Shown: positions 1 through 64,000 of the stretch, piece by piece
Layout of the letters: each line of letters opens with the position of its first letter
Position numbering within the stretch: the stretch's first letter is position 1
Origin: Curvularia clavata
Lineage: Eukaryota
Direction of reading: 5' to 3'
NCBI GenBank assembly: GCA_023920165.1
Contig: CP089280.1
Span: forward strand, 1,612,001 to 1,676,000
DNA length: 64,000 nucleotides
Notes under the pieces: model-generated
Seen by the model: the letters and a program-made list of their open reading frames with translations, nothing else
Databases searched by the model: none
Told to the model about the DNA's origin: nothing
Translations under genes and position numbers: made by a program

Positions 1-378
1 GAGGCGGGCTAATAGCCGCCAGGCCAAGTAACCTTGCACTTCTCCCATTAATAATCATCTCGCCTGCGTGCTTTGGACCCGACATAATGGCCTTGCTGAC
101 ATGCTCTTGGATTAACAAATCGTGGAGATTTTGCATCGCCTTAGAGTTGAATCGATGCGGGCTAGGCTGCGGCGGACAATTTTCTAACTTTGCAGTTGAA
201 ATCCTGGGACTACGGACCCGCGTAACTCAACGGCTGTGTGTTACGGTAGTGATTGTGGAACGTTGACCTGGGACATCTGTTTTATACAAATTTATCTCTG
301 AGATGTTTTTCGCGGAGCGGGATATGATTCTTTGTACCAGAAATCCTGTCATCTCTCCACAGTCGGTCGATAGTAATG

Positions 379-1152
379 TTAAGCATGCCCATCGAATAGC
401 TGGGATGTGTTCGGTAACGCGGCCGTGCGATGCATCTTCGGAGTCGGCATTTGCCTTTGGATCAGGGTCAATGATGACTGCCGTATAGTCGCCTGCCGTA
501 AGCTTAGGCTTATCAGCATGATTTTCGACAGGTGCTTGCAAATGGTATGAAAGAACCGCTTTTTCATCTTGATAGAAGCTGTTTGCAACTGGGACAACTG
601 CTGCTTTGGCATTGTGATGATACTCGCCTGTGGTTGTATGTTGTTCCATAAGTGCCCCGATGCCTCTATGGAAAGCCTCTCGAAGGATGGATATCGCAAG
701 AAACGTATATAGCGATATAGTTTTCGGTTTCGTTTTCGTACATGTTGTGCCTGGATATGCTTTGTTAGTGTTGATTTCCCATAGTTATCTTCAACGTAAC
801 TGATGGATGGTGGATGTTGTCCAGGATATACAAAAGATCTGGAATCACTTACAGGCAGATTGTCTTCAACTTGGAGATAAGCGCGGTATCGGCCGTACGA
901 TGGCTTCTCCATGGGCTTTCTTCGGAGCACAATGAGAAGAGATACGCATTTTGTCTTTGCTACAACAACTGGGTTATAGAGCATAAGCTGTGCGCGACCG
1001 AGAAATTGATGTGACGTTTGGCACAGCCGAGATAGGGCTGTTACATTAGACCTGCGGTATGTATAGAGGTATGAGGCACTATAGAAAAATATATCATCTA
1101 GCAGATCTGAAATCCTAGCCATTTTGTGGTGTTCGTCATAGGCAGAGCTCAC
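379..1152 (-). CDS. Hypothetical protein or degenerate gene, possibly with an F-box-like N-terminal segment
   Basis: 257-aa ORF (non-ATG start in the track; first ATG gives MARISDLL). Segment LSRLCQTSHQFLGRAQLMLYNPVVV resembles the C-terminal half of fungal F-box-like motifs. The rest is unrecognised. Confidence 0.3.
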   Translation of the reverse strand: MSSAYDEHHKMARISDLLDDIFFYSASYLYTYRRSNVTALSRLCQTSHQFLGRAQLMLYNPVVVAKTKCVSLLIVLRRKPMEKPSYGRYRAYLQVEDNLPVSDSRSFVYPGQHPPSISYVEDNYGKSTLTKHIQAQHVRKRNRKLYRYIRFLRYPSFERLSIEASGHLWNNIQPQASIITMPKQQLSQLQTASIKMKKRFFHTICKHLSKIMLISLSLRQATIRQSSLTLIQRQMPTPKMHRTAALPNTSQLFDGHA

Positions 1153-1502
1153 CTCAAGTAGTTAAAATGGTGTATACGGAACGCTTTGACAAGCGATCAA
1201 GCAAGTGTATAAGGTTGAAAATCAGCAGTGTATCAAGAATAGATCGGGAAGAGAGCCAGTGCCCGGACTAGATACATTGTGAGCAAACCGCTATACCCAA
1301 ATAGGTAACACCATCACACTTTCACCCACGGTGAATGTTATACAGGGTCACTCGTTTGTTCATTGGTCACTCATACAGAGATGACAGCATTCAACATGGC
1401 AGTTTTATTTGGTCGTTCTCTGGAAATGAGCCATTCATATACACAGTCAGGTTCGCAGTCACTAACCAGAGAGATGATCTACTCCTTGTGCACATCGTTC
1501 CT

Positions 1503-2239
1503 CTACCTCGTTACCCTCCTAGGCTTACCGCGAGCCATCTTAAACCTTATCTTCAATTTAACTAGACGCCGTTTCTTTTTCTCATCTACACCCAGTGGAC
1601 TCTCAGAACCTCTCTTCCTTGTCTTATTATCGACTGCCATGCCACGTGCGACAGCAGTAGCATGTTCTCTAGCCCTGAATTCGTAGCCCAAGAACTCCAC
1701 TTCCTCGCAAAAGAACCGGAAGCTGGGGACGAAGCCGGTGTCGTTTGGTGGCAAGTATTCGCGTCCCTCGATGAGTTTGGCAGTGTTGTAAAGCAAGCGT
1801 GTTGCCCAGCCTTTTTCGTCGAGCTTGATTTCCATGCGGAGGTTTGACATGTCTAGTTTCGTTTTGGGATTGTGAACACAATTGTAGCCTAGATCACTGG
1901 GAACTGGCACCCGGGTTGTGATAGTCTTATTGGGTGAAGTCGCTGGTGTTGGTTTGCCTCGTCGAATGCGCGGGCCTATAGCATAGAGGAATAGAGGGCT
2001 GCTGAGCAAGAAACAGAGATCATCTGAGATGCTGTTAGAATTATCGGATATTAATCTGGTATTTGCTTACCGAGCAGGGCTTCATGATAGTATGTCGGCA
2101 AATCCTGTGGCAATTCGTCGAGCAAGTTCTGGAGACGACCACGCAAACTAGTCTCCTTTACGTCAGGCGAACCTGGCGGTGTGTGGATTCCGTGTAATAT
2201 CCTGCTTCTGCTCGTATATTTGTGTGGCGCGTTGGTCAT
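1503..2239 (-). CDS. Hypothetical protein, 2 exons, about 229 aa, basic C-terminus
   Basis: ORFs 2051-2239 and 1503-2009 join in frame through intron 2070-2024 (GTAAGC..CTAAC..CAG, 47 nt), giving ...HEALL-D-DLCFLLSSPLF... Confidence 0.55.
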
Positions 2240-2674
2240 GGTTGTGGAATGAAAATTTGAATCTTGTTGGAGATGTGTAGTAACAGTAAGCTGTAGCGGG
2301 CGAGTCGAAAGTTTCTAGCAAGATGGCTCAGAGCGATGCCGGAAGCAGAGAGATGAGCATAGCAGTGCTCTCATTGTGTCCTAACTCGCACAATAATCTT
2401 TGTCCGGTTAGCTGCAAAAATGTCACCGTGAAGTCAAGATGAAGGTACTACCATCCTTTACAGGGTCGCTGTCGTTTGTCTAGCCATCATTGTTCTCCTA
2501 AATCACTAAGAGAGCAGGAGGTACTTGACGCTTTCACAATGTACCGTTTGTACAAACCTGGTAACCTCACAATGCATGATAGGGCGAGTAAGATGCCAAT
2601 ATCCTTGTCATCCATTTCCTAAATTCTGAATCATGGTGGCGACTTGACCAAAGCCATCACATCTCAAACTGAGG

Positions 2675-3387
2675 TTACTTCCGAGACTTATATGTAGATG
2701 CTGTCGTGGAAATCTCTTTGTACACCACGGCAGCTCGTTTGTCAAAGCCTTCCCTACACGATGCCATGACGACATGATCAAAAATCAGCTCCATGCCTTC
2801 CTGCTCACATGAATCGCCTCGAAGTATAATCTGTACATCGCCAAAGGAGGGTTGTACTGCTAGGCACATGTAGCGATGGACGTTTTCGTGGCCGATGCAA
2901 ACAAAGATTTGGGTAAGAGAGGCGAGACCACCTGGGCCAAAGGCACCTTGCTGACCCCGGCGAATGATATTTTCTGACATACGCCCTATGATTTCGTTTT
3001 AGCAATATAAAAAGCAAGGAATGAGGCTTGTATCTTACGGGTGAGGTGATGTAGCGCTTCGTGGGTCTCGGTCCACCACTCCGGCAAATTATCCCTCAGG
3101 AGAAGGTAGATGCGATCAAAAACCATCTCGTAGGTGATGCATTTGAGGGGTTCGCGATATATCATAGGATGATATGGCGCAAGATATCGTGTGGAGGCGA
3201 CACTTGGCACATGGGTGGCGAGCGACTGTTGACGGCTAGGCGGCTGCCCACGAGGATATGCAGTAGAGGGAATATACAGACGCGAAGGATCGAATTTGCT
3301 ACCATTGCTTATTGCTGGTGAGTGTTCTGGTGCTGAAGAGATCCTGGAGGGCATCCTTGATGAAGTCGGTGCATAGCTTTTTGACAT
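2675..3387 (-). CDS. Hypothetical protein, 2 exons, about 219 aa
   Basis: ORFs 2986-3387 and 2675-2980 join in frame through intron 3038-2986 (GTAAGA..GCTAAA..TAG, 53 nt), giving ...HHLT-R-RMSENIIRRG... Confidence 0.6.
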
Positions 3388-4397
3388 TGCGATGACGAAC
3401 AGTGGGTTCTGCGCTCTGAACCTATTCGGGTTTTGGAATGCTTTGCTGAATGCCTGGTACTAAACAGTGAAGTTTGGAAGATCGGTCATATTGTGTGCAG
3501 TCAGACTTCATGTGTTGTTGCGCAGTGTGGAAAGTCCAAGGTGTCAGGAGTTGTAGTTGAGTACGTCTGGTTGAAGACCGGTGAGTAGTGATTACTGAGA
3601 GTAGATGGAAGTGTATTCGACTAGGGAAAATCGTTTTCACCATGACTTGGGCAATTGTGCAGGCGGGCAGAAGCATTTTAATGTGCTCTCCTCTTCATTC
3701 TCATTCCTCACTTTCACTGTCATCTAGAGGGACGGGTTCAGCTCTAAGACAGTTAGTATTAATGAGTTTAAACTGTAAGAAACAGAGAACTGAATCTGAT
3801 TCTATACAAATATCCGTATCGCGTCAGTAGCAAACAGCCAAGGGGATTCAGGCCATAGTATAGTGAAACATCTTTGATCAGAATTTCGCACTGTGAAACC
3901 GATTTTGGTCTGAAGTAGTGCAAGACAGAATTTGGTACTATAAAAGAGATGCATTCTGGAAAATGGAATTGGATTCTACAAACTAGTCCCAGTCCCGTGA
4001 TCTCTATCACGACATCGTTTTACTGGCTGGTTTGGTGTTGTTTTTTTCAGTGGAGCCGTGGTCAGAAATAGCAAAGCGCTAGTCCCGGATCGTCGTCGGC
4101 TGCAATGCACGTGCCAGGGTGGAGCACGGGAAGCATCAACAGGGCATTCACTCCTGACAACCGCCCCCGTCGCATCTTTGACCCCCGTCGCATCCCCACA
4201 GCGACTTCTTTCGCTTCTGTTTACTGCGGACCTTCACTCGTTCGGCGTCTGCACCTCCATTCGCTATCGAGACACATCCTGCACACCACACCACCGCGAC
4301 CTCACGACGATCCGGCCCTTGGCAGCCTCGAGCCTCAGCCTCCCGTTACCCGAGCGACGCCCACCATCTCCCCCAGCCCAGCGGCACGACAGTGACC

Positions 4398-5504
4398 ATG
4401 GGCTTCGGCGACTTCACGACAATATGCGAAAAGGCAGCGATACCGCTATGCGCCGCGGTGGGCCACCAGGACATTAGCAACGGCGTGGGCATACAGACGA
4501 AGTGCTATGCCAGGTCTATCGAGATCGCCAACACACTCATCTTTGAGGCGGCCAACGACTTTATGCACATTCTGGCACTGGTCATGACCGTCGTCATGAT
4601 TATACATGTGCGCTCCAAGTTCACTGCTGTCGGTACGTCGGCGCAATACCATCAACATGGCCGAGGGCGCTTATGCTAACGTGAGGCAGGACGCAAGGAA
4701 ATCACAACCTTCTTCTACATCTACTTCCTCCTTACCATCATATCACTCATCCTTGATGCAGGTGTCACTGCCCCTGGCTCTGCGACCTATCCATACTTTG
4801 CCGCTGCCCAAAACGGTCTCGTATCCGCCTTGTGTACGTGTTTGCTGATCAACGGCTTTGTTGGTTTCCAACTTTACGAAGACGGAACCACCCTCTCGGT
4901 GTGGCTACTGCGCCTCTGCTCCCTCGCCATGTTCCTTGTTGGTGGCGCAGTCAACCTCTTGACCTTCAAGGGCTGGGCAGGACTGAGCCCCTTCAACCCC
5001 ATTGGCATCTTCGTCGTTACGTACATCGTCAACGCTATTTGTCTGTTCATCTACGCTGTCAGCCAGATCATTCTTGTTGTTGGAACACTGGAGGACCGCT
5101 GGCCGCTGGGTGATATCCTATTCGGCATCTTCTTCTTCGTCATTGGCCAGGTCATCCTGTACGTCTTCAGCGATACCATTTGCGAAGGTGTACAGCATTA
5201 CATTGATGGCCTTTTCTTCACTACCATCTGCAACCTGTTGGCAGTCATGATGGTTTACAAGGTATGTAGCTTCCTCAATCTCGTGTCTCTGCATTCGCTA
5301 ACTAGTGGGCAGTACTGGGACTCTATCACCCGCGAGGATCTCGAGTTCTCTGTTGGCGTCAAGCAGCACAACTGGGAAGTCAAGGAGCCATTCCTGGAAG
5401 ATGACAAGCGTGGCACCGTGTACCAAGACTCGGACTATACCCCCTCACTTTACCAACAGCCCTACGGCGGGCGAAACTCGCATTACTCGGCAGTGGGCCA
5501 CTGA
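4398..5504 (+). CDS. CHS7: Chitin synthase export chaperone, 3 exons, about 332 aa
   Basis: MGFGDF..C..A.IPLC start, [47 protein letters not shown]; multiple hydrophobic helices. Introns 4633-4689 and 5262-5312. Confidence 0.95.
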
Positions 5505-6253
5505 GTTTGCCTCACATCCCTCGCTGTTTTCACCTTAAATGACGTACATTTTACATTGATTCCCTTTTTTCCGACGGCATGAAGCGGAGTTGACGGCGTA
5601 CAATTGCTTCGGCAAAAGTCTTATCCGAACTCTTGGGCGTTGTTGTATTTGCGCCAGCGACATTATAGCATAGGAGGATCGAATTTGGATAATGTTGGCA
5701 AGGTACTCCTCTGCGGATGGAATACTATGCTTAGTACATAGATAGTCATATTACTCGAATTAATACATGAAGTTCACGCATTTCAGTTGCCTTGTCTGTC
5801 TTCACTCGGTCTTCCGACGGGCACCAAAGCGGGTAGTGATTCCTACGGGGGATCTGCACGTGGTACCTAGCCGATGCCAAGTACATTTCCTTGGTCTTAG
5901 CTATAATTTACAGTGGAACGACTGTATTCCTTTTGTACCGTCGTGCATATCCTAGTGGTTCGGCTGGTAAGTCGGCTGCTGGAAGTTACGGAGCACGCTA
6001 GTGTGAGATGCTCGCTGCTCCCCGCATGATGGCTGATTACGTCCGAACAAACCTTCGGTTCGGCTTTGACACCGCTGAGCCGGGCCATGTATGCTGTATA
6101 TAATCCATGCGTATCGTCCTCCTTGTCGTGATTGCTGAGCTTTAAACTCTTTCTGTGTGTGCAATTGCTTTTCACGGGTCGTCGGTTTTAACCCCCAGCA
6201 TTTCCCGATAACTCATTGTAAACCGTTCAGCCTGTCAACGCCACTATCCGGAG

Positions 6254-8283
6254 ATGCCCAAGACGGATGTTTTGATAGCCGGCTCTGGCTCTGCTGGAAT
6301 CTTCGCAGCGACATGGCTTGCCATCTATGGGATTCCATTCACAATACTTGAGCGGCGTCCGGGACCCCTCGACGTTGGCCAAGCCGATGGTGTTCAGGTG
6401 CGGACGGTGGAGATCTACGAATCGTTCGGGTTATCGGAAGAGCTTCTGCGAGAAGCCTACCACGTCCTAGAAGTATGCTTTTGGGGGTATGACGAAGATG
6501 CCGACGGAAAGGTACAAGGAGGGATCAAGAGAAAGAGCAGAACGATTGATACCGAGAAAGGCCTCAGCCACCTGCCGCATGTCATCCTGAACCAAGCCCG
6601 AATGAACGGCCTGATGCTAGGTAAGCTGGAAAGCATACTAAGGCAACAAGGAAGATGGGAGGAAGGAACGAGTAACGGAATTGAGTACGGCTGGGCAGTC
6701 AAGAGCCTGGAGATTGACGAGAGCAAGACCCACAATCTGAACGCATACTGCAACAAAGTAACTGCAGAGAAAGATGGCAAAGAAGAAACCTGGGAGGCCA
6801 AATTTGTCATTGGGTGCGATGGCGCTCATTCGACCATCCGCAAAGCCCTCGGTATCAGCATGGTAGGTGACACTTCCGACACCGTCTGGGGTGTCATGGA
6901 CATATACCCCATCACCAACTTCCCAGACATACGCCGCAAATGCGCGATCCGCAGTCCTGCCGGTAGCATCGTCATCATCCCCCGTGAGGGCGGCGAGCTT
7001 GTGCGCTTTTACATCCAGCTTCCCCACGGTGTGCACCCCAAAGAAGTCAAACTGGAGGATGTGCAGAACCAAGCTAGGCAAATCTTCGCACCGTACAAGA
7101 TGGACTTTGCAGGCGTTTTCTGGTGGAGTGCATACAGCATCGGCCAGCGTCTTGCATCTGCTTTCCATGCCCACAACCGCGTCTTCCTCACCGGCGATGC
7201 GTGTCATACACATTCTCCCAAAGCAGGGCAGGGCATGAACGTGTCACTGCAGGATGGCTACAATATCGGCTGGAAACTAGGCTCTGTTCTTTCCGGCCTC
7301 TCGCCCGAGTCACTGATTCCTACTTACGTCTCTGAGCGGGGCAAGACGGCCGCCGATCTCATTGCTTTTGATCGGGAGCTTGTGCAGCTATTTGATCGGA
7401 AGGAAAAGTATGAGGGAGAGTTTGCGGAGTATTTCATCAAGAGTGGGCGGTACATGGCGGGTTTCACGGCGAAGTACGAGAACTCGGTGATTACGCAGGC
7501 GATTCAGCCGGAAGAGAGTGCGGCGAAGGCGGTCACAGTGGGAATGAGGTTTCCCAGCGCACAGGTCATACGATTTTGTGACTGCAAGGCGGTGCAGTTG
7601 CAGAGTACGCTGCGAAGTGATGGGCGGTGGAGAGTCGTCGTGTTCGGTGGCGATCTTAATCTGCCTGAGCATCGTGCGCGCGTAGAAAAGGTATGTTTGT
7701 CTAAGAATACCGATATGCTTCGTGCTCTTTTCTAACCAAGATTTGGGGAAACAGCTTACCAAAGTTCTCGAGACCATTACACGTCGCTATACGCCCGCGT
7801 CGAGAAACCCAGACAGCGTTATTGAGCCTTTGCTCGTTATGAGCAGCAAGTTTCCCGATACACGTCAGGAAGTGATCCCTGATTACTTCTGGCCTGCGAC
7901 TGGGAAATGGGGTATTAGAGGTAAGGAGAAATTCCCAACTTTTGCGTTCAAAGAGATTTGACAGAGGCTGATGTTTTCAATGTCTAGATCTGCACAAGAC
8001 TTTTGTCGACGACGAGCATTATAATTCCGGACACGGCCATGCGTACGAAGCATATGGTGTGGACCCGAATCGAGGTGCTGTAATAGTTGTCAGGCCTGAT
8101 CAATGTAAGGAACTTTTTCTCGTACTGTTTTGCTATTGTTAGCTTGAGAAAGAGAATTGAAACTGACTGCGTATAGACGTTTCGAAAGTTACTACCCTCG
8201 ACGATTTGAAGGGCGTGACAGACTTCTTCGCGGGGTGTATGGTCGAGCAGGTGACGAAGGTAGATGTGGGCGCGAGATTGTAA
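6254..8283 (+). CDS. Phenol 2-monooxygenase family FAD-dependent hydroxylase, 4 exons
   Basis: DVLIAGSGSAG FAD motif, GQADG, IGCDGAHS, RVFLTGDACHTHSPKAGQGMNVS, and C-terminal dimerisation domain VVRPDQYV. Introns about 7691-7754, 7921-7987, 8105-8176. Ends ...VGARL*. Confidence 0.92.
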
Positions 8284-9351
8284 GGAGAGGTGAATCGGGT
8301 GGAGGTGTATGATGTTATGGCGTTAGGGTGGTCTGAGTAGATAGAGTCTTGGATACTCCTGTAGAGTTTATACATGTTGGCTGGGTAGATTACAATAGGG
8401 AAATACAAACTTATGAAATTCTGCTTTTATTTCTTCTCCGTCTTGTATTAGAGATGCGCCTAGACGTTGCTAACTATTAGCTTCGGAAGGACATGTTTGG
8501 ATGACACCAGTAAAGGATGCATGAACTAAACCACGATGTAAATGAGCATGCTATAGAAGTACAGACTTAATAGCACAGGCACAGAAGTCACGGTAACACA
8601 ACACATCTCCACACAAGAGATTATTTTGTATATATTACTTGGTCATCACCACCCAGTGTCTAGCCTAATTGCATTCCAAAAAGCAAGTCTACTGCGAAAT
8701 CCACACAGAGTGTATGTTTGGGCAAGCTTAGTTTGGTTTGGTTAGAACAACATACCTTTTTGGGTAACATAAATTGGCCGTTGAACGCTGCAACTGCAAT
8801 TCATCGTGTTCAGCTCGGCTTCAGTTCCAGTTTAGTTCAGTTGGGCTAAAGTACATCAGGCGATTGGAGTAAGTCACCAACTGAAAGTAAGGCCTGTGTT
8901 TGGTTGAACTTCAGTTTAGTTCAGCTCAGTGTGAGTTCCTCAACTATATGATCTAGCTAATCATTATCAACGCGAAAGATCTAGATTCTGTCAGGCACTT
9001 ACCTTGCCCCAGCAATTGCCCCAAGTTTGCAACTGTGGATGGAGAAAAGAGCACGCCGGTACACAATCTCAATACTCACCATGTTACGACACGACAACTA
9101 AACTTTAATGATTGTATAGATCCCTGATTAATGGTCGTTCTACTTTTACAAATCTTTATATTGATCTGGAAAGAAGCTAATTAGTACTAAATAGTAAGGT
9201 TAGTGCTGGCGCAGTTCTAGTTCAAAGTCACGTGACTGCTATAGTGCCAGCTCGCTAAGGCCACTAAAACTGAATTGGGCTGGTCCTAAGTACTCCACCC
9301 AAGCAATCCACCCTTGTAACTTACCCCACAACTGCCCCCACACGATCAGCA

Positions 9352-10824
9352 ATGTTGCAGTTAGGAGTGCCTAATCCATCTGCTACTCCTCACAACGCAG
9401 ACCTTGTCTCGCGGCCATCGTACCTGCGTCGCCATGTGAAACTAGGATCCAACCAAGATGATGACGCCGTGCCGCTCAGCTCCATCGACGCGAGCCAAGC
9501 ACATGGTTCTGCTTCGTCGTCATGCTCTCCAACCACGCTAACGCATCTTCCCGCCGAGCTGCTGCTGCTCATAGTCGAGTTCGTACCTGTCGACTACGTG
9601 CTAGACTGGCGGCTGGTATGTCGCAGCTTTCGCGATGCCATTGACGGACGAGTATTACATCAATATTTGCACCGCACACGTCTCCTGGGGTACCCGTTAT
9701 CCACTATATCGCCAGTAAGGTTGGGATTCGACGACTACTTGGAGCCTATTCGCATGCTTGAGGCGAGATTTTCCCATATGGAAAAAGACCCAGGTGGAGA
9801 AGGTAACAGAGAAAAAGGAAAAAAGGATTCTACATGGAGTGATAGGTACGCAGTGTTTCGCATCGATGAAGAGTGGTATCGAGCCCTCGATCGCATTCGT
9901 GAGGCAGAAAAACGACAAAGTGACCCGGTTGTGGACGTCTGGCGCTCGCGCCTGAAAGTTCTGGAGCTCTCCCCATCAAATCATATAAACACTTCTGAGT
10001 TCGGCGTGCTGAGTTGGTGCATTGCACTCGACCATGCGGTACTCGATCTTGATTTCCCCACCGAAAAGAGTCGCATGAATTTCGAAATCGACATCAGTGT
10101 CGATGAGAGACGCATCAGAGTAGCCTGGAAGGACATGCTTGTCCGATTCCTCAAGACAGAACGCGCTCTGCGGATTTTGCTGGAGGAGGTAAGTCCTCCC
10201 CTAAACCGCCCCGCCTACATATACATATTAACCAATTCCCAGAAGCGCACCTACCCGAAATTCACCTTTAGCCACACTGAAGACTGTCTCCGCGCCATCC
10301 GCCGCGCTCGTCTCTGTGCCTCGCTTAACCCTAACGACGAATCCGACCGTGAAATATCGGTCAGGCTGCAAAGGGAACTTCCCCCACTCTTCGGCTTCGG
10401 TCTCCCCCACCATAAGTTCCTCAGACCCTCCTATTGTTGGTTCTCGAATATTGAACGCGGCGCCATATACTACCTCCTCCTTCTCCGCCGCTCTGCCCTC
10501 ATCCCTCCTGAACAACTCTCTTACCTCCAAGGCCTGGCATCCGATTTCCGCAAGCTAGAATTTCGCCTGCGCTGCATAGAAGAAGCAAGCAACGAGTTGG
10601 ACCAGTACCTCTCTACCGATACCTTGAGTTTATCGTGTAATCCTGTTGCATGGTCGGATGAGGTACGGGGGAAGATCGAGTGGCTAGTGCTAAGGTGGCG
10701 TGAGCAGGGAGAGCCACTGGAGAAGCTAAAAACGTTGGTCGAGGCGGGTTATGAGGCCATGTGCATGTCTGAAGATGAATCCGATGACGTTGAGGGGAGT
10801 GAGATTACGAGTGAGCCAGAATAG
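9352..10824 (+). CDS. F-box domain protein
   Basis: LTHLPAELLLLIVEFVPVDYVLDWRLVCRSFRDAI F-box motif. Probable in-frame intron near 10189-10242 (GTAAGT..TTAAC..CAG). Acidic tail. The true start may lie downstream of 9352. Confidence 0.8.
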   Translation: MLQLGVPNPSATPHNADLVSRPSYLRRHVKLGSNQDDDAVPLSSIDASQAHGSASSSCSPTTLTHLPAELLLLIVEFVPVDYVLDWRLVCRSFRDAIDGRVLHQYLHRTRLLGYPLSTISPVRLGFDDYLEPIRMLEARFSHMEKDPGGEGNREKGKKDSTWSDRYAVFRIDEEWYRALDRIREAEKRQSDPVVDVWRSRLKVLELSPSNHINTSEFGVLSWCIALDHAVLDLDFPTEKSRMNFEIDISVDERRIRVAWKDMLVRFLKTERALRILLEEVSPPLNRPAYIYILTNSQKRTYPKFTFSHTEDCLRAIRRARLCASLNPNDESDREISVRLQRELPPLFGFGLPHHKFLRPSYCWFSNIERGAIYYLLLLRRSALIPPEQLSYLQGLASDFRKLEFRLRCIEEASNELDQYLSTDTLSLSCNPVAWSDEVRGKIEWLVLRWREQGEPLEKLKTLVEAGYEAMCMSEDESDDVEGSEITSEPE

Positions 10825-11855
10825 GATGATGACCTGGAGAATAACGATACAAATGAAGGAGAGGATGATGACGAGTAGCGGGGGTCTCTTTTTTTCTTTT
10901 CGTAACTGATACCCTTTTTCTTTTCTTGCGGCGGGTAGGTTCTGATACATGTATCATCATACTTTTGTAAAAACAGTTTTCTTTTTTCCACGACTCCACT
11001 CCGGTCTATTTTCTCCTTTTATAAAAGGCGAGAGATAGTCCGCGGAGGAACCCCATAAGGAGTTAGAGGAAACGAGGAACCCTCAGTGGACTCGATATTT
11101 TGCGATAATGCCATAACAGTGTAATCCTGACTCGGATGGAAACGGAAATGGCACATGGTAGTTCCTGAGGATCGAGCGTGATGAAGTGATACTTAGGAGT
11201 TGAAAAATCTTGAACTACCTTGCATACTTTTGTTCCACACGATCAAATGCTTGTGATTCTGGTTCTCAATTACGAGTTGTGCAGTGCTGTGTCTTGCCAT
11301 CGTCTTAATCTGCATCCAAACGGGTTCTGGAAACCACAAGTAGATCTTTAGGGAGTTTGGGGACATCTGTACACTATCATCGTACGGGAGTCTATTGTTC
11401 AGCGAGCCACACGCACACTGAGAACATTTCCACATACCTCTTCCTTCACCCTTCCATTCCAGTTCCAGAAAAGAGCCGTGTGGTCAAAGGAACATCACCA
11501 GGAGTTAAGGAGCGAAAGAAAGCGTACTCAATCAACACATTCACTGATCTCATACCATCTCATCATTAAAAAAGCATTAGTATTACTTGCTGTTAGCCCC
11601 GCGTGCGTGTCGGGAAACTAACATAATGCCCTATCTCATGCCTTCCATAATCCGTCTTTATTCATCCATCGAAGAAAAAAAATCAATCAACAACAGCGCA
11701 TCAAGAGATGCATCCCAGAAAATCTATGCAATGCATGCATGATGTGCAAGAAAAAACGATTCGCAGGACGCCAGAGATGCTGTATAGGGGCCCAAAAAGT
11801 GAGTAACAAGAAGAAGAAAAGTTGGAGCTGCGTGTCTAGTCGTAAGAGGTGTCGT

Positions 11856-12706
11856 CTAAAGCATCAGTGCAGCGCCGAGGAGGACCAGAGGCAAAGCCAG
11901 AGGAGCTGCTGAAAAAGACGATGGCGCACCGTTTGCAGGGGGAGCATCTGCAGGACCGGTAGGCGAGGCGCTGGAGGAACCAGCAGAGCGGGAGGCCGAT
12001 GCACCGTTGGAGCCAGAGCCAGAAGAAGTAGGTGTAGCAGAGCCAGAAGAAGCACCTGAAGTCAAAGAGGCCGTGCTGTTAGCACCGCTTGTAGTGCTGA
12101 CAGAAAGGGTGCTCAAGCTCTCAGATGCTGAGGCTGATGCGGTGCTGCTCATGGCGCCGCTGCTTGCGGACGAAGACTTTGCGCTCTCGTCGAAGATGGC
12201 TTGGATGCGGATCTCGTGGCACTGGCCGCCGATGGACTCGTCGTACAGGTTGCCAAATGCACCGCTCATGCAGCGCCACCAGCGGGTGCTGCCGCCAATG
12301 GCGAGCGAGTCGTTTGCACAGACGGAGAAACCACCAGTATAGATTGCGCCGGCCTGCGGAGGGCCGTCGAATTGAAATTGGCGGTTGGCGACAATGGAGC
12401 CTGTGCGGTGGAACTGGTCGTGCAGGATACCGTCTTTGAGGGTGCAGAGGAGATCACCATCTGAGGCCTGGTACAACAAGCACGTTAGTACATGATATCC
12501 TGTAGAGGTGTAGATAGCAAACATACCTCTTGAGCTGTCTCACGCTTGAGCGACGGGTTCTCGAGTGTTCCTATCCTAAACGGTGTGTCGACGGTGGTCT
12601 TGCAGCCCTCAGGAGTGGCAGCGTCGGGAGCAATGCCCTCCTCGACTGCTTGGCCCAATGCCGTAGCAGCGAGGAAGATGGGAGCAAACAAGGTCGAAGT
12701 GCGCAT
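11856..12706 (-). CDS. PIR/CIS3-domain cell wall mannoprotein with predicted GPI anchor, 2 exons
   Basis: Signal peptide MRTSTLFAPIFLAATALG, KR site, PIR C-terminal domain motif GSIVANRQFQFDGPPQAGAIYTGGFSVC..WRCMSGAFGNLYDESIGGQC, S/T-rich stalk, NGA plus hydrophobic C-terminus. Intron 12526-12468. Confidence 0.88.
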
Positions 12707-13634
12707 GTTGAGCGGTGGCGGACAACTGTGCGAGACGTGCTGAACCACAAGAGTGTTATCTGCGTTATCGTGTTGAATTACTCGTTGAGAAGAAGAGGGA
12801 CTCGCGGTATTACGGTTGACCCAAAAACGTGCAAGCGCGACAAATAATCAGGATTAATCCAGAAGAATAGCAGAGCACCGCAGAGCTGGATTGCCGGGGA
12901 AGATGATGGGGAAGAGAAGAAGTGGTAGGGAAGAAAGAGAGAAGAGGTTGGTGACCCAGCCCGCACATATTTGTCTAGAGCAGCCTTGCACGCGCCTGCC
13001 ACCCCCCAAGTCCCCCCCAGCCCGGCAATGGCAGCGCAAAGCAAGGCCAGCGAGGGCAAAAGCAAGTTGTACCTGCAGATCGACGCCCAAAGGGGCAAAG
13101 GCCAACGCGTGGACTCGACGTCGGTGGGGCCCTTGCGTAGCTTGCGTCGCTATAGCTATCGAATCGACGAGATTGTTTAGATTGCATCGATATCACCCAT
13201 GGAAGACGGCCGGGGGAGGACAAGGGACAGAGACGGCGCGCATCGTGGCGTCGTGCGCCAGGGGACGATGAGGCCGACTGCATGCGCGCTGGAATGGAAA
13301 TACGTGGCGCCTGGATCAGCAAAAAGACGTTTGCTCTGCTCAACGGCGAAACGGGAGGCTAGAGACGAGTGTACAGTAGTCGTGCCGTGGTGTGGTGTGG
13401 TGGGGCTCGCAGGTACCCGCTGTCCGCCCGGCACTGGGGGACAAGGAACAGCCAAGCTCGCCATATCAGACGGCCCAGTGAGATGCATGTGAAACTAGAA
13501 ACAAACACAAAATGCATGCATATGCAAGATTGCAACACTGCACTCGCCGTCGCTCGCTACGCCCCATGCGGCCCTCCTGCTACACAAAAACACCGCGAGC
13601 CTCCTCGTCGTTCTTGTCCGCCCTCATCCTTTCA

Positions 13635-15061
13635 TCACCCGCTCGCCGCCATGGCCGCCCTCGTCTCCTCGCATGCCTGGGCAATTGCATACCCTCGCAG
13701 CTCGCCCGCCCTGGCTCGTAGCGCCGGGTCCACGGTTCTGTCCAGCTTGTTGAGGTCCGGATGCCCTGCCACCCCTGCCTGATAACTGTCCGCGCACACG
13801 GCTGCCACGGCTTCGCCAAGCGAGTCGCCTGCTCGCATGGCTTCGACGAACAAGAACTTGTACCACCCGGCTCGGTTCAGGGCAGGCGTGTAGCTTGTCT
13901 GCGATGCTGCGCTGCTCTCGCTGACTCTGACGTGCTGCCCATGTGTCTGCTTGCTGAAGCTCCAAATGGGCGCCAGTGCCGCCTGGCAAGGCACCATAAC
14001 ATGCGGGATCCCCTCTATACTCCACATTTTGGCAAACGCGCCGTACGACTGGTGTGAAAATACGCCTGGTGGAAGTTAGCACGTCATGCCGCGGACGCTC
14101 TGGACACCATCACTCACGCTTCTCATCGTCACTCAGTTTCATCAAGCCGCTGCCCATGATCTTTGACCCTTCCAGCAGGCCCGTGTTTCTGGGCTCAAAC
14201 TTGGCATCCAATGCATCGAAAAGCAAGTCAGCCAAGACGTAGAATTCATCCGTCGGGCTTTCTGTAGCCGTGTCTGCCAGCCTCCATACACCAGTCTGCG
14301 ACTCGCCACTCGCGCCTGCATCTGGACGAACTTTGCTGACCTGCAATGGCTTCGGGCTGAGTTGGAGACTATCTAGGTCTGCAGGTAATTCTACAGCATA
14401 CACGGGCGATACAGGTGCGGCAGTACTGGTCCAGTGCTGATGTTGCTCTTGGCTGGCTGCCACGCCCAGAGCAGCACCATGCTGCGAAGCATACATTGGC
14501 GAACTTGGCTGTTGTCCAGGCACAGTTGCACTCTGCGTCACTGCACCCGAACTACCCCATGCCGATTGTGGATGCTGTGGAGATTGGCCTGTCATCGGCG
14601 GAGGTGAATTCGCGACGACATGTGGCATACCCGGGGCACTCTGTACACCCGCAATTACTCCTGTCTCCTGTCCAGCCCATGAGCCTTGGAGTTCTTGGAC
14701 CGCTGGTTGTTGGTACTGACTCTGTCCAACATGGCCGTATCCCTGTTGCCCGTAGGTTTGTGGCTGCCCGACTGCGTGAGCATGTTGTGGTGGATAATAG
14801 CCCGATGTCGTGTTAGGCAACGGCGGCGTGTAGGACTGAGAGACTGGCGGTGGTTGTGTCTGCTGCGGCGAGTAACTGGGCTGCGCTGTGTGACTTGGAG
14901 CAGCTGTGAAGTAACTCGATTGCTGGTACGGAGCGGAATGTGCCTGTTGTTGGTACGGGCTCGCTGGTGGGGGTGGAGAAGGATGTTGCGGCTGACCCCA
15001 CTGCTGCGGTGGTGGCGGCGGCGGTGGTGGTGGTGATGTTTGTTGATGTTGTTGTTGGTGT

Positions 15062-15099
<38 letters not shown>

Positions 15100-15495
15100 A
15101 TGCTGCGGCTGGGGACTAGCAACCGTCCCTGTTGACTGCTGATAAGACGGCTTCTGATTTGCGTGCGCATACTGCCCCTGATAGGCTTGCTGACTCTGAA
15201 CCGGTTGTGTATTACCACCACTACTACCCCCAGAAAAAGGTATACTATTCCCAAATCTTGAGCTAAGACTCTTGCCCAGCTTGTTGAACATAGGCTTCCC
15301 ATTCGACAAACCCTGGTTTACCATCTGTCCAAGCATGGCAACGGGCCTGGGCCCAAACCCTGTTGCCACGGCATTGTTGTTCGTCTGGTATGGCGGGGGC
15401 GGTTGCTGCTGCTGCTGCTGCTGCTGCTGATGTGGTGTAGGAGGTTTACCCTGGTTAGGAGGAACATAGGGGCTTGGCGACCCGTACTGTGACAT
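13635..15495 (-). CDS. Q/P-rich low-complexity protein with an unrecognised globular C-terminal domain, 2 exons
   Basis: 461-aa ORF 14110-15495 splices (GTGAGT..GCTAAC..CCAG, about 14117-14066) into the frame of ORF 13635-14027 (...EKRVFSHQSYGAFAKMWSIEGIPH...). Confidence 0.75.
15000..15105 (-). repeat. CAG/CAA/CCA trinucleotide repeats encoding polyQ and polyP tracts
   Basis: (TGC)n run on the + strand at about 15065-15098 and adjacent (TGT)/(TGG) repeats. A second (TGC)n run lies at about 15404-15429. Confidence 0.9.
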
Positions 15496-15961
15496 GACGA
15501 GATGCGTGCTTACGACAGGAATAGCTATGTAAACAACAGAAAAAAATCGGGAACTTTGAGAGAGGTTTCTAAATTAGATAGAGCGGACACTTCAGCTCTT
15601 AAGGCGCCCCGCTGAGGCAACCATCCCGCGCGGAGCCATATATAGCGAGTCGGGCCTGCGTGCAGCCGCAGTGTAGAGGACGCTTTGGGCGGTGCGAGGG
15701 CGGCCTAGGCTTAACTTAGCGAGCTCTGCGAGGGCGTTTTGGGGGCTAGCGCGGCGATCAAAGGGGGTAGGGGATTTTGTGTAAAGCTGTGCAAGAACTT
15801 GAGGGGTAGTTATTCTTCGAGGAAAATGGATTCGGACTGAAGTGTTTCTAAAGGAAGAGCGTAAAAAAGGTCGTGAAGGTAGCGGATGTGCTTTTAAGTA
15901 TCGAATTAGGGGATGCGTGATTGGCTACATCGTGAGCTAGCCTAGGGAGAAAAAAAAGTGC

Positions 15962-17230
15962 TCAATGTAAAGCAGAATCTACGCGGCTCATAGCCGCTCC
16001 CACCTCCACCAAAATCTTGACTTGATTCTCCTTGTCGTGGACAAGGGCCTTGATACCCCTTTCAACTAGGTCATCTAGTTGAATCCTTCTCGTAATCATC
16101 TTGCTCGGTTTCAACTTGCCTGCAACGAAGTGTCAGCGTCAATTTCGTTATATTTCCACTCAATCGCATCACAAAACTCACCCTCAGCCAACAAATTCAC
16201 CACAGCCTGAAAATCTTCCCTCCGGTATCCTAACACAGCCGTATACTTTGACTCCCTAAACACCAGCAAATTCGGATTGAAAGGAACCTCCTTCTCCCAA
16301 ATCGCCACATTGACGATTGTGCCTCTGGGTTTCACAGCCATACAAGCCGTATTAAGACTCGCTGGTACACCCGCGCAGTCAAACACTACATCCGGACCGC
16401 GTTCATTGCTGAGCGCCCTGCTCATCTTCACAATGTCGTACGTTTTAGGACACAAAACATGATGGGCACCGAATTCCCTGGCGAAACGCTGGCGCGCGCC
16501 TGATATCTCGCTCATGATAATTTTCTGTACGCCCTTGGCGACGAGACATTGAACGATGGCGAGGCCAATGGGTCCGCCGCCTAGGACTAGGACGATCGAG
16601 TCGGGCATCAGCGGTGCGGCGGAAACTGCGTGCCATGCGACGCTCAACGGTTCGACGAGGGCGCCAACGTCGAGGGGGACGTTATCGGGTAAGTTTAGGA
16701 CTGCATCTTCGGGGACTGCAGAAAAGGTCAGAGAGAAGACAGTGCAAGGCAAGCACATTCAAACATACCGACGACGGATTCACTAAGACCACCACCTCCG
16801 CCTGAGAGGCCAATGAATCCTCCATTAAAACAAACGTTTTCAGAACCTGCTTTACATGCCTCGCAAACACCACAATATATAGTCGGCTGGATGCAGACGT
16901 TCTGGCCGACAGAGAATGCGGAATCAGGCGATCCGACTTCAGTGATAGTGCCTGAGAATTCGTGGCCGAGCGTAATGGGTATCTTGTCATTCGTACATGG
17001 ATGAGGCTCTGTGGGAGCAAACGTCGGCCCACCGAGATATTCATGGAGGTCGGTGCCGCAGATGCCTACATAGGCCGGGGCAATCTGTGGTCAAGGGCAT
17101 TAGTATCGACTGCTTGCTCCTATACATGAATCTTGGAGAATCGTACTCTGACTTGTCCCGCTCCGCACTTCTGCTGCTCCACATCCTCAATCCGAATATC
17201 CTCTTTTCCGTAGTATCGTGCTGCGCGCAT
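15962..17230 (-). CDS. Zinc-dependent MDR dehydrogenase, (R,R)-butanediol dehydrogenase-like, 4 exons
   Basis: MRAARYYGKEDIRIEDV, GICGTDLHEYLGGP, ITLGHEFSG, structural Zn Cys cluster, ALVEPLSVAWHAV, VLGGGPIG, DVVFDCAG, QVKILVEV. Confidence 0.9.
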
Positions 17231-20200
17231 GCTGGTATTGGATTGGTGTGTCGAGTAGTTGTAGTCGGGGTGGCAGTCCCAGAGCTTGATTCCCATGCAC
17301 TTGTCTCGCGGTCGACAACGGCCGTCACAAAGGCGCTTTCAATGGCGGACATTTCCTCCCTATTTTACCAAATGTACTAGGCTACCTCGGTTCCGCAGCT
17401 GTTGGGGAAAGATGTGCACAAGGCATGCGTCCCCTCCTTACTTAGATCCATGTGATCAGTTATACCCCACTGTGTCTGCTGTGCTACGCTGATATCAGGA
17501 GTGCGCAACTACGATCCGGATTCAGGTCCGGGTGCGTCGGCGTTCAGGGCGGCTCGCATTGGGTGAGGTCTCGCGTCCGCTTGGGCATCGGATGCGGATC
17601 AAAGAAGGCATTGGAAGACGAGTGTCACCCCTCTCGCACTACGTCCTTCGACCCGGTATTCCGTGTCCATTTTAGACATTCGGGGCAATGGGCGGAGATA
17701 AAACGGGGCTCGCACTAGGGTTTGCGGGGGCGGGGAAATTGTGGAATGCCTAGCTTTGGCAACCCGGGGCCTGGGCTTCGTTTTTTCTCCTTCCTTCCGC
17801 AGCCCAACAATGCCCGCCGGAAGGGGTGCAATCGGGAGCGGGTGAATGTTGGGACTGATTGAGACACACGTGTTGGTTGAAGGGGTCATGCCACTGACGT
17901 ATGCGTGCAAAGGGGAATGTCTCAGAAATCAACTTTCCCCTTGGCTCACGTGAGCTCACACCATGTCTGATGGTGTTGTTTAAGTCTACTCTCTTCTTAT
18001 TCTACATATAAGCCGCCTCTTCTCTGTTAGTGAGCTCTGAACCTGTTTTCACCCTTGTCAGTATCGTCATCATCTAGACAACAACAGATCGAGCAGATTG
18101 AGGTTCGATTGTCGTTTTCGTCAGCTTGTCATTTCGAGGACAGTCCAAGAGGCTCTAAAGGCGATCTGCAATGCTTTGTTTAATTTCTTTGTATGGGGGC
18201 AGGAGAGAGTAATATCTGTTGTACAACCTGGTCCGGCGAGCGATATCGCAAACATGAAGACATCGGTGCTTACTGCGGTGTTGCTTTGATGACGGAGTAA
18301 GAAATAGACATCATACTGGGATATGGTAGTTCTAGTTAGGTGAGTACTGGAATTCAAACGTATCCTAACCCCCAGTAGGTACGGTAGGACCCGTTGATGC
18401 TTTCTGTTCTGACTGTACCTTTGCCTGTGTAAGCCATCAACACTTCGTCAGCATCTCGTGTACTCCATGATATCAATGCCGAGGTCTTTTCCATCCTCCG
18501 AAGAAAATCAGAATAGCTCTTCTGATACCGTGGCCAATGCTCCCAGCGATTAGTTCCTCGCAGCCATTGCAGACGCCCTGCGATGCCTCCAAAGTCAAGT
18601 ATGAACTGGGTCTTCTCACTTGGAAATCAACGATCAAACGCTTCCTTTCTATGAGCGGTTCCTCCCAAACAAGGCAACAATCCATCCCACTACCAACCAA
18701 AGTCGAACAACACAATAACCGGCACATCCCGCGCTGACCGGTCCAGATGGCTGATCAAGCCATCCAGAGCTGAGCGGGTGGTCTTTTAAAACCGCGGAGA
18801 AAAGGAATAAAGCCCACGACGCGGCGATTGTTACGTATTTCGCTTGGAATTTCAATAGGAATGTCTCGGCAACTGCGGTTCGTAGACTTGTTTCGGAGTT
18901 CGACCCGATATGCCTACAGCAGTCGAGTAATACCGAGGCGGAGAAGAGTACATGGTTGATGCTGGGTTGCGCAAGCCAGGCTGAAAACCGTTGTGCAACA
19001 CCGATGCCACAAGTATCTTTCGGGAAATACTTGGGACCTTCCAGTAATCATTTGGCTACTTCTAGCCATGCAGAGGTCATATTGAAGTGATACTCGGTTA
19101 GGACCAATGGATTAAGCCAATCCCCGCAGGATGTGAAGATCGTCGCATCAAATCAACGGAGCAAATTGAATTGGTCATGGGCGATAATCACCGGTGACAG
19201 CTATATTCATGACACATGAATGTCGCGATATAGCTGTCCAGGCAGAACGTCTTCATAATCGAGACCCCTGACTCGGTCCTAGCATTGCCAAGATCGGACA
19301 CGGACGGTGCGTTTGCCGAACCGATGCATGTCAAGTCGACTTGGGTCCTTCAAATTGGTATATAAGTCCGGGCCAGTTTCCACAATGCTAATATAGATGA
19401 CGTGTCCTATGTTCTTATGCTAGAACTTGTCAGTATGCAATTGGAGTGCATCATAGGCTGACCTGTACAAATCTCAGCCAGCCAGGTGAGACGTTGTCAA
19501 GACAACCAGCGGCAGGGGAGCCGTTAGAGATTGCGGTCATTGAACGAAGCTTCGAGTAAACCCTGCCTCACTACTGGCTCAGCTTATGACAAAAGTCAGG
19601 AGGAAAGGCATAGCTGCGGGAACTAGTGAGGAAGTGATCGCCATCCCGTCCCTCACGACGTCATAGAGTGGCGGACTACACGCGTTTTTCGTCATTCTAG
19701 ACGCCAAGAGAAGGCGGGTACGATGAATTATCCCTGCAGCAAATCCTGACACAACCAACGCGCGGCTATGCTGGCGATAAGGTCTCCACTGCTTCAGACA
19801 TGTTGGAGTAAATTATGGTCTTGGGATGGAAGCAACAGGGTGTATCGCGACACACAGGGCGTAAACTAGTTATAGTCGATCAGTTCGCTCGATCCCGCCT
19901 GTCGTTCCTCGGATCGCGAGTTCAGACTTTTTTCTTCAGCACGGAAACTACCGTCCCAATTCTACGGAACACCAAGGGCGCCTGTTGGTGATTGCCGGTT
20001 CACACGGAGCAACTGCGGCCATGCTTCGAGTGTCGGTGTCAGGCAGCCCAACCATGATGCAGGGGCGACAATTTAGATGCGGTCATCGGCTGCAGACAGG
20101 GCCTCGGACGGGGTTGACCGAAGACTGACCGAGAGGCATTTGTTCGCATAGTCTTCTGTTGTAGAGGACGTGGAGGTGTCTGTTTCACCGTCCACTGACT

Positions 20201-20312
20201 TCTTCACTCTGCCAGCCACCAGATGCCATCTGCTTTGGATACAGTCTTCTCAGCCCACACACGCCTCAACTTCTCGAGGCATCCTTGACGTTGGGCACCT
20301 GTTGTCACAGCC

Positions 20313-23300
20313 ATGTCCACCGAGCTGGAGACTGCCGAACATGCAGGAGGTAAATCTCATCTTTCTTTCCTCACTGAACCGACCGGGGATTCCGCCATAG
20401 ACTCAGACCTCCAATATATACGCGAACTCAATTGGGCGGATACCGCTCCTGGCCCCATCACAGAATGGCCACGCGAATTGCTGGTGCTTATCAACCTGGC
20501 CATGCTCAGCCCACAGCCGCAACTGTTTTTATTGGGTCGTGACTCGACCATCTTGTACAACACAGCTTATGGCAGGTTACTCCGCGATTATCATCCACTA
20601 TACCAAGGAAGACCGATAGCCCTCAATACAGCCCTAGTTGGACAGGGGCCGGCAATTCCGAGAATAACCCAAGCAGCAAAGGACGGGTCTGACACGGACA
20701 GCGAACATCACATACCATGTTTCTTTCCTCAACATGGTATACTTCAGGAGGTGTTCCTCTCAGCCACCATGGTAAAATTACCAGTATCCTTGGATGGCTA
20801 CCACGTCACAGCGTACGATGTTACTAAAGAAGTGGTACAGAGGCGTCGAGAACGATCTCTAGATCACATTCGTTGTGCTTCCAAGGATTCCACAGAGCTG
20901 ACTGCCCTTTGGACCTCGATCTTGCAGGGCATATCGAATGGGAATGGCGATATTTCGTTTGCTGCTATATACTATGCCGACAGTAAGCTTGTGCGTGAAA
21001 AGGAGACCGGATTTATATCAAATAAAGTCAGCACCGAGGAATTTGTCCTCGCCGGGACTGTCGGCTCCTTTACAACTCCGCTCCCATCCAGGATTAAGCG
21101 CGGTGAATCACAAGCATGGATCAAGAGTATCTACAAAGCCGTTGATACACGTACCCCCGAGCTTCTTCAGGCAGCAGACGAGACTTTGCCGCAAACAATG
21201 TGTCAGGCATCTAGAGACCGATGCTATGGGGATGATTGTCACCAAGCTGTGATCCTTCCCAGCATCATGAACGAGTCTGGAAGTGTTCATGCTACTTTGA
21301 TCCTCGGACTTGCACCGCGATGTCCTTATGATGCTTCCTACCAAGCGTGGGTGGGAACCCTCCATCAACACTTTTGCAGCAGTGCAGCCGCAGTCACCAT
21401 GGCGGAAGCACAGAAGCTGGCTAAAGAGAATGACCAGAAATTGATAGAAAAGGAAAAGGAAATGCTTGCAAAGCAGATGCAACTGAAGCAACAGGAAGCT
21501 GCACTAGCAACAGGCAAGCTGCAGCGTATGCTGGACGTGATTCAAGCAGCCAGGTTAGTTCTCCTGCACCTATTGACAAGCTATGCTGACTTTTTAGTAA
21601 AAGCATTGGTTTTTTTGAGTGTACCACATCGGGAAACATAACACAGACTAATGTGAGAAAAGATTGCGATCTCCTACACAAACACTGACAATAAACAGGA
21701 GGCATTTTGCGATTTGAGTGGTTGTTCCAGAGACCTCAGTGTACAGTACCAGACGGTGCTAATGGAGCTTTGTGAGGAAGAAGACGAGGCAACACTGACA
21801 TCTCACTGGCAAACTTTAATTGCCGGCCGGTCGACAACTCTTTCAGTAAGATTTCGGGCTTGTGAGCAGGAAAGACAGTGGGTGCAGATAGCCTGCGTTC
21901 CTGTCCTTGATGATTCCCTCGGTGTTGTGAGCATTACAGGTTGTGTAACCACCCTCGACGCACATCAGAAGGCAGAGCACGAGGCTGCTATCAACCATGC
22001 TAAATCCTCGGAGCAAAATCGCTTAAGCGAATCTCGCCTTTTGAACTTCATTGAAAATGCGCCTATTGGAATCCTGATGTTTGATCAGAACAGAACGCCC
22101 TCGTTCGTCAACAAGACCTGGTTTCATATGACAGGACATTCTCCAGTGTCAGCAAAAAGTATACAAGTCGATTCCATCATCTTTCCCGAGGATGTCTCAG
22201 TGTTCAATGCACGCCTGGATGAGGCATCCAAAACGGGCAAATCGGACAGCTTTCCGATCAGGCTCAAGGACTTCCGCAGGAAGGCCTCTGGTCTCTCAGA
22301 GCATACATGGGTGCAGTTCGTAGTTTTCTCAGAAACGCTGGACAATGGCGGCTTTCAAATCACGACTATAATTACCGACATCAGTGAGTTGAAGGGTATC
22401 GAAGCTTTACAGCGTGCAAAGCTTGAGGAAGCCATCGAAGCCAAGCGGCAACAAGAAAAGTACGTTGTCCTCAACCCAATATTGTGTTATCTATCTGACA
22501 CTTCATAGTTTTGTAGATATGACCAGTCACGAGGTATGCTTTTTACTTGATTTAGTACATCTCTGCGTCTAACATATGGTAGATACGGAACCCCCTGAGC
22601 GCCGTCATGCATTGCACGGACTCATTGACGCATTCACTTTCTGAAATCAAAGTGACACTTGATCACGCAAGCCGTCTAGCTACAGGAGATGATGATATCG
22701 CAGTGACTATGAAACGACTTCGAGGTTATACTAGCAATATGGTCGAAGCTGCGGATACCATCATGTCTTGTACTGTGCACCAGAAGCGAATCATCGACGA
22801 TATCCTCTCACTTTCAAAGCTTGACTCTAACCTCTTGGAGATATGCCCATCGGCTTTTCAGGTGAAAGCCTTTCTCGATCAGGTCGAGAGTACATTCAGG
22901 TTCGAAGCCTCACAGGCCGGTGTTACGTTCACAACGATACCTGATCCTTCCCTGAGCCGGCTTGGCATTGATTGGATCGAAGCAGATCGCGGTAGGATGA
23001 TGCAAGTACTTGTCAACTTGGTGGTTAACGCTATCAAGTTCACGAAAGATAGCTCTGGGAAGAGAGCTGTCACTCTCCGTGTCGGCGCTTCCTCTTCGCG
23101 CCCTGCAGATGTGTTTGCCGACCTCATGATGGTGGCATCGCCATCGCCTTCACAACAGAATGAATCGAAAGCTGCCACAGCGGCAAATGGGCAGGAGCTT
23201 TACCTGTGGTGCAGCGTCGAGGATACGGGCTGCGGTATGGACTCGGCTTCCATGAAACGTATTTTCTCTCGATTTATACAAGCTTCGCCCAAAACATACA

Positions 23301-24001
23301 GCAAGTACGGTGGTTCTGGCCTAGGGCTATTCATCAGCCGGAAATTGGTAGCTTTACAAGGCGGTGAGATTGGCTTTGCGTCACAAGAAAATGTAGGATC
23401 GACTTTTGCCTTTTACGCCAAAGCCTCAAAAGCAGCTCCACCAGAAACCGTTACGACGTCTACCTCACCCAAAAAGTCTGGAGAAACCAAGAGTACTAAC
23501 TATCCACACTCTCCGGTCAAATCCGAAATCGCAGAGACTCAGGAGAAATCACAATTAAGCGTTCTCCTTGTCGAAGATAACGCAGTCAATCAGCGTGTCT
23601 TGAAGAAGCAGCTACAGCAACACGGGTACATTGTCCACACGGCAGACAATGGCCGAAGAGCCCTTGAATTCGTCAAGACTTCCCGGCACTGGAAGGATCG
23701 CAGTGATACGACCGCCACAGCCCCAAGCATCGATGTCATCCTCATGGACGTGGAAATGCCCGTCATGAATGGTCTCGAATGTGCGAAGATGATACGTGCT
23801 GCGCAGATTGACAAACAAATTAACAAACACATCGGAATGGTTGCAGTCACTGCAAACGCAAGACCTGAACAGCTGAAGTATGCTACGGAGGCCGGGATGG
23901 ACGAAGCAATCTCTAAACCTTTTCGAGTACAGGACTTGATACGCGTCATAGACAGGCTAGGTGCGCTGGGACGAGGTGATGGCATTCAGCCAGGCACATG
24001 A
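20313..24001 (+). CDS. Hybrid sensor histidine kinase (PAS-like/PAS - HisKA - HATPase_c - receiver), 5 exons
   Basis: NWADT..GPI.EWP N-terminal motif. H-box FVDMTSHEIRNPLSAV after splicing, N-box QVLVNLVVNAIKFT, G1 VEDTGCGM, G2 YGGSGLGLFIS. Receiver VLLVEDN..ILMDVEMPVMNG..TANA..SKPF. Introns about 21554-21597, 21653-21699, 22460-22508, 22534-22582. Confidence 0.93.
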
Positions 24002-24299
24002 ATGCACGGGTCGCTGTATATGCGGCTCTACGAAGCTCTTAATATCAATTTAATATTCCATCGGTCGCATCCATAGCATCCTTGCGTTTGCAAGCCGGAT
24101 TAGGGTGCCCACTTAAGTGAGTGGTGAGGGTGAAATTGCGCCACCATATCTAGACCTCATCATGAATGAGTTGCGCTCCCATCGCGTATATCAAACCACA
24201 TCTTACCAGCAACCTGCATACATACCTTCGACTATATCATACCACGCACGGTACAGTACTATCAACTGCTTTTAACCCGCCAACACTGATCAATGACAG

Positions 24300-25037
24300 A
24301 TGAGTTCCAACATGGACACACGCTATCTCGAGCTTGCCGCCCGATTCCTGGAAGATTCAGTAGTCAGTTCCACGCGAGAGCCACCTAAGGTCAAAAAAGG
24401 AGGGAAACCACCCAAGAAATGTAAGGATGATATTGAGCTTGAGGGTGAGCCTGAGCGGAGTTTGCTTTATTCAATCCTGGCATGGTTGAGTCTGGAGCGG
24501 GATGATTCAAAGGTACAACCCGAGGAGCCTGCCAAGGTCATTTCAGACCTGGGTCGGCTAGAACCTGTGGATGCTACTCGCGCAAAGCTTCCGTATGGTA
24601 TTACAAGCCGTATCAGGTTTCTCGAAAGTGAGGCGGCACGCTTGGGTGCTGAGGATATTCAGGTCAAGGGGGGATGCAAGACCACTGAGTATCAGGACGT
24701 TCCTCCAGGCAATCAGAAGGAGAACAAAGATAACGACATTAAGGATGCCAAAGAGAAGGCCGAGGGTACAAAGCATACCGCGGATGGAGAAGAGGACAAG
24801 GTCAAAGACGCGACGGAAGTCAAGCAGCCCTGTCTTGCATCTCAAGGCAACATGGAGAAAGAGCGCGGTGATGCTTTGGCCACAATTCAGAAACAAAAGG
24901 AATTCAACGACAACCTCTGTGCAGAGCTTACAATCGGGAAGTGTGGAGCTACGCATGTGCCTGACACTGCTGCCGATGCAAACAAAACGGTTGCTGTCAC
25001 CCTGCTTGGGTTTGAGGACCGCCGTACCAACACTTAG
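24300..25037 (+). CDS. Hypothetical charged, coiled-coil-like protein; 3' end possibly degenerate
   Basis: 245-aa ATG ORF with K/E/D-rich protein-like composition; no recognisable domain. Confidence 0.45.
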   Translation: MSSNMDTRYLELAARFLEDSVVSSTREPPKVKKGGKPPKKCKDDIELEGEPERSLLYSILAWLSLERDDSKVQPEEPAKVISDLGRLEPVDATRAKLPYGITSRIRFLESEAARLGAEDIQVKGGCKTTEYQDVPPGNQKENKDNDIKDAKEKAEGTKHTADGEEDKVKDATEVKQPCLASQGNMEKERGDALATIQKQKEFNDNLCAELTIGKCGATHVPDTAADANKTVAVTLLGFEDRRTNT

Positions 25038-25560
25038 CTTATCATGGCAGAGTTGGACAGATTCAGAGGAACACAATAGCGGGTGTTGAGGCACGGTACA
25101 AAGGATGTCGTGAACAGAGAACGGAGCAGAGTCGAGCTTCTAGGGCGGATTGCAAAGTCCATAGGTGAGTATATGCTCGGCATTCAAATAGCTATATCGG
25201 CATAGCAGAAAAAGTGATTTTACGGCTTTAGAATGGATTGTAGGCTGCCTGTCCTCATGCTAAAGCCTGGTATAATAGAGACCTGTACTTGTACAAAGAC
25301 ACATACGACACGGCTGAGCAGCCGTGTCACCTCTGAGACATAACGAGATGAATGTACTTCAAACTACTGCAACCAAAGTCTTGCGTGTATTCGGCCCTTT
25401 TCTCTATTGCAACTCCTCCAAGTGATGCACGATGCGATGTCGTCGTTCATATGCTTGGCATCTCCAGCCTGCCGTCCGCTCTCAATTCTGACGCACGCCG
25501 CCCGCCGCACGACCCACATTGCTCCGCCAAATCGCTCCCGCAAGGTCTCGAGACGGAACC

Positions 25561-26489
25561 ATGTCCAACCTACTCCCGCTTCTCCCCTCACACTACTCAA
25601 CACGCGACCGATCCTACTCACAATCCGCAACCTTGAGCAAATCCGCATCGCCATCGTCGTCTGCCGCGACCGTCCGCCCACAAATCGCCATTCAATCGCA
25701 GACGCAGGGGCTTGACATAGCCATGAACGGGACGCCGAGCCAAGGGCCCGGCCTACGGTACCCATCTAACAGGAAGAGCATATACGACCGCAATCTAAAC
25801 CGGAGCAAGAATGCGGAGCTTAGTCGTGCGGCGTTTGCCTATCTCTTTATCGAAATGATTGCGTATGCGCAGAAGGGAGCAAAGGATGTGGGGGGATTGG
25901 AGCAAAGGTACGATACATGCTGGAAGTTGGGGATGCTTGAGATAGCATTGCGCAGTTCAGACTCTCTCTTCCTCCCTCTTTCGGTCTCTTCGTGTACAAG
26001 ATGGTTTACTAACTATCCCTTAGATTAAACAGCCAAGGCTACCCCATCGGCCTGCGCCTCCTCGACCTCCTTCTCTCCCGCACAGCCAACCCCCTCGCCT
26101 CAATACGTCCCACGCGCATCCTGCCCCTCCTACAATTCATCGCACAGCAGCTCTACCGCTACCTGTTCGGGCGACCTGCCGACGCCCTAGAAAAGTCTGG
26201 TACCGATCCAGGACAGTACATGCTCTTTGACAATGAGCCCATGGTGAACCAGTACATATCGCTGCCCAAGGAGCTATCAAGTCTTAATTGCGCGGCGTTT
26301 GTGGCGGGAATCATTGAGGGCGTATGCGATGGTGCGGGGTTCCCGACTGAGGGCGTCACGGCGCATAGCGTGGGTGAGGAAGAGGGCAAAGATGGCAAGG
26401 GCATGTGGCCTGGCAAGACAGTCTTTCTGATCAAATTTAAGCCAGAGGTGTTGGAGAGAGAGGAGATATTGGGTAGGGGTGTGAGCTAA
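25561..26489 (+). CDS. TRS31: TRAPP complex subunit Trs31 (TRAPPC5), 2 exons, about 270 aa
   Basis: KSIYDRNLNRSK.AELSRAAFAYLF.EMI, RLNSQGYPIGLRLLDLL, YISLPKELSSLNCAAFVAGIIEG, VTAHSV, TVFLIKF. Intron 25908-26023. Confidence 0.93.
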
Positions 26490-27005
26490 GACTTGGCCGT
26501 GCGATGGCGCGAAAGCTGAATTATATACGATAACATGTTTGCATAGCGAGGGCGTTGTGGGATGGACTGTATCCGTGTTTCTGGATACTTTGATCCTCAT
26601 TAGCGTATTTAATTGTATGTTTGATCTGGAGAGTTGTGCTGAGGAGAAAGCCGCCTCGTAGTGTCTGGAGACTTGCACATGCCATGGTGTTCCTGAGCAT
26701 GCATGACTAACGCGCAAACCCTCCCTTTGCGCGAAGAAATATCTTGCTCATTACTATTGCAATTCGCAAGCAACGCGCGTTGGCACGTGATGGTTATGTG
26801 TGGATGACAAATCTTTGTTGGCCGAGATGTCCAAATAGTTGCTCAGCACGTGTAGAAGATTCCACAACTTAGACCCAACTACAAAACCAATTTCTCTCTC
26901 TCTCCGAACTCTCCCAGGCTACTACCAACACCAAAAACTATACAACGATATACAAACCTATAAAACAAATCAAAAAACATTAATCAACAAAAACAAGCGG
27001 ACAAC

Positions 27006-27467
27006 ATGCCAACCGAAATCTCCGCACCCCTGCACTTCCGCACCCTCCTCAACGCCCACACCTACCTAATCGCAGACTTCTACGCAACATGGTGTCCTCC
27101 GTGCAAACAAATAGAACCGATCTACAAACAACTCTCCAGCAACCACTCTGTGCCTGGTAAATTGGCATTCGTAAAAGTCAATGTAGACGAGCAGCGCGAA
27201 GTAGCGGGGCAATATGGTGTCACGGCCATGCCGACATTTATGCTGTTCAAAGACGGAAAGAAGGTAGAGGAGATTAGGGGTGCGGATGTAAGGGGGCTGA
27301 AGGCGCTGGTGGAAAGGGTGGCGGGGGAGGCTAGGGGACTGGCGGAGAAGGAGAAGAAGAAGACAGAGGAAAAGAAGGAAGAAAAGAAGGAGGAGGGAGA
27401 GGAGAAGACAGTTAGTGGGAGCTATGGTATGACGGGGGGAAGTAATTGGAAGATGTCGCTGAATTAG
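27006..27467 (+). CDS. Thioredoxin (WCPPC) with charged C-terminal extension
   Basis: IADFYATWCPPCKQI, AFVKVNVDE, YGVTAMPTFMLFKDG. Single exon, 153 aa. Confidence 0.92.
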   Translation: MPTEISAPLHFRTLLNAHTYLIADFYATWCPPCKQIEPIYKQLSSNHSVPGKLAFVKVNVDEQREVAGQYGVTAMPTFMLFKDGKKVEEIRGADVRGLKALVERVAGEARGLAEKEKKKTEEKKEEKKEEGEEKTVSGSYGMTGGSNWKMSLN

Positions 27468-28732
27468 GGCGGGAATAGGCAGCTGCGTGTGGCGTGTTGG
27501 GTTTCTATGTGGCTATTGGGAACAGGGTGCAGGAATAGTGGTTATACCCCGAGTTTGATATTGGAATTCTAGTTTTGTGATTTGGGAGTGGCCTAAGACT
27601 CGATGTACTGAAACAATTGGAATAAAATTGCATTCATCAATTTCGACGAAACGCACTTTTAAGCTCTGAGAGACACGATGCAAATACGTCTATCTAGACA
27701 GAAAATTATTGAATTTGTAAAACCTATCACATGTTTATCATATCTTCAACGTGGTCTAACTGTGAGGTTTATGCAATTTCGGCGGGCGAACTTATACGAT
27801 TATTTCAGTACACCAAGAGACGACCAATAGCCGCGGATTTGACTTAATGGCATCTATTTTGGGCAGGTGATAAGGTGGATCTTGTACTATACCTCGTTTG
27901 TATTCTATGGCGAGAGAGTTATACTATAGGCATATCAATACAACTGTATATACACCTAACGTTTTGTTGCCCATTCTCATCTCTTAGAAATTTTATATCC
28001 TTGAACGTATCAAGCATATCTCCAATCCATATTGTGACAAGGGCGCCGTTTGGTGAACTTTCCTGTCGCAGCGTGACTCGTTCTCGTAGTTACGGCATGG
28101 CAGATTACAGCACGAAATGTTCTGGGACAGACAGCTCGCGCGGTCGCGGTTCGCAATTGAGCAAGCACGGACAGGGGTCTAGGCCTGGCTTGTCGCAATT
28201 ATAGAAAAGAAACCCCTGTATGGACGACAAGGCGATGAGAATCTGGGTCTGTTTGGCTGCCCGGTACTAGCATCTAACTGGTCACGTGATAGGTAGCATT
28301 TACCTCTATATCAGCGCCAGAATGGTTTTATGGTAAGGCAGGAGTTGCAACGGCATGCTCTCCTTCCTCTGATTCGGGAGCATGGTATCTCTCCTGGATT
28401 ATAGAGTGAGATAGGATGTGAGTGAATTGACTATTTTTGGACTACAACAGTACAAGGCGTCCGTACGGTAATTTCTTGTAAAAGTCCATGTCTTAGGGGG
28501 TATTGGCATCAGCAATTGCTACGCGTGGCGGGATTTCAAATCAACTCAGCTTGCACTGACGTTGGATTGGATTAATAAACCCTGCCAGACATATGCAAGA
28601 GAGGCCACCTAAGCGATCGCCACCGCAGGACCCTGACAGCAGCTCTAGCTCGACTCCGTGTTCCCCACCGCTCCTCAGCATAAGTTTGGAGCTTCCATTG
28701 CAGCGTTTGAGCTCCTTTCCTCAAACCTCACA

Positions 28733-29878
28733 ATGTTGTTCCGCAATCTCATACCCGCGGCCATTGCGCTGCTCCCTGCCATTGCTTCGGCATCTGCCGT
28801 CCTCGACCTCAACCCCTCCAACTTCGACAATGTCGTTCTTAAGTCGGGCAAGCCCGCTCTCGTCGAGTTCTTCGCCCCCTGGTGCGGCCATTGCAAGAAC
28901 CTCGCCCCCGTGTACGAGGAGCTGGCTACCGTCTTCCAGCACGCTGGGGAGAAGGTCAGCGTAGCAAAGGTCGATGCGGATAACCACAAGTCGCTGGGTA
29001 AGCGCTTCGGCGTCACAGGCTTCCCCACGCTCAAGTGGTTCGATGGAAAGAGCGACAAGCCCACCGATTACAACGGTGGCCGTGATCTAGAGAGCCTGAG
29101 CAAGTTCATCACCGAGAAGACATCCATCAAGCCCAAGATCAAGGGCAAGCTTCCCAGCCAGGTCGTGTACCTTGACGACAAGAGCTTCCCGGAGAAGGTT
29201 GGAAAGGACCAGCACGTGCTCGTTGCTTTTACTGCTCCATGGTGCGGACGTACGTTTTCCCAATTCCAATCTATCTAGCAACATTCCGCTGACGTTTGTA
29301 AAGACTGCAAGACCCTCGCCCCCGTTTGGGAGACTCTCGCCAACGACTTCGTCAACGAGCCCAATGTCCTGATCGCCAAGGTCGACGCTGAGGCTGAGAA
29401 CTCCAAGGCCCTCGCCCAGGACCAAGGCGTCTCAAGCTACCCCACGATCAAGTACTTCCCCAAGGGCTCCACCGAGCCCCTCCCATACTCTGGCCCCCGC
29501 AGCGAGAAGGACTTTATCGAGTTCCTCAACACCAACGCAGGAACTCACCGCGCTGTCGGTGGAGGTCTCGATGCTACTGGTGGCACCATCGAGGCCTTCA
29601 ACACTGTCGTTGACAAGTTCCGTGACTCGTGGGCCGATGGTGTCAAGGAGGCTGAGAAGGTTGCTGCGACTCTGCAGGACAAGTACGCGCAATACTATGT
29701 CAAGGTCTTCCAGAAGGCTGGTGCCAACAAGGAGTACACTGCAAAGGAGCTCAAGCGTCTGCAAGGTCTCATTGCCAAGGGCAACCTTGCACCTGAGAAG
29801 ATGGACGATTTGATGAGCAGGAGCAACATCCTGAGGAAGTTCTTGGGTGATGCTGAGGAGGAGAAGTCCGAGTTGTAA
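28733..29878 (+). CDS. tigA: Protein disulfide isomerase, ERp38/TigA (PDIA6-like) type, 2 exons, about 363 aa
   Basis: Signal peptide, two WCGHCK thioredoxin domains (the second split by intron 29250-29303), helical ERp29c-like C-terminal domain (YAQYYVKVF..KELKRLQGLI..DDLMSRSNIL), C-terminal KSEL. Confidence 0.92.
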
Positions 29879-30933
29879 AAAACTCGTATCTGTATGTTGA
29901 TAGATAAGCTGGACAATGGGTTGATACCATTGGCACGGAATGCATTACGATAAAATGAGGCGGAAGCGTGTGTGACGCAAAAGCGTTATGAGGAAACGAC
30001 AAGAACGACATGGATAAACCAGTGTGTTGAAATCAAGTACAATATCATTTGGCAAATGCTGTAAATCTATGTGATTGGCTTCTCAAACTCCAATGACTGC
30101 TGAAGACATGCGGCCCGCGCTTCTTACTTCAGTCGTCATTCGTGACAAGTAATCATTTCCCTGAGCCGTTGCCCTTGGTGCCATCACCGCTTTGGATAGT
30201 AGCCTCTAGGTTGTCGAGCCGCCGCGACATGTCATCCACTACATAATCATTAGAACAAATACATAGGGAAGTGCGACTACTGCCCACTTTTCGAAAGCAG
30301 CTCACTGCTTATCGAGTTGAACTTGGTATTGAGCTGGTTGAGCAGATCATCCACGACAGCCGTAAGCTCGCCCGAGGCTTCGGGATTGTTCTCACTAACA
30401 GACTAGCGAAAGACCGCATTAGCTAACGTGGGATGTATTCAAGTTATCCTCGGAAACGTACGGCGGAGTCGCTCTGAGTGCGATCGCCGAGCGGCTGGGG
30501 TGAAGACATGTTGTGTCGTAATGTGTTTGTGTAGTCTGCGCGGAGATGTTAAACGAGACAGAGGTACAAGATTGGAAACGTTTGGCAAAAATTCGATTCT
30601 TGGAACACGACCAGAATGACGCCGAGTCGTTGCGACACAACCACACGGAGACTGGGATACGTCTGGTGTAGTATGTGAACAGCGCCAAGCCAACACACGA
30701 AAGCACGTGTTCTTCGCCGCGGCTTGTTGCCTATTCGGGCGGGCGGTGACGCTAGCGGCCGCGCTAAAAATGTTTCTTGCGCCCAGAGTTGGGAACTTGT
30801 CGAGTGAATTTTTGGGAGGAAGCTTTGACGTTAACTCTGGATTATCGCGTACAAGTTTCTACAAACTTGGCGACGCATTGCACACACTCTTCTTTGATTT
30901 TTACTTGTTGCGCAATAGGGAAACTTGTTCGAC

Positions 30934-32302
30934 ATGGCGAAAAGTAAGCTCAAGGCGGCGTTGGATAACTATCAGGGCCGTAATATCAAGCTGGAGAAGC
31001 AGCGCAAGCACGAAAAAGAGGTCCAGAAAAAGAAACAGAAGAGCGAGGAGTCCAAGGCGCAACATGAGAGTAGCGACGAGGATGCTGAGGAGGGGGGCGT
31101 TGCTGTGCCGCTGGACGAGGTAGAGGCAAAGGTCAATGGCAAGGCGAAGAAGTCGGCCAAGGATAAGAAGGAAGGCAAGGCTTCCAAGGCTGCGCCTGCG
31201 GTCAAGGAGGCTGAATGGGAGACGGAGGGTAGCGAAGATGAGGATGAGGATGAGGATGAGGACGAGGACGAGAGCGACGATGAGGAGACTTCTGGGCGAC
31301 CCAAAATCGACCTTGCGCATCTGGACGATAGCGAAAGCGACATCAGCTCGGACGAGGACAACGAAGAAGAGGACGAAGATGACGATGAAGACGATGAGGA
31401 GGAAGAGGAAGATATTGCGCTCTCAGACCTTGACTCTATCGCTTCAGAAGATAAGGGCGACATCATCCCCCACCAACGCCTCACAATTAACAACACCGCT
31501 GCTCTTACCGCCGCTCTGCACCGCATACAACTCCCCTACTCGAAGCTCGCCTTCTCAGAACACCAGTCCGTCACCACCGACGAACCCGTCGAGATTGCCG
31601 ACGTCGAAGACGACCTCAACCGTGAACTCGCATTCTACAAGCAGTGTCTATCATCTGTCAAGGATGCGCGACAAAAGTTGAAGAAGGAGGGCGTGCCATT
31701 TTCTCGGCCGGCTGATTACTTTGCCGAGATGGTCAAGAGCGACGAGCACATGGGCAAGATCAAGCAGAAGCTGATCGACGCAGCAGCTGGCAAGAAGGCG
31801 GCGGCCGAGGCGCGAAAGCAGAGAGACTTGAAGAAGTTCGGCAAGCAGGTCCAGGTCGCCAAGATGCAAGAGCGCGCAAAGGAGAAGCGGGATACCATGG
31901 AGAAGATCAACACCCTCAAGCGAAGTATGTATTTCCACTCCACTACTCACAAGAAGGGTCTACAATTGGCTATGTGTGCATCATATACTAACAAACATCT
32001 CAGAGCGACAAGGCGCAGACATCACCTCTACCAACGAAGAAGACCTCTTCGACGTCGCCGCCACAGCCGAGGACCCCAAATCCGAGCGTCGTGGCCGTGG
32101 TGCCGACGGCAAGGCTTTCAACGCTAAGCGCCAGAAGAAAGACTCCAAATACGGCTTTGGAGGCAAGAAGAGACATGCCAAGAGCAACGATGCCCAGTCT
32201 AGTGCTGATGGCAGAGGTTTCTCTGTCCGCAAGATGAAGGGCAAGACGGGTGGAGGCGCGAGTAAGAGGCCGGGCAAGGCCAGGAGGGCGAAGATGCATT
32301 AA
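30934..32302 (+). CDS. EBP2: rRNA-processing protein Ebp2, 2 exons, about 429 aa
   Basis: Acidic N-terminal region, HQRLTINN, DDLNRELAFYKQ, PFSRPADYFAEMVKSDEHM, RDLKKFGKQVQ, KYGFGGKKR..KSND, KRPGKARR. Intron 31925-32003. Confidence 0.95.
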
Positions 32303-33837
32303 GGATTGGTGGGGATAGTTGATGCATTTTTAACAGGCGCTTATGGCGTTTTCTTGTCTTTCGCCTCTTTCTTCGTCGGACGATGAGGGAGAAGGGATAA
32401 AATGGGCTAGTGAGAATGGAATGGAAAGTGCAAAAATGGCTCGTGTGGCTTTTTTAAACGCAGGGAGTGCTTTTTCTGTATAGTAGTACAGAGATACCAG
32501 TGCTAGCAATACTACGGGATATCCTCGCATGACATGAAGCATTTTTGATGATATAAGTGTTGCATTGGACGCATATGTCTGATACGTGAGTGACAGTATA
32601 GGATGTGAGAGTTTTTGTCATTTCCAATTGTCTCAGACTGACCACAAACAGAACGAGTAGTAGGACTGATTTTTTCTTATAACCTATTTCGCACAACAAA
32701 TCGAGATGCTTGGGCCCGTGTATCCTTTAAGTATTTTCGGAGGGTGTCGGTTTGAGTATTGCGAAAGGTATTAGGGATTGTGTATCTTAGATGCGTGTCT
32801 ATGCTTTTGTGTGTCTCTGCTGATATGTCTGTCAGAGTGCTTTCGAGGGCAAGGCCTGTATTAGTTCCACGACTGTGATTGGCAGGCTAGGGATTTCGAG
32901 ATTGTGGAGAGACTGGTGATTCTAGTAGCTTCTGCTACTTGTCCGTTGTTGCAGAGCGCGGAGATTTCTGGGTGGTCTGATTGGGTGGCGGAGAACGTAT
33001 AGATTGAATGAAATTAAAGGTGCAGGTAGGAATGTAAGGAAGGGCGATCAGTGATCCAATGTAGATTAAAAAGTCTAATTTCCCTATAGATCCACATGTT
33101 TATGCAGTTTTTTGGAGGAGAATGGGTGCGGAGAAGGAGAGCAGGGTGGTATAAGGCAGGTGTGCCGATGTGTCGGATAGCTGTGTGGAAGATTGGAGTC
33201 AGCTACGGAAATCAGTGTGTTTTGACGGATAAGCGAATAGTGAGAGGGACAGACAAGATGCTTCTCAGGAGATACAGGCGTTTGTAACCACATAGTGAAG
33301 TGGACTCAATGCCGTGAGGCTCTCCTGACTTGAATTCAGAGATTTTGATGACGGGTACTTCTTGAAATGAGACTTTTCCCATATGAGGTTCTCAACACAG
33401 ATGAATGCTTGAGAAATGTCGTATTGGCAAGCTCTATAGACAGTGGGTTCCACTTCGTACTTCGTTGTGATACCGTTTCACACCTGGGGTACCCTGTCGG
33501 TGCCTGATTGTGGCACAATCCAACATAATACATGCCATTAAGTCCTTGGTAGTTGCACACCGTTACACTATCACTACAACAACGCTCGTTATCTACAGAG
33601 TTTACTTATCATGCAGCGATAACTTCTCAGTGACTTCTTCGCAGCATTTTTCAGAAAAAACAGGCCCCAAATCTTCTCGGCTTCGACGCCCAAAACCACT
33701 CCCTACATGTATTATTCTGCGATTCCAGGCATATCCACTGGTGGAATAACACAAACTGTGGTGCTGTGGAGAAAGTGTGCATGACATGATGATAAAGATA
33801 CGAGGCTTGGTCGTGCGATCGCTACCGGAAAACCCTG

Positions 33838-34161
33838 TCAAAGCTTGGTCTTCTCCGCTGACATATCAGCCACTTTTGAAGTACCGATGGCAAGGGTATT
33901 TATATCGCGTATGAGGGTCCGTTCGAGCGTACAAGTAAACGAGTGCAAGTGCTGATCAGAGTTTCGAGGCCGTTGCGTGCACCCGGTATTCGGCTCTTGA
34001 TGACTAGGATACAGTGGGGATTGACCATGCATCTTTGTCTTGTCTTGGTTAAGGACAAGATGAGCATTGAGCTTTTGGCGGGCAAGCCGTCTTTTCTGAA
34101 TACGGTTTTGTTGTTTCACATTGAGGCCGGTCAGGGAGAGGGGTTCCTTGGCCGATGGCAT
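33838..34161 (-). CDS. Small orphan with a degenerate NF-YA/Hap2 (CBF-B)-like segment; gene or pseudogene, 107 aa
   Basis: MPSAKEPLSLTGLNVKQQNRIQKRRLARQKLNAHLVL matches the NF-YA A1 helix pattern N.KQ..RI.KRR.AR.KL. Downstream there is only a QRPR remnant of the DNA-binding segment. Confidence 0.5.
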   Translation of the reverse strand: MPSAKEPLSLTGLNVKQQNRIQKRRLARQKLNAHLVLNQDKTKMHGQSPLYPSHQEPNTGCTQRPRNSDQHLHSFTCTLERTLIRDINTLAIGTSKVADMSAEKTKL

Positions 34162-36103
34162 TGTGGCTGTTTGGCGCCAGGGCGTTGGCGCGCGATAAAC
34201 TCGATAATGTTGGCTAGGGACTATGTAGAAATAATGAGACTTGGAGGAATATAATGGGAATCGAGAGTCATGACGAAAGTGCCACATGATCTGTTAGGAA
34301 TGGGGTGCGCTAGGTCAGGCGACACTATCACAACACCATTTCGTCCCAGCATGCATCACCATCTACATCCGCTTCGATACGCCTTGCTGTTCGTAAAATC
34401 AGATTCTTGCCGCGTTTATTCCCGTCCCGGAAATCATCCACTAGTCCTCGGCGGTTATTTTGGTTTGGATCTTTTTTCGTTCAATGGATACCAACTCCGC
34501 TAACGCCAAGCACTAGCACGTCCCACCACTCCGATTTTCTGCCCTTCCAGGGGAACTATACGCGGTGGGAGCTGCATGGGATCATGCGTTAGATGCTCGT
34601 CTTTCACGGGCATGCACCATCACCATATCCTATTCCTCTCGGAGCTGGCATTGATCATACACACGGCGTGCGCGGCGGAGTTCGTCTGCGCACCTTGTGT
34701 TCTAATCATAGGCTTTCGAGAACATATGCCTTCGCTTCTGTCAAAATTGCGGCTGGATGCTTCGTCTTGGCTGTGTCATGGTGTCAAGTCAGCCTTGGCG
34801 CCCTGTGTCCCGCTGTTGACTGATTGGGCCCTGCATGTGATTCTCGGCAGACGTTTTGCAGACGCCTATCTCTGAAACAAGCCACCCGATATTGGAAACA
34901 CGCTAGATCTCTGCTGTTCTAGACGTCGACCCACTGCGGATACAACGGGACGGATCCATTGCGCTAGTGATCAAACCAAGGTACCGACACTCATTCAGGA
35001 GTCGCTCCTCCGTCAAATTCAGCAACCCGAGCAACTACACGTTGGGATTCATCACAGAATAGTTTAGCTGATCGCAAGAGGCACCTTAACACCTCCAAAT
35101 AACTCAATTGTGCTCAAGGGAGTTGTTAATCGTGGTCTATAGGCGCCTATAACAGAGCAACTACAAAAGGTTCTTGTCACGCTCACACGCTCTGTCCAGC
35201 GCTCGTCTCATCCTTTCGCCTCTGTCATCCTGAAGTTGACCCACCCCCTCAAAATACAATATCGCTCCCATTCGCAGTACAGTGGACAGCACTGACGTCG
35301 TGCGATACAGGCTTGCAGTCTGGATCCGCCTGGGCAGGCTGTCGGTAAGTGGTTGTAATGCGTTATCGTCAGTCATTTACCGTCATCAAACATTGAGCGT
35401 ATGGGAAAAATTGTGCCATTACTCACGCCATCAAACAAAATCGGGCACTGCTGGGGAGGTCCCGCACATGTGTTGTTCGCAGAGTCCAGGAGTAGACCCA
35501 ATCGCCTCACATCCGTGAAGCATGGACGTTTAGAAGTGTGCCGCCATCCGACAGGCTGGTACCAGTTTGTCCACAAATGACAAGAGCTCCGAGCGCCAAG
35601 TATCCGAACGTCAGGAAGGCTGTTTGAAACAATGACAGGTCTGGCATCTCTGGCGGCACAGCACAATGACCTAATTATCCAAAGCGGGCGTTACGGCGCT
35701 GAACGCCACTACAAACAGCGATCTCGAATCTCCACAGTCATTTCGCTTCGCCACAGGTCAGCGGCAGAGCGGAGCAAGATTGCAGCCAAGAAAACAAGGC
35801 CTTATGCGCCGAAGCAGACACGGTCAACCGAGAGGGGCTGGGTGGATCTAGTCTCTGAAAAGAGCTAGTGAGCTTGACTGCAGAGTCAAGACAGGCGGAA
35901 GTGCTGAGATACATAATGGGTGGTGTAGAACAACTTGTAAAAATCATCAGCACACCACTGCCAACTGTCTTTCGCTTCTCATCTGTCCTTCGCTCATTCA
36001 TTCGTTTCTCTAGGCTAGTCCTACCACATACAATCCTTTCACTTTCCAGTCCAAATTCAAACACCAAGACCAACCTCAACTTTAACCTCAACCTCAAGTC
36101 AAC

Positions 36104-37069
36104 ATGAAGCTTTCTCTCCTCGCCTCCGGTGCCGCCCTTGCGCAGCTCGCTTCTGCCCACTACTTCTTCGAGACTCTCATCATTGACAACAAGGAGACCA
36201 AGCCTTATGAGTTCGTTCGCCAGAACACTCGTAACGAGAAGTACAACCCCACCAAGTGGAAGAACCCTCTCGATGGCATGACCCCCGATGTCAACGACTT
36301 CCGTTGCAACAAGGGCGCTTTCTCCTCCGCAAGCCGTACCGGCGTTGCTGAGGTCAAGGCTGGCTCCAAGCTGGCCATGAAGCTCGGTGTCGGTGCTACC
36401 ATGAGGCACCCTGGCCCTGCCTTTGTCTACATGTCCAAGGCTCCTGGCTCCGTTAAGGAGTACGAGGGTGATGGCGAGTGGTTCAAGATTTTCCAGAGCG
36501 GTCTCTGCACCAAGGGTGACATCAAGGGTGACGCCTGGTGCACTTGGGACAAGAACAACATTGAGTTCGTTATCCCTGAGGACCTTGCTGCAGGCGAGTA
36601 CCTCGTCCGCCCTGAGCACGTTGGTGTCCACGGTGCCCACGACGGCCAAGCCGAATTCTACTACGGCTGCGCTCAGATCAAGGTTACTGGTGGTGGCAAC
36701 GCCGTTCCCAAGGATACCATCAAGTTCCCCGGTGGCTACAAGAAGACCGACCCCTCCTGGAACTTCAGCGTTTGGGGTGGATACAAGGACTACCCCTTCC
36801 CTGCGCTCCCTGTCTACAAGGCCGGCAGCGGCAGTGCTGCTCAATCTCCTGCTACTCCTACCCCTGCTACCCCCAGCCCATCCTCTTCCCCGGTTCCTTC
36901 TTCCCCTGTTGCTCAGCCCGAGACTACTCAGCCCGAGACTACTCAGCCCGAGGCTTCCCAGCCTGCTCAGCCCGTTGCTCAGCCCAGCACCCCGGCTCAG
37001 AAGCCCAAGTGCAACGGCAAGAAGACCAGGCGCGGTCGCCGTGCTTTCCGCGAGACTCTCCGCAAGTAA
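36104..37069 (+). CDS. AA9 lytic polysaccharide monooxygenase with disordered C-terminal region, intronless, 321 aa
   Basis: Signal peptide then His1 (ASA|HYFF), DFRCN, HPGPAFVYMSKAP, WFKIF, GEYLVRPEHVGVHGAH, AEFYYGCAQIKVTG, FPGGY. P/S/T/Q-rich tail. Strong codon bias. Confidence 0.95.
   Translation: MKLSLLASGAALAQLASAHYFFETLIIDNKETKPYEFVRQNTRNEKYNPTKWKNPLDGMTPDVNDFRCNKGAFSSASRTGVAEVKAGSKLAMKLGVGATMRHPGPAFVYMSKAPGSVKEYEGDGEWFKIFQSGLCTKGDIKGDAWCTWDKNNIEFVIPEDLAAGEYLVRPEHVGVHGAHDGQAEFYYGCAQIKVTGGGNAVPKDTIKFPGGYKKTDPSWNFSVWGGYKDYPFPALPVYKAGSGSAAQSPATPTPATPSPSSSPVPSSPVAQPETTQPETTQPEASQPAQPVAQPSTPAQKPKCNGKKTRRGRRAFRETLRK
36911..36985 (+). repeat. 15-bp tandem coding repeat (QPETT units) in the AA9 linker
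   Basis: CAGCCCGAGACTACT x2 followed by CAGCCCGAGGCTTCC and further GCTCAGCCC units. Confidence 0.85.
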
Positions 37070-37444
37070 ATGCGGGGTGCTTTGATTTCACCGAAGACAT
37101 GGGTCTGACGTGGGGAAGACGGAAATGAGACTTCTTGGAATGGAAAATGAACAGTTGGACTATTCCTTTGCACTTATCATACATATTCATTCTTTGGCGG
37201 CGGTGCTGCTTTGTACATATTACAATACCAGACATACCCTTTCAATGGGCTTTGATCCATTTTTTCTTCTTCATGATCCTTTTGATCTATCTACCGTGAG
37301 GACTTCTGTAACTTGATAGCAATAACATGAGTAGCGTATCTAACCCGCTCGAACACTTTCCCTTAAAAAAACATGGCTCTACTGAACGAGAAACGTGAAT
37401 GGTCTTCCGGCACATTGGATCTTTCAGACCAAGCCCCGAGATCT

Positions 37445-38320
37445 TCAGGAAGAAGGCACATACTCCCCACCATCGACCTCACTTTCAGTCTCATCTTCTT
37501 CTTCGTCATCCTCATCATGATGCTCTACCCTTGAACTTCTCTCCTGGCTTCTCATCGCCGCATTTAACTTCCACTTGTTCTCCTTTTCACGGGCAGTCAG
37601 GCCCCTCTTCTTGCTCTGCCTCGTCTTCAAACCCTTGAGATGCCCTGCAGCCCTCCGAACATCTGCCTCGTCCGCATGCGGTCCAGCCTTGATCTCTGCT
37701 TGCGACTTGCCAACCCACCACTGCGGATCATGGATACCTGGTAGATCGCCTTCAGCGACCCAATCTGGGCGCGGGATGCCTATCTCGAATAGCTCAAAGA
37801 AAGGCGCCGAAGCGACGAGGGTGCCGTAGCTGCAGAGTAGAGTGAGAGCCTCGCGTGTCGACTCATCTGTGGTGTCGATTTGGAAACGCGTATTTTGCAT
37901 GATGCGCTCGCAGAGGGCTTGTTGGCGTTCCATATACGCCACACCAAGGCGGATGCGGTCAAGAAGATGGTCAAGAAGGTAGTCAAGAAGTTGGTCTGCC
38001 TCCGTATCCTCCGCGTCTGAAAATTCAGTGACCTCGTCGTCAGTCTCCTCGTCGTCAGTGTACGCTTCAACATCTGCGTCGTAAGCGTCTTCGTTGTCGG
38101 TATCTGACTCGACCGACGATTCGCTGGCTGGGGAGGCGGCTGAGGTTGGAGACGAGTAATGGACAGGTTGATTTTGAGCCCGTGGTGGAGGTGAAGAGAG
38201 TTTAGGGTTCGGTATCGATGCACTATTCTTCTTTGCGCGTTTGGCTGGCGGCAGCGAAACCAGTTCATCAGAAGCTCTACGCTTCTCAGGGTTGGATCTC
38301 ATGGATCGAGTGCGAACCAT
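37445..38320 (-). CDS. Hypothetical protein with NLS-like basic patches and acidic tracts, about 291 aa
   Basis: Likely start MVRTRSMRSNPEKRR..PPAKRAKK within a 360-aa ORF whose upstream part is AT-rich and not protein-like. No domain recognised. Confidence 0.65.
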   Translation of the reverse strand: MVRTRSMRSNPEKRRASDELVSLPPAKRAKKNSASIPNPKLSSPPPRAQNQPVHYSSPTSAASPASESSVESDTDNEDAYDADVEAYTDDEETDDEVTEFSDAEDTEADQLLDYLLDHLLDRIRLGVAYMERQQALCERIMQNTRFQIDTTDESTREALTLLCSYGTLVASAPFFELFEIGIPRPDWVAEGDLPGIHDPQWWVGKSQAEIKAGPHADEADVRRAAGHLKGLKTRQSKKRGLTAREKENKWKLNAAMRSQERSSRVEHHDEDDEEEDETESEVDGGEYVPSS

Positions 38321-39112
38321 CGTGTTGAATGAACAGGAGATTGGATAGTGAACGGAGTTGTGAGATGTATTTGAGTCGTTGACAAAGTTGAAGAAGTAGT
38401 AGTATAACGAGTTTGTCTGGGATCTCTTGAGATTGATGATATATAGAGTATAGGAAGGATTGAGTTGATTCATTGTGTATATACTACAACAGAGCGTTGC
38501 TGTCACAATAACAAGTACTTTCACCATGTCATGTAAATTGTGATGACTTGCTGAGCACGGACAATTTCGTTTGCAATGCTATTGTGGAATGAAATCCAGG
38601 GCAATTCAAAGATGTGAGCGTATTGTACTCTGACAACAGTTACAATAGCAAGTGTATTCATCTGTTTTCGCGTCCATCTCTGTATCGAGTTCAAAATGTT
38701 GAAAATCTAAAGCTAATGTCTTTCAACCATGATGATGCGCTACAATTCAATATGCATTCTTAGACACGCTCAATAAAGACACCCTAGCTTAATCGGTCTC
38801 TAAATCTTCTCTAGAATACGTCCTATATTTCTTTGATTGGGTAGCATATCATTCGTATGACTCCAAATCAATCGCTCATCACATAGACTAACTGCCGAGT
38901 CTTTTGCTCACTTCCACAAGCTATGCACGCCTCGTACACTTCACCTCAGCTCCATAGCGACCATTCTCACGGAAAAACAATAGCAATTAATCAACACAAA
39001 TCATCATTGTCATTATCAAATTTACGTCCAATATTTACAATACCCTCCTACACTCCGCCAACCCCCTCTCAGTCCCATCAAACGCCACACTCCCTTACTC
39101 CTCTCCCTTCCG

Positions 39113-39570
39113 CTACAAGCAGGAATCCACCTGCTTAACCTCCTTGCACCCATCCTTACCCAGCTGCCATTGATCACAGAGGGTATCGCACACCACTCCT
39201 GGCGCGACAAACACTCTTCCCTCCTGACTGGGATCTCCCTTTGCGTTTCCGACCCATGGAAGACGCCACTGCTTGCTTGTGTCTTCAGGCTTGACGTTCG
39301 TCGCACCTGTTTAAGATTAGCACACTGCGTATCCTTTTGCCCAGCATTTGTAAGAAGACGAGGGAGGGACATACGGTATCCGGCGCGGCAAGCACAGTAG
39401 TAAGGCTTAGGCGCGCCGTTATGTCCCCAGTCCAAAATGCACGAAGTTGTAATGTGGCACTTATTGAGGGTCGGGCGGTAGTCACATGTCGGGCAGGTTG
39501 CTGGGGATGTAGTGGGATTGGCGAAGGCGAAGGAGAAGAGAGTGAGAAGGGCGATGGAGGTGGTCTTCAT
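39113..39570 (-). CDS. Small secreted cysteine-rich protein (129 aa, 10 Cys), effector-like, 2 exons
   Basis: Signal peptide MKTTSIALLTLFSFAFA. Intron 39374-39307 (GTATGT..GCTAAT..CAG) gives ...YCACRAGYRATNVKPEDTSKQWRLPW..QEGRVFVAPGVVCDTLCDQWQLGKDGCKEVKQVDSCL*. Confidence 0.88.
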
Positions 39571-40628
39571 TGTTATTGTGTTATTGAGAAATTTTCAACG
39601 TTAGCTTGTGTGGGTGTGCGTTTGTCTTGCTGGATGGGGTTTCTTCGTTTGCATGGTGAGAGGGGGATATATATGTCAATAAGAGGAGGTATTCAATGGT
39701 TCTGGTGGCTATTTTTAGCAAGAATACGATTATTTTGAGGTTTTTGTCATGCTGGCGGTAGTGATGGCGTCGGTGGAGGGTAGAGCCGGTGAAGCTGACT
39801 GCCGCAGAGATATTGCTCGTATGGCTTAGTTCCCGTATCAGCTTCTTGGAACAAGTATTGAATTTGCTATACTAAAGGTGAATGATCGTATGAGCTGGCG
39901 GAGATGTTTGGGGTGAAGATGCATTGGAGCTGCCACTATCCGATTGGTTCAGCAAGACTACTGTCAATTCACAATGTCAGCAGTCTACCAAAGTTTTCTG
40001 TCTACGATCATGCAAGCGGCAAGAGCAATTTTACTTCGTGAGATCATTGAGCATGTCAAAAGAAGTTCACGAATAGAGCTCGAGACTACTATGTATAAAG
40101 TTTGGCATCAGAAATAACCTGACAAGCGACGGATACGTCGGCCAAAAGAAACATTCCAAGTCCTCCATCGCCATGATAAGTGGCGCTCCATTCCCAAGCA
40201 AATACCATCGTATTTCTACGCCACTTTCCAGAAAATCGAGTATTGGCGATGGTACTGTATGGTAATGGAAATGCGCAGTGACTGTGCCGACAAAGGGCGC
40301 CACTGAACCGTCGGTTGGACCCTTGATCATGCGATCTCGTGTTTCCCCGCCTTTCTGGCTCAAGGGTCCAGCTTGGGACTAGACAACACGAGTGTAGTGT
40401 AAAAATGCGTCTTTTACGGACAGGTAGCGCAACTTATTCTTAGACGGTCAATCATGTTTTGAGAAAGACATGCATATAGTATGCATGTGATTTAGGAAAA
40501 GCGAAAAAAGTATGTATTCAATGAGGTGTGATGTAGAATACGAATGGTTCACACCGCTAAGCTCCAAACGCCAATGCTTGCCCTCTCCGTGTTGTCGTGT
40601 TTTTGTGAATGAACTGGTCGTGATCTCA

Positions 40629-41794
40629 TTATCTCTTGCCCTTCTTGAGCACTAGACCTTTCCAGCCCTTGCTGTCTTTGATACGGCGTAGCGCCTTGCT
40701 CGCTACTGGATCCTTGGCCAGCTCATCCAAGCAGGCCTTCTTTTCTTCTTCAGTCTCGTGCTCATGGAACTCACACCATTCTTTCTCCATCTTTGGCCGC
40801 TCGCCTCTCGCTAGCATGGTGACTAGCTCGAATAGGAACGCTTGTGGAAGCTGACTTCGTAAAGGAATCGTACGCTCATCATCGCGATCGGGATTCCAAT
40901 ACACAGAGTACATGTCCAGAAAGTACCTGCAGAGTGGTGCGTCTGGAGGGAGGCTCTCGTATGCGGCAATGACATTGCTGTGGTCTGGCATGACCTGCAA
41001 GATCTCGTCGTTTGTTTGCCATGCGAGAATAACAGCGCGGCTTAATTTGGGGATGGAGTATTTGTGGGCGAAAACATAGAGTGATATGAAGCGTCGCTCT
41101 AGAAATCCTTCCAATCCCCTCCACTTGTAGGGTCGTGAACAGCATGGGCACAGTGTCTCCTTGGGCAACTCAGGCTTCTCTGCCGGGTTACGAGGGGGCA
41201 ATACCACGGGTGGCTTCTCGGCTTCAGCTTCCCCTGGCACCTTCTCTGCACTGGCTGCTGTCGGGCTAGGTGCACTTGTTGGTTCTGTGGCGGCTGATGC
41301 ACCATCTGCAGCTGTGTCATCTTCTAGAGCGATGCCCCAGGAGGCGGTATCCACATCGTCAGCATCGCCTGATTGCTCCGTGGAATGTGTGCTATCACTC
41401 CCATTGACATTGACTGCATGTGTCGGAGGGTGGACTTCCTTGCCGCCTTCAATCAAGTGATGTGGAATGAATCCGGTGTAAAGCCAAAGCATGAATGCGT
41501 CAAAAACGTCTGGGCTGGTGTCATCCAGTTCGAGTGTAGTATTCGAGCTACTGTAAGGCGAGTCGCTCTTCTCTTCTAAGCATGTGCTGAAGTATGTTGA
41601 GCATCTTCGCAAAAGTTCGCGATGGCAGCTGAAAGATTCAGGGTATTCCTTTCCACCAACTTTGACAGTGATGATTGTTTGGTCAAAGTTCCTAAGTCGG
41701 ATTAGTCATTCAGTTAACCACAATTCTGGTTCAGCATAACTTACCTGAATGTGTGGCCGAGCGTGGTCGCTCCCTTGGAGTTCATGAAAGGCAT
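40629..41794 (-). CDS. BTB/POZ domain protein, 2 exons, about 370 aa
   Basis: IITVKVGG..FSCHRELLRRCSTYFSTCL..LELDDTSPDVFDAFMLWLYTG, LYVFAHKYSIPKL, WCEFHEH motif typical of fungal BTB proteins. Intron 41744-41692. Confidence 0.88.
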
Positions 41795-42738
41795 TTTGAT
41801 GAGATAGTCTGGTTCCATTCATCGCGAACCCACTGTGGAAAATCCCAACTATTATATCCTCACAACTAAGGTGGCGCACAAGGAGTACTGTAGTGTTGGT
41901 TTCAGCGTCTGTACCAGCCCCATCTTGGCGTTGGAGCTTGCAACGGTTTAATGCTTGTAAGAGCTTCGGTTCAATAGGAGAAAAGGCTTGAGTGGAGAGT
42001 CGAATTGCTTGATTGAAACACGCGCACGCAATACAGCGAGTGACGGCTGGGCATTTCTCAGCGATCTTCTAACGAAGTAGGGTTGGTGCGAATACGTGCG
42101 GGAAAGGATGGGTTTGAGTGATGTTTCATAATACTTGGCGGGGGTGAGTTGCCTCAACGAGCGCCTGACTTGGCTAAGGCGTGCCTGCCCATAGAGTATG
42201 TGCTAACACTGGATTTACCCCTTCTACGCCTTTTTGAAATATTGTTGCTGATTCAATTGGGCGTTGGTGGCTAGAATTACTGTGTATGTACGCTGACTTG
42301 GATCGCGTTGCGCCCTTTGTGGGGCGCCGTGTCTGAGGCGTCGTGTCTAGACCCAGTCCATCTCGACATCGCTACTGGCCAGATAAACTTCACCCTCACC
42401 AACCAAAAACACTACACTCAACATCCACCCTGTATGGGTGCCTCGTAAACCCGGAAATGAGCGAAACGCGATGTTTCATCTAAGTTGTGCTTCCTTGTGA
42501 TTCTTGTGAACAGTGTGCATCCGTTGCAGCCTTGATACGTAGGCGTAGCTACAACACGTTCACGCGTCACAGGTCCATATACTTTCTCAATCAAACTTTG
42601 GAGCGATATGCACCAGGGTTTCGTTGCAGCACCAAATCCAGGTAGAAAGGCCCAAAAATGATCTGTGAGTGCCGTTTGCGGGGGAGAATGAGTTCGGTAT
42701 GGTCGCAGGCACAGAACGGAGGATGAGAGGTTGAGGCG

Positions 42739-42766
42739 AGGCATGGCATGGCATGGCATGGCATGA
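42739..42766. repeat. (GGCAT)n pentanucleotide microsatellite
   Basis: About 5 tandem GGCAT units just 3' of TRM3. Confidence 0.85.
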
Positions 42767-42824
42767 TAGTTCAAATCTATGGGTGCGAAAAGCGGGTATC
42801 GCGTAAATCTTCCCCGGTCGTCTT

Positions 42825-45800
42825 CTAACTAGTCCCTTGACCCCATTCTCTCCACCACTCATAGAGCGCGATACCGCCAGCCGTTTGTACGTCTGAAGAC
42901 CCCATGTTAGTATATACGCATCGACAGGTTTCCGTAGAGTCGAGACTTACTGAGACTCCTTGTTACACCCACAGTCTTGATCTCCACATTACGATCAATG
43001 ACAGCCAGAACCTCAGCCGAGATGCCTTCTTTCTCGCTTCCGAGCACCAAACAACACTTTCTAGGAAGTGTGCCAATGTCTTGATGGCGCACGACTTCAA
43101 TCGTGTCTCCAGAATCGCCTATGTATGCGCCATCGACGCCTTCATAGCCCAATATGCCACTACGGTCGGTTTGTTCGATACCTACGACCTCGTAACCCTG
43201 GCTCTTTGCTTCCAGTAGGAATGTAGGAACATCCACCTCTTTCAGCTCTTTGATAGCAAGGTGTTTCTCTGACCTTACGCTCGTGGCCTTGAAGTCCTTA
43301 TGCGCAACCTTTTTGAGATCGTCAATGTACAAAGCCTCTAGCCCAAACGACTCAGATATGCGTGAGAGGCCACCAAGATTTGTGGGATTGTCGATCAAGG
43401 AAGCAATGAGCATCACGGACGCGGGGCGCTGGTTTTGAGTGCTTGGTGGGCCGCTAACTGGATGAAGGTTGTCTAGGTCGATGCCGGCTTTGGTTTGCAG
43501 CGTGATCTGGCCGGTTTGATCTTCAGTAGATGCGGCTTGGCGAGGCGTGGATGCTGGTTTGTCGCTGGCACTCTGCCCTTCTGGGGCTGTGCCCAACTGT
43601 ACGCGTGCAGGAGGACATGCGACATGTGCCGCCTGATCGTCCAATTCGATCTGCTTAAAGTCATCATATGTAACCGGCTCGTCCTCTGGAGATTCGATCG
43701 AAAGATATCGTCCTTGAAAGATGCCCACCATCGTAAATTCAGTTTCAATATCGACTCTCAACGTTCGGATTGTCCATGGTGAAGCGCTGAACTTATCGAG
43801 ACGTCGGATGAAGGCATTCATAGCCTTAAGCGCAGGGTTTTCGATGATACTCTTCCAGCCTTTTTCGGTCGCAAGGTCAAATACTAGCGGGAAAGCAAAG
43901 TTAGCTTCGTGGCGTATCTGAACTTTTGGACTCGCTGAGTATGCATTGAGTTCCATCATAAGTCTAGCAGCAAAGTCTTCGGACTCGTAGGGTGCGACTA
44001 AAAGGCCAAGCTTGATCAGGCTGGCAATGTGCATAGGTCTGTATTCGTCCAGATTCTGCAGCTGCTTTATGATTCTTGAGGATTCGCCTGGGAACTGATG
44101 GTAAATGCGAGCTATGGTCCACTCAAGCAAGTAGCGATAACGTGGCCATGACTCTAGTGTCAGGGCATGTGTGAGTCCGTCTAGGTACATATTTGCATCT
44201 GACTGAGTGATGCAAAAATGGCTGAGTATCAACATTGCCTGTAACTGCAGAGTTTGTTTCCAGGGGCTTTTGACGGCGACTGGTGGTTGTTGGTCTCTCC
44301 AAGGTTGTAGTAAGCGGTTCAGTATGCTCCTGGCAACATTGAGCTGGCCATCTGGAAATCGCCGCAAGATATCCAAAACAGCAGTATAGGCGTGCCACTC
44401 TCGTAATCCATAGTATGAGGTGTATGTTCGGTGTGGTAGGAATCGTTGCAGTCTCTCCGCAGCTACAACCTCGAACAGGAACTCTGGTTTGATGGAGGCG
44501 GGATCGTTTACAAAGTCCAAGATGTACTCCTCAAAAGGAAGAATGCTAGTTATTGATGGATTTGCAAAGGCAGCTTTCCTCAGTGACCTAGCAAGTGTTG
44601 CGAGTACATATGATCTACCCTTGGATAACCTCGTGAGCCGGGCCATCGCTTTAGACAGAAGGGTTGTAAGATCTATGGCGGCTGTTTCATCGTCTTTTTG
44701 GTGATGCGCTACACATATGTTGATGCATGTGGGGTGGAACATCAAAGGCGGAATGTGGACAGCGAATGGCCGAATAAAGTCGCGGATTTCAGCCTCCTCC
44801 CAAAGAGCCGCCAACGCGGTATGCACTTCATCTGGGTTGGCAGAACTGGCATCCATCTGGTCAAGCAACTTGACCAAGGCTTTACAGGCTGGCGCGAAGG
44901 CTTGACCTTGAATGCAGCTGTGCTTAGACTCATGAAGATTCTGCAAGAAAAGCTGCAATGACAGCGGCTGGTCAATGTTCGCAGTTGGAATTGGGGTCGA
45001 CTGATCCACTTGTTGTTCTAAATTCTTACACCGAGCACGGAGGGACTCCTCAGCTGGAAGTAATTCAGACCTCGTGTCAGGATGAATAAGGTTACAGAGC
45101 TTTTGGCAGTGGATACCATGCAGATCGCTCGTGACTTCAGGGAGTCCCGGAAGTCGTGCAAGGCTCAAAATCTCTGCGACATCGGATGATTCGAATTTAT
45201 GATCTGTTGGAGATTTTTCGTATCGTGCTGTTAGACCTGTTATAAGGCCATCCATCAGGTACAGTATCGCAGGCTGAAATAAACGGCCACGAGCGTTCAT
45301 GATAAATCGAACTACACCTAATAAGATAGTGCGACCACGGCGATTGTCCACACCGACTTCTTGTGCCCCATAATCATTCGATGGAACAAAACATGGGCTG
45401 TCCTCAGTATCGGCCGCAAACCGGGAGATGACCGTAGCTAAAGCCTCTCCGTGGGCACAAACGGTCCTTGTACGGGTGGCAGTAAGGGTTGATGTGAAGA
45501 GACTTCCGTCTGTTGCCCATGGGAGGAAACCATCGAAGAGAAAGTGTATGTGGCCACTTATATCACCACGACGCTAGTGGAATACAATTAGTGTTTTCAG
45601 AATCTCCATACAACGATGTCGCTTTTTGACAATACAGATCTCTGCTTACCTGGATAACAAAATCCATATACCAGCGGCCTATCGTCTTTCTGACACTTTC
45701 CTGGATTAGCGGGTCGAGAGCTGCAGTAAGCAGAGTGGTCGTCATTGCAGGTGTGATCCTTGACGGAAGCGCATTTGAGGATCCAAGTAGTCTGGTCATT

Positions 45801-46753
45801 GACGAGAGAGAATCTTCCACTTGCCCAGTGTAGCGATGCAGGACGATCGTCTCGAACAAGGTTGAATAGAGATCATAATTTTCTCGGTCCACATTGGTTG
45901 CCGCGTATTGGATCGTTGGAGTGTCGATATGATCAGTTGTAGCAAGGAGGGACTGTCGGATGATGCCAAGGCAGTACTTGCGCTGATCTGCATGGCCCTT
46001 GACGAGACCGAGCCTCAGTTTCTTCCAGTATTGTTCGTCCTTGACACACTGGAACACGAGACCACTGGAGGCTGCCAGGGAAATCCATTGGAACCATGTC
46101 CTGTAGATATTGCTCGATCTAGCAGCAAAATGTTTCACATCAAGGGTGCTGAGGCGAGTCCATAATGTCTCGTTGACCGTTTGATCGAGTTGAATGGATG
46201 AGGTTGCTCTCCTGCTATTCTTCAATAACGAAAAAAAAGCTGATAAAGTTTCGTGTACAGCCTCGTCTAACCCATCAATGCCGAGGAAGCTTGATAGAAA
46301 ACCCAGGGTTTCAGTGTCGACCAAGTGCTCTTGTGCCCCAGGGACCCAGAAGCAGCATTTTAGAAAGTGGAGATAGTTCTTTGCAGCCTCGAGGGCTTCG
46401 AGATTTCCAGATGAAAGGTCTCTCTCTTTTTGGGACAGGGCAGCATAAAGCCTATTTTTAAAAGGAGCTGTTACAGGCGATTCGTGGTTGAGGCATAACT
46501 CTGCGACCGTGTAGAGATGATTTGAGGACGATTCGCCCACAAGGCGGCTCAAAACGATGTCCCACAACTGCTCATGCTGCGAAGTAGCTTCAGATTCACC
46601 ATCAGTTCCGTGAGTAGGCAGGAGTCGAAGGCAGATGTCGAGTGCGTTTATATCGATACCATGCGGTGCGGCTTTGAGCTTGGCAAGGCTGGCGTCAAAG
46701 GCAGCGTGCCGAGTGTGCTCGTCCAGCAGGCTCAGCACCGCAGCAGTAGCCAT
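42825..46753 (-). CDS. TRM3: tRNA (guanosine-2'-O)-methyltransferase, SpoU family (Trm3/TARBP1-like), 3 exons
   Basis: Large helical N-terminal region plus C-terminal SpoU domain: LIASLIDNPTNLGGLSR..E.FG, VVGIEQT, LVLGSEKEGI, EIKTVGVTRSLNV. Introns about 45649-45574 and 42950-42893. Confidence 0.88.
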
Positions 46754-47407
46754 GTCAAGAGGAGACTCCGTCAGCGGGACCGTGCAATGGGCAGAGCTGA
46801 CGTTCTTGACAATGCGGTGTAACGCTGTTGGGGAATTTCCGTTGCTGTTCTAGAGGATGACAAGTGTGGCCAGTCACGTCTCTGCTGCGAATTTTTTTTA
46901 GTCGCTACGGCGCCTGCGTGCCCAACGAACGATTGACATGGCTAGCCCATGGGAAACTGGCGGTATACAACTCGACTTGCTTCTGCCGGTGAGTACCCTC
47001 TTTGGTCAATTCGAGTTACTTTTGCATATGAAGGGTCGTGGTGTTTCTTATTCTGTATCCAGAATGACGTAGTAGAGGGATGGTTCATTCCTAAGCCCAC
47101 AAGCAAGGGATGCGCTGCCCGATTTCTTTTTGGAAACGGACGGCTTTGGGACGGCCTGTAGATGGACAGGGCTGCAGTCATGGTATATCCCTCTACTCTG
47201 GCCGTGATCACCGTCATGGTGGATGGAGATGATCGCACCGTCGTCGTCGTTCCCGTCGCGTCGCCCTGTGACGGGGCGCGGAGCGTGGGGTGCCAAGCAG
47301 TGACGTGGTATCGCACCTAGCAACGCGTGTTGACCAGCCCCAAACATTGGCCCTCGAGTCATTGGCAGGCGCGATCCGTGCACAGCTGCTCAACACCAGC
47401 TACTGCC

Positions 47408-49368
47408 ATGAACCCGCTATACATTGACCGGTCGCAACAGCAGTGGCGATCTTGCTACCCCTTAATACCAGACCAGCCGGACGACAAAATGTATCCTCTA
47501 CACACAACCGCCTCGGCCCCTTCGATGCGTGCCTCGGACGTCTCGTATGCACACATGGCTCCACCGACTCCCATCAACGACGACCCAGGCAACGTCAAGG
47601 TCGTAGTCCGCTGCCGGGCCTTTGTGCCAAGAGGTAGGCTCTCATCAATTGCTCACGGTAGACGCATACTCACCTGTTGCAGAAAAGGAGAAGGGTACAA
47701 AATGTCTTATCCGAATGGACCCAGCCACCCAAAAGACCACGCTCTATGCGCCAGAGGATAGCGACAGCAATGGACGCCGCATCTACGAGGACAAGGAGTT
47801 CACATTTGATCGCTCATACTGGTCGCACGACGAGAGTGACCCGCACTATGCGCACCAGGAAGACGTCTATCGCTCTTTTGGCGAAGAGTTCCTTGACCAC
47901 AACTTCGCCGGCTACCACACGTGCATCTTTGCATACGGTCAGACAGGCTCGGGAAAGAGTTACACCATGATGGGCACGCCAGAAAACCCAGGCCTGATTC
48001 CCAGGACCTGCGAGGAGCTGTTTGCCAGGATAAGGCATGAGCCGTCCCCCAACACCAACTACCATGTCCAAGTCTCCTACTTTGAGGTGTACAACGAGCA
48101 CGTGCGCGACCTGCTCCAGCCCAAGACGAACCCCCCGGTATACCTCAAGATTCGCGAGAGCCAGAAAGATGGTGTCTATGTGCAGGGTCTGACTGAGGCC
48201 GAAGTCAAGTGCTATGCTGACGTCGCGCGCTTGATGAAGATTGGCGATATGGTATGTATATCTCCAATCCTCGCCGTTTTCGAAGCTTCTGCTGACGCCT
48301 ATACAGAGCCGAACAATTGCCTCTACCAAGATGAACGACACTTCATCACGCTCCCATGCCGTGTTCACCATCCGCCTCAAGCAGATTACCCACTCCCTTC
48401 TCTCAGATGAGACCATTGAACGTACGGCACGCATGCGTCTTGTCGACCTTGCTGGTTCCGAACGCGCAAAGTCGACAGAAGCCACGGGCGCTCGCCTGAA
48501 AGAAGGAGCCCAAATTAACAAGTCTCTTACGACACTCGGTCGTGTCATTGCTGCCCTGGCAGACCCCCGCCGGCACGGTGCCAAAGGACGACGTCCGCGC
48601 GAGGTAGTCCCGTACCGTGACTCCGTATTGACTTGGCTTCTCAAGGACTCTCTCGGCGGTAACAGCAAGACCGCCATGGTTGCCTGCATAGCGCCAGCCG
48701 ACTATGACGAGACTCTTTCCACTCTTCGCTATGCCGACCAGGCCAAGCGCATCCGCACTCGTGCTCTCGTCAACCAGGACTGCATGTCTGCTGCACAGCG
48801 AGACGCCCAGATTGCCGAGATGACGGAACAGATTCGAAGTCTACAGGTATGCGTCAATGCTGCCAGCCAGCGTAAGAGGGAAGAAGCAACAGAGCTGGAT
48901 GAGTACCAAAGGCAGGTTGCACTCATGCAACGCCTCATGGAGGAGAACCGCCAAGTCTCGGCTGCGAAGATTAAAGCCCTCACTTCAGAAGTCGAGGAGC
49001 TCCGCCCTGCGAACGTGGCCCTCCGTGCAGAGATTGATTCGCTGCGCCGTCATCTTGCACTTGCGCTTGGAGAGCTCAAGAACCCCATTGTCCTGCCACC
49101 ACCAAGAGAGCTTGGTACGCCAGACTTTGAGAACGGCGAGTGGCTGGGAGAAGGGGATGGCACCGGGCCGCGCGAAGGCGAAGCCAGTGACGACGATTCT
49201 GATTCTGGCTACGATGAAGGTGATCATGATGAGTTGGCGCAGGAGCTGCAGAACGAGGCAGAGTCGTTCCTCCAAGATCTGGGCTTGTTCCGCAAGAAAG
49301 TGGGCAGCGATGTGGAGAGGTTCGGATTGCGAGAGAAACTGGCTGATATGATGGAGAATGCAGCCTAA
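47408..49368 (+). CDS. Short fungal kinesin-3 (NcKin3/UncB-like), 3 exons, about 618 aa
   Basis: [89 protein letters not shown]. Short coiled-coil tail with no FHA or PH domain. Introns 47634-47682 and 48252-48306. Confidence 0.92.
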
Positions 49369-49707
49369 GTATTCACAGTCTGAGGTATTGTTACGTTGTT
49401 GGAGTTAGTTGGCTTTGGACACAGGATGGTTATTGATTACGAATGCATGAGCGACGGCGTTTTCTTTTTTGATCCGAGCAGAATGAACTCGGAACTAGGT
49501 AGCAGTAGATAGTTGTGCCACAGCAATCAAAAATACATCTTGCGCGCCCCGATAAGTTTTCAAGATATTATGATGCCTGTGTGATAGGATGTGACGAGGG
49601 CCTCGGCGAGCTGCCTCGAGCTATGACCGCAACTCTAAGCTCCGACCAGGTGCGCATCCAGCTTCCGACCACTTCGCGCCATGATACCCCGATAGTTGCG
49701 ACCAAAC

Positions 49708-52352
49708 ATGTCCAAGCCAACCACCAACTGGGAAAAGGTCGGCGACAAATTCTATCGAAAGGTTCAGCTTTACCAAGCCGTCTTCGACCAGGATCTCGAG
49801 CTCGAGAACTACCATGTGGTGGGGGCGCCGTACAGTGGTGCTGTAGGTAGGTATGTCCCGCTTGCCTGTCATTGCCTGCGCATAGCCGTCTTGGGGCTGG
49901 GCTGACTGGATTAGCCATCTACCGCGATGAAGACAAGCTGCAGACGTACCGAGGGCCTGGGGCGACCAAGTCGAGCATCGATATCTACAGCTGCGCGGGC
50001 AAGCTGATCCGTAGCATCAACGTGCGCAACCTTGGTCATGGACTGCGAAAGACTATGGCAGGCAATGCTGACAGCATCTAGTGGGACAAAGGATCGATCA
50101 GAGGCCTAGGCTGGTCTGAAGACGAGAAGCTACTCGTTATCACAGCAGACGGCACTGTGCGATGCTATTACGGCCTCCAAGGCGATTTCGTACCCTTCAC
50201 ACTTGGCCACGATGCTGAACAACTCGGAGTTGTGTCATGCAAGTTCTACAGCACCGGTTTCGTTGCGCTGCTTGGAAACAATCACCTCATCTCGGTCACC
50301 TCGTACACAGAGCCACGACCCAAGCTTCTCGCTATTCCGCCAACCGATCCCATTATATCCTGGAGCATAGTCCCGCCTGCATATTCGCTGTCTCGCTCAG
50401 TCGAAGTTATCCTTGCCATTGGGACGACGCTCTACGTGGTGGATGCGACCGAAGCCGAAGACAGGAACTTTGATGCTGGCCCCTTCAGGCACATTAGTGT
50501 CAGCCCGCGAGCAGAGTTCCTTGCCTTCTATACGGAAGACGGAAAGGTATGGGTTGTTAGTGGCGACTGGAGCGAGAAGCTCAGCGAGTACGACAGCAAG
50601 ATCAAGACAGTACCCAAGGACATGGAGTGGTGCGGTTCAAACGCAGTCGCACTGGCGTGGGAGGACGAAGTGCATCTGATTGGTCCCAGGAGCGCCGCAA
50701 CAAAGTTCTACTACGACACATGGGTGCATCTACTACCAGACATTGATGGTATCCGCCTTCTTACGAATGACGTGTGCGAGTTCATCCAAAAGGTGCCGGA
50801 TGAAGCGGTCGACGTCTTCAGGCTAGGCTCTGACTCGCCCGCTGCAAACCTACTTGAGGCGTCTTCTCTTCTAGAGCAGAAAAGTCCAAAGGCAGATGAC
50901 CTCATCCAGTTGATACGACCAAGTCTGGGCGAGGCTGTGGATACCTGTATCAAGGCAGCCGCGCATGAGTACAATATTCATTGGCAGAAGTCGCTGTTGA
51001 AAGCTGCTTCTTACGGAAAGTCAGTATTGGACTTGTACTCGTCCGACGACTTTGTTGACACATGCGACACATTACGTGTGCTCAATGCTGTGCGCTTCTA
51101 CGAGGTTGGGCTACCGCTCAGCTATGACCAGTACCGTCGCATGACACCCGAGAAGCTCATTGAACGTCTCACGAATCGCAGTGAATACCTTCTGGCACTA
51201 CGCATAGCCGAGTACTTGCATCTACCGTCAAATCAGATTCATGGTCATTGGGCACAGCAAAAAGTCCGTGTCTCTACTGACCCAGAAGAAGAAATCTGTA
51301 GCTTGATCGTCAAGAAACTTCATGGCAAGCCAGGTGTCTCGTTTGAAGAGATCGCGCGGGCGGCGTATGACGAGGGCCGTGTTCGCCTCGCGACAGATTT
51401 ACTCAACTACGAACCGAGGGCAGGAAAGCAAGTGCCATTGCTCCTGAACATGAAGGAAGACCTCATTGCGCTCGACAAGGCTATCGAGTCGGGTGACACT
51501 GATCTGATCTACCATGTCCTCCTGCATCTCCGTAAGAAACTGCCACTCGCGTCTTTCTTCAGAGTCATCAACAGTCGACCTGTCGCTACGGCTCTGGTTG
51601 AGTCGTCAGCTTGGGACCAGGATCGTGATTTGCTGAAGGATCTATACTACCAAGACGACCGGCGACTAGACGGATCGAATCTCTTGTTGTCCGAGGCTCT
51701 CTCGCAAGACAGCCCGTCCGCTGCCCAGGACAAGCTGAAGCTAGCATCGAAATACCTTCAAGACTCACGTGAGAGCACGGCGGTCTTCCAACGCCAAGCT
51801 ATAGATGATGCAGCCAAACTTCTTCGCCTTCAAACGCAATTTGAGTCAGACCTTAATGGACAGAGGGACTCTGCTCCTAGCACGTTGCCTGGACAGACCT
51901 ATATTGGCCTCTCAGCTAACGAAACAATCTTCCAACTCATCCGCCAGGGACACACTAAACGCGCTCAAAAAGTACAGTCGGAGTTCAAGATCAACGACAA
52001 AACATTCACATATATCAGGCTCCGAGCCCTAGTCGCAGCACGACACTGGACTGAGCTGGAGGATTATGCCAAGCAGAAAAAGAGCCCCATTGGATGGGAG
52101 CCATTTTTCAACGAAATATTGGGTGCAGGCAATACCAGAGTTGCGTCGGTGTTTATTCCAAAGTGCACGTCACTGTCAGTACCGGAGCGCGTGGAGATGT
52201 GGATCAAGTGTGGGTTGTTGGTCAAGGCGGGAGAAGAAGCGTTCAAGGTAAAGGATAGGGAGTTGCTTGAGGAGATTAGGGGCAAGGCGGCCGGGAGTGC
52301 TGCAATTGAGGTGGAGAGACTGCTGGGTATGCTGCCGCCAAGCAAGAAATAG
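49708..52352 (+). CDS. VPS16: HOPS/CORVET subunit Vps16, 3 exons
   Basis: MSKPTTNWEKVGDKFYRK, GAPYSGAVAIYRD, IRGLGWSEDEKLL, QKSLLKAASYGK, LRVLNAVR, ALDKAIESGDTDL, KKSPIGWEPF. Two 5' introns at about 49850-49913 and 50022-50080. Confidence 0.95.
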
Positions 52353-52854
52353 CATGGATAATGGATATGATGAGGTCGCTCTTCTCACTAAGCATAAGGA
52401 TCGGGATCTTTTTTTTCTAGCTCCGTGGTGTGATGATATGACTAATGTGTAGATACATGTGGTGGATTCATCTTATGCCAATGGCTACTTGAAATACAAG
52501 TATATCTACCGATGCACTATTCGTCATACCTCGGGTTATAGAGGCGACAAAGACCTGGGGTAATCGATCTTAGTGTCTGTTGAGCAATGATCGGCGCTCA
52601 GACAACTCGCTTCCCCGCGTTTAACAGGGCTGCACTGCAACTAGCTCCAGGGCGAATGACGAAAGTCGTCGTCGTAATGGCATTCTCGGTATGCATTCGC
52701 CCGAACTTTCGCATCATTGCCTGGAGGAGTAACAAGCAGCAGTCGATGTCCGAAAATTTTGTTGTCGTCAAGGGTGCTGGTGGGCAATACATAAGACAAT
52801 GGAGCTATGTGTGATACTGAGTAGCAGAACCAAATCTGGGATTCGGACGGCCAA

Positions 52855-55034
52855 ATGAGGTTCTCAACATTGGTAGCCGGCTTCCTGGCGGCAACGCCAG
52901 CCATTGCGATTCCATACGAACAATACATTCTCGCCCCAAAATCGCGAACCGTTCTTCCAGTCTCAGTGCACAGTAGCAATGGCTCTGTCACCAACCCTGA
53001 GAGCTTGACCAAACCAAATGGCAGCGCCGTCTTCACTGGTGAAGCCGCAACAGCCTACGACTTTGGCAAAAATATTGCCGGACTGGTCAGCGTGACCATC
53101 GGCTCCACTGGTTCCATGAACGAATACATTGGGGTCACCTTCTCCGAGAGCTCGCTGTGGGTGAGCAACAGGAGCAGTGATGCGACAGCAGATGCAGGAA
53201 AAGATGAGACGCTTTGGTTCCGTGTCAACGGTACAGGAACATACACGGCACCACGAGAGAAGCTCAGGGGGGCGTTCAGGTACATGACCTTGGTGCACAA
53301 TGGTACTGGCAGCCTGGAGGTTACCGGGGCCCAGGTACACTTCACCGCCATGCCCCATTGGGAAGACGATGCCATTGGAAACTATACAGGCTATTTCCAC
53401 TGCGATGGTATGCATTAGCCTTGATACTATTGACGCACGCGTGTGCTAATATAAGACAGATGAACTACTGAACCGTGTTTGGTATGCAGGTGCTTACACG
53501 AACCAACTTTGCACTATCCCACCTGACACAGGAAATGCTTTGGTGCATCTGCGCGAGCCGGGATACTCGAGTACGGATGACCAGAGCCCGGTTAATGTCA
53601 CTTGGTACAACAACTATACGATCACCAAGGGCAGCAGTACGTTGGTGGACGGGGCGAAGAGAGACAGGTTGGTTTGGGCTGGAGGTACGTTGTGCTTTGT
53701 CATCGACAATAGGTGCAGGTACTGACAAAAAAACAAAGACATGGCCATTGCCGTGCCTGCAGTAGTCGTATCCACAAACGATGTCGTTTCCGTTGAGAAC
53801 GCTCTCGATTCGCTTTTTGCGATCCAAAATTCAACTACCGGACTCTTGCCATATGCCGGTCGGCCGTTCTTCTCTGCGGTATCGTTTACTTACCACTTGT
53901 ATACTATGATTGGCGTGGCAGATCACTATCTTTACACTGTGAGCTTCCCCGTTGCTCCCTCATAGGTTACTAGTTAACCATGTTCTCTAGGGTGAAATAT
54001 CCTACCTACAATCTCTATGGGAGCAATACAAGTTCGCTCTCGAGTTTCCACTCAGTGCCATCGATTCGAGCGGTCTCATGAACGTCACCAGCCCGAACGA
54101 CTGGCTCCGCTTCGGTATGGGTGGCCATAACATTGAAGCCAACGCTATTCTCTATTATACTCTCAACCAAGCCATCTACCTTGCCGGTGCTTTGAACGAT
54201 ACCGCAAATGTCTCCTCATGGCGGGACACCGCTGAGGGCATCAAGACCGCCGCCAACGAGCTCCTCTGGGTCGAAGAAGAAGGCATGTATAAGGACAACG
54301 AGACGACAACTCTCCTCCCTCAAGACGGCAATGCCTGGGCCGTCGTCGCCAACCTCACCACCAACTCATCCCAAATCTCCTCCATCAGCCAGCATCTAGC
54401 CGGGCGATGGACACCCTACGGCGCTCCTGCCCCGGAAGCCGCAGATGCCATTTCCCCATTTATATCAGGCTTCGAACTGCAGGCCCACTTTGCCGCACAG
54501 AATACTTCTGCAGCACTGGACCTCATGCGCCTGCAATGGGGCTTCATGCTCGACGACCCGCGCATGACCAACTCGACCTTCATCGAAGGCTACAGCACAA
54601 CGGGCAACTTACACTACGCACCGTACAACAACGACGCAAGGATCAGCCATGCGCATGGCTGGGCAACGGGTCCCACGTCGTCGCTCACACAGTACGTGGC
54701 TGGCGTGCAGCTGCTGACGGCTGGTGGGGCGACGTGGCGGATTGCGCCTTCGCTGGGTGATTTGAAGTCTGTGGATGCAGGGTTTAGTACTCCGCTGGGG
54801 TTCTTTGGTGCGAAAACAAAGGTTAGTGATAGTGGGGTGGAGATGGAGTTTGAGACGCCAAAGGGGACGAGCGGGGAGGTAAGGGTGCCAGTGTTGGAGT
54901 GTGATGGGAAGGTTGTGATGCGTGGAGAGGAGGGGTGTGAGGATGTTGTGGCGGATGTTGTCAAGGGAGAGGAAGTGGTGGTGAGGGATGTTGCTGGGGG
55001 ACGGTGGGAGGCGACGTTTACGTGTGGAGAGTAG
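52855..55034 (+). CDS. Secreted alpha-L-rhamnosidase (GH78), 4 exons
   Basis: Signal peptide, PYEQYILAPKSRTV, YDFGKNIAG, YTGYFHCDDELLNRVWYAGAYT, VDGAKRDRLVWAGD, TFIEGY, SHAHGWATGPT. Confidence 0.92.
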
Positions 55035-56697
55035 GGATCTAGTGTTTAGGTATATCCATTCAAGTAAGGGTAGCGTTAATATGGAGCATCAATTCTTTTG
55101 TATACTAGTAGCCATCCGGATCTCAACGAAAAAATCAAGTGTTTCACCTTTCAGGCCGCCCCAACGTCATTACTACACTGTAGGTATATCCATCCCCCTG
55201 GCGACACGAGCCCATAGCCGCCGCGGAGGGGTACCTACAGGGAGGGATATACCGAGGCCTCTAATAGTGTGCCTGCCCCTGGGACCCGTTTTCCCCAACA
55301 GAACCCCAAATACACGGTGCCTCGCTGGGTTGCCTGGGAAGGATCCAAGTCTTACGCACTGTTGCTAGCAAAGACAACGGGTACAGACGGGCTGATCAGC
55401 CGCTGACGAGGTCATAGTAACAACGAAAAAAATGACTACGAGGCCAATCCATGTACATAGCGTGTTAGGCGAAGGGCTAAGAAGAGAGCGAGGTGCTGTT
55501 TGGGGAGTGTGCGCCGAACGCGCTCCCGTGGTAACCTGGCGAAAACAGGAATCGCCTCAGAGGGACATGGTTATGGGGTCTTGGGGGACAAACCCGTCGT
55601 AGAAAAGTAAGGGTGTCGACGGAGCAACGCAGCTGAGGGTGTGAGAGACAGAGTAAGTTGGTGTTTACTGTACTATCTGGGATGGGCCCTCAGACGGGTA
55701 GTAGCCTTAGCGCCTGACGATGGCTTTTTTGTCTTTTCCAGGCCCAATGGCCGCGTGATGCAGGATGTCAACATAGGCAAAACAAGTATGAGGTGCATGA
55801 AAGCGAATCGTGTACCCGGATCTGCGGATTTCGGCAATCGAGTATCTGGGCGTCTAGTGGTGTCAATCAATGCACGACTCGCATGTGACTGATGTTACTG
55901 ACAGGCGACACAACCGTCTACGCATCTCGAGATTCTGGTCAACATGAGAGCAAGTCTAGGATGGAAACAGAGAGTGTTGGTACCTTTTCACTCTTTCGCT
56001 TGTATGTAAACGAACGGTACACACGACAACGGCCATCCGGAAGAGGCAAAAGGCCTTGCGCCACGACGCAGGATTTCGCGCACGATTACCGGCATACCCT
56101 CGGGAGCGAGGTGCTAGCCGCGCAGGCTGAGCCAGTCAACCCCGCTGCTGAGCGGCCAACAGCAGGTTCTGTATGAAACAGGCGTTCCTGTGGAGGGAGG
56201 GGCGCGCTCGGCTGGCGCTGAATGAGCGACGCGGGACGTTGCCCCTCGCAACCGCGGGCTGAAAATAGACCGGGGGGTTATGAAGAGAAGGGCTACAAAC
56301 CACTAGCACCACCAGGTCGCTGGCTAACTTTGATCTACAGCCTGTCCTCGAAACAGTCGCATTCTGTCTTCCTGTTGTTCGCTCTTTTGAATCTTTGACA
56401 CATTGGAAGAAAAAAAAGGCACCGACTGCACGGCGACAATAAAGGACGGGTGATTCACTGTTTCCGCGCCGTCATTCCCTCGTTTGCATGCACGCGACGC
56501 CAACAGCCTCCTGTAAATCACCGCCAATCCACCGCCCACTGCCCACGCATTTTCCTCGCTTCTTCTTCCCCATTGTGGATATCCATACATAACGACAGCG
56601 CATTCCTGACAGACTCGAGTACACGCTTCCACGCCCCACTGCTAGCCAGACCTTTGTATGCGCTTTTGAACTTTGCGCTCGTGGGGCTGCAAACACC

Positions 56698-59121
56698 ATG
56701 GACACGAGCTATCTAGCCCAGCAGGTGACCACTATCATTGGCCAGCTGCACGGCCTATTCGACGACATTGGAGTCCCCAGCCATGAGCGGGACTCGCGCG
56801 AGGCAGAGGTATGTGATAGTCCATGTGTCTGCGCTTTGCGACGGCTGACAGTGTGGTAGCTCTTCTCTGCGCTCTCCGAGACGCTGCACAGCCAACTGCG
56901 ACAGGTAACCAACGAGAAACATGAAATGACCGAGGAGGCGCATCGCCTCCTGAGAACGATTCGCCAGATGGAAGCCTCCCTTGACGACAACAAGAAGAAT
57001 CCGAATTACGAAGACCACGACGACGATGAAGCCATTACGTTCCCCCTTACGCGCTGCCTACAATCCCTTAAGGAGAGGTACAATGTAGTGAGCAGGCGAC
57101 ACCAGGAGCGCTTCGAGCAGGTCAGGAAATTGGCCGAGGCGCTCGAGTCGTATGCGTCGCATCTCGAGCCCTCCTTTGTGCAGATCAAACTTCCACCCAC
57201 CTCGCCCAATGCGACCGTTTCGCCCACCTTTGACATATCACCCTCATACGTCAGCAGACTGGATGACGAGTTCACCCGCGTATACGAAGAGTACGCACGG
57301 CGGATAAACAATGTAAAGGTCCTCTGTCAGGAGATTATCCAGTTGTGGGCAGAACTGGGCACACCTCAAGCGCAAACCGACAGCGCCATTGTCAAGTACC
57401 ATCGCGACTCACCCGAACAACTCGGTCTGCACCAGGAGGATCTTGCAGAATTGCAGGCGAAAAAGGAGCGCCTGTTGGAGGAAAAGCGTGGACGCGAAAA
57501 GCGATTGGGACAGCTGCGCACAACCATTGAGGATCTCTGGGATCGCCTGGGCGTCGATGAGCGTGAGCGCAAACAGTTTCTCACCAGCAACCGTGGATGC
57601 GGTCTGCGCACCATCAACGAGCACGAGGACGAGCTGGCCAGATTGAATGAACTCAAGCGCCAGAACTTGCACCTGTTTGTCGAGGAGGCACGTTGCAAGC
57701 TGCAAGATCTTTGGGATGCCCTCTACTTTTCCGAGGAGGAGATGCTCGACTTCACCCCTGCTTTCTCAGATGTCTGCAGTGACGCTCTGCTCTCTGCACA
57801 CGAATCTGAAATTGCCCGTCTTGAAGCTCTGAAGGAACAACGACTGCCCATTCTGCAAAAGATTGACCGACACCGCGAACTTATCAAGGAGCGCGATGAG
57901 CTTCAGCAGTCGAGTCAGGATGCCACTCGTCTCATGGCACGTGGCAACAAGGGTGAAAGGCGTGACCCAGGCAAGCTCCTGCGCGAAGAGAAGATGCGGA
58001 AGCGTATCGCAAAGGAGCTGCCCAAGGTTGAATCCGTAAGTACACCTCTCGTGACGTGGAGGTAAAAGACAAAGCTGACTGAATAACAGGATTTGAAAAA
58101 CACCCTCGAAAACTGGGAAGACGAGTATGGTCGCCCCTTTTTGGTGCACGGCAACCGATACCTGGATGAGTTGTATGCATCTGCTGCCAAAGCTGCTGCT
58201 CCTCCTCCTCGGGCAAAGACACCTTCCAACACAGGTATGCCCAGCAAGTCAGGAACAGTGTCGAGAAACGCTGCTCCTAGCCGTGCTGGGACCATTCGTG
58301 GGGGAGCACCACCAACCCGCTCAAAGACTCCGGTGTCCAACTTTGGCGCAAGTGTATCGCGGCATACCATGTCCAGCTCTGTTTCGTCTAGTTTCAGCGC
58401 TGCTGCGTCAGTAGCATCCACTTCTTCGTCTACGCAAAAGAGTCCCTCCAAGATCCCTTCGCGTTCGCAAATGGCTGGTACCCAGAACGGTAGGAGCTCA
58501 CCTGAACGCCGACCGGCGCAGCACTCTCGAGAGGACTCTGCCACGATGCGGAGAAAGGCGCCTCCTATGGCACCTCCTCCACGAATGAAAGACCTGTTCA
58601 TCCCTCCTGAGCCAACACCTGTTGAGACTCCAATGAACCGGTTCGCTTTCAACCGTGGGGACCGCAGCGAGAGCGTCGTGCGGAATGTGCCACCTGAGGA
58701 TCCGTATGATGACCGATCATACATCAGACACAGCAACACGTTGAGCGGAGCCTACACACCGACCTACCCTCCACCATCACTGTCGTCGGGAAGTAGCAGA
58801 CAAATATCACAAACCTCGTCGACAGGGACAGCTGGCACAGGGGTGACTATGCAGTCTGGGTCTGAGAACTGGGAGACATTCAGCGAACAATCCGACGATG
58901 CGCCCGAGGAAGAAGTCGACTTTCATCAGTACAGGCGACAGATGAAGCGCTACACTCCCGAAGGGGGACACGCATCTACACCGCGAGCGATCCAAGGCAA
59001 GAAGGTTCGCGGAATACGCAACGTTGGGGGAAGAGATTCTCCCAGCGAGCACGATGGCAGCATGGTGCGTGTTGTCGAAGGGTCAGAAGCAGGCTGGACC
59101 GACGACGGCGAGGGATACTGA
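56698..59121 (+). CDS. ASE1: Microtubule-bundling protein Ase1/PRC1/MAP65, 3 exons
   Basis: MDTSYLAQQVTTIIGQLHGLFDDIGVP, ELARLNELKRQNLHLFVEEAR..LWDALYFSEEE, SSQDATRLM..RDPGKLLREEKMRKRIAKELPK, WEDEYGRPFLVHG. Introns about 56809-56859 and 58036-58089. Confidence 0.95.
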
Positions 59122-59614
59122 AAAGGAGATTGATGCTTGTTTGCATGTCCACTTGGACGTTTCCATGAACCCCATGGCGCACACGACTGCATGCTTTACG
59201 GCAAAAAAAGGGACGATTCCCCTATGCTACGGCCGCTATTACAGTTCTACGTCCTGCCTTTTTTGTCAGTTTCCTGTTGCTGCAATCTTTTTTTTTTCTC
59301 ATCTTTCTGGCTGAATTAGCGGGCTGCAATCTCTTTCCGGGCAGCCTGACTCCTTTTTTTCTTGGTGCGAGTGAAAATTTTCACTCGAGCGTGGTAGGTA
59401 GTAGTGTGGTTTTGAAGTACTGGACCGAGTGGTTGGGAGAATCGCCACGTACAGCATGGAGCAGGGGTGGCAGGCTGCACGTCAGATTGCTGCTAGCCAA
59501 GTGCTCCTCATGCTCATGCAGTGGTGCCCTCTTTTTTTTTCTCGCTTGAGGAGCACAAGCAGGAATCTCCCCGCTTGGTTTCCTGATTTTTGTTTCTCAG
59601 ATTATTTTCGTTTT

Positions 59615-59632
59615 TGATTGATTGATTGATTG
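59615..59632. repeat. (TGAT)n microsatellite
   Basis: About 4 tandem TGAT units downstream of ASE1. Confidence 0.7.
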
Positions 59633-60251
59633 AGCGACCGAATTGCGGCGCAAAGGGCGTTTGTTTGGGAGGGCTTGGTTTGTGAGCACTTCTGCGTTAT
59701 TACCCTTTTTTGTATGTTTTTAATTGCTATTATATCCAGATGGTTTGTAGGAGGGGCCTGGATTGCATACAGGCCTGGCCGTAGGATTGTATGAAGGAGT
59801 TGAAAATGAAGACGTGTACTTTTACGATTGATCAGAATTGAGAAGGTTGCAAAAAAGAAAAGACCACGGTGAACATGGTGAACTCTAGACGCAGGGATGA
59901 GCCAAGGAGGAGTCAGCGTCTAAGCATGTGGGCGGAGCGGAAAGCTTGATGTGAGGCTAAGCTAAGGACACATGGGGAAGGCGCTCAATGAGGCGGGGAT
60001 GGAAGAGGCATAGGGGGACAATGTCTATGTATGGAAGAGGCTTCATCTCCTTTGTGCAGGAAGAAGGCTCGGGAGCGTGGTGTTTCTGATGTCTGTAGGG
60101 TCCTTCCTGTTTTGCACAAGACAATCTTTTAAACTCAATGGAGCAGGTGCAATGGGCGCCGACGGCTGTGCTTTTTGGCTGTGCACGGCGAGACGCGAAG
60201 GGCTTGTGCTCGCCGCGGACCCTCGAGTGGTTCAAGGTAATGATGAGTTGA

Positions 60252-60302
60252 ATGTATGTATGTATGTATGTACATGTATGTGTGCGTGTGTGTATATGTG
60301 TG
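60252..60302. repeat. (ATGT)n/(TG)n compound microsatellite
   Basis: ATGTATGTATGTATGTATGTACATGTATGTGTGCGTGTGTGTATATGTGTG. Confidence 0.8.
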
Positions 60303-61616
60303 GCTGGATAGATGCCGGTCGGCCATGACGGTGCCGAGGCGGCGGGGAGCGGCGGCTATCGAGTTAACGCTGGGAATAAACTTCCCCTCCACACCCACAC
60401 CACCCGCACTCTCTCTCTCACGCACACTGCCAAAGACGACTGCACCCCACATCACCGGACGCCGCCATGGGCAGCTAGCGCGTCTTGCGGGAGACGAGTA
60501 TACTGCGTGCAGCCGGCCAGCGACACTGGGCAGATAAGCATGGCGCTTCTTACAGGCCCGGAGCTGCTGCACCAAGCGTCGCACCCGGCCAAGCCAGCAG
60601 CCACGTACACTACTACTTTACATCCTGTCATGCCGCCGGGCGATTCCACACGCCCGGCCCCCGTGGGCGCGGCGCGATGACTCTTCAGCCTCTGCGCCGC
60701 CTGCGCCGCCTGCATTGCCTGCTGCATCGCCGTCTGCATCCCATCGGGTCACAGAGTCAACAACAACATGTACGACCAACGGGCGCGGGCGGCACAAGGA
60801 TGACGGCCCCCGGCGGCGAGACAACAGCCCAGCGTGATGAACGCCACGGTTAGCCATGTGACTAGCAACCGGTCACGACGGCCATGGTGGACAGACGAGC
60901 GAGCTTCCAGAAGGCAGCAGAGAGCGTGGGGCGGTAGGGCGGCAGGGCTGAGAGCCGGGCGGAGGTGGCGGCTAGTGTGCCTCCAGGGGTGGGTGCTGGC
61001 ACACGATCGCCCCCCTACGCTGCATCGTGTCGCGCATGCAGCAGTCTTGTCCCAGTCCAATCTCCATTAGGCTGTCAGCAGCAGCACGCCCAAACACGAC
61101 GTTGGCACTACCAACTGCCAATCCCGGCTCTCTCATCCACCCGGCGGTCGTGTGTCCTCTGGTGTGCCTGTCCCGGATAGGAAACACGCACCCACGCGAC
61201 TGCCTTCTGTCCAGATGCTTATCGCTCGCTGCCATGGTTGATTCCCCTTCTAGCTTCGTCATCGGTCCTCCCTTATCACCGCTCAACCTCCGCCTGTTGG
61301 CTAACAACCGTATCCTCCCTCTTCACCTTCATCACTACTACTACTACTCTTCTTCACCTCCTTCTTTATCCTGCTCGTTCGCTTTCATCAACGTGCATCG
61401 GCGACTTTCGGCGCGCCCCAACCCTGCACTCTGATGTTGCTCGAGACTTGCCCTTGCAGGATCCGCCCAATCGCCAGCCAGCAATAACGTAAAGAAATCC
61501 AGCGGCCGCACGTCAGAGCCCGCCTAGCCCCAGCACCAGCCTGTACCTGGGACCGACCCAGCTGTTAGTCACGGGGAAAACGCCTTCAGGGCCTACCTAC
61601 TACGCTACCTTTGACC

Positions 61617-63149
61617 ATGTATTCGCCAAGGTCCTTCCCTTATCTGCAACACTCTCCACCCTCTTCTCGCCCTTCGAGACCAAAGTCCGAAAGGATGGGC
61701 ACACGCCTACGTTCCAGCCTTCCTTCACACCCTTCCAGACCCGTCAAGGTGGACTCTACCACGCAATCTACGAATAAGTCGACCTCCATGGTCCGCTGCG
61801 ACCAGAAACCACAATCGCCGCCGCCGTCGTCATCACCATCACCACCACCACCATCCGTCCACGTGCCTTCTACCACAGCAATGTCCAAACCCATGGGCAT
61901 TCCACCCCGTACCCCTTTGAAATCCCCTTCTTCAACACACACCTCGAGGATGCGAAGCAGTAACCGCAGTTCGTCTGCACGCCCTGCACCAGGCCATGAC
62001 GCAAGGGCGCTGCCGCCTGCCGTGGCTGCCTTGCTCGCCGTCACCACTATCCCCAAGATTCCCGCCCGCCGACGACAACGCTCCACTATGGACAAGACCA
62101 TCTCCATGGATGAGCTGATACAGGAGTGGAAGCAGGAGGACTCTGATATCCCACCGTCGCTGTCGGGCTCTCCCATGGACCTGCTGCTTGGCCGTATCGA
62201 CGACTCGGATGACGAGGACAGTAGCGTCACAAGCATGGAGCCAGAGAAGGCGTCTTTCTTAACCTCTAGGTCTATTTCTAGTGACTCCATCTCTCTGCCG
62301 CCGTCGTTGGACTACGAAGACCCTTCCTACGCATCTCACTGGGATAACATCAGCACACCAGATTCCATTGGTCGAAAGTCACTACCAGAGCGAAAGGAGA
62401 AGGTTGTCTCATCACCACCAAAAGAGGATTGCATTCTGGATCATCCTCTTCTTCACTTTGGCCCAGACGATTGCGAGGATATCATTGCTACCAACATCGA
62501 CGACACCGTTGTCCCTACACCTCCAGCCGAGCGGTTCAGGTCATTCAAGTCCAACTTGACTGCGTCTTTCCAAGCCCTAAAGTCAGCCGCCAAATCCTTC
62601 TCCAATTTTACTGCACCAAGTGTGCCCCCGGATGATTTCCTCACGCGATCGCTCCTGTCACCCCGGTTCACCAGCGAGATGCGACCGAAGCAAGTCGATG
62701 GGCTGCCGTCGCCCGAACTGCGACGTTATCTCAACCCCCAGCCGGCACCGATTTCACCCACCGAGTTGTCCATGCACCTCCACGACTCCTTCATGCTAGA
62801 TACCGACGACGACCCCCACGCGCCCATGATCCAACTGCAGACATACGAGCGCCGCGGTCGAGCACAAAAGTCACGCCGTAATCGTGCCGCGGATCCGCTA
62901 TCCGAAGCCGGAAGGGTCCTGTCTGCCGACGCGCCCACCGTGCGGCAGCGCGAGCCTCGTGAGAATAGCGACTTTCTCCGTGTCATTGTCCTCGAAATGA
63001 ACATGCGCCGCGTGGGCAAGCTTGACTCCAAGGCCGTCGGCAAGGCGCGAATCTGGCTCCCACCAAGAAAGCCTGCCTCCACGCAACCACCTTCCTGTCA
63101 GGGCCAAAACCGTGTTCCGCTTAGATGGATTCCAGTCTCCTCACCCTGA
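61617..63149 (+). CDS. Conserved-looking fungal S/P-rich protein of unknown function, about 510 aa
   Basis: Long single ORF, largely disordered, with motif blocks LPPAVAALLAVTTIP, FKSNLTASFQALKSAA and RQREPRENSDFLRVIVLEMNMRRVGKL. From memory these resemble an uncharacterised Ascomycota family (possibly S. pombe PB1A10.08-like; unverified). Confidence 0.8.
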   Translation: MYSPRSFPYLQHSPPSSRPSRPKSERMGTRLRSSLPSHPSRPVKVDSTTQSTNKSTSMVRCDQKPQSPPPSSSPSPPPPSVHVPSTTAMSKPMGIPPRTPLKSPSSTHTSRMRSSNRSSSARPAPGHDARALPPAVAALLAVTTIPKIPARRRQRSTMDKTISMDELIQEWKQEDSDIPPSLSGSPMDLLLGRIDDSDDEDSSVTSMEPEKASFLTSRSISSDSISLPPSLDYEDPSYASHWDNISTPDSIGRKSLPERKEKVVSSPPKEDCILDHPLLHFGPDDCEDIIATNIDDTVVPTPPAERFRSFKSNLTASFQALKSAAKSFSNFTAPSVPPDDFLTRSLLSPRFTSEMRPKQVDGLPSPELRRYLNPQPAPISPTELSMHLHDSFMLDTDDDPHAPMIQLQTYERRGRAQKSRRNRAADPLSEAGRVLSADAPTVRQREPRENSDFLRVIVLEMNMRRVGKLDSKAVGKARIWLPPRKPASTQPPSCQGQNRVPLRWIPVSSP

Positions 63150-64000
63150 GTAAACCCTACTGCCGGTGCGATAAGACGGCTGCCGTAAGATTCGACCCCT
63201 TCGCCGTTGGGCACGCACGCAGCCCAATGCGTGCATCACCCTCGCCTACCTCCATACAACCAGATGGACCGAGCCTGCACGTTGCAAGGCGTCTCCACAT
63301 TACGTGGCGCTTCGTATGCGACCTTTCGATCCTGCGTCATTGGCTGACATGGAGCCCTGGAGGCGATCCCGGATTCAGTTTCTCCGAAAGATCGCATGAC
63401 TTGCCTTAGTCTGGCGCGACGGGTCTAGCGGGTCCGCCGTCCATCAAAATTGCTCGACTTGGTATAGGCTTCACGGAGACCGTTACACTGGGAATTTGCG
63501 CCTCGCTTACCATTTTACACAAAATCTGGATAAAGTCATGGAATTCCCTGGATTCGACAACATGGGAAAAGCAGGTTGTACCATGATGACTGGGGTTAAG
63601 TTGTTGTGCCACCTCAGCAGACGCGACCACGGAGTTTAGTCGGAGCCGAGATCGTCACAGTGGGCAAGGGGGAAGAAGAAGAAAAAAACAGCACATCGTT
63701 TGGTTCGCAACGCTGTCAACCAACCAGTGTCCGGTGACACCAAATTTTCATCGGTTCCTGAGTTGGCAGGGCGTTAGGGAGCGTTCGGGAGCGGAACATG
63801 CCTTTTTTTTCGCGGTACGACAAACTCCCACCTTTGGCTCGTGGCAGCAAACCAGAGGCTCCGAAATGCCGGGTCTCGCCGACGCCGGTGTGGGGGGCGC
63901 TGTTACACATTTGCATCGAGCAATCATTCTCCCGTAGCCCTATGGGGGTTACTATGTACCGCGGAGAGGCTGGGCCACGTTGGTCTAAGAGAAATGCTTC

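Follow-up and report, generated by a model that had tools for sequence, protein, structure and literature searches.

A conserved family of short HapB paralogues in Pleosporales that keeps helix A1 and has lost the DNA-reading helix: a possible relocalising decoy for the CCAAT-binding complex

INTRODUCTION

Together with HapX, the CCAAT-binding complex (CBC) controls iron, redox, and sterol genes. Its core subunits are required for normal growth in Alternaria (PMC10146468), and the regulation of its activity has been put forward as a key question (PMC2831313). In Aspergillus, the complex assembles in the cytoplasm, and HapC/HapE enter the nucleus piggyback on HapB (PMC2831313, PMC6652802). For NF-YA, the contacts to NF-YB/C have been given as V238, N239, K241, Q242, R245, R249, R250, and R253, along with seven DNA-contact residues, and mutants of A2 or the GxGGRF loop trimerise with loss of DNA binding (PMC12101057). 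The isolated A1 peptide binds NF-YB/C with a Kd of about 1 to 3 μM, a stapled version blocks assembly, and residues Y272, H273, L276, Q280, and A283 are solvent exposed (PMC6900064).

The closest described case to the short HapB reported here (mini-HapB) is that of the mammalian NF-YAr retrogenes, naturally occurring NF-YA duplicates whose DNA-binding subdomain is damaged, for which a possible dominant-negative role has been proposed (PMC12101057). In NF-YAr, however, A1 itself is eroded at its contacts and the activation domain is kept, whereas mini-HapB has invariant A1 contacts, has lost the activation region, and has gained putative targeting signals; it originated in fungi, independently of NF-YAr. 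Engineered dominant-negative NF-YA mutants and A1 peptides (cited in PMC12101057; PMC6900064) bind NF-YB/C without DNA and block assembly, and equivalent behaviour is predicted for mini-HapB, but these molecules are artificial and without organelle targeting. A further parallel comes from peroxisomes, which import partners by piggyback (Mdh2/Mdh3, Gpd1/Pnc1, GID subunits, Hif1): a PTS-bearing partner carries signal-less proteins, and sequestration of regulators has been proposed, although the cases in the sections on piggyback of the two sources include no dedicated truncated transcription-factor paralogue as carrier (PMC9513677, PMC9549241). Finally, nuclear export of a subunit controls CBC output in Schizosaccharomyces pombe, where Php4 is exported by Crm1/Grx4 (PMC6652802); unlike mini-HapB, Php4 is a Hap4/HapX-type accessory subunit and exports itself, not the histone-fold core. 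Among the listed results of literature searches, which covered few subscription journals, we found no description of a short HapB family.

RESULTS

A 107-codon ORF between Ebp2 and an AA9 gene

The window analysed here is a stretch of 64,000 nucleotides from Curvularia clavata (contig CP089280.1, positions 1,612,001 to 1,676,000). Its minus strand encodes, from 34161 down to 33838, an ORF of 107 codons whose exact 107-aa product (P0001) is present in NCBI nr/UniRef, while the plus-strand reading of 33838-34161 is interrupted by stops. The initial annotation had reported this ATG ORF without a strand, and the ORF is real. In the Pfam search that had been suggested as a check, residues 13-68 match CBFB_NFYA and no other family, at 29.0 bits (cut-off 27) and an E value of 1.6e-6. 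The features of the gene are as follows.

33838..34161, minus strand: coding sequence of P0001, the short HapB/NF-YA paralogue of 107 aa (Pfam, NCBI nr/UniRef, contigs crossing without a joint)
34051..34125, minus strand: A1 helix, residues 13-37, predicted HapC/HapE-binding arm (alignment, contact residues, model)
33985..34050, minus strand: Pro-rich linker of variable length replacing helix A2, HESRH lost (alignments; no model helix at 46-74, low confidence)
33943..33984, minus strand: remnant of late A2 and the Gly loop, with the family Gly-Cys pair (DNA-contact mapping, alignment)
33886..33915, minus strand: NES-like amphipathic motif L83-I87-L90-I92 (class-1 spacing)
33841..33855, minus strand: C-terminal EKTKL, the final TKL being a weak PTS1-like variant (tripeptide comparison)
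34280..34322, minus strand: upstream non-coding block with two short motifs common to the related loci L001-L003 (comparison with these loci)
33523..33837, minus strand: downstream stretch, probable 3'UTR (contig cover in sequencing runs)

Homologues begin at the Met of 34161. An in-frame ATG at 34287 could extend the ORF to 149 aa. We disfavour this start, since the ATG, which lies within the 34280-34322 block, opens an overlapping ORF in another frame in L001 and, in L002 and L003, a uORF of 9 codons, and since the 149-aa form is absent from NCBI nr/UniRef, unlike the 107-aa form. The conserved block is a probable promoter or 5'UTR element, with a possible function in translational control or as a promoter. 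The positions of upstream CCAAT boxes are not conserved relative to the related loci. No intron was seen in the ORF, and a hidden exon or intron restoring A2 was rejected because no joint falls inside the ORF in four sequencing runs and the orthologues have an identical single-ORF layout. A plus-strand shadow ORF at 34000-34254 was likewise rejected as the true gene: a variant in two runs abolishes its ATG, and over 117 codons L002 and L003 differ by 6 amino acid changes in the sense frame and by 23 in the antisense one.

The neighbours of mini-HapB in the window are a PDI-like gene, Ebp2, and a divergently oriented AA9 LPMO gene (all by Pfam). The interval from the end of Ebp2 (about 32300) to the start of AA9 (36104) measures 3.8 kb, as described earlier, and the only other interval ORF scanned (33084-33293) has no Pfam match. 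Mini-HapB and the AA9 gene diverge across about 2 kb (window 34162-36103; L001:980-3250). Elsewhere in the window, we noted a short Cys-rich ORF that begins like a signal peptide and matches an EGF-like domain weakly, below the Pfam cut-off (39022-39570, minus strand), and an ordinary multi-exon hybrid histidine kinase gene with PAS, HATPase_c, and receiver domains (20289-24001, plus strand). None of 25 other window ORFs examined is a histone-fold partner.

A short HapB homologue with an intact A1 helix

The best solved-structure match of P0001 is the HapB chain 4g91_A (E 0.016), with 15 of 24 identities in A1, as had been estimated by eye at the outset; against a canonical Pleosporales HapB, the A1 identities are 16/24. 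In hhalign, mini-HapB matches a canonical HapB of this order with a probability of 98.9% (E 2e-17). The Pfam model PF02045 matches every member of the family alignment (26/26) at an E value of ≤0.01. After mapping the contact residues onto the family via the 4awl_A alignment row, we found N239, Q242, R245, R249, R250, and R253 in all 27 family rows and K241 in 26 of them, with a hydrophobic residue always at V238, and the variable positions of the family A1 are the five solvent-exposed ones. The AlphaFold model of P0001 has a helix at 15-45, with mean pLDDT of 84-95 in blocks 11-40 and no helix at 46-74 (low confidence); with an overall mean pLDDT of 64 and a pTM of 0.33, it is informative for the A1 helix alone. 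The ESM Atlas gave only NF-YA clusters for family member P0006, all with scores under 0.9, and nothing usable for P0001.

Downstream of A1, the protein is reduced. HESRH is absent from all 27 rows, and P0001 lacks both HESRH and GxGGRF, as had been stated. The initial annotation had also recognised a reduced A2, which stands, and had begun the remnant at PLYPSHQ, which does not: PLYPSHQ falls in the variable-length linker, and it is GCTQRPRNSDQHL of P0001 that aligns to HAMRRPRGPGGRF of canonical HapB. P0001 keeps two of the seven DNA-contact positions, namely the equivalents of R281 and R283. As a side observation, residues G60-C61 (window 33979-33984, minus strand) include a Cys that occurs in 23/26 family rows where canonical HapB has Ala278; since cysteines mediate the redox regulation of HapC (PMC2831313), the family Cys might have a redox role.

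Relative to fungal HapB/Hap2 (NF-YA; PF02045; PDB 4G91), mini-HapB thus shares the A1 helix with its HFD-contact residues and a remnant of the MRRPRG..GRFLT loop, but it has about 100 aa as against about 360, lacks the Q-rich N-terminal region, the HESRH helix, the KRK segment, and the acidic tail, and instead bears an NES-like motif and a PTS1-like end. We conclude from these alignments that P0001 is an NF-YA homologue and not a canonical CCAAT-reading member. MicroProteins are small dominant-negative proteins with a single interaction domain that are related to a larger protein; in its sequence features P0001 agrees with this description, being 107 aa long, stand-alone, and limited to the interaction domain of a larger paralogue.

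A syntenic family in Pleosporales under selection on A1

A single-sequence search returned four proteins from four candidates, including an Alternaria cluster of ∼101 aa with 32 members (15 of them listed). A phmmer search across the collection gave six matches, of which one, the 2417-aa repeat protein P0024, was dropped as spurious. The profile search yielded 46 matches among 1541 candidates, the best 26 (down to P0044) being short paralogues and the other 20 fragments of canonical HapB. Adding P0016, a member of the Alternaria cluster, to the 26 paralogues gives the 27 family rows used here; these rows are related, and counts over them are not independent. The short paralogues (∼100 aa) include members from Alternaria spp., Clathrospora elynae, Decorospora gaudefroyi, and Boeremia exigua, all Pleosporales, and their database labels read hypothetical or "Transcriptional activator HAP2." Canonical HapB of ∼360 aa co-occurs with the short form, under shared locus-tag prefixes, in C. 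elynae (P0126 and P0034) and D. gaudefroyi (P0130 and P0039), and a canonical AaHapB of 343 aa is described for A. alternata (PMC10146468).

Among eight metagenome loci examined, three (L001-L003) carry the short family. A tree with 44 rows groups the 27 family rows and the proteins of L001-L003 into a single clade of 30, separate from canonical HapB, with a support of 100/99. The remaining five loci have a different HapB-like gene with A2 intact: an ORF of 244 aa at L004:9818-10552, with A2 and loop essentially intact and a Pfam score of 85.5 bits, has matches in L005-L008 and, in the tree, branches apart from the short family. This ORF may encode a second, DNA-binding HapB of another lineage. 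No A2-less long form was found among 84 long matches in profile searches that spanned 341-2000 aa (lengths of 199-340 aa lay outside them); all 84 carry A2, 83 with HESRH and one with HEARH, and fused or long forms of mini-HapB were rejected on this count. Two long entries, P0119 (HapB domain joined to an MFS transporter) and P0147 (HapB domain with carrier and Zn-cluster domains), are probably merged gene models, and P0147 was left out of the canonical set.

A check for syntenic orthologues, proposed with the original observation, came out positively. The gene order in L001 is thioredoxin-PDI-Ebp2-(268-aa gene)-mini-HapB-AA9, with order and orientation as in the window; Ebp2 is also adjacent in L003 and lies at the locus end in L002, and both have the extra gene of L001. 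This extra gene of 268-270 aa, located between Ebp2 and mini-HapB (L001:3780-4586, L002:711-1523, L003:1506-2318), has no Pfam match in its L001 copy. A tblastn search of the window, where its place would be 32300-33800, found no remnant of it (best E 0.097), which suggests either loss or a later insertion.

Selection was computed by the Nei-Gojobori method for the window against L001-L003. Over the 19 codons of A1, pN was 0.045-0.068 at a saturated pS of 0.94-1.01, as compared with a pN of 0.46-0.49 and a dN of 0.70-0.79 for the non-A1 part. Between the window and L001, PDI (0.053) and Ebp2 (0.085) have dN values on a level with that of A1 (0.05-0.07). Whole-gene dN/dS was about 0.23 between the window and L002 (with dS near saturation), 0.18 between L001 and L002, and about 0.08 between L002 and L003. 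These values, which bear out the suggested comparison on the A1 segment, point to purifying selection concentrated on helix A1 and its HapC/HapE-contacting face. We conclude, from gene order and sequence, that mini-HapB is a real conserved gene in a monophyletic, syntenic Pleosporales family of second HapB paralogues. The alternative raised at the outset, a decaying duplicate, is largely excluded by the syntenic, conserved family and by purifying selection.

Putative targeting signals and the relocalising-decoy reading

A downstream KRK segment, which we take to be fungal NLS2, is present in 100/103 canonical HapB sequences and in none of the 27 family rows. The basic A1 helix may itself serve as an NLS, which would speak against a relocalising decoy. 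Behind the loop, the core pattern hydrophobic-x2-L-x-[IL] occurs in 24/27 family rows, in 1/103 canonical sequences, and in 8% of shuffles. Of the 27 rows, 14, among them P0001 (L83-I87-L90-I92), have all four hydrophobic residues at class-1 NES spacing, as do 11% of shuffles; for P0001 alone, such spacing is expected by chance in about 10%. NES-type patterns are frequently false positives (PMC4596688).

The last three residues of the 26 complete rows (the partial P0039 was left out) are PKL in 14, TKL, SRL, and SKL in 2 each, and AKL, PRL, and PKF in 1 each, while the other three rows (P0027, P0040, and P0043) have no PTS1-like end. Accordingly, 23/26 match [SACPT][KRH][LMF], our own widening with T and F added, 20/26 match the published fungal consensus [ASCP][KRH]L, and 5/26 match the strict [SAC][KRH][LM]. 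Random pre-stop tripeptides (10,812) match in 0.7-1.1%, and canonical HapB in none of 103 cases by any pattern. In the clade of P0037, P0038, L002, and L003, the ancestral stop is replaced by TGG and the lengthened tail ends in SRL; in the tree, it sits within a group of PKL rows (support 99/97), and its tail extension differs between L002 and L003 by four synonymous changes and one replacement. Of all observations, this regain of SRL after stop loss hints most strongly at selection for Pex5 binding. In Histoplasma, PKL and PRL send reporters to peroxisomes (PMC13343957), and PKL interchanges with SKL/AKL among orthologues of siderophore enzymes (PMC3709128). The TKL of the window copy falls outside the published fungal consensus; TKL is called "weak but functional" in zebrafish Urad (PMC8919083), and human HPGDS, which ends in TKL, is given as cytoplasmic and predicted not to be targeted (PMC6770196).

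Mini-HapB retains A1, lacks A2 and KRK, and has acquired export- and peroxisome-type signals, and we favour its interpretation as a relocalising decoy for the CBC. It would be a functional second NF-YA subunit that does not bind DNA, and we consider this somewhat more probable than all else taken together. In a first, strongly inferred step, the intact A1 would occupy the groove of the HapC/HapE histone-fold dimer in which HapB normally sits. The resulting trimer, lacking helix A2 and most DNA-contact residues, would then probably be unable to read CCAAT. In the last and weakest step, a captured dimer bound to a protein without KRK and with an NES-like motif and a PTS1 might stay cytosolic or enter peroxisomes. 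As a net effect, expression of the mini-gene would turn down CBC/HapX-dependent transcription. Tentatively, this can be extended to a "reverse piggyback" shuttle, in which a HapB duplicate in a lineage of plant-associated fungi might capture HapC/HapE with its intact A1, export them from the nucleus, and deliver them into peroxisomes via Pex5; sequestration in an organelle would then switch off a transcription factor that is conserved in eukaryotes.

The decoy or microProtein role first put forward for this ORF thus keeps its core, given the synteny, the selection on contact residues, the family-wide loss of the DNA-reading helix, and the canonical HapB in the named genomes; what has been replaced is passive competition, since the C-terminal PTS1-like and NES-like signals, not noted in the initial annotation, shift the likely mechanism to relocalisation. 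Plain competition, in which a dominant-negative microProtein contends with HapB for HapC/HapE wherever they meet, is nevertheless the alternative that survives best, if an unlikely one. The K-x-K-L tail and the amphipathic motif would then serve otherwise, as a degron or for another partner, or would send the free mini-protein alone to peroxisomes for storage or disposal. All of the A1 and A2 evidence fits this alternative equally well, and both the weak tripeptide of the window copy and the three rows without a PTS1-like end speak for it. On the other hand, the tripeptides vary within PTS1 space (SKL, AKL, SRL, PKL, PRL), and this variation, together with the regained SRL, is hard to explain without Pex5 selection.

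What remains of the DNA-reading part

A trimer with HapC/HapE could also bind DNA through the retained RPRGPDGRF loop, with changed or relaxed specificity, much as plant CCT-domain proteins pair with NF-YB/C and bind DNA with altered specificity. GxxG[RK]F is kept in 16/27 family rows, which counts against a pure decoy, as this would not need the loop, and F289 and R283 are kept in 22 and 19 of the 26 alignment rows, respectively. Against an alternative DNA-binding subunit stand the family-wide absence of HESRH, the replacement of H277 by Gly (19/26) and of G286 by Asp (22/26), and the degraded loop in 11/27 rows, which are scattered over the tree and include P0001. KRK loss and the gain of export- and peroxisome-type signals do not fit it either, and we regard it as improbable.

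Transcription and state of the window copy

Four of 24 listed sequencing runs, from four studies, were examined over region 31800-35000, and in each of them the ORF is spanned by contigs without an internal joint. Contigs of X1, X12, and X17 skip the Ebp2 intron (79 nt, GT..AG), which shows that these libraries contain spliced RNA; X17 is the only one of the four recorded as RNA, and the contigs are unstranded with DNA carry-over possible. The contig cover of the ORF in RNA-containing runs, which answers the earlier call for expression data, hence supports transcription without proving it. Positions 32442-33404 are uncovered in every one of these runs, and the contigs of X9 and X12 end at 33523 and 33532; neither the gap nor these ends were taken as evidence. 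Runs with a small share carry no information on habitat. The X1 contig covers the mini-gene and extends about 2.2 kb past 35000 toward the AA9 gene, so that a transcription start is not readable from it. All three CDS variants in the four runs are synonymous (chance 0.013, or 0.035 with transitions only), two of them on contigs of depth <5.

By its sequence, the window copy is among the most degenerate of the family, with a weak TKL and the Gly loop lost, and one could therefore ask whether it is decaying within a functional family. The branch leading to P0001/P0004 is longer (0.63), the non-A1 part has the high dN given above, and TKL takes the place of PKL/AKL. Its frame is intact, however, A1 dN is low at saturated dS, and no variant changes the protein; P0004, which is 68-70% identical to P0001, retains A1, the NES-like motif, and EKTKL, and the ORF has contig cover in every run examined. 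We thus hold decay of this copy to be very unlikely. A role as bait for another histone-fold dimer (NC2 or Pole3/4-type pairs) instead of HapC/HapE, as raised for mammalian NF-YAr (PMC12101057), is hardly to be expected: at the contact positions, mini-HapB and canonical HapB have the same residues, a match that points to a shared groove.

DISCUSSION

A natural, conserved NF-YA decoy has previously been proposed only loosely, for mammalian NF-YAr. The short Pleosporales family offers the cleanest decoy signature, with an invariant partner-binding face and a lost DNA reader. A protein of ∼100 aa and a three-residue deletion make the idea that peroxisomes sequester regulators directly testable. 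Siderophores are partly made in peroxisomes (PMC3709128). If the PTS1 works, mini-HapB would be a purpose-built carrier that sequesters the core of a transcription factor in peroxisomes, and control of the CBC would be tied to the siderophore organelle.
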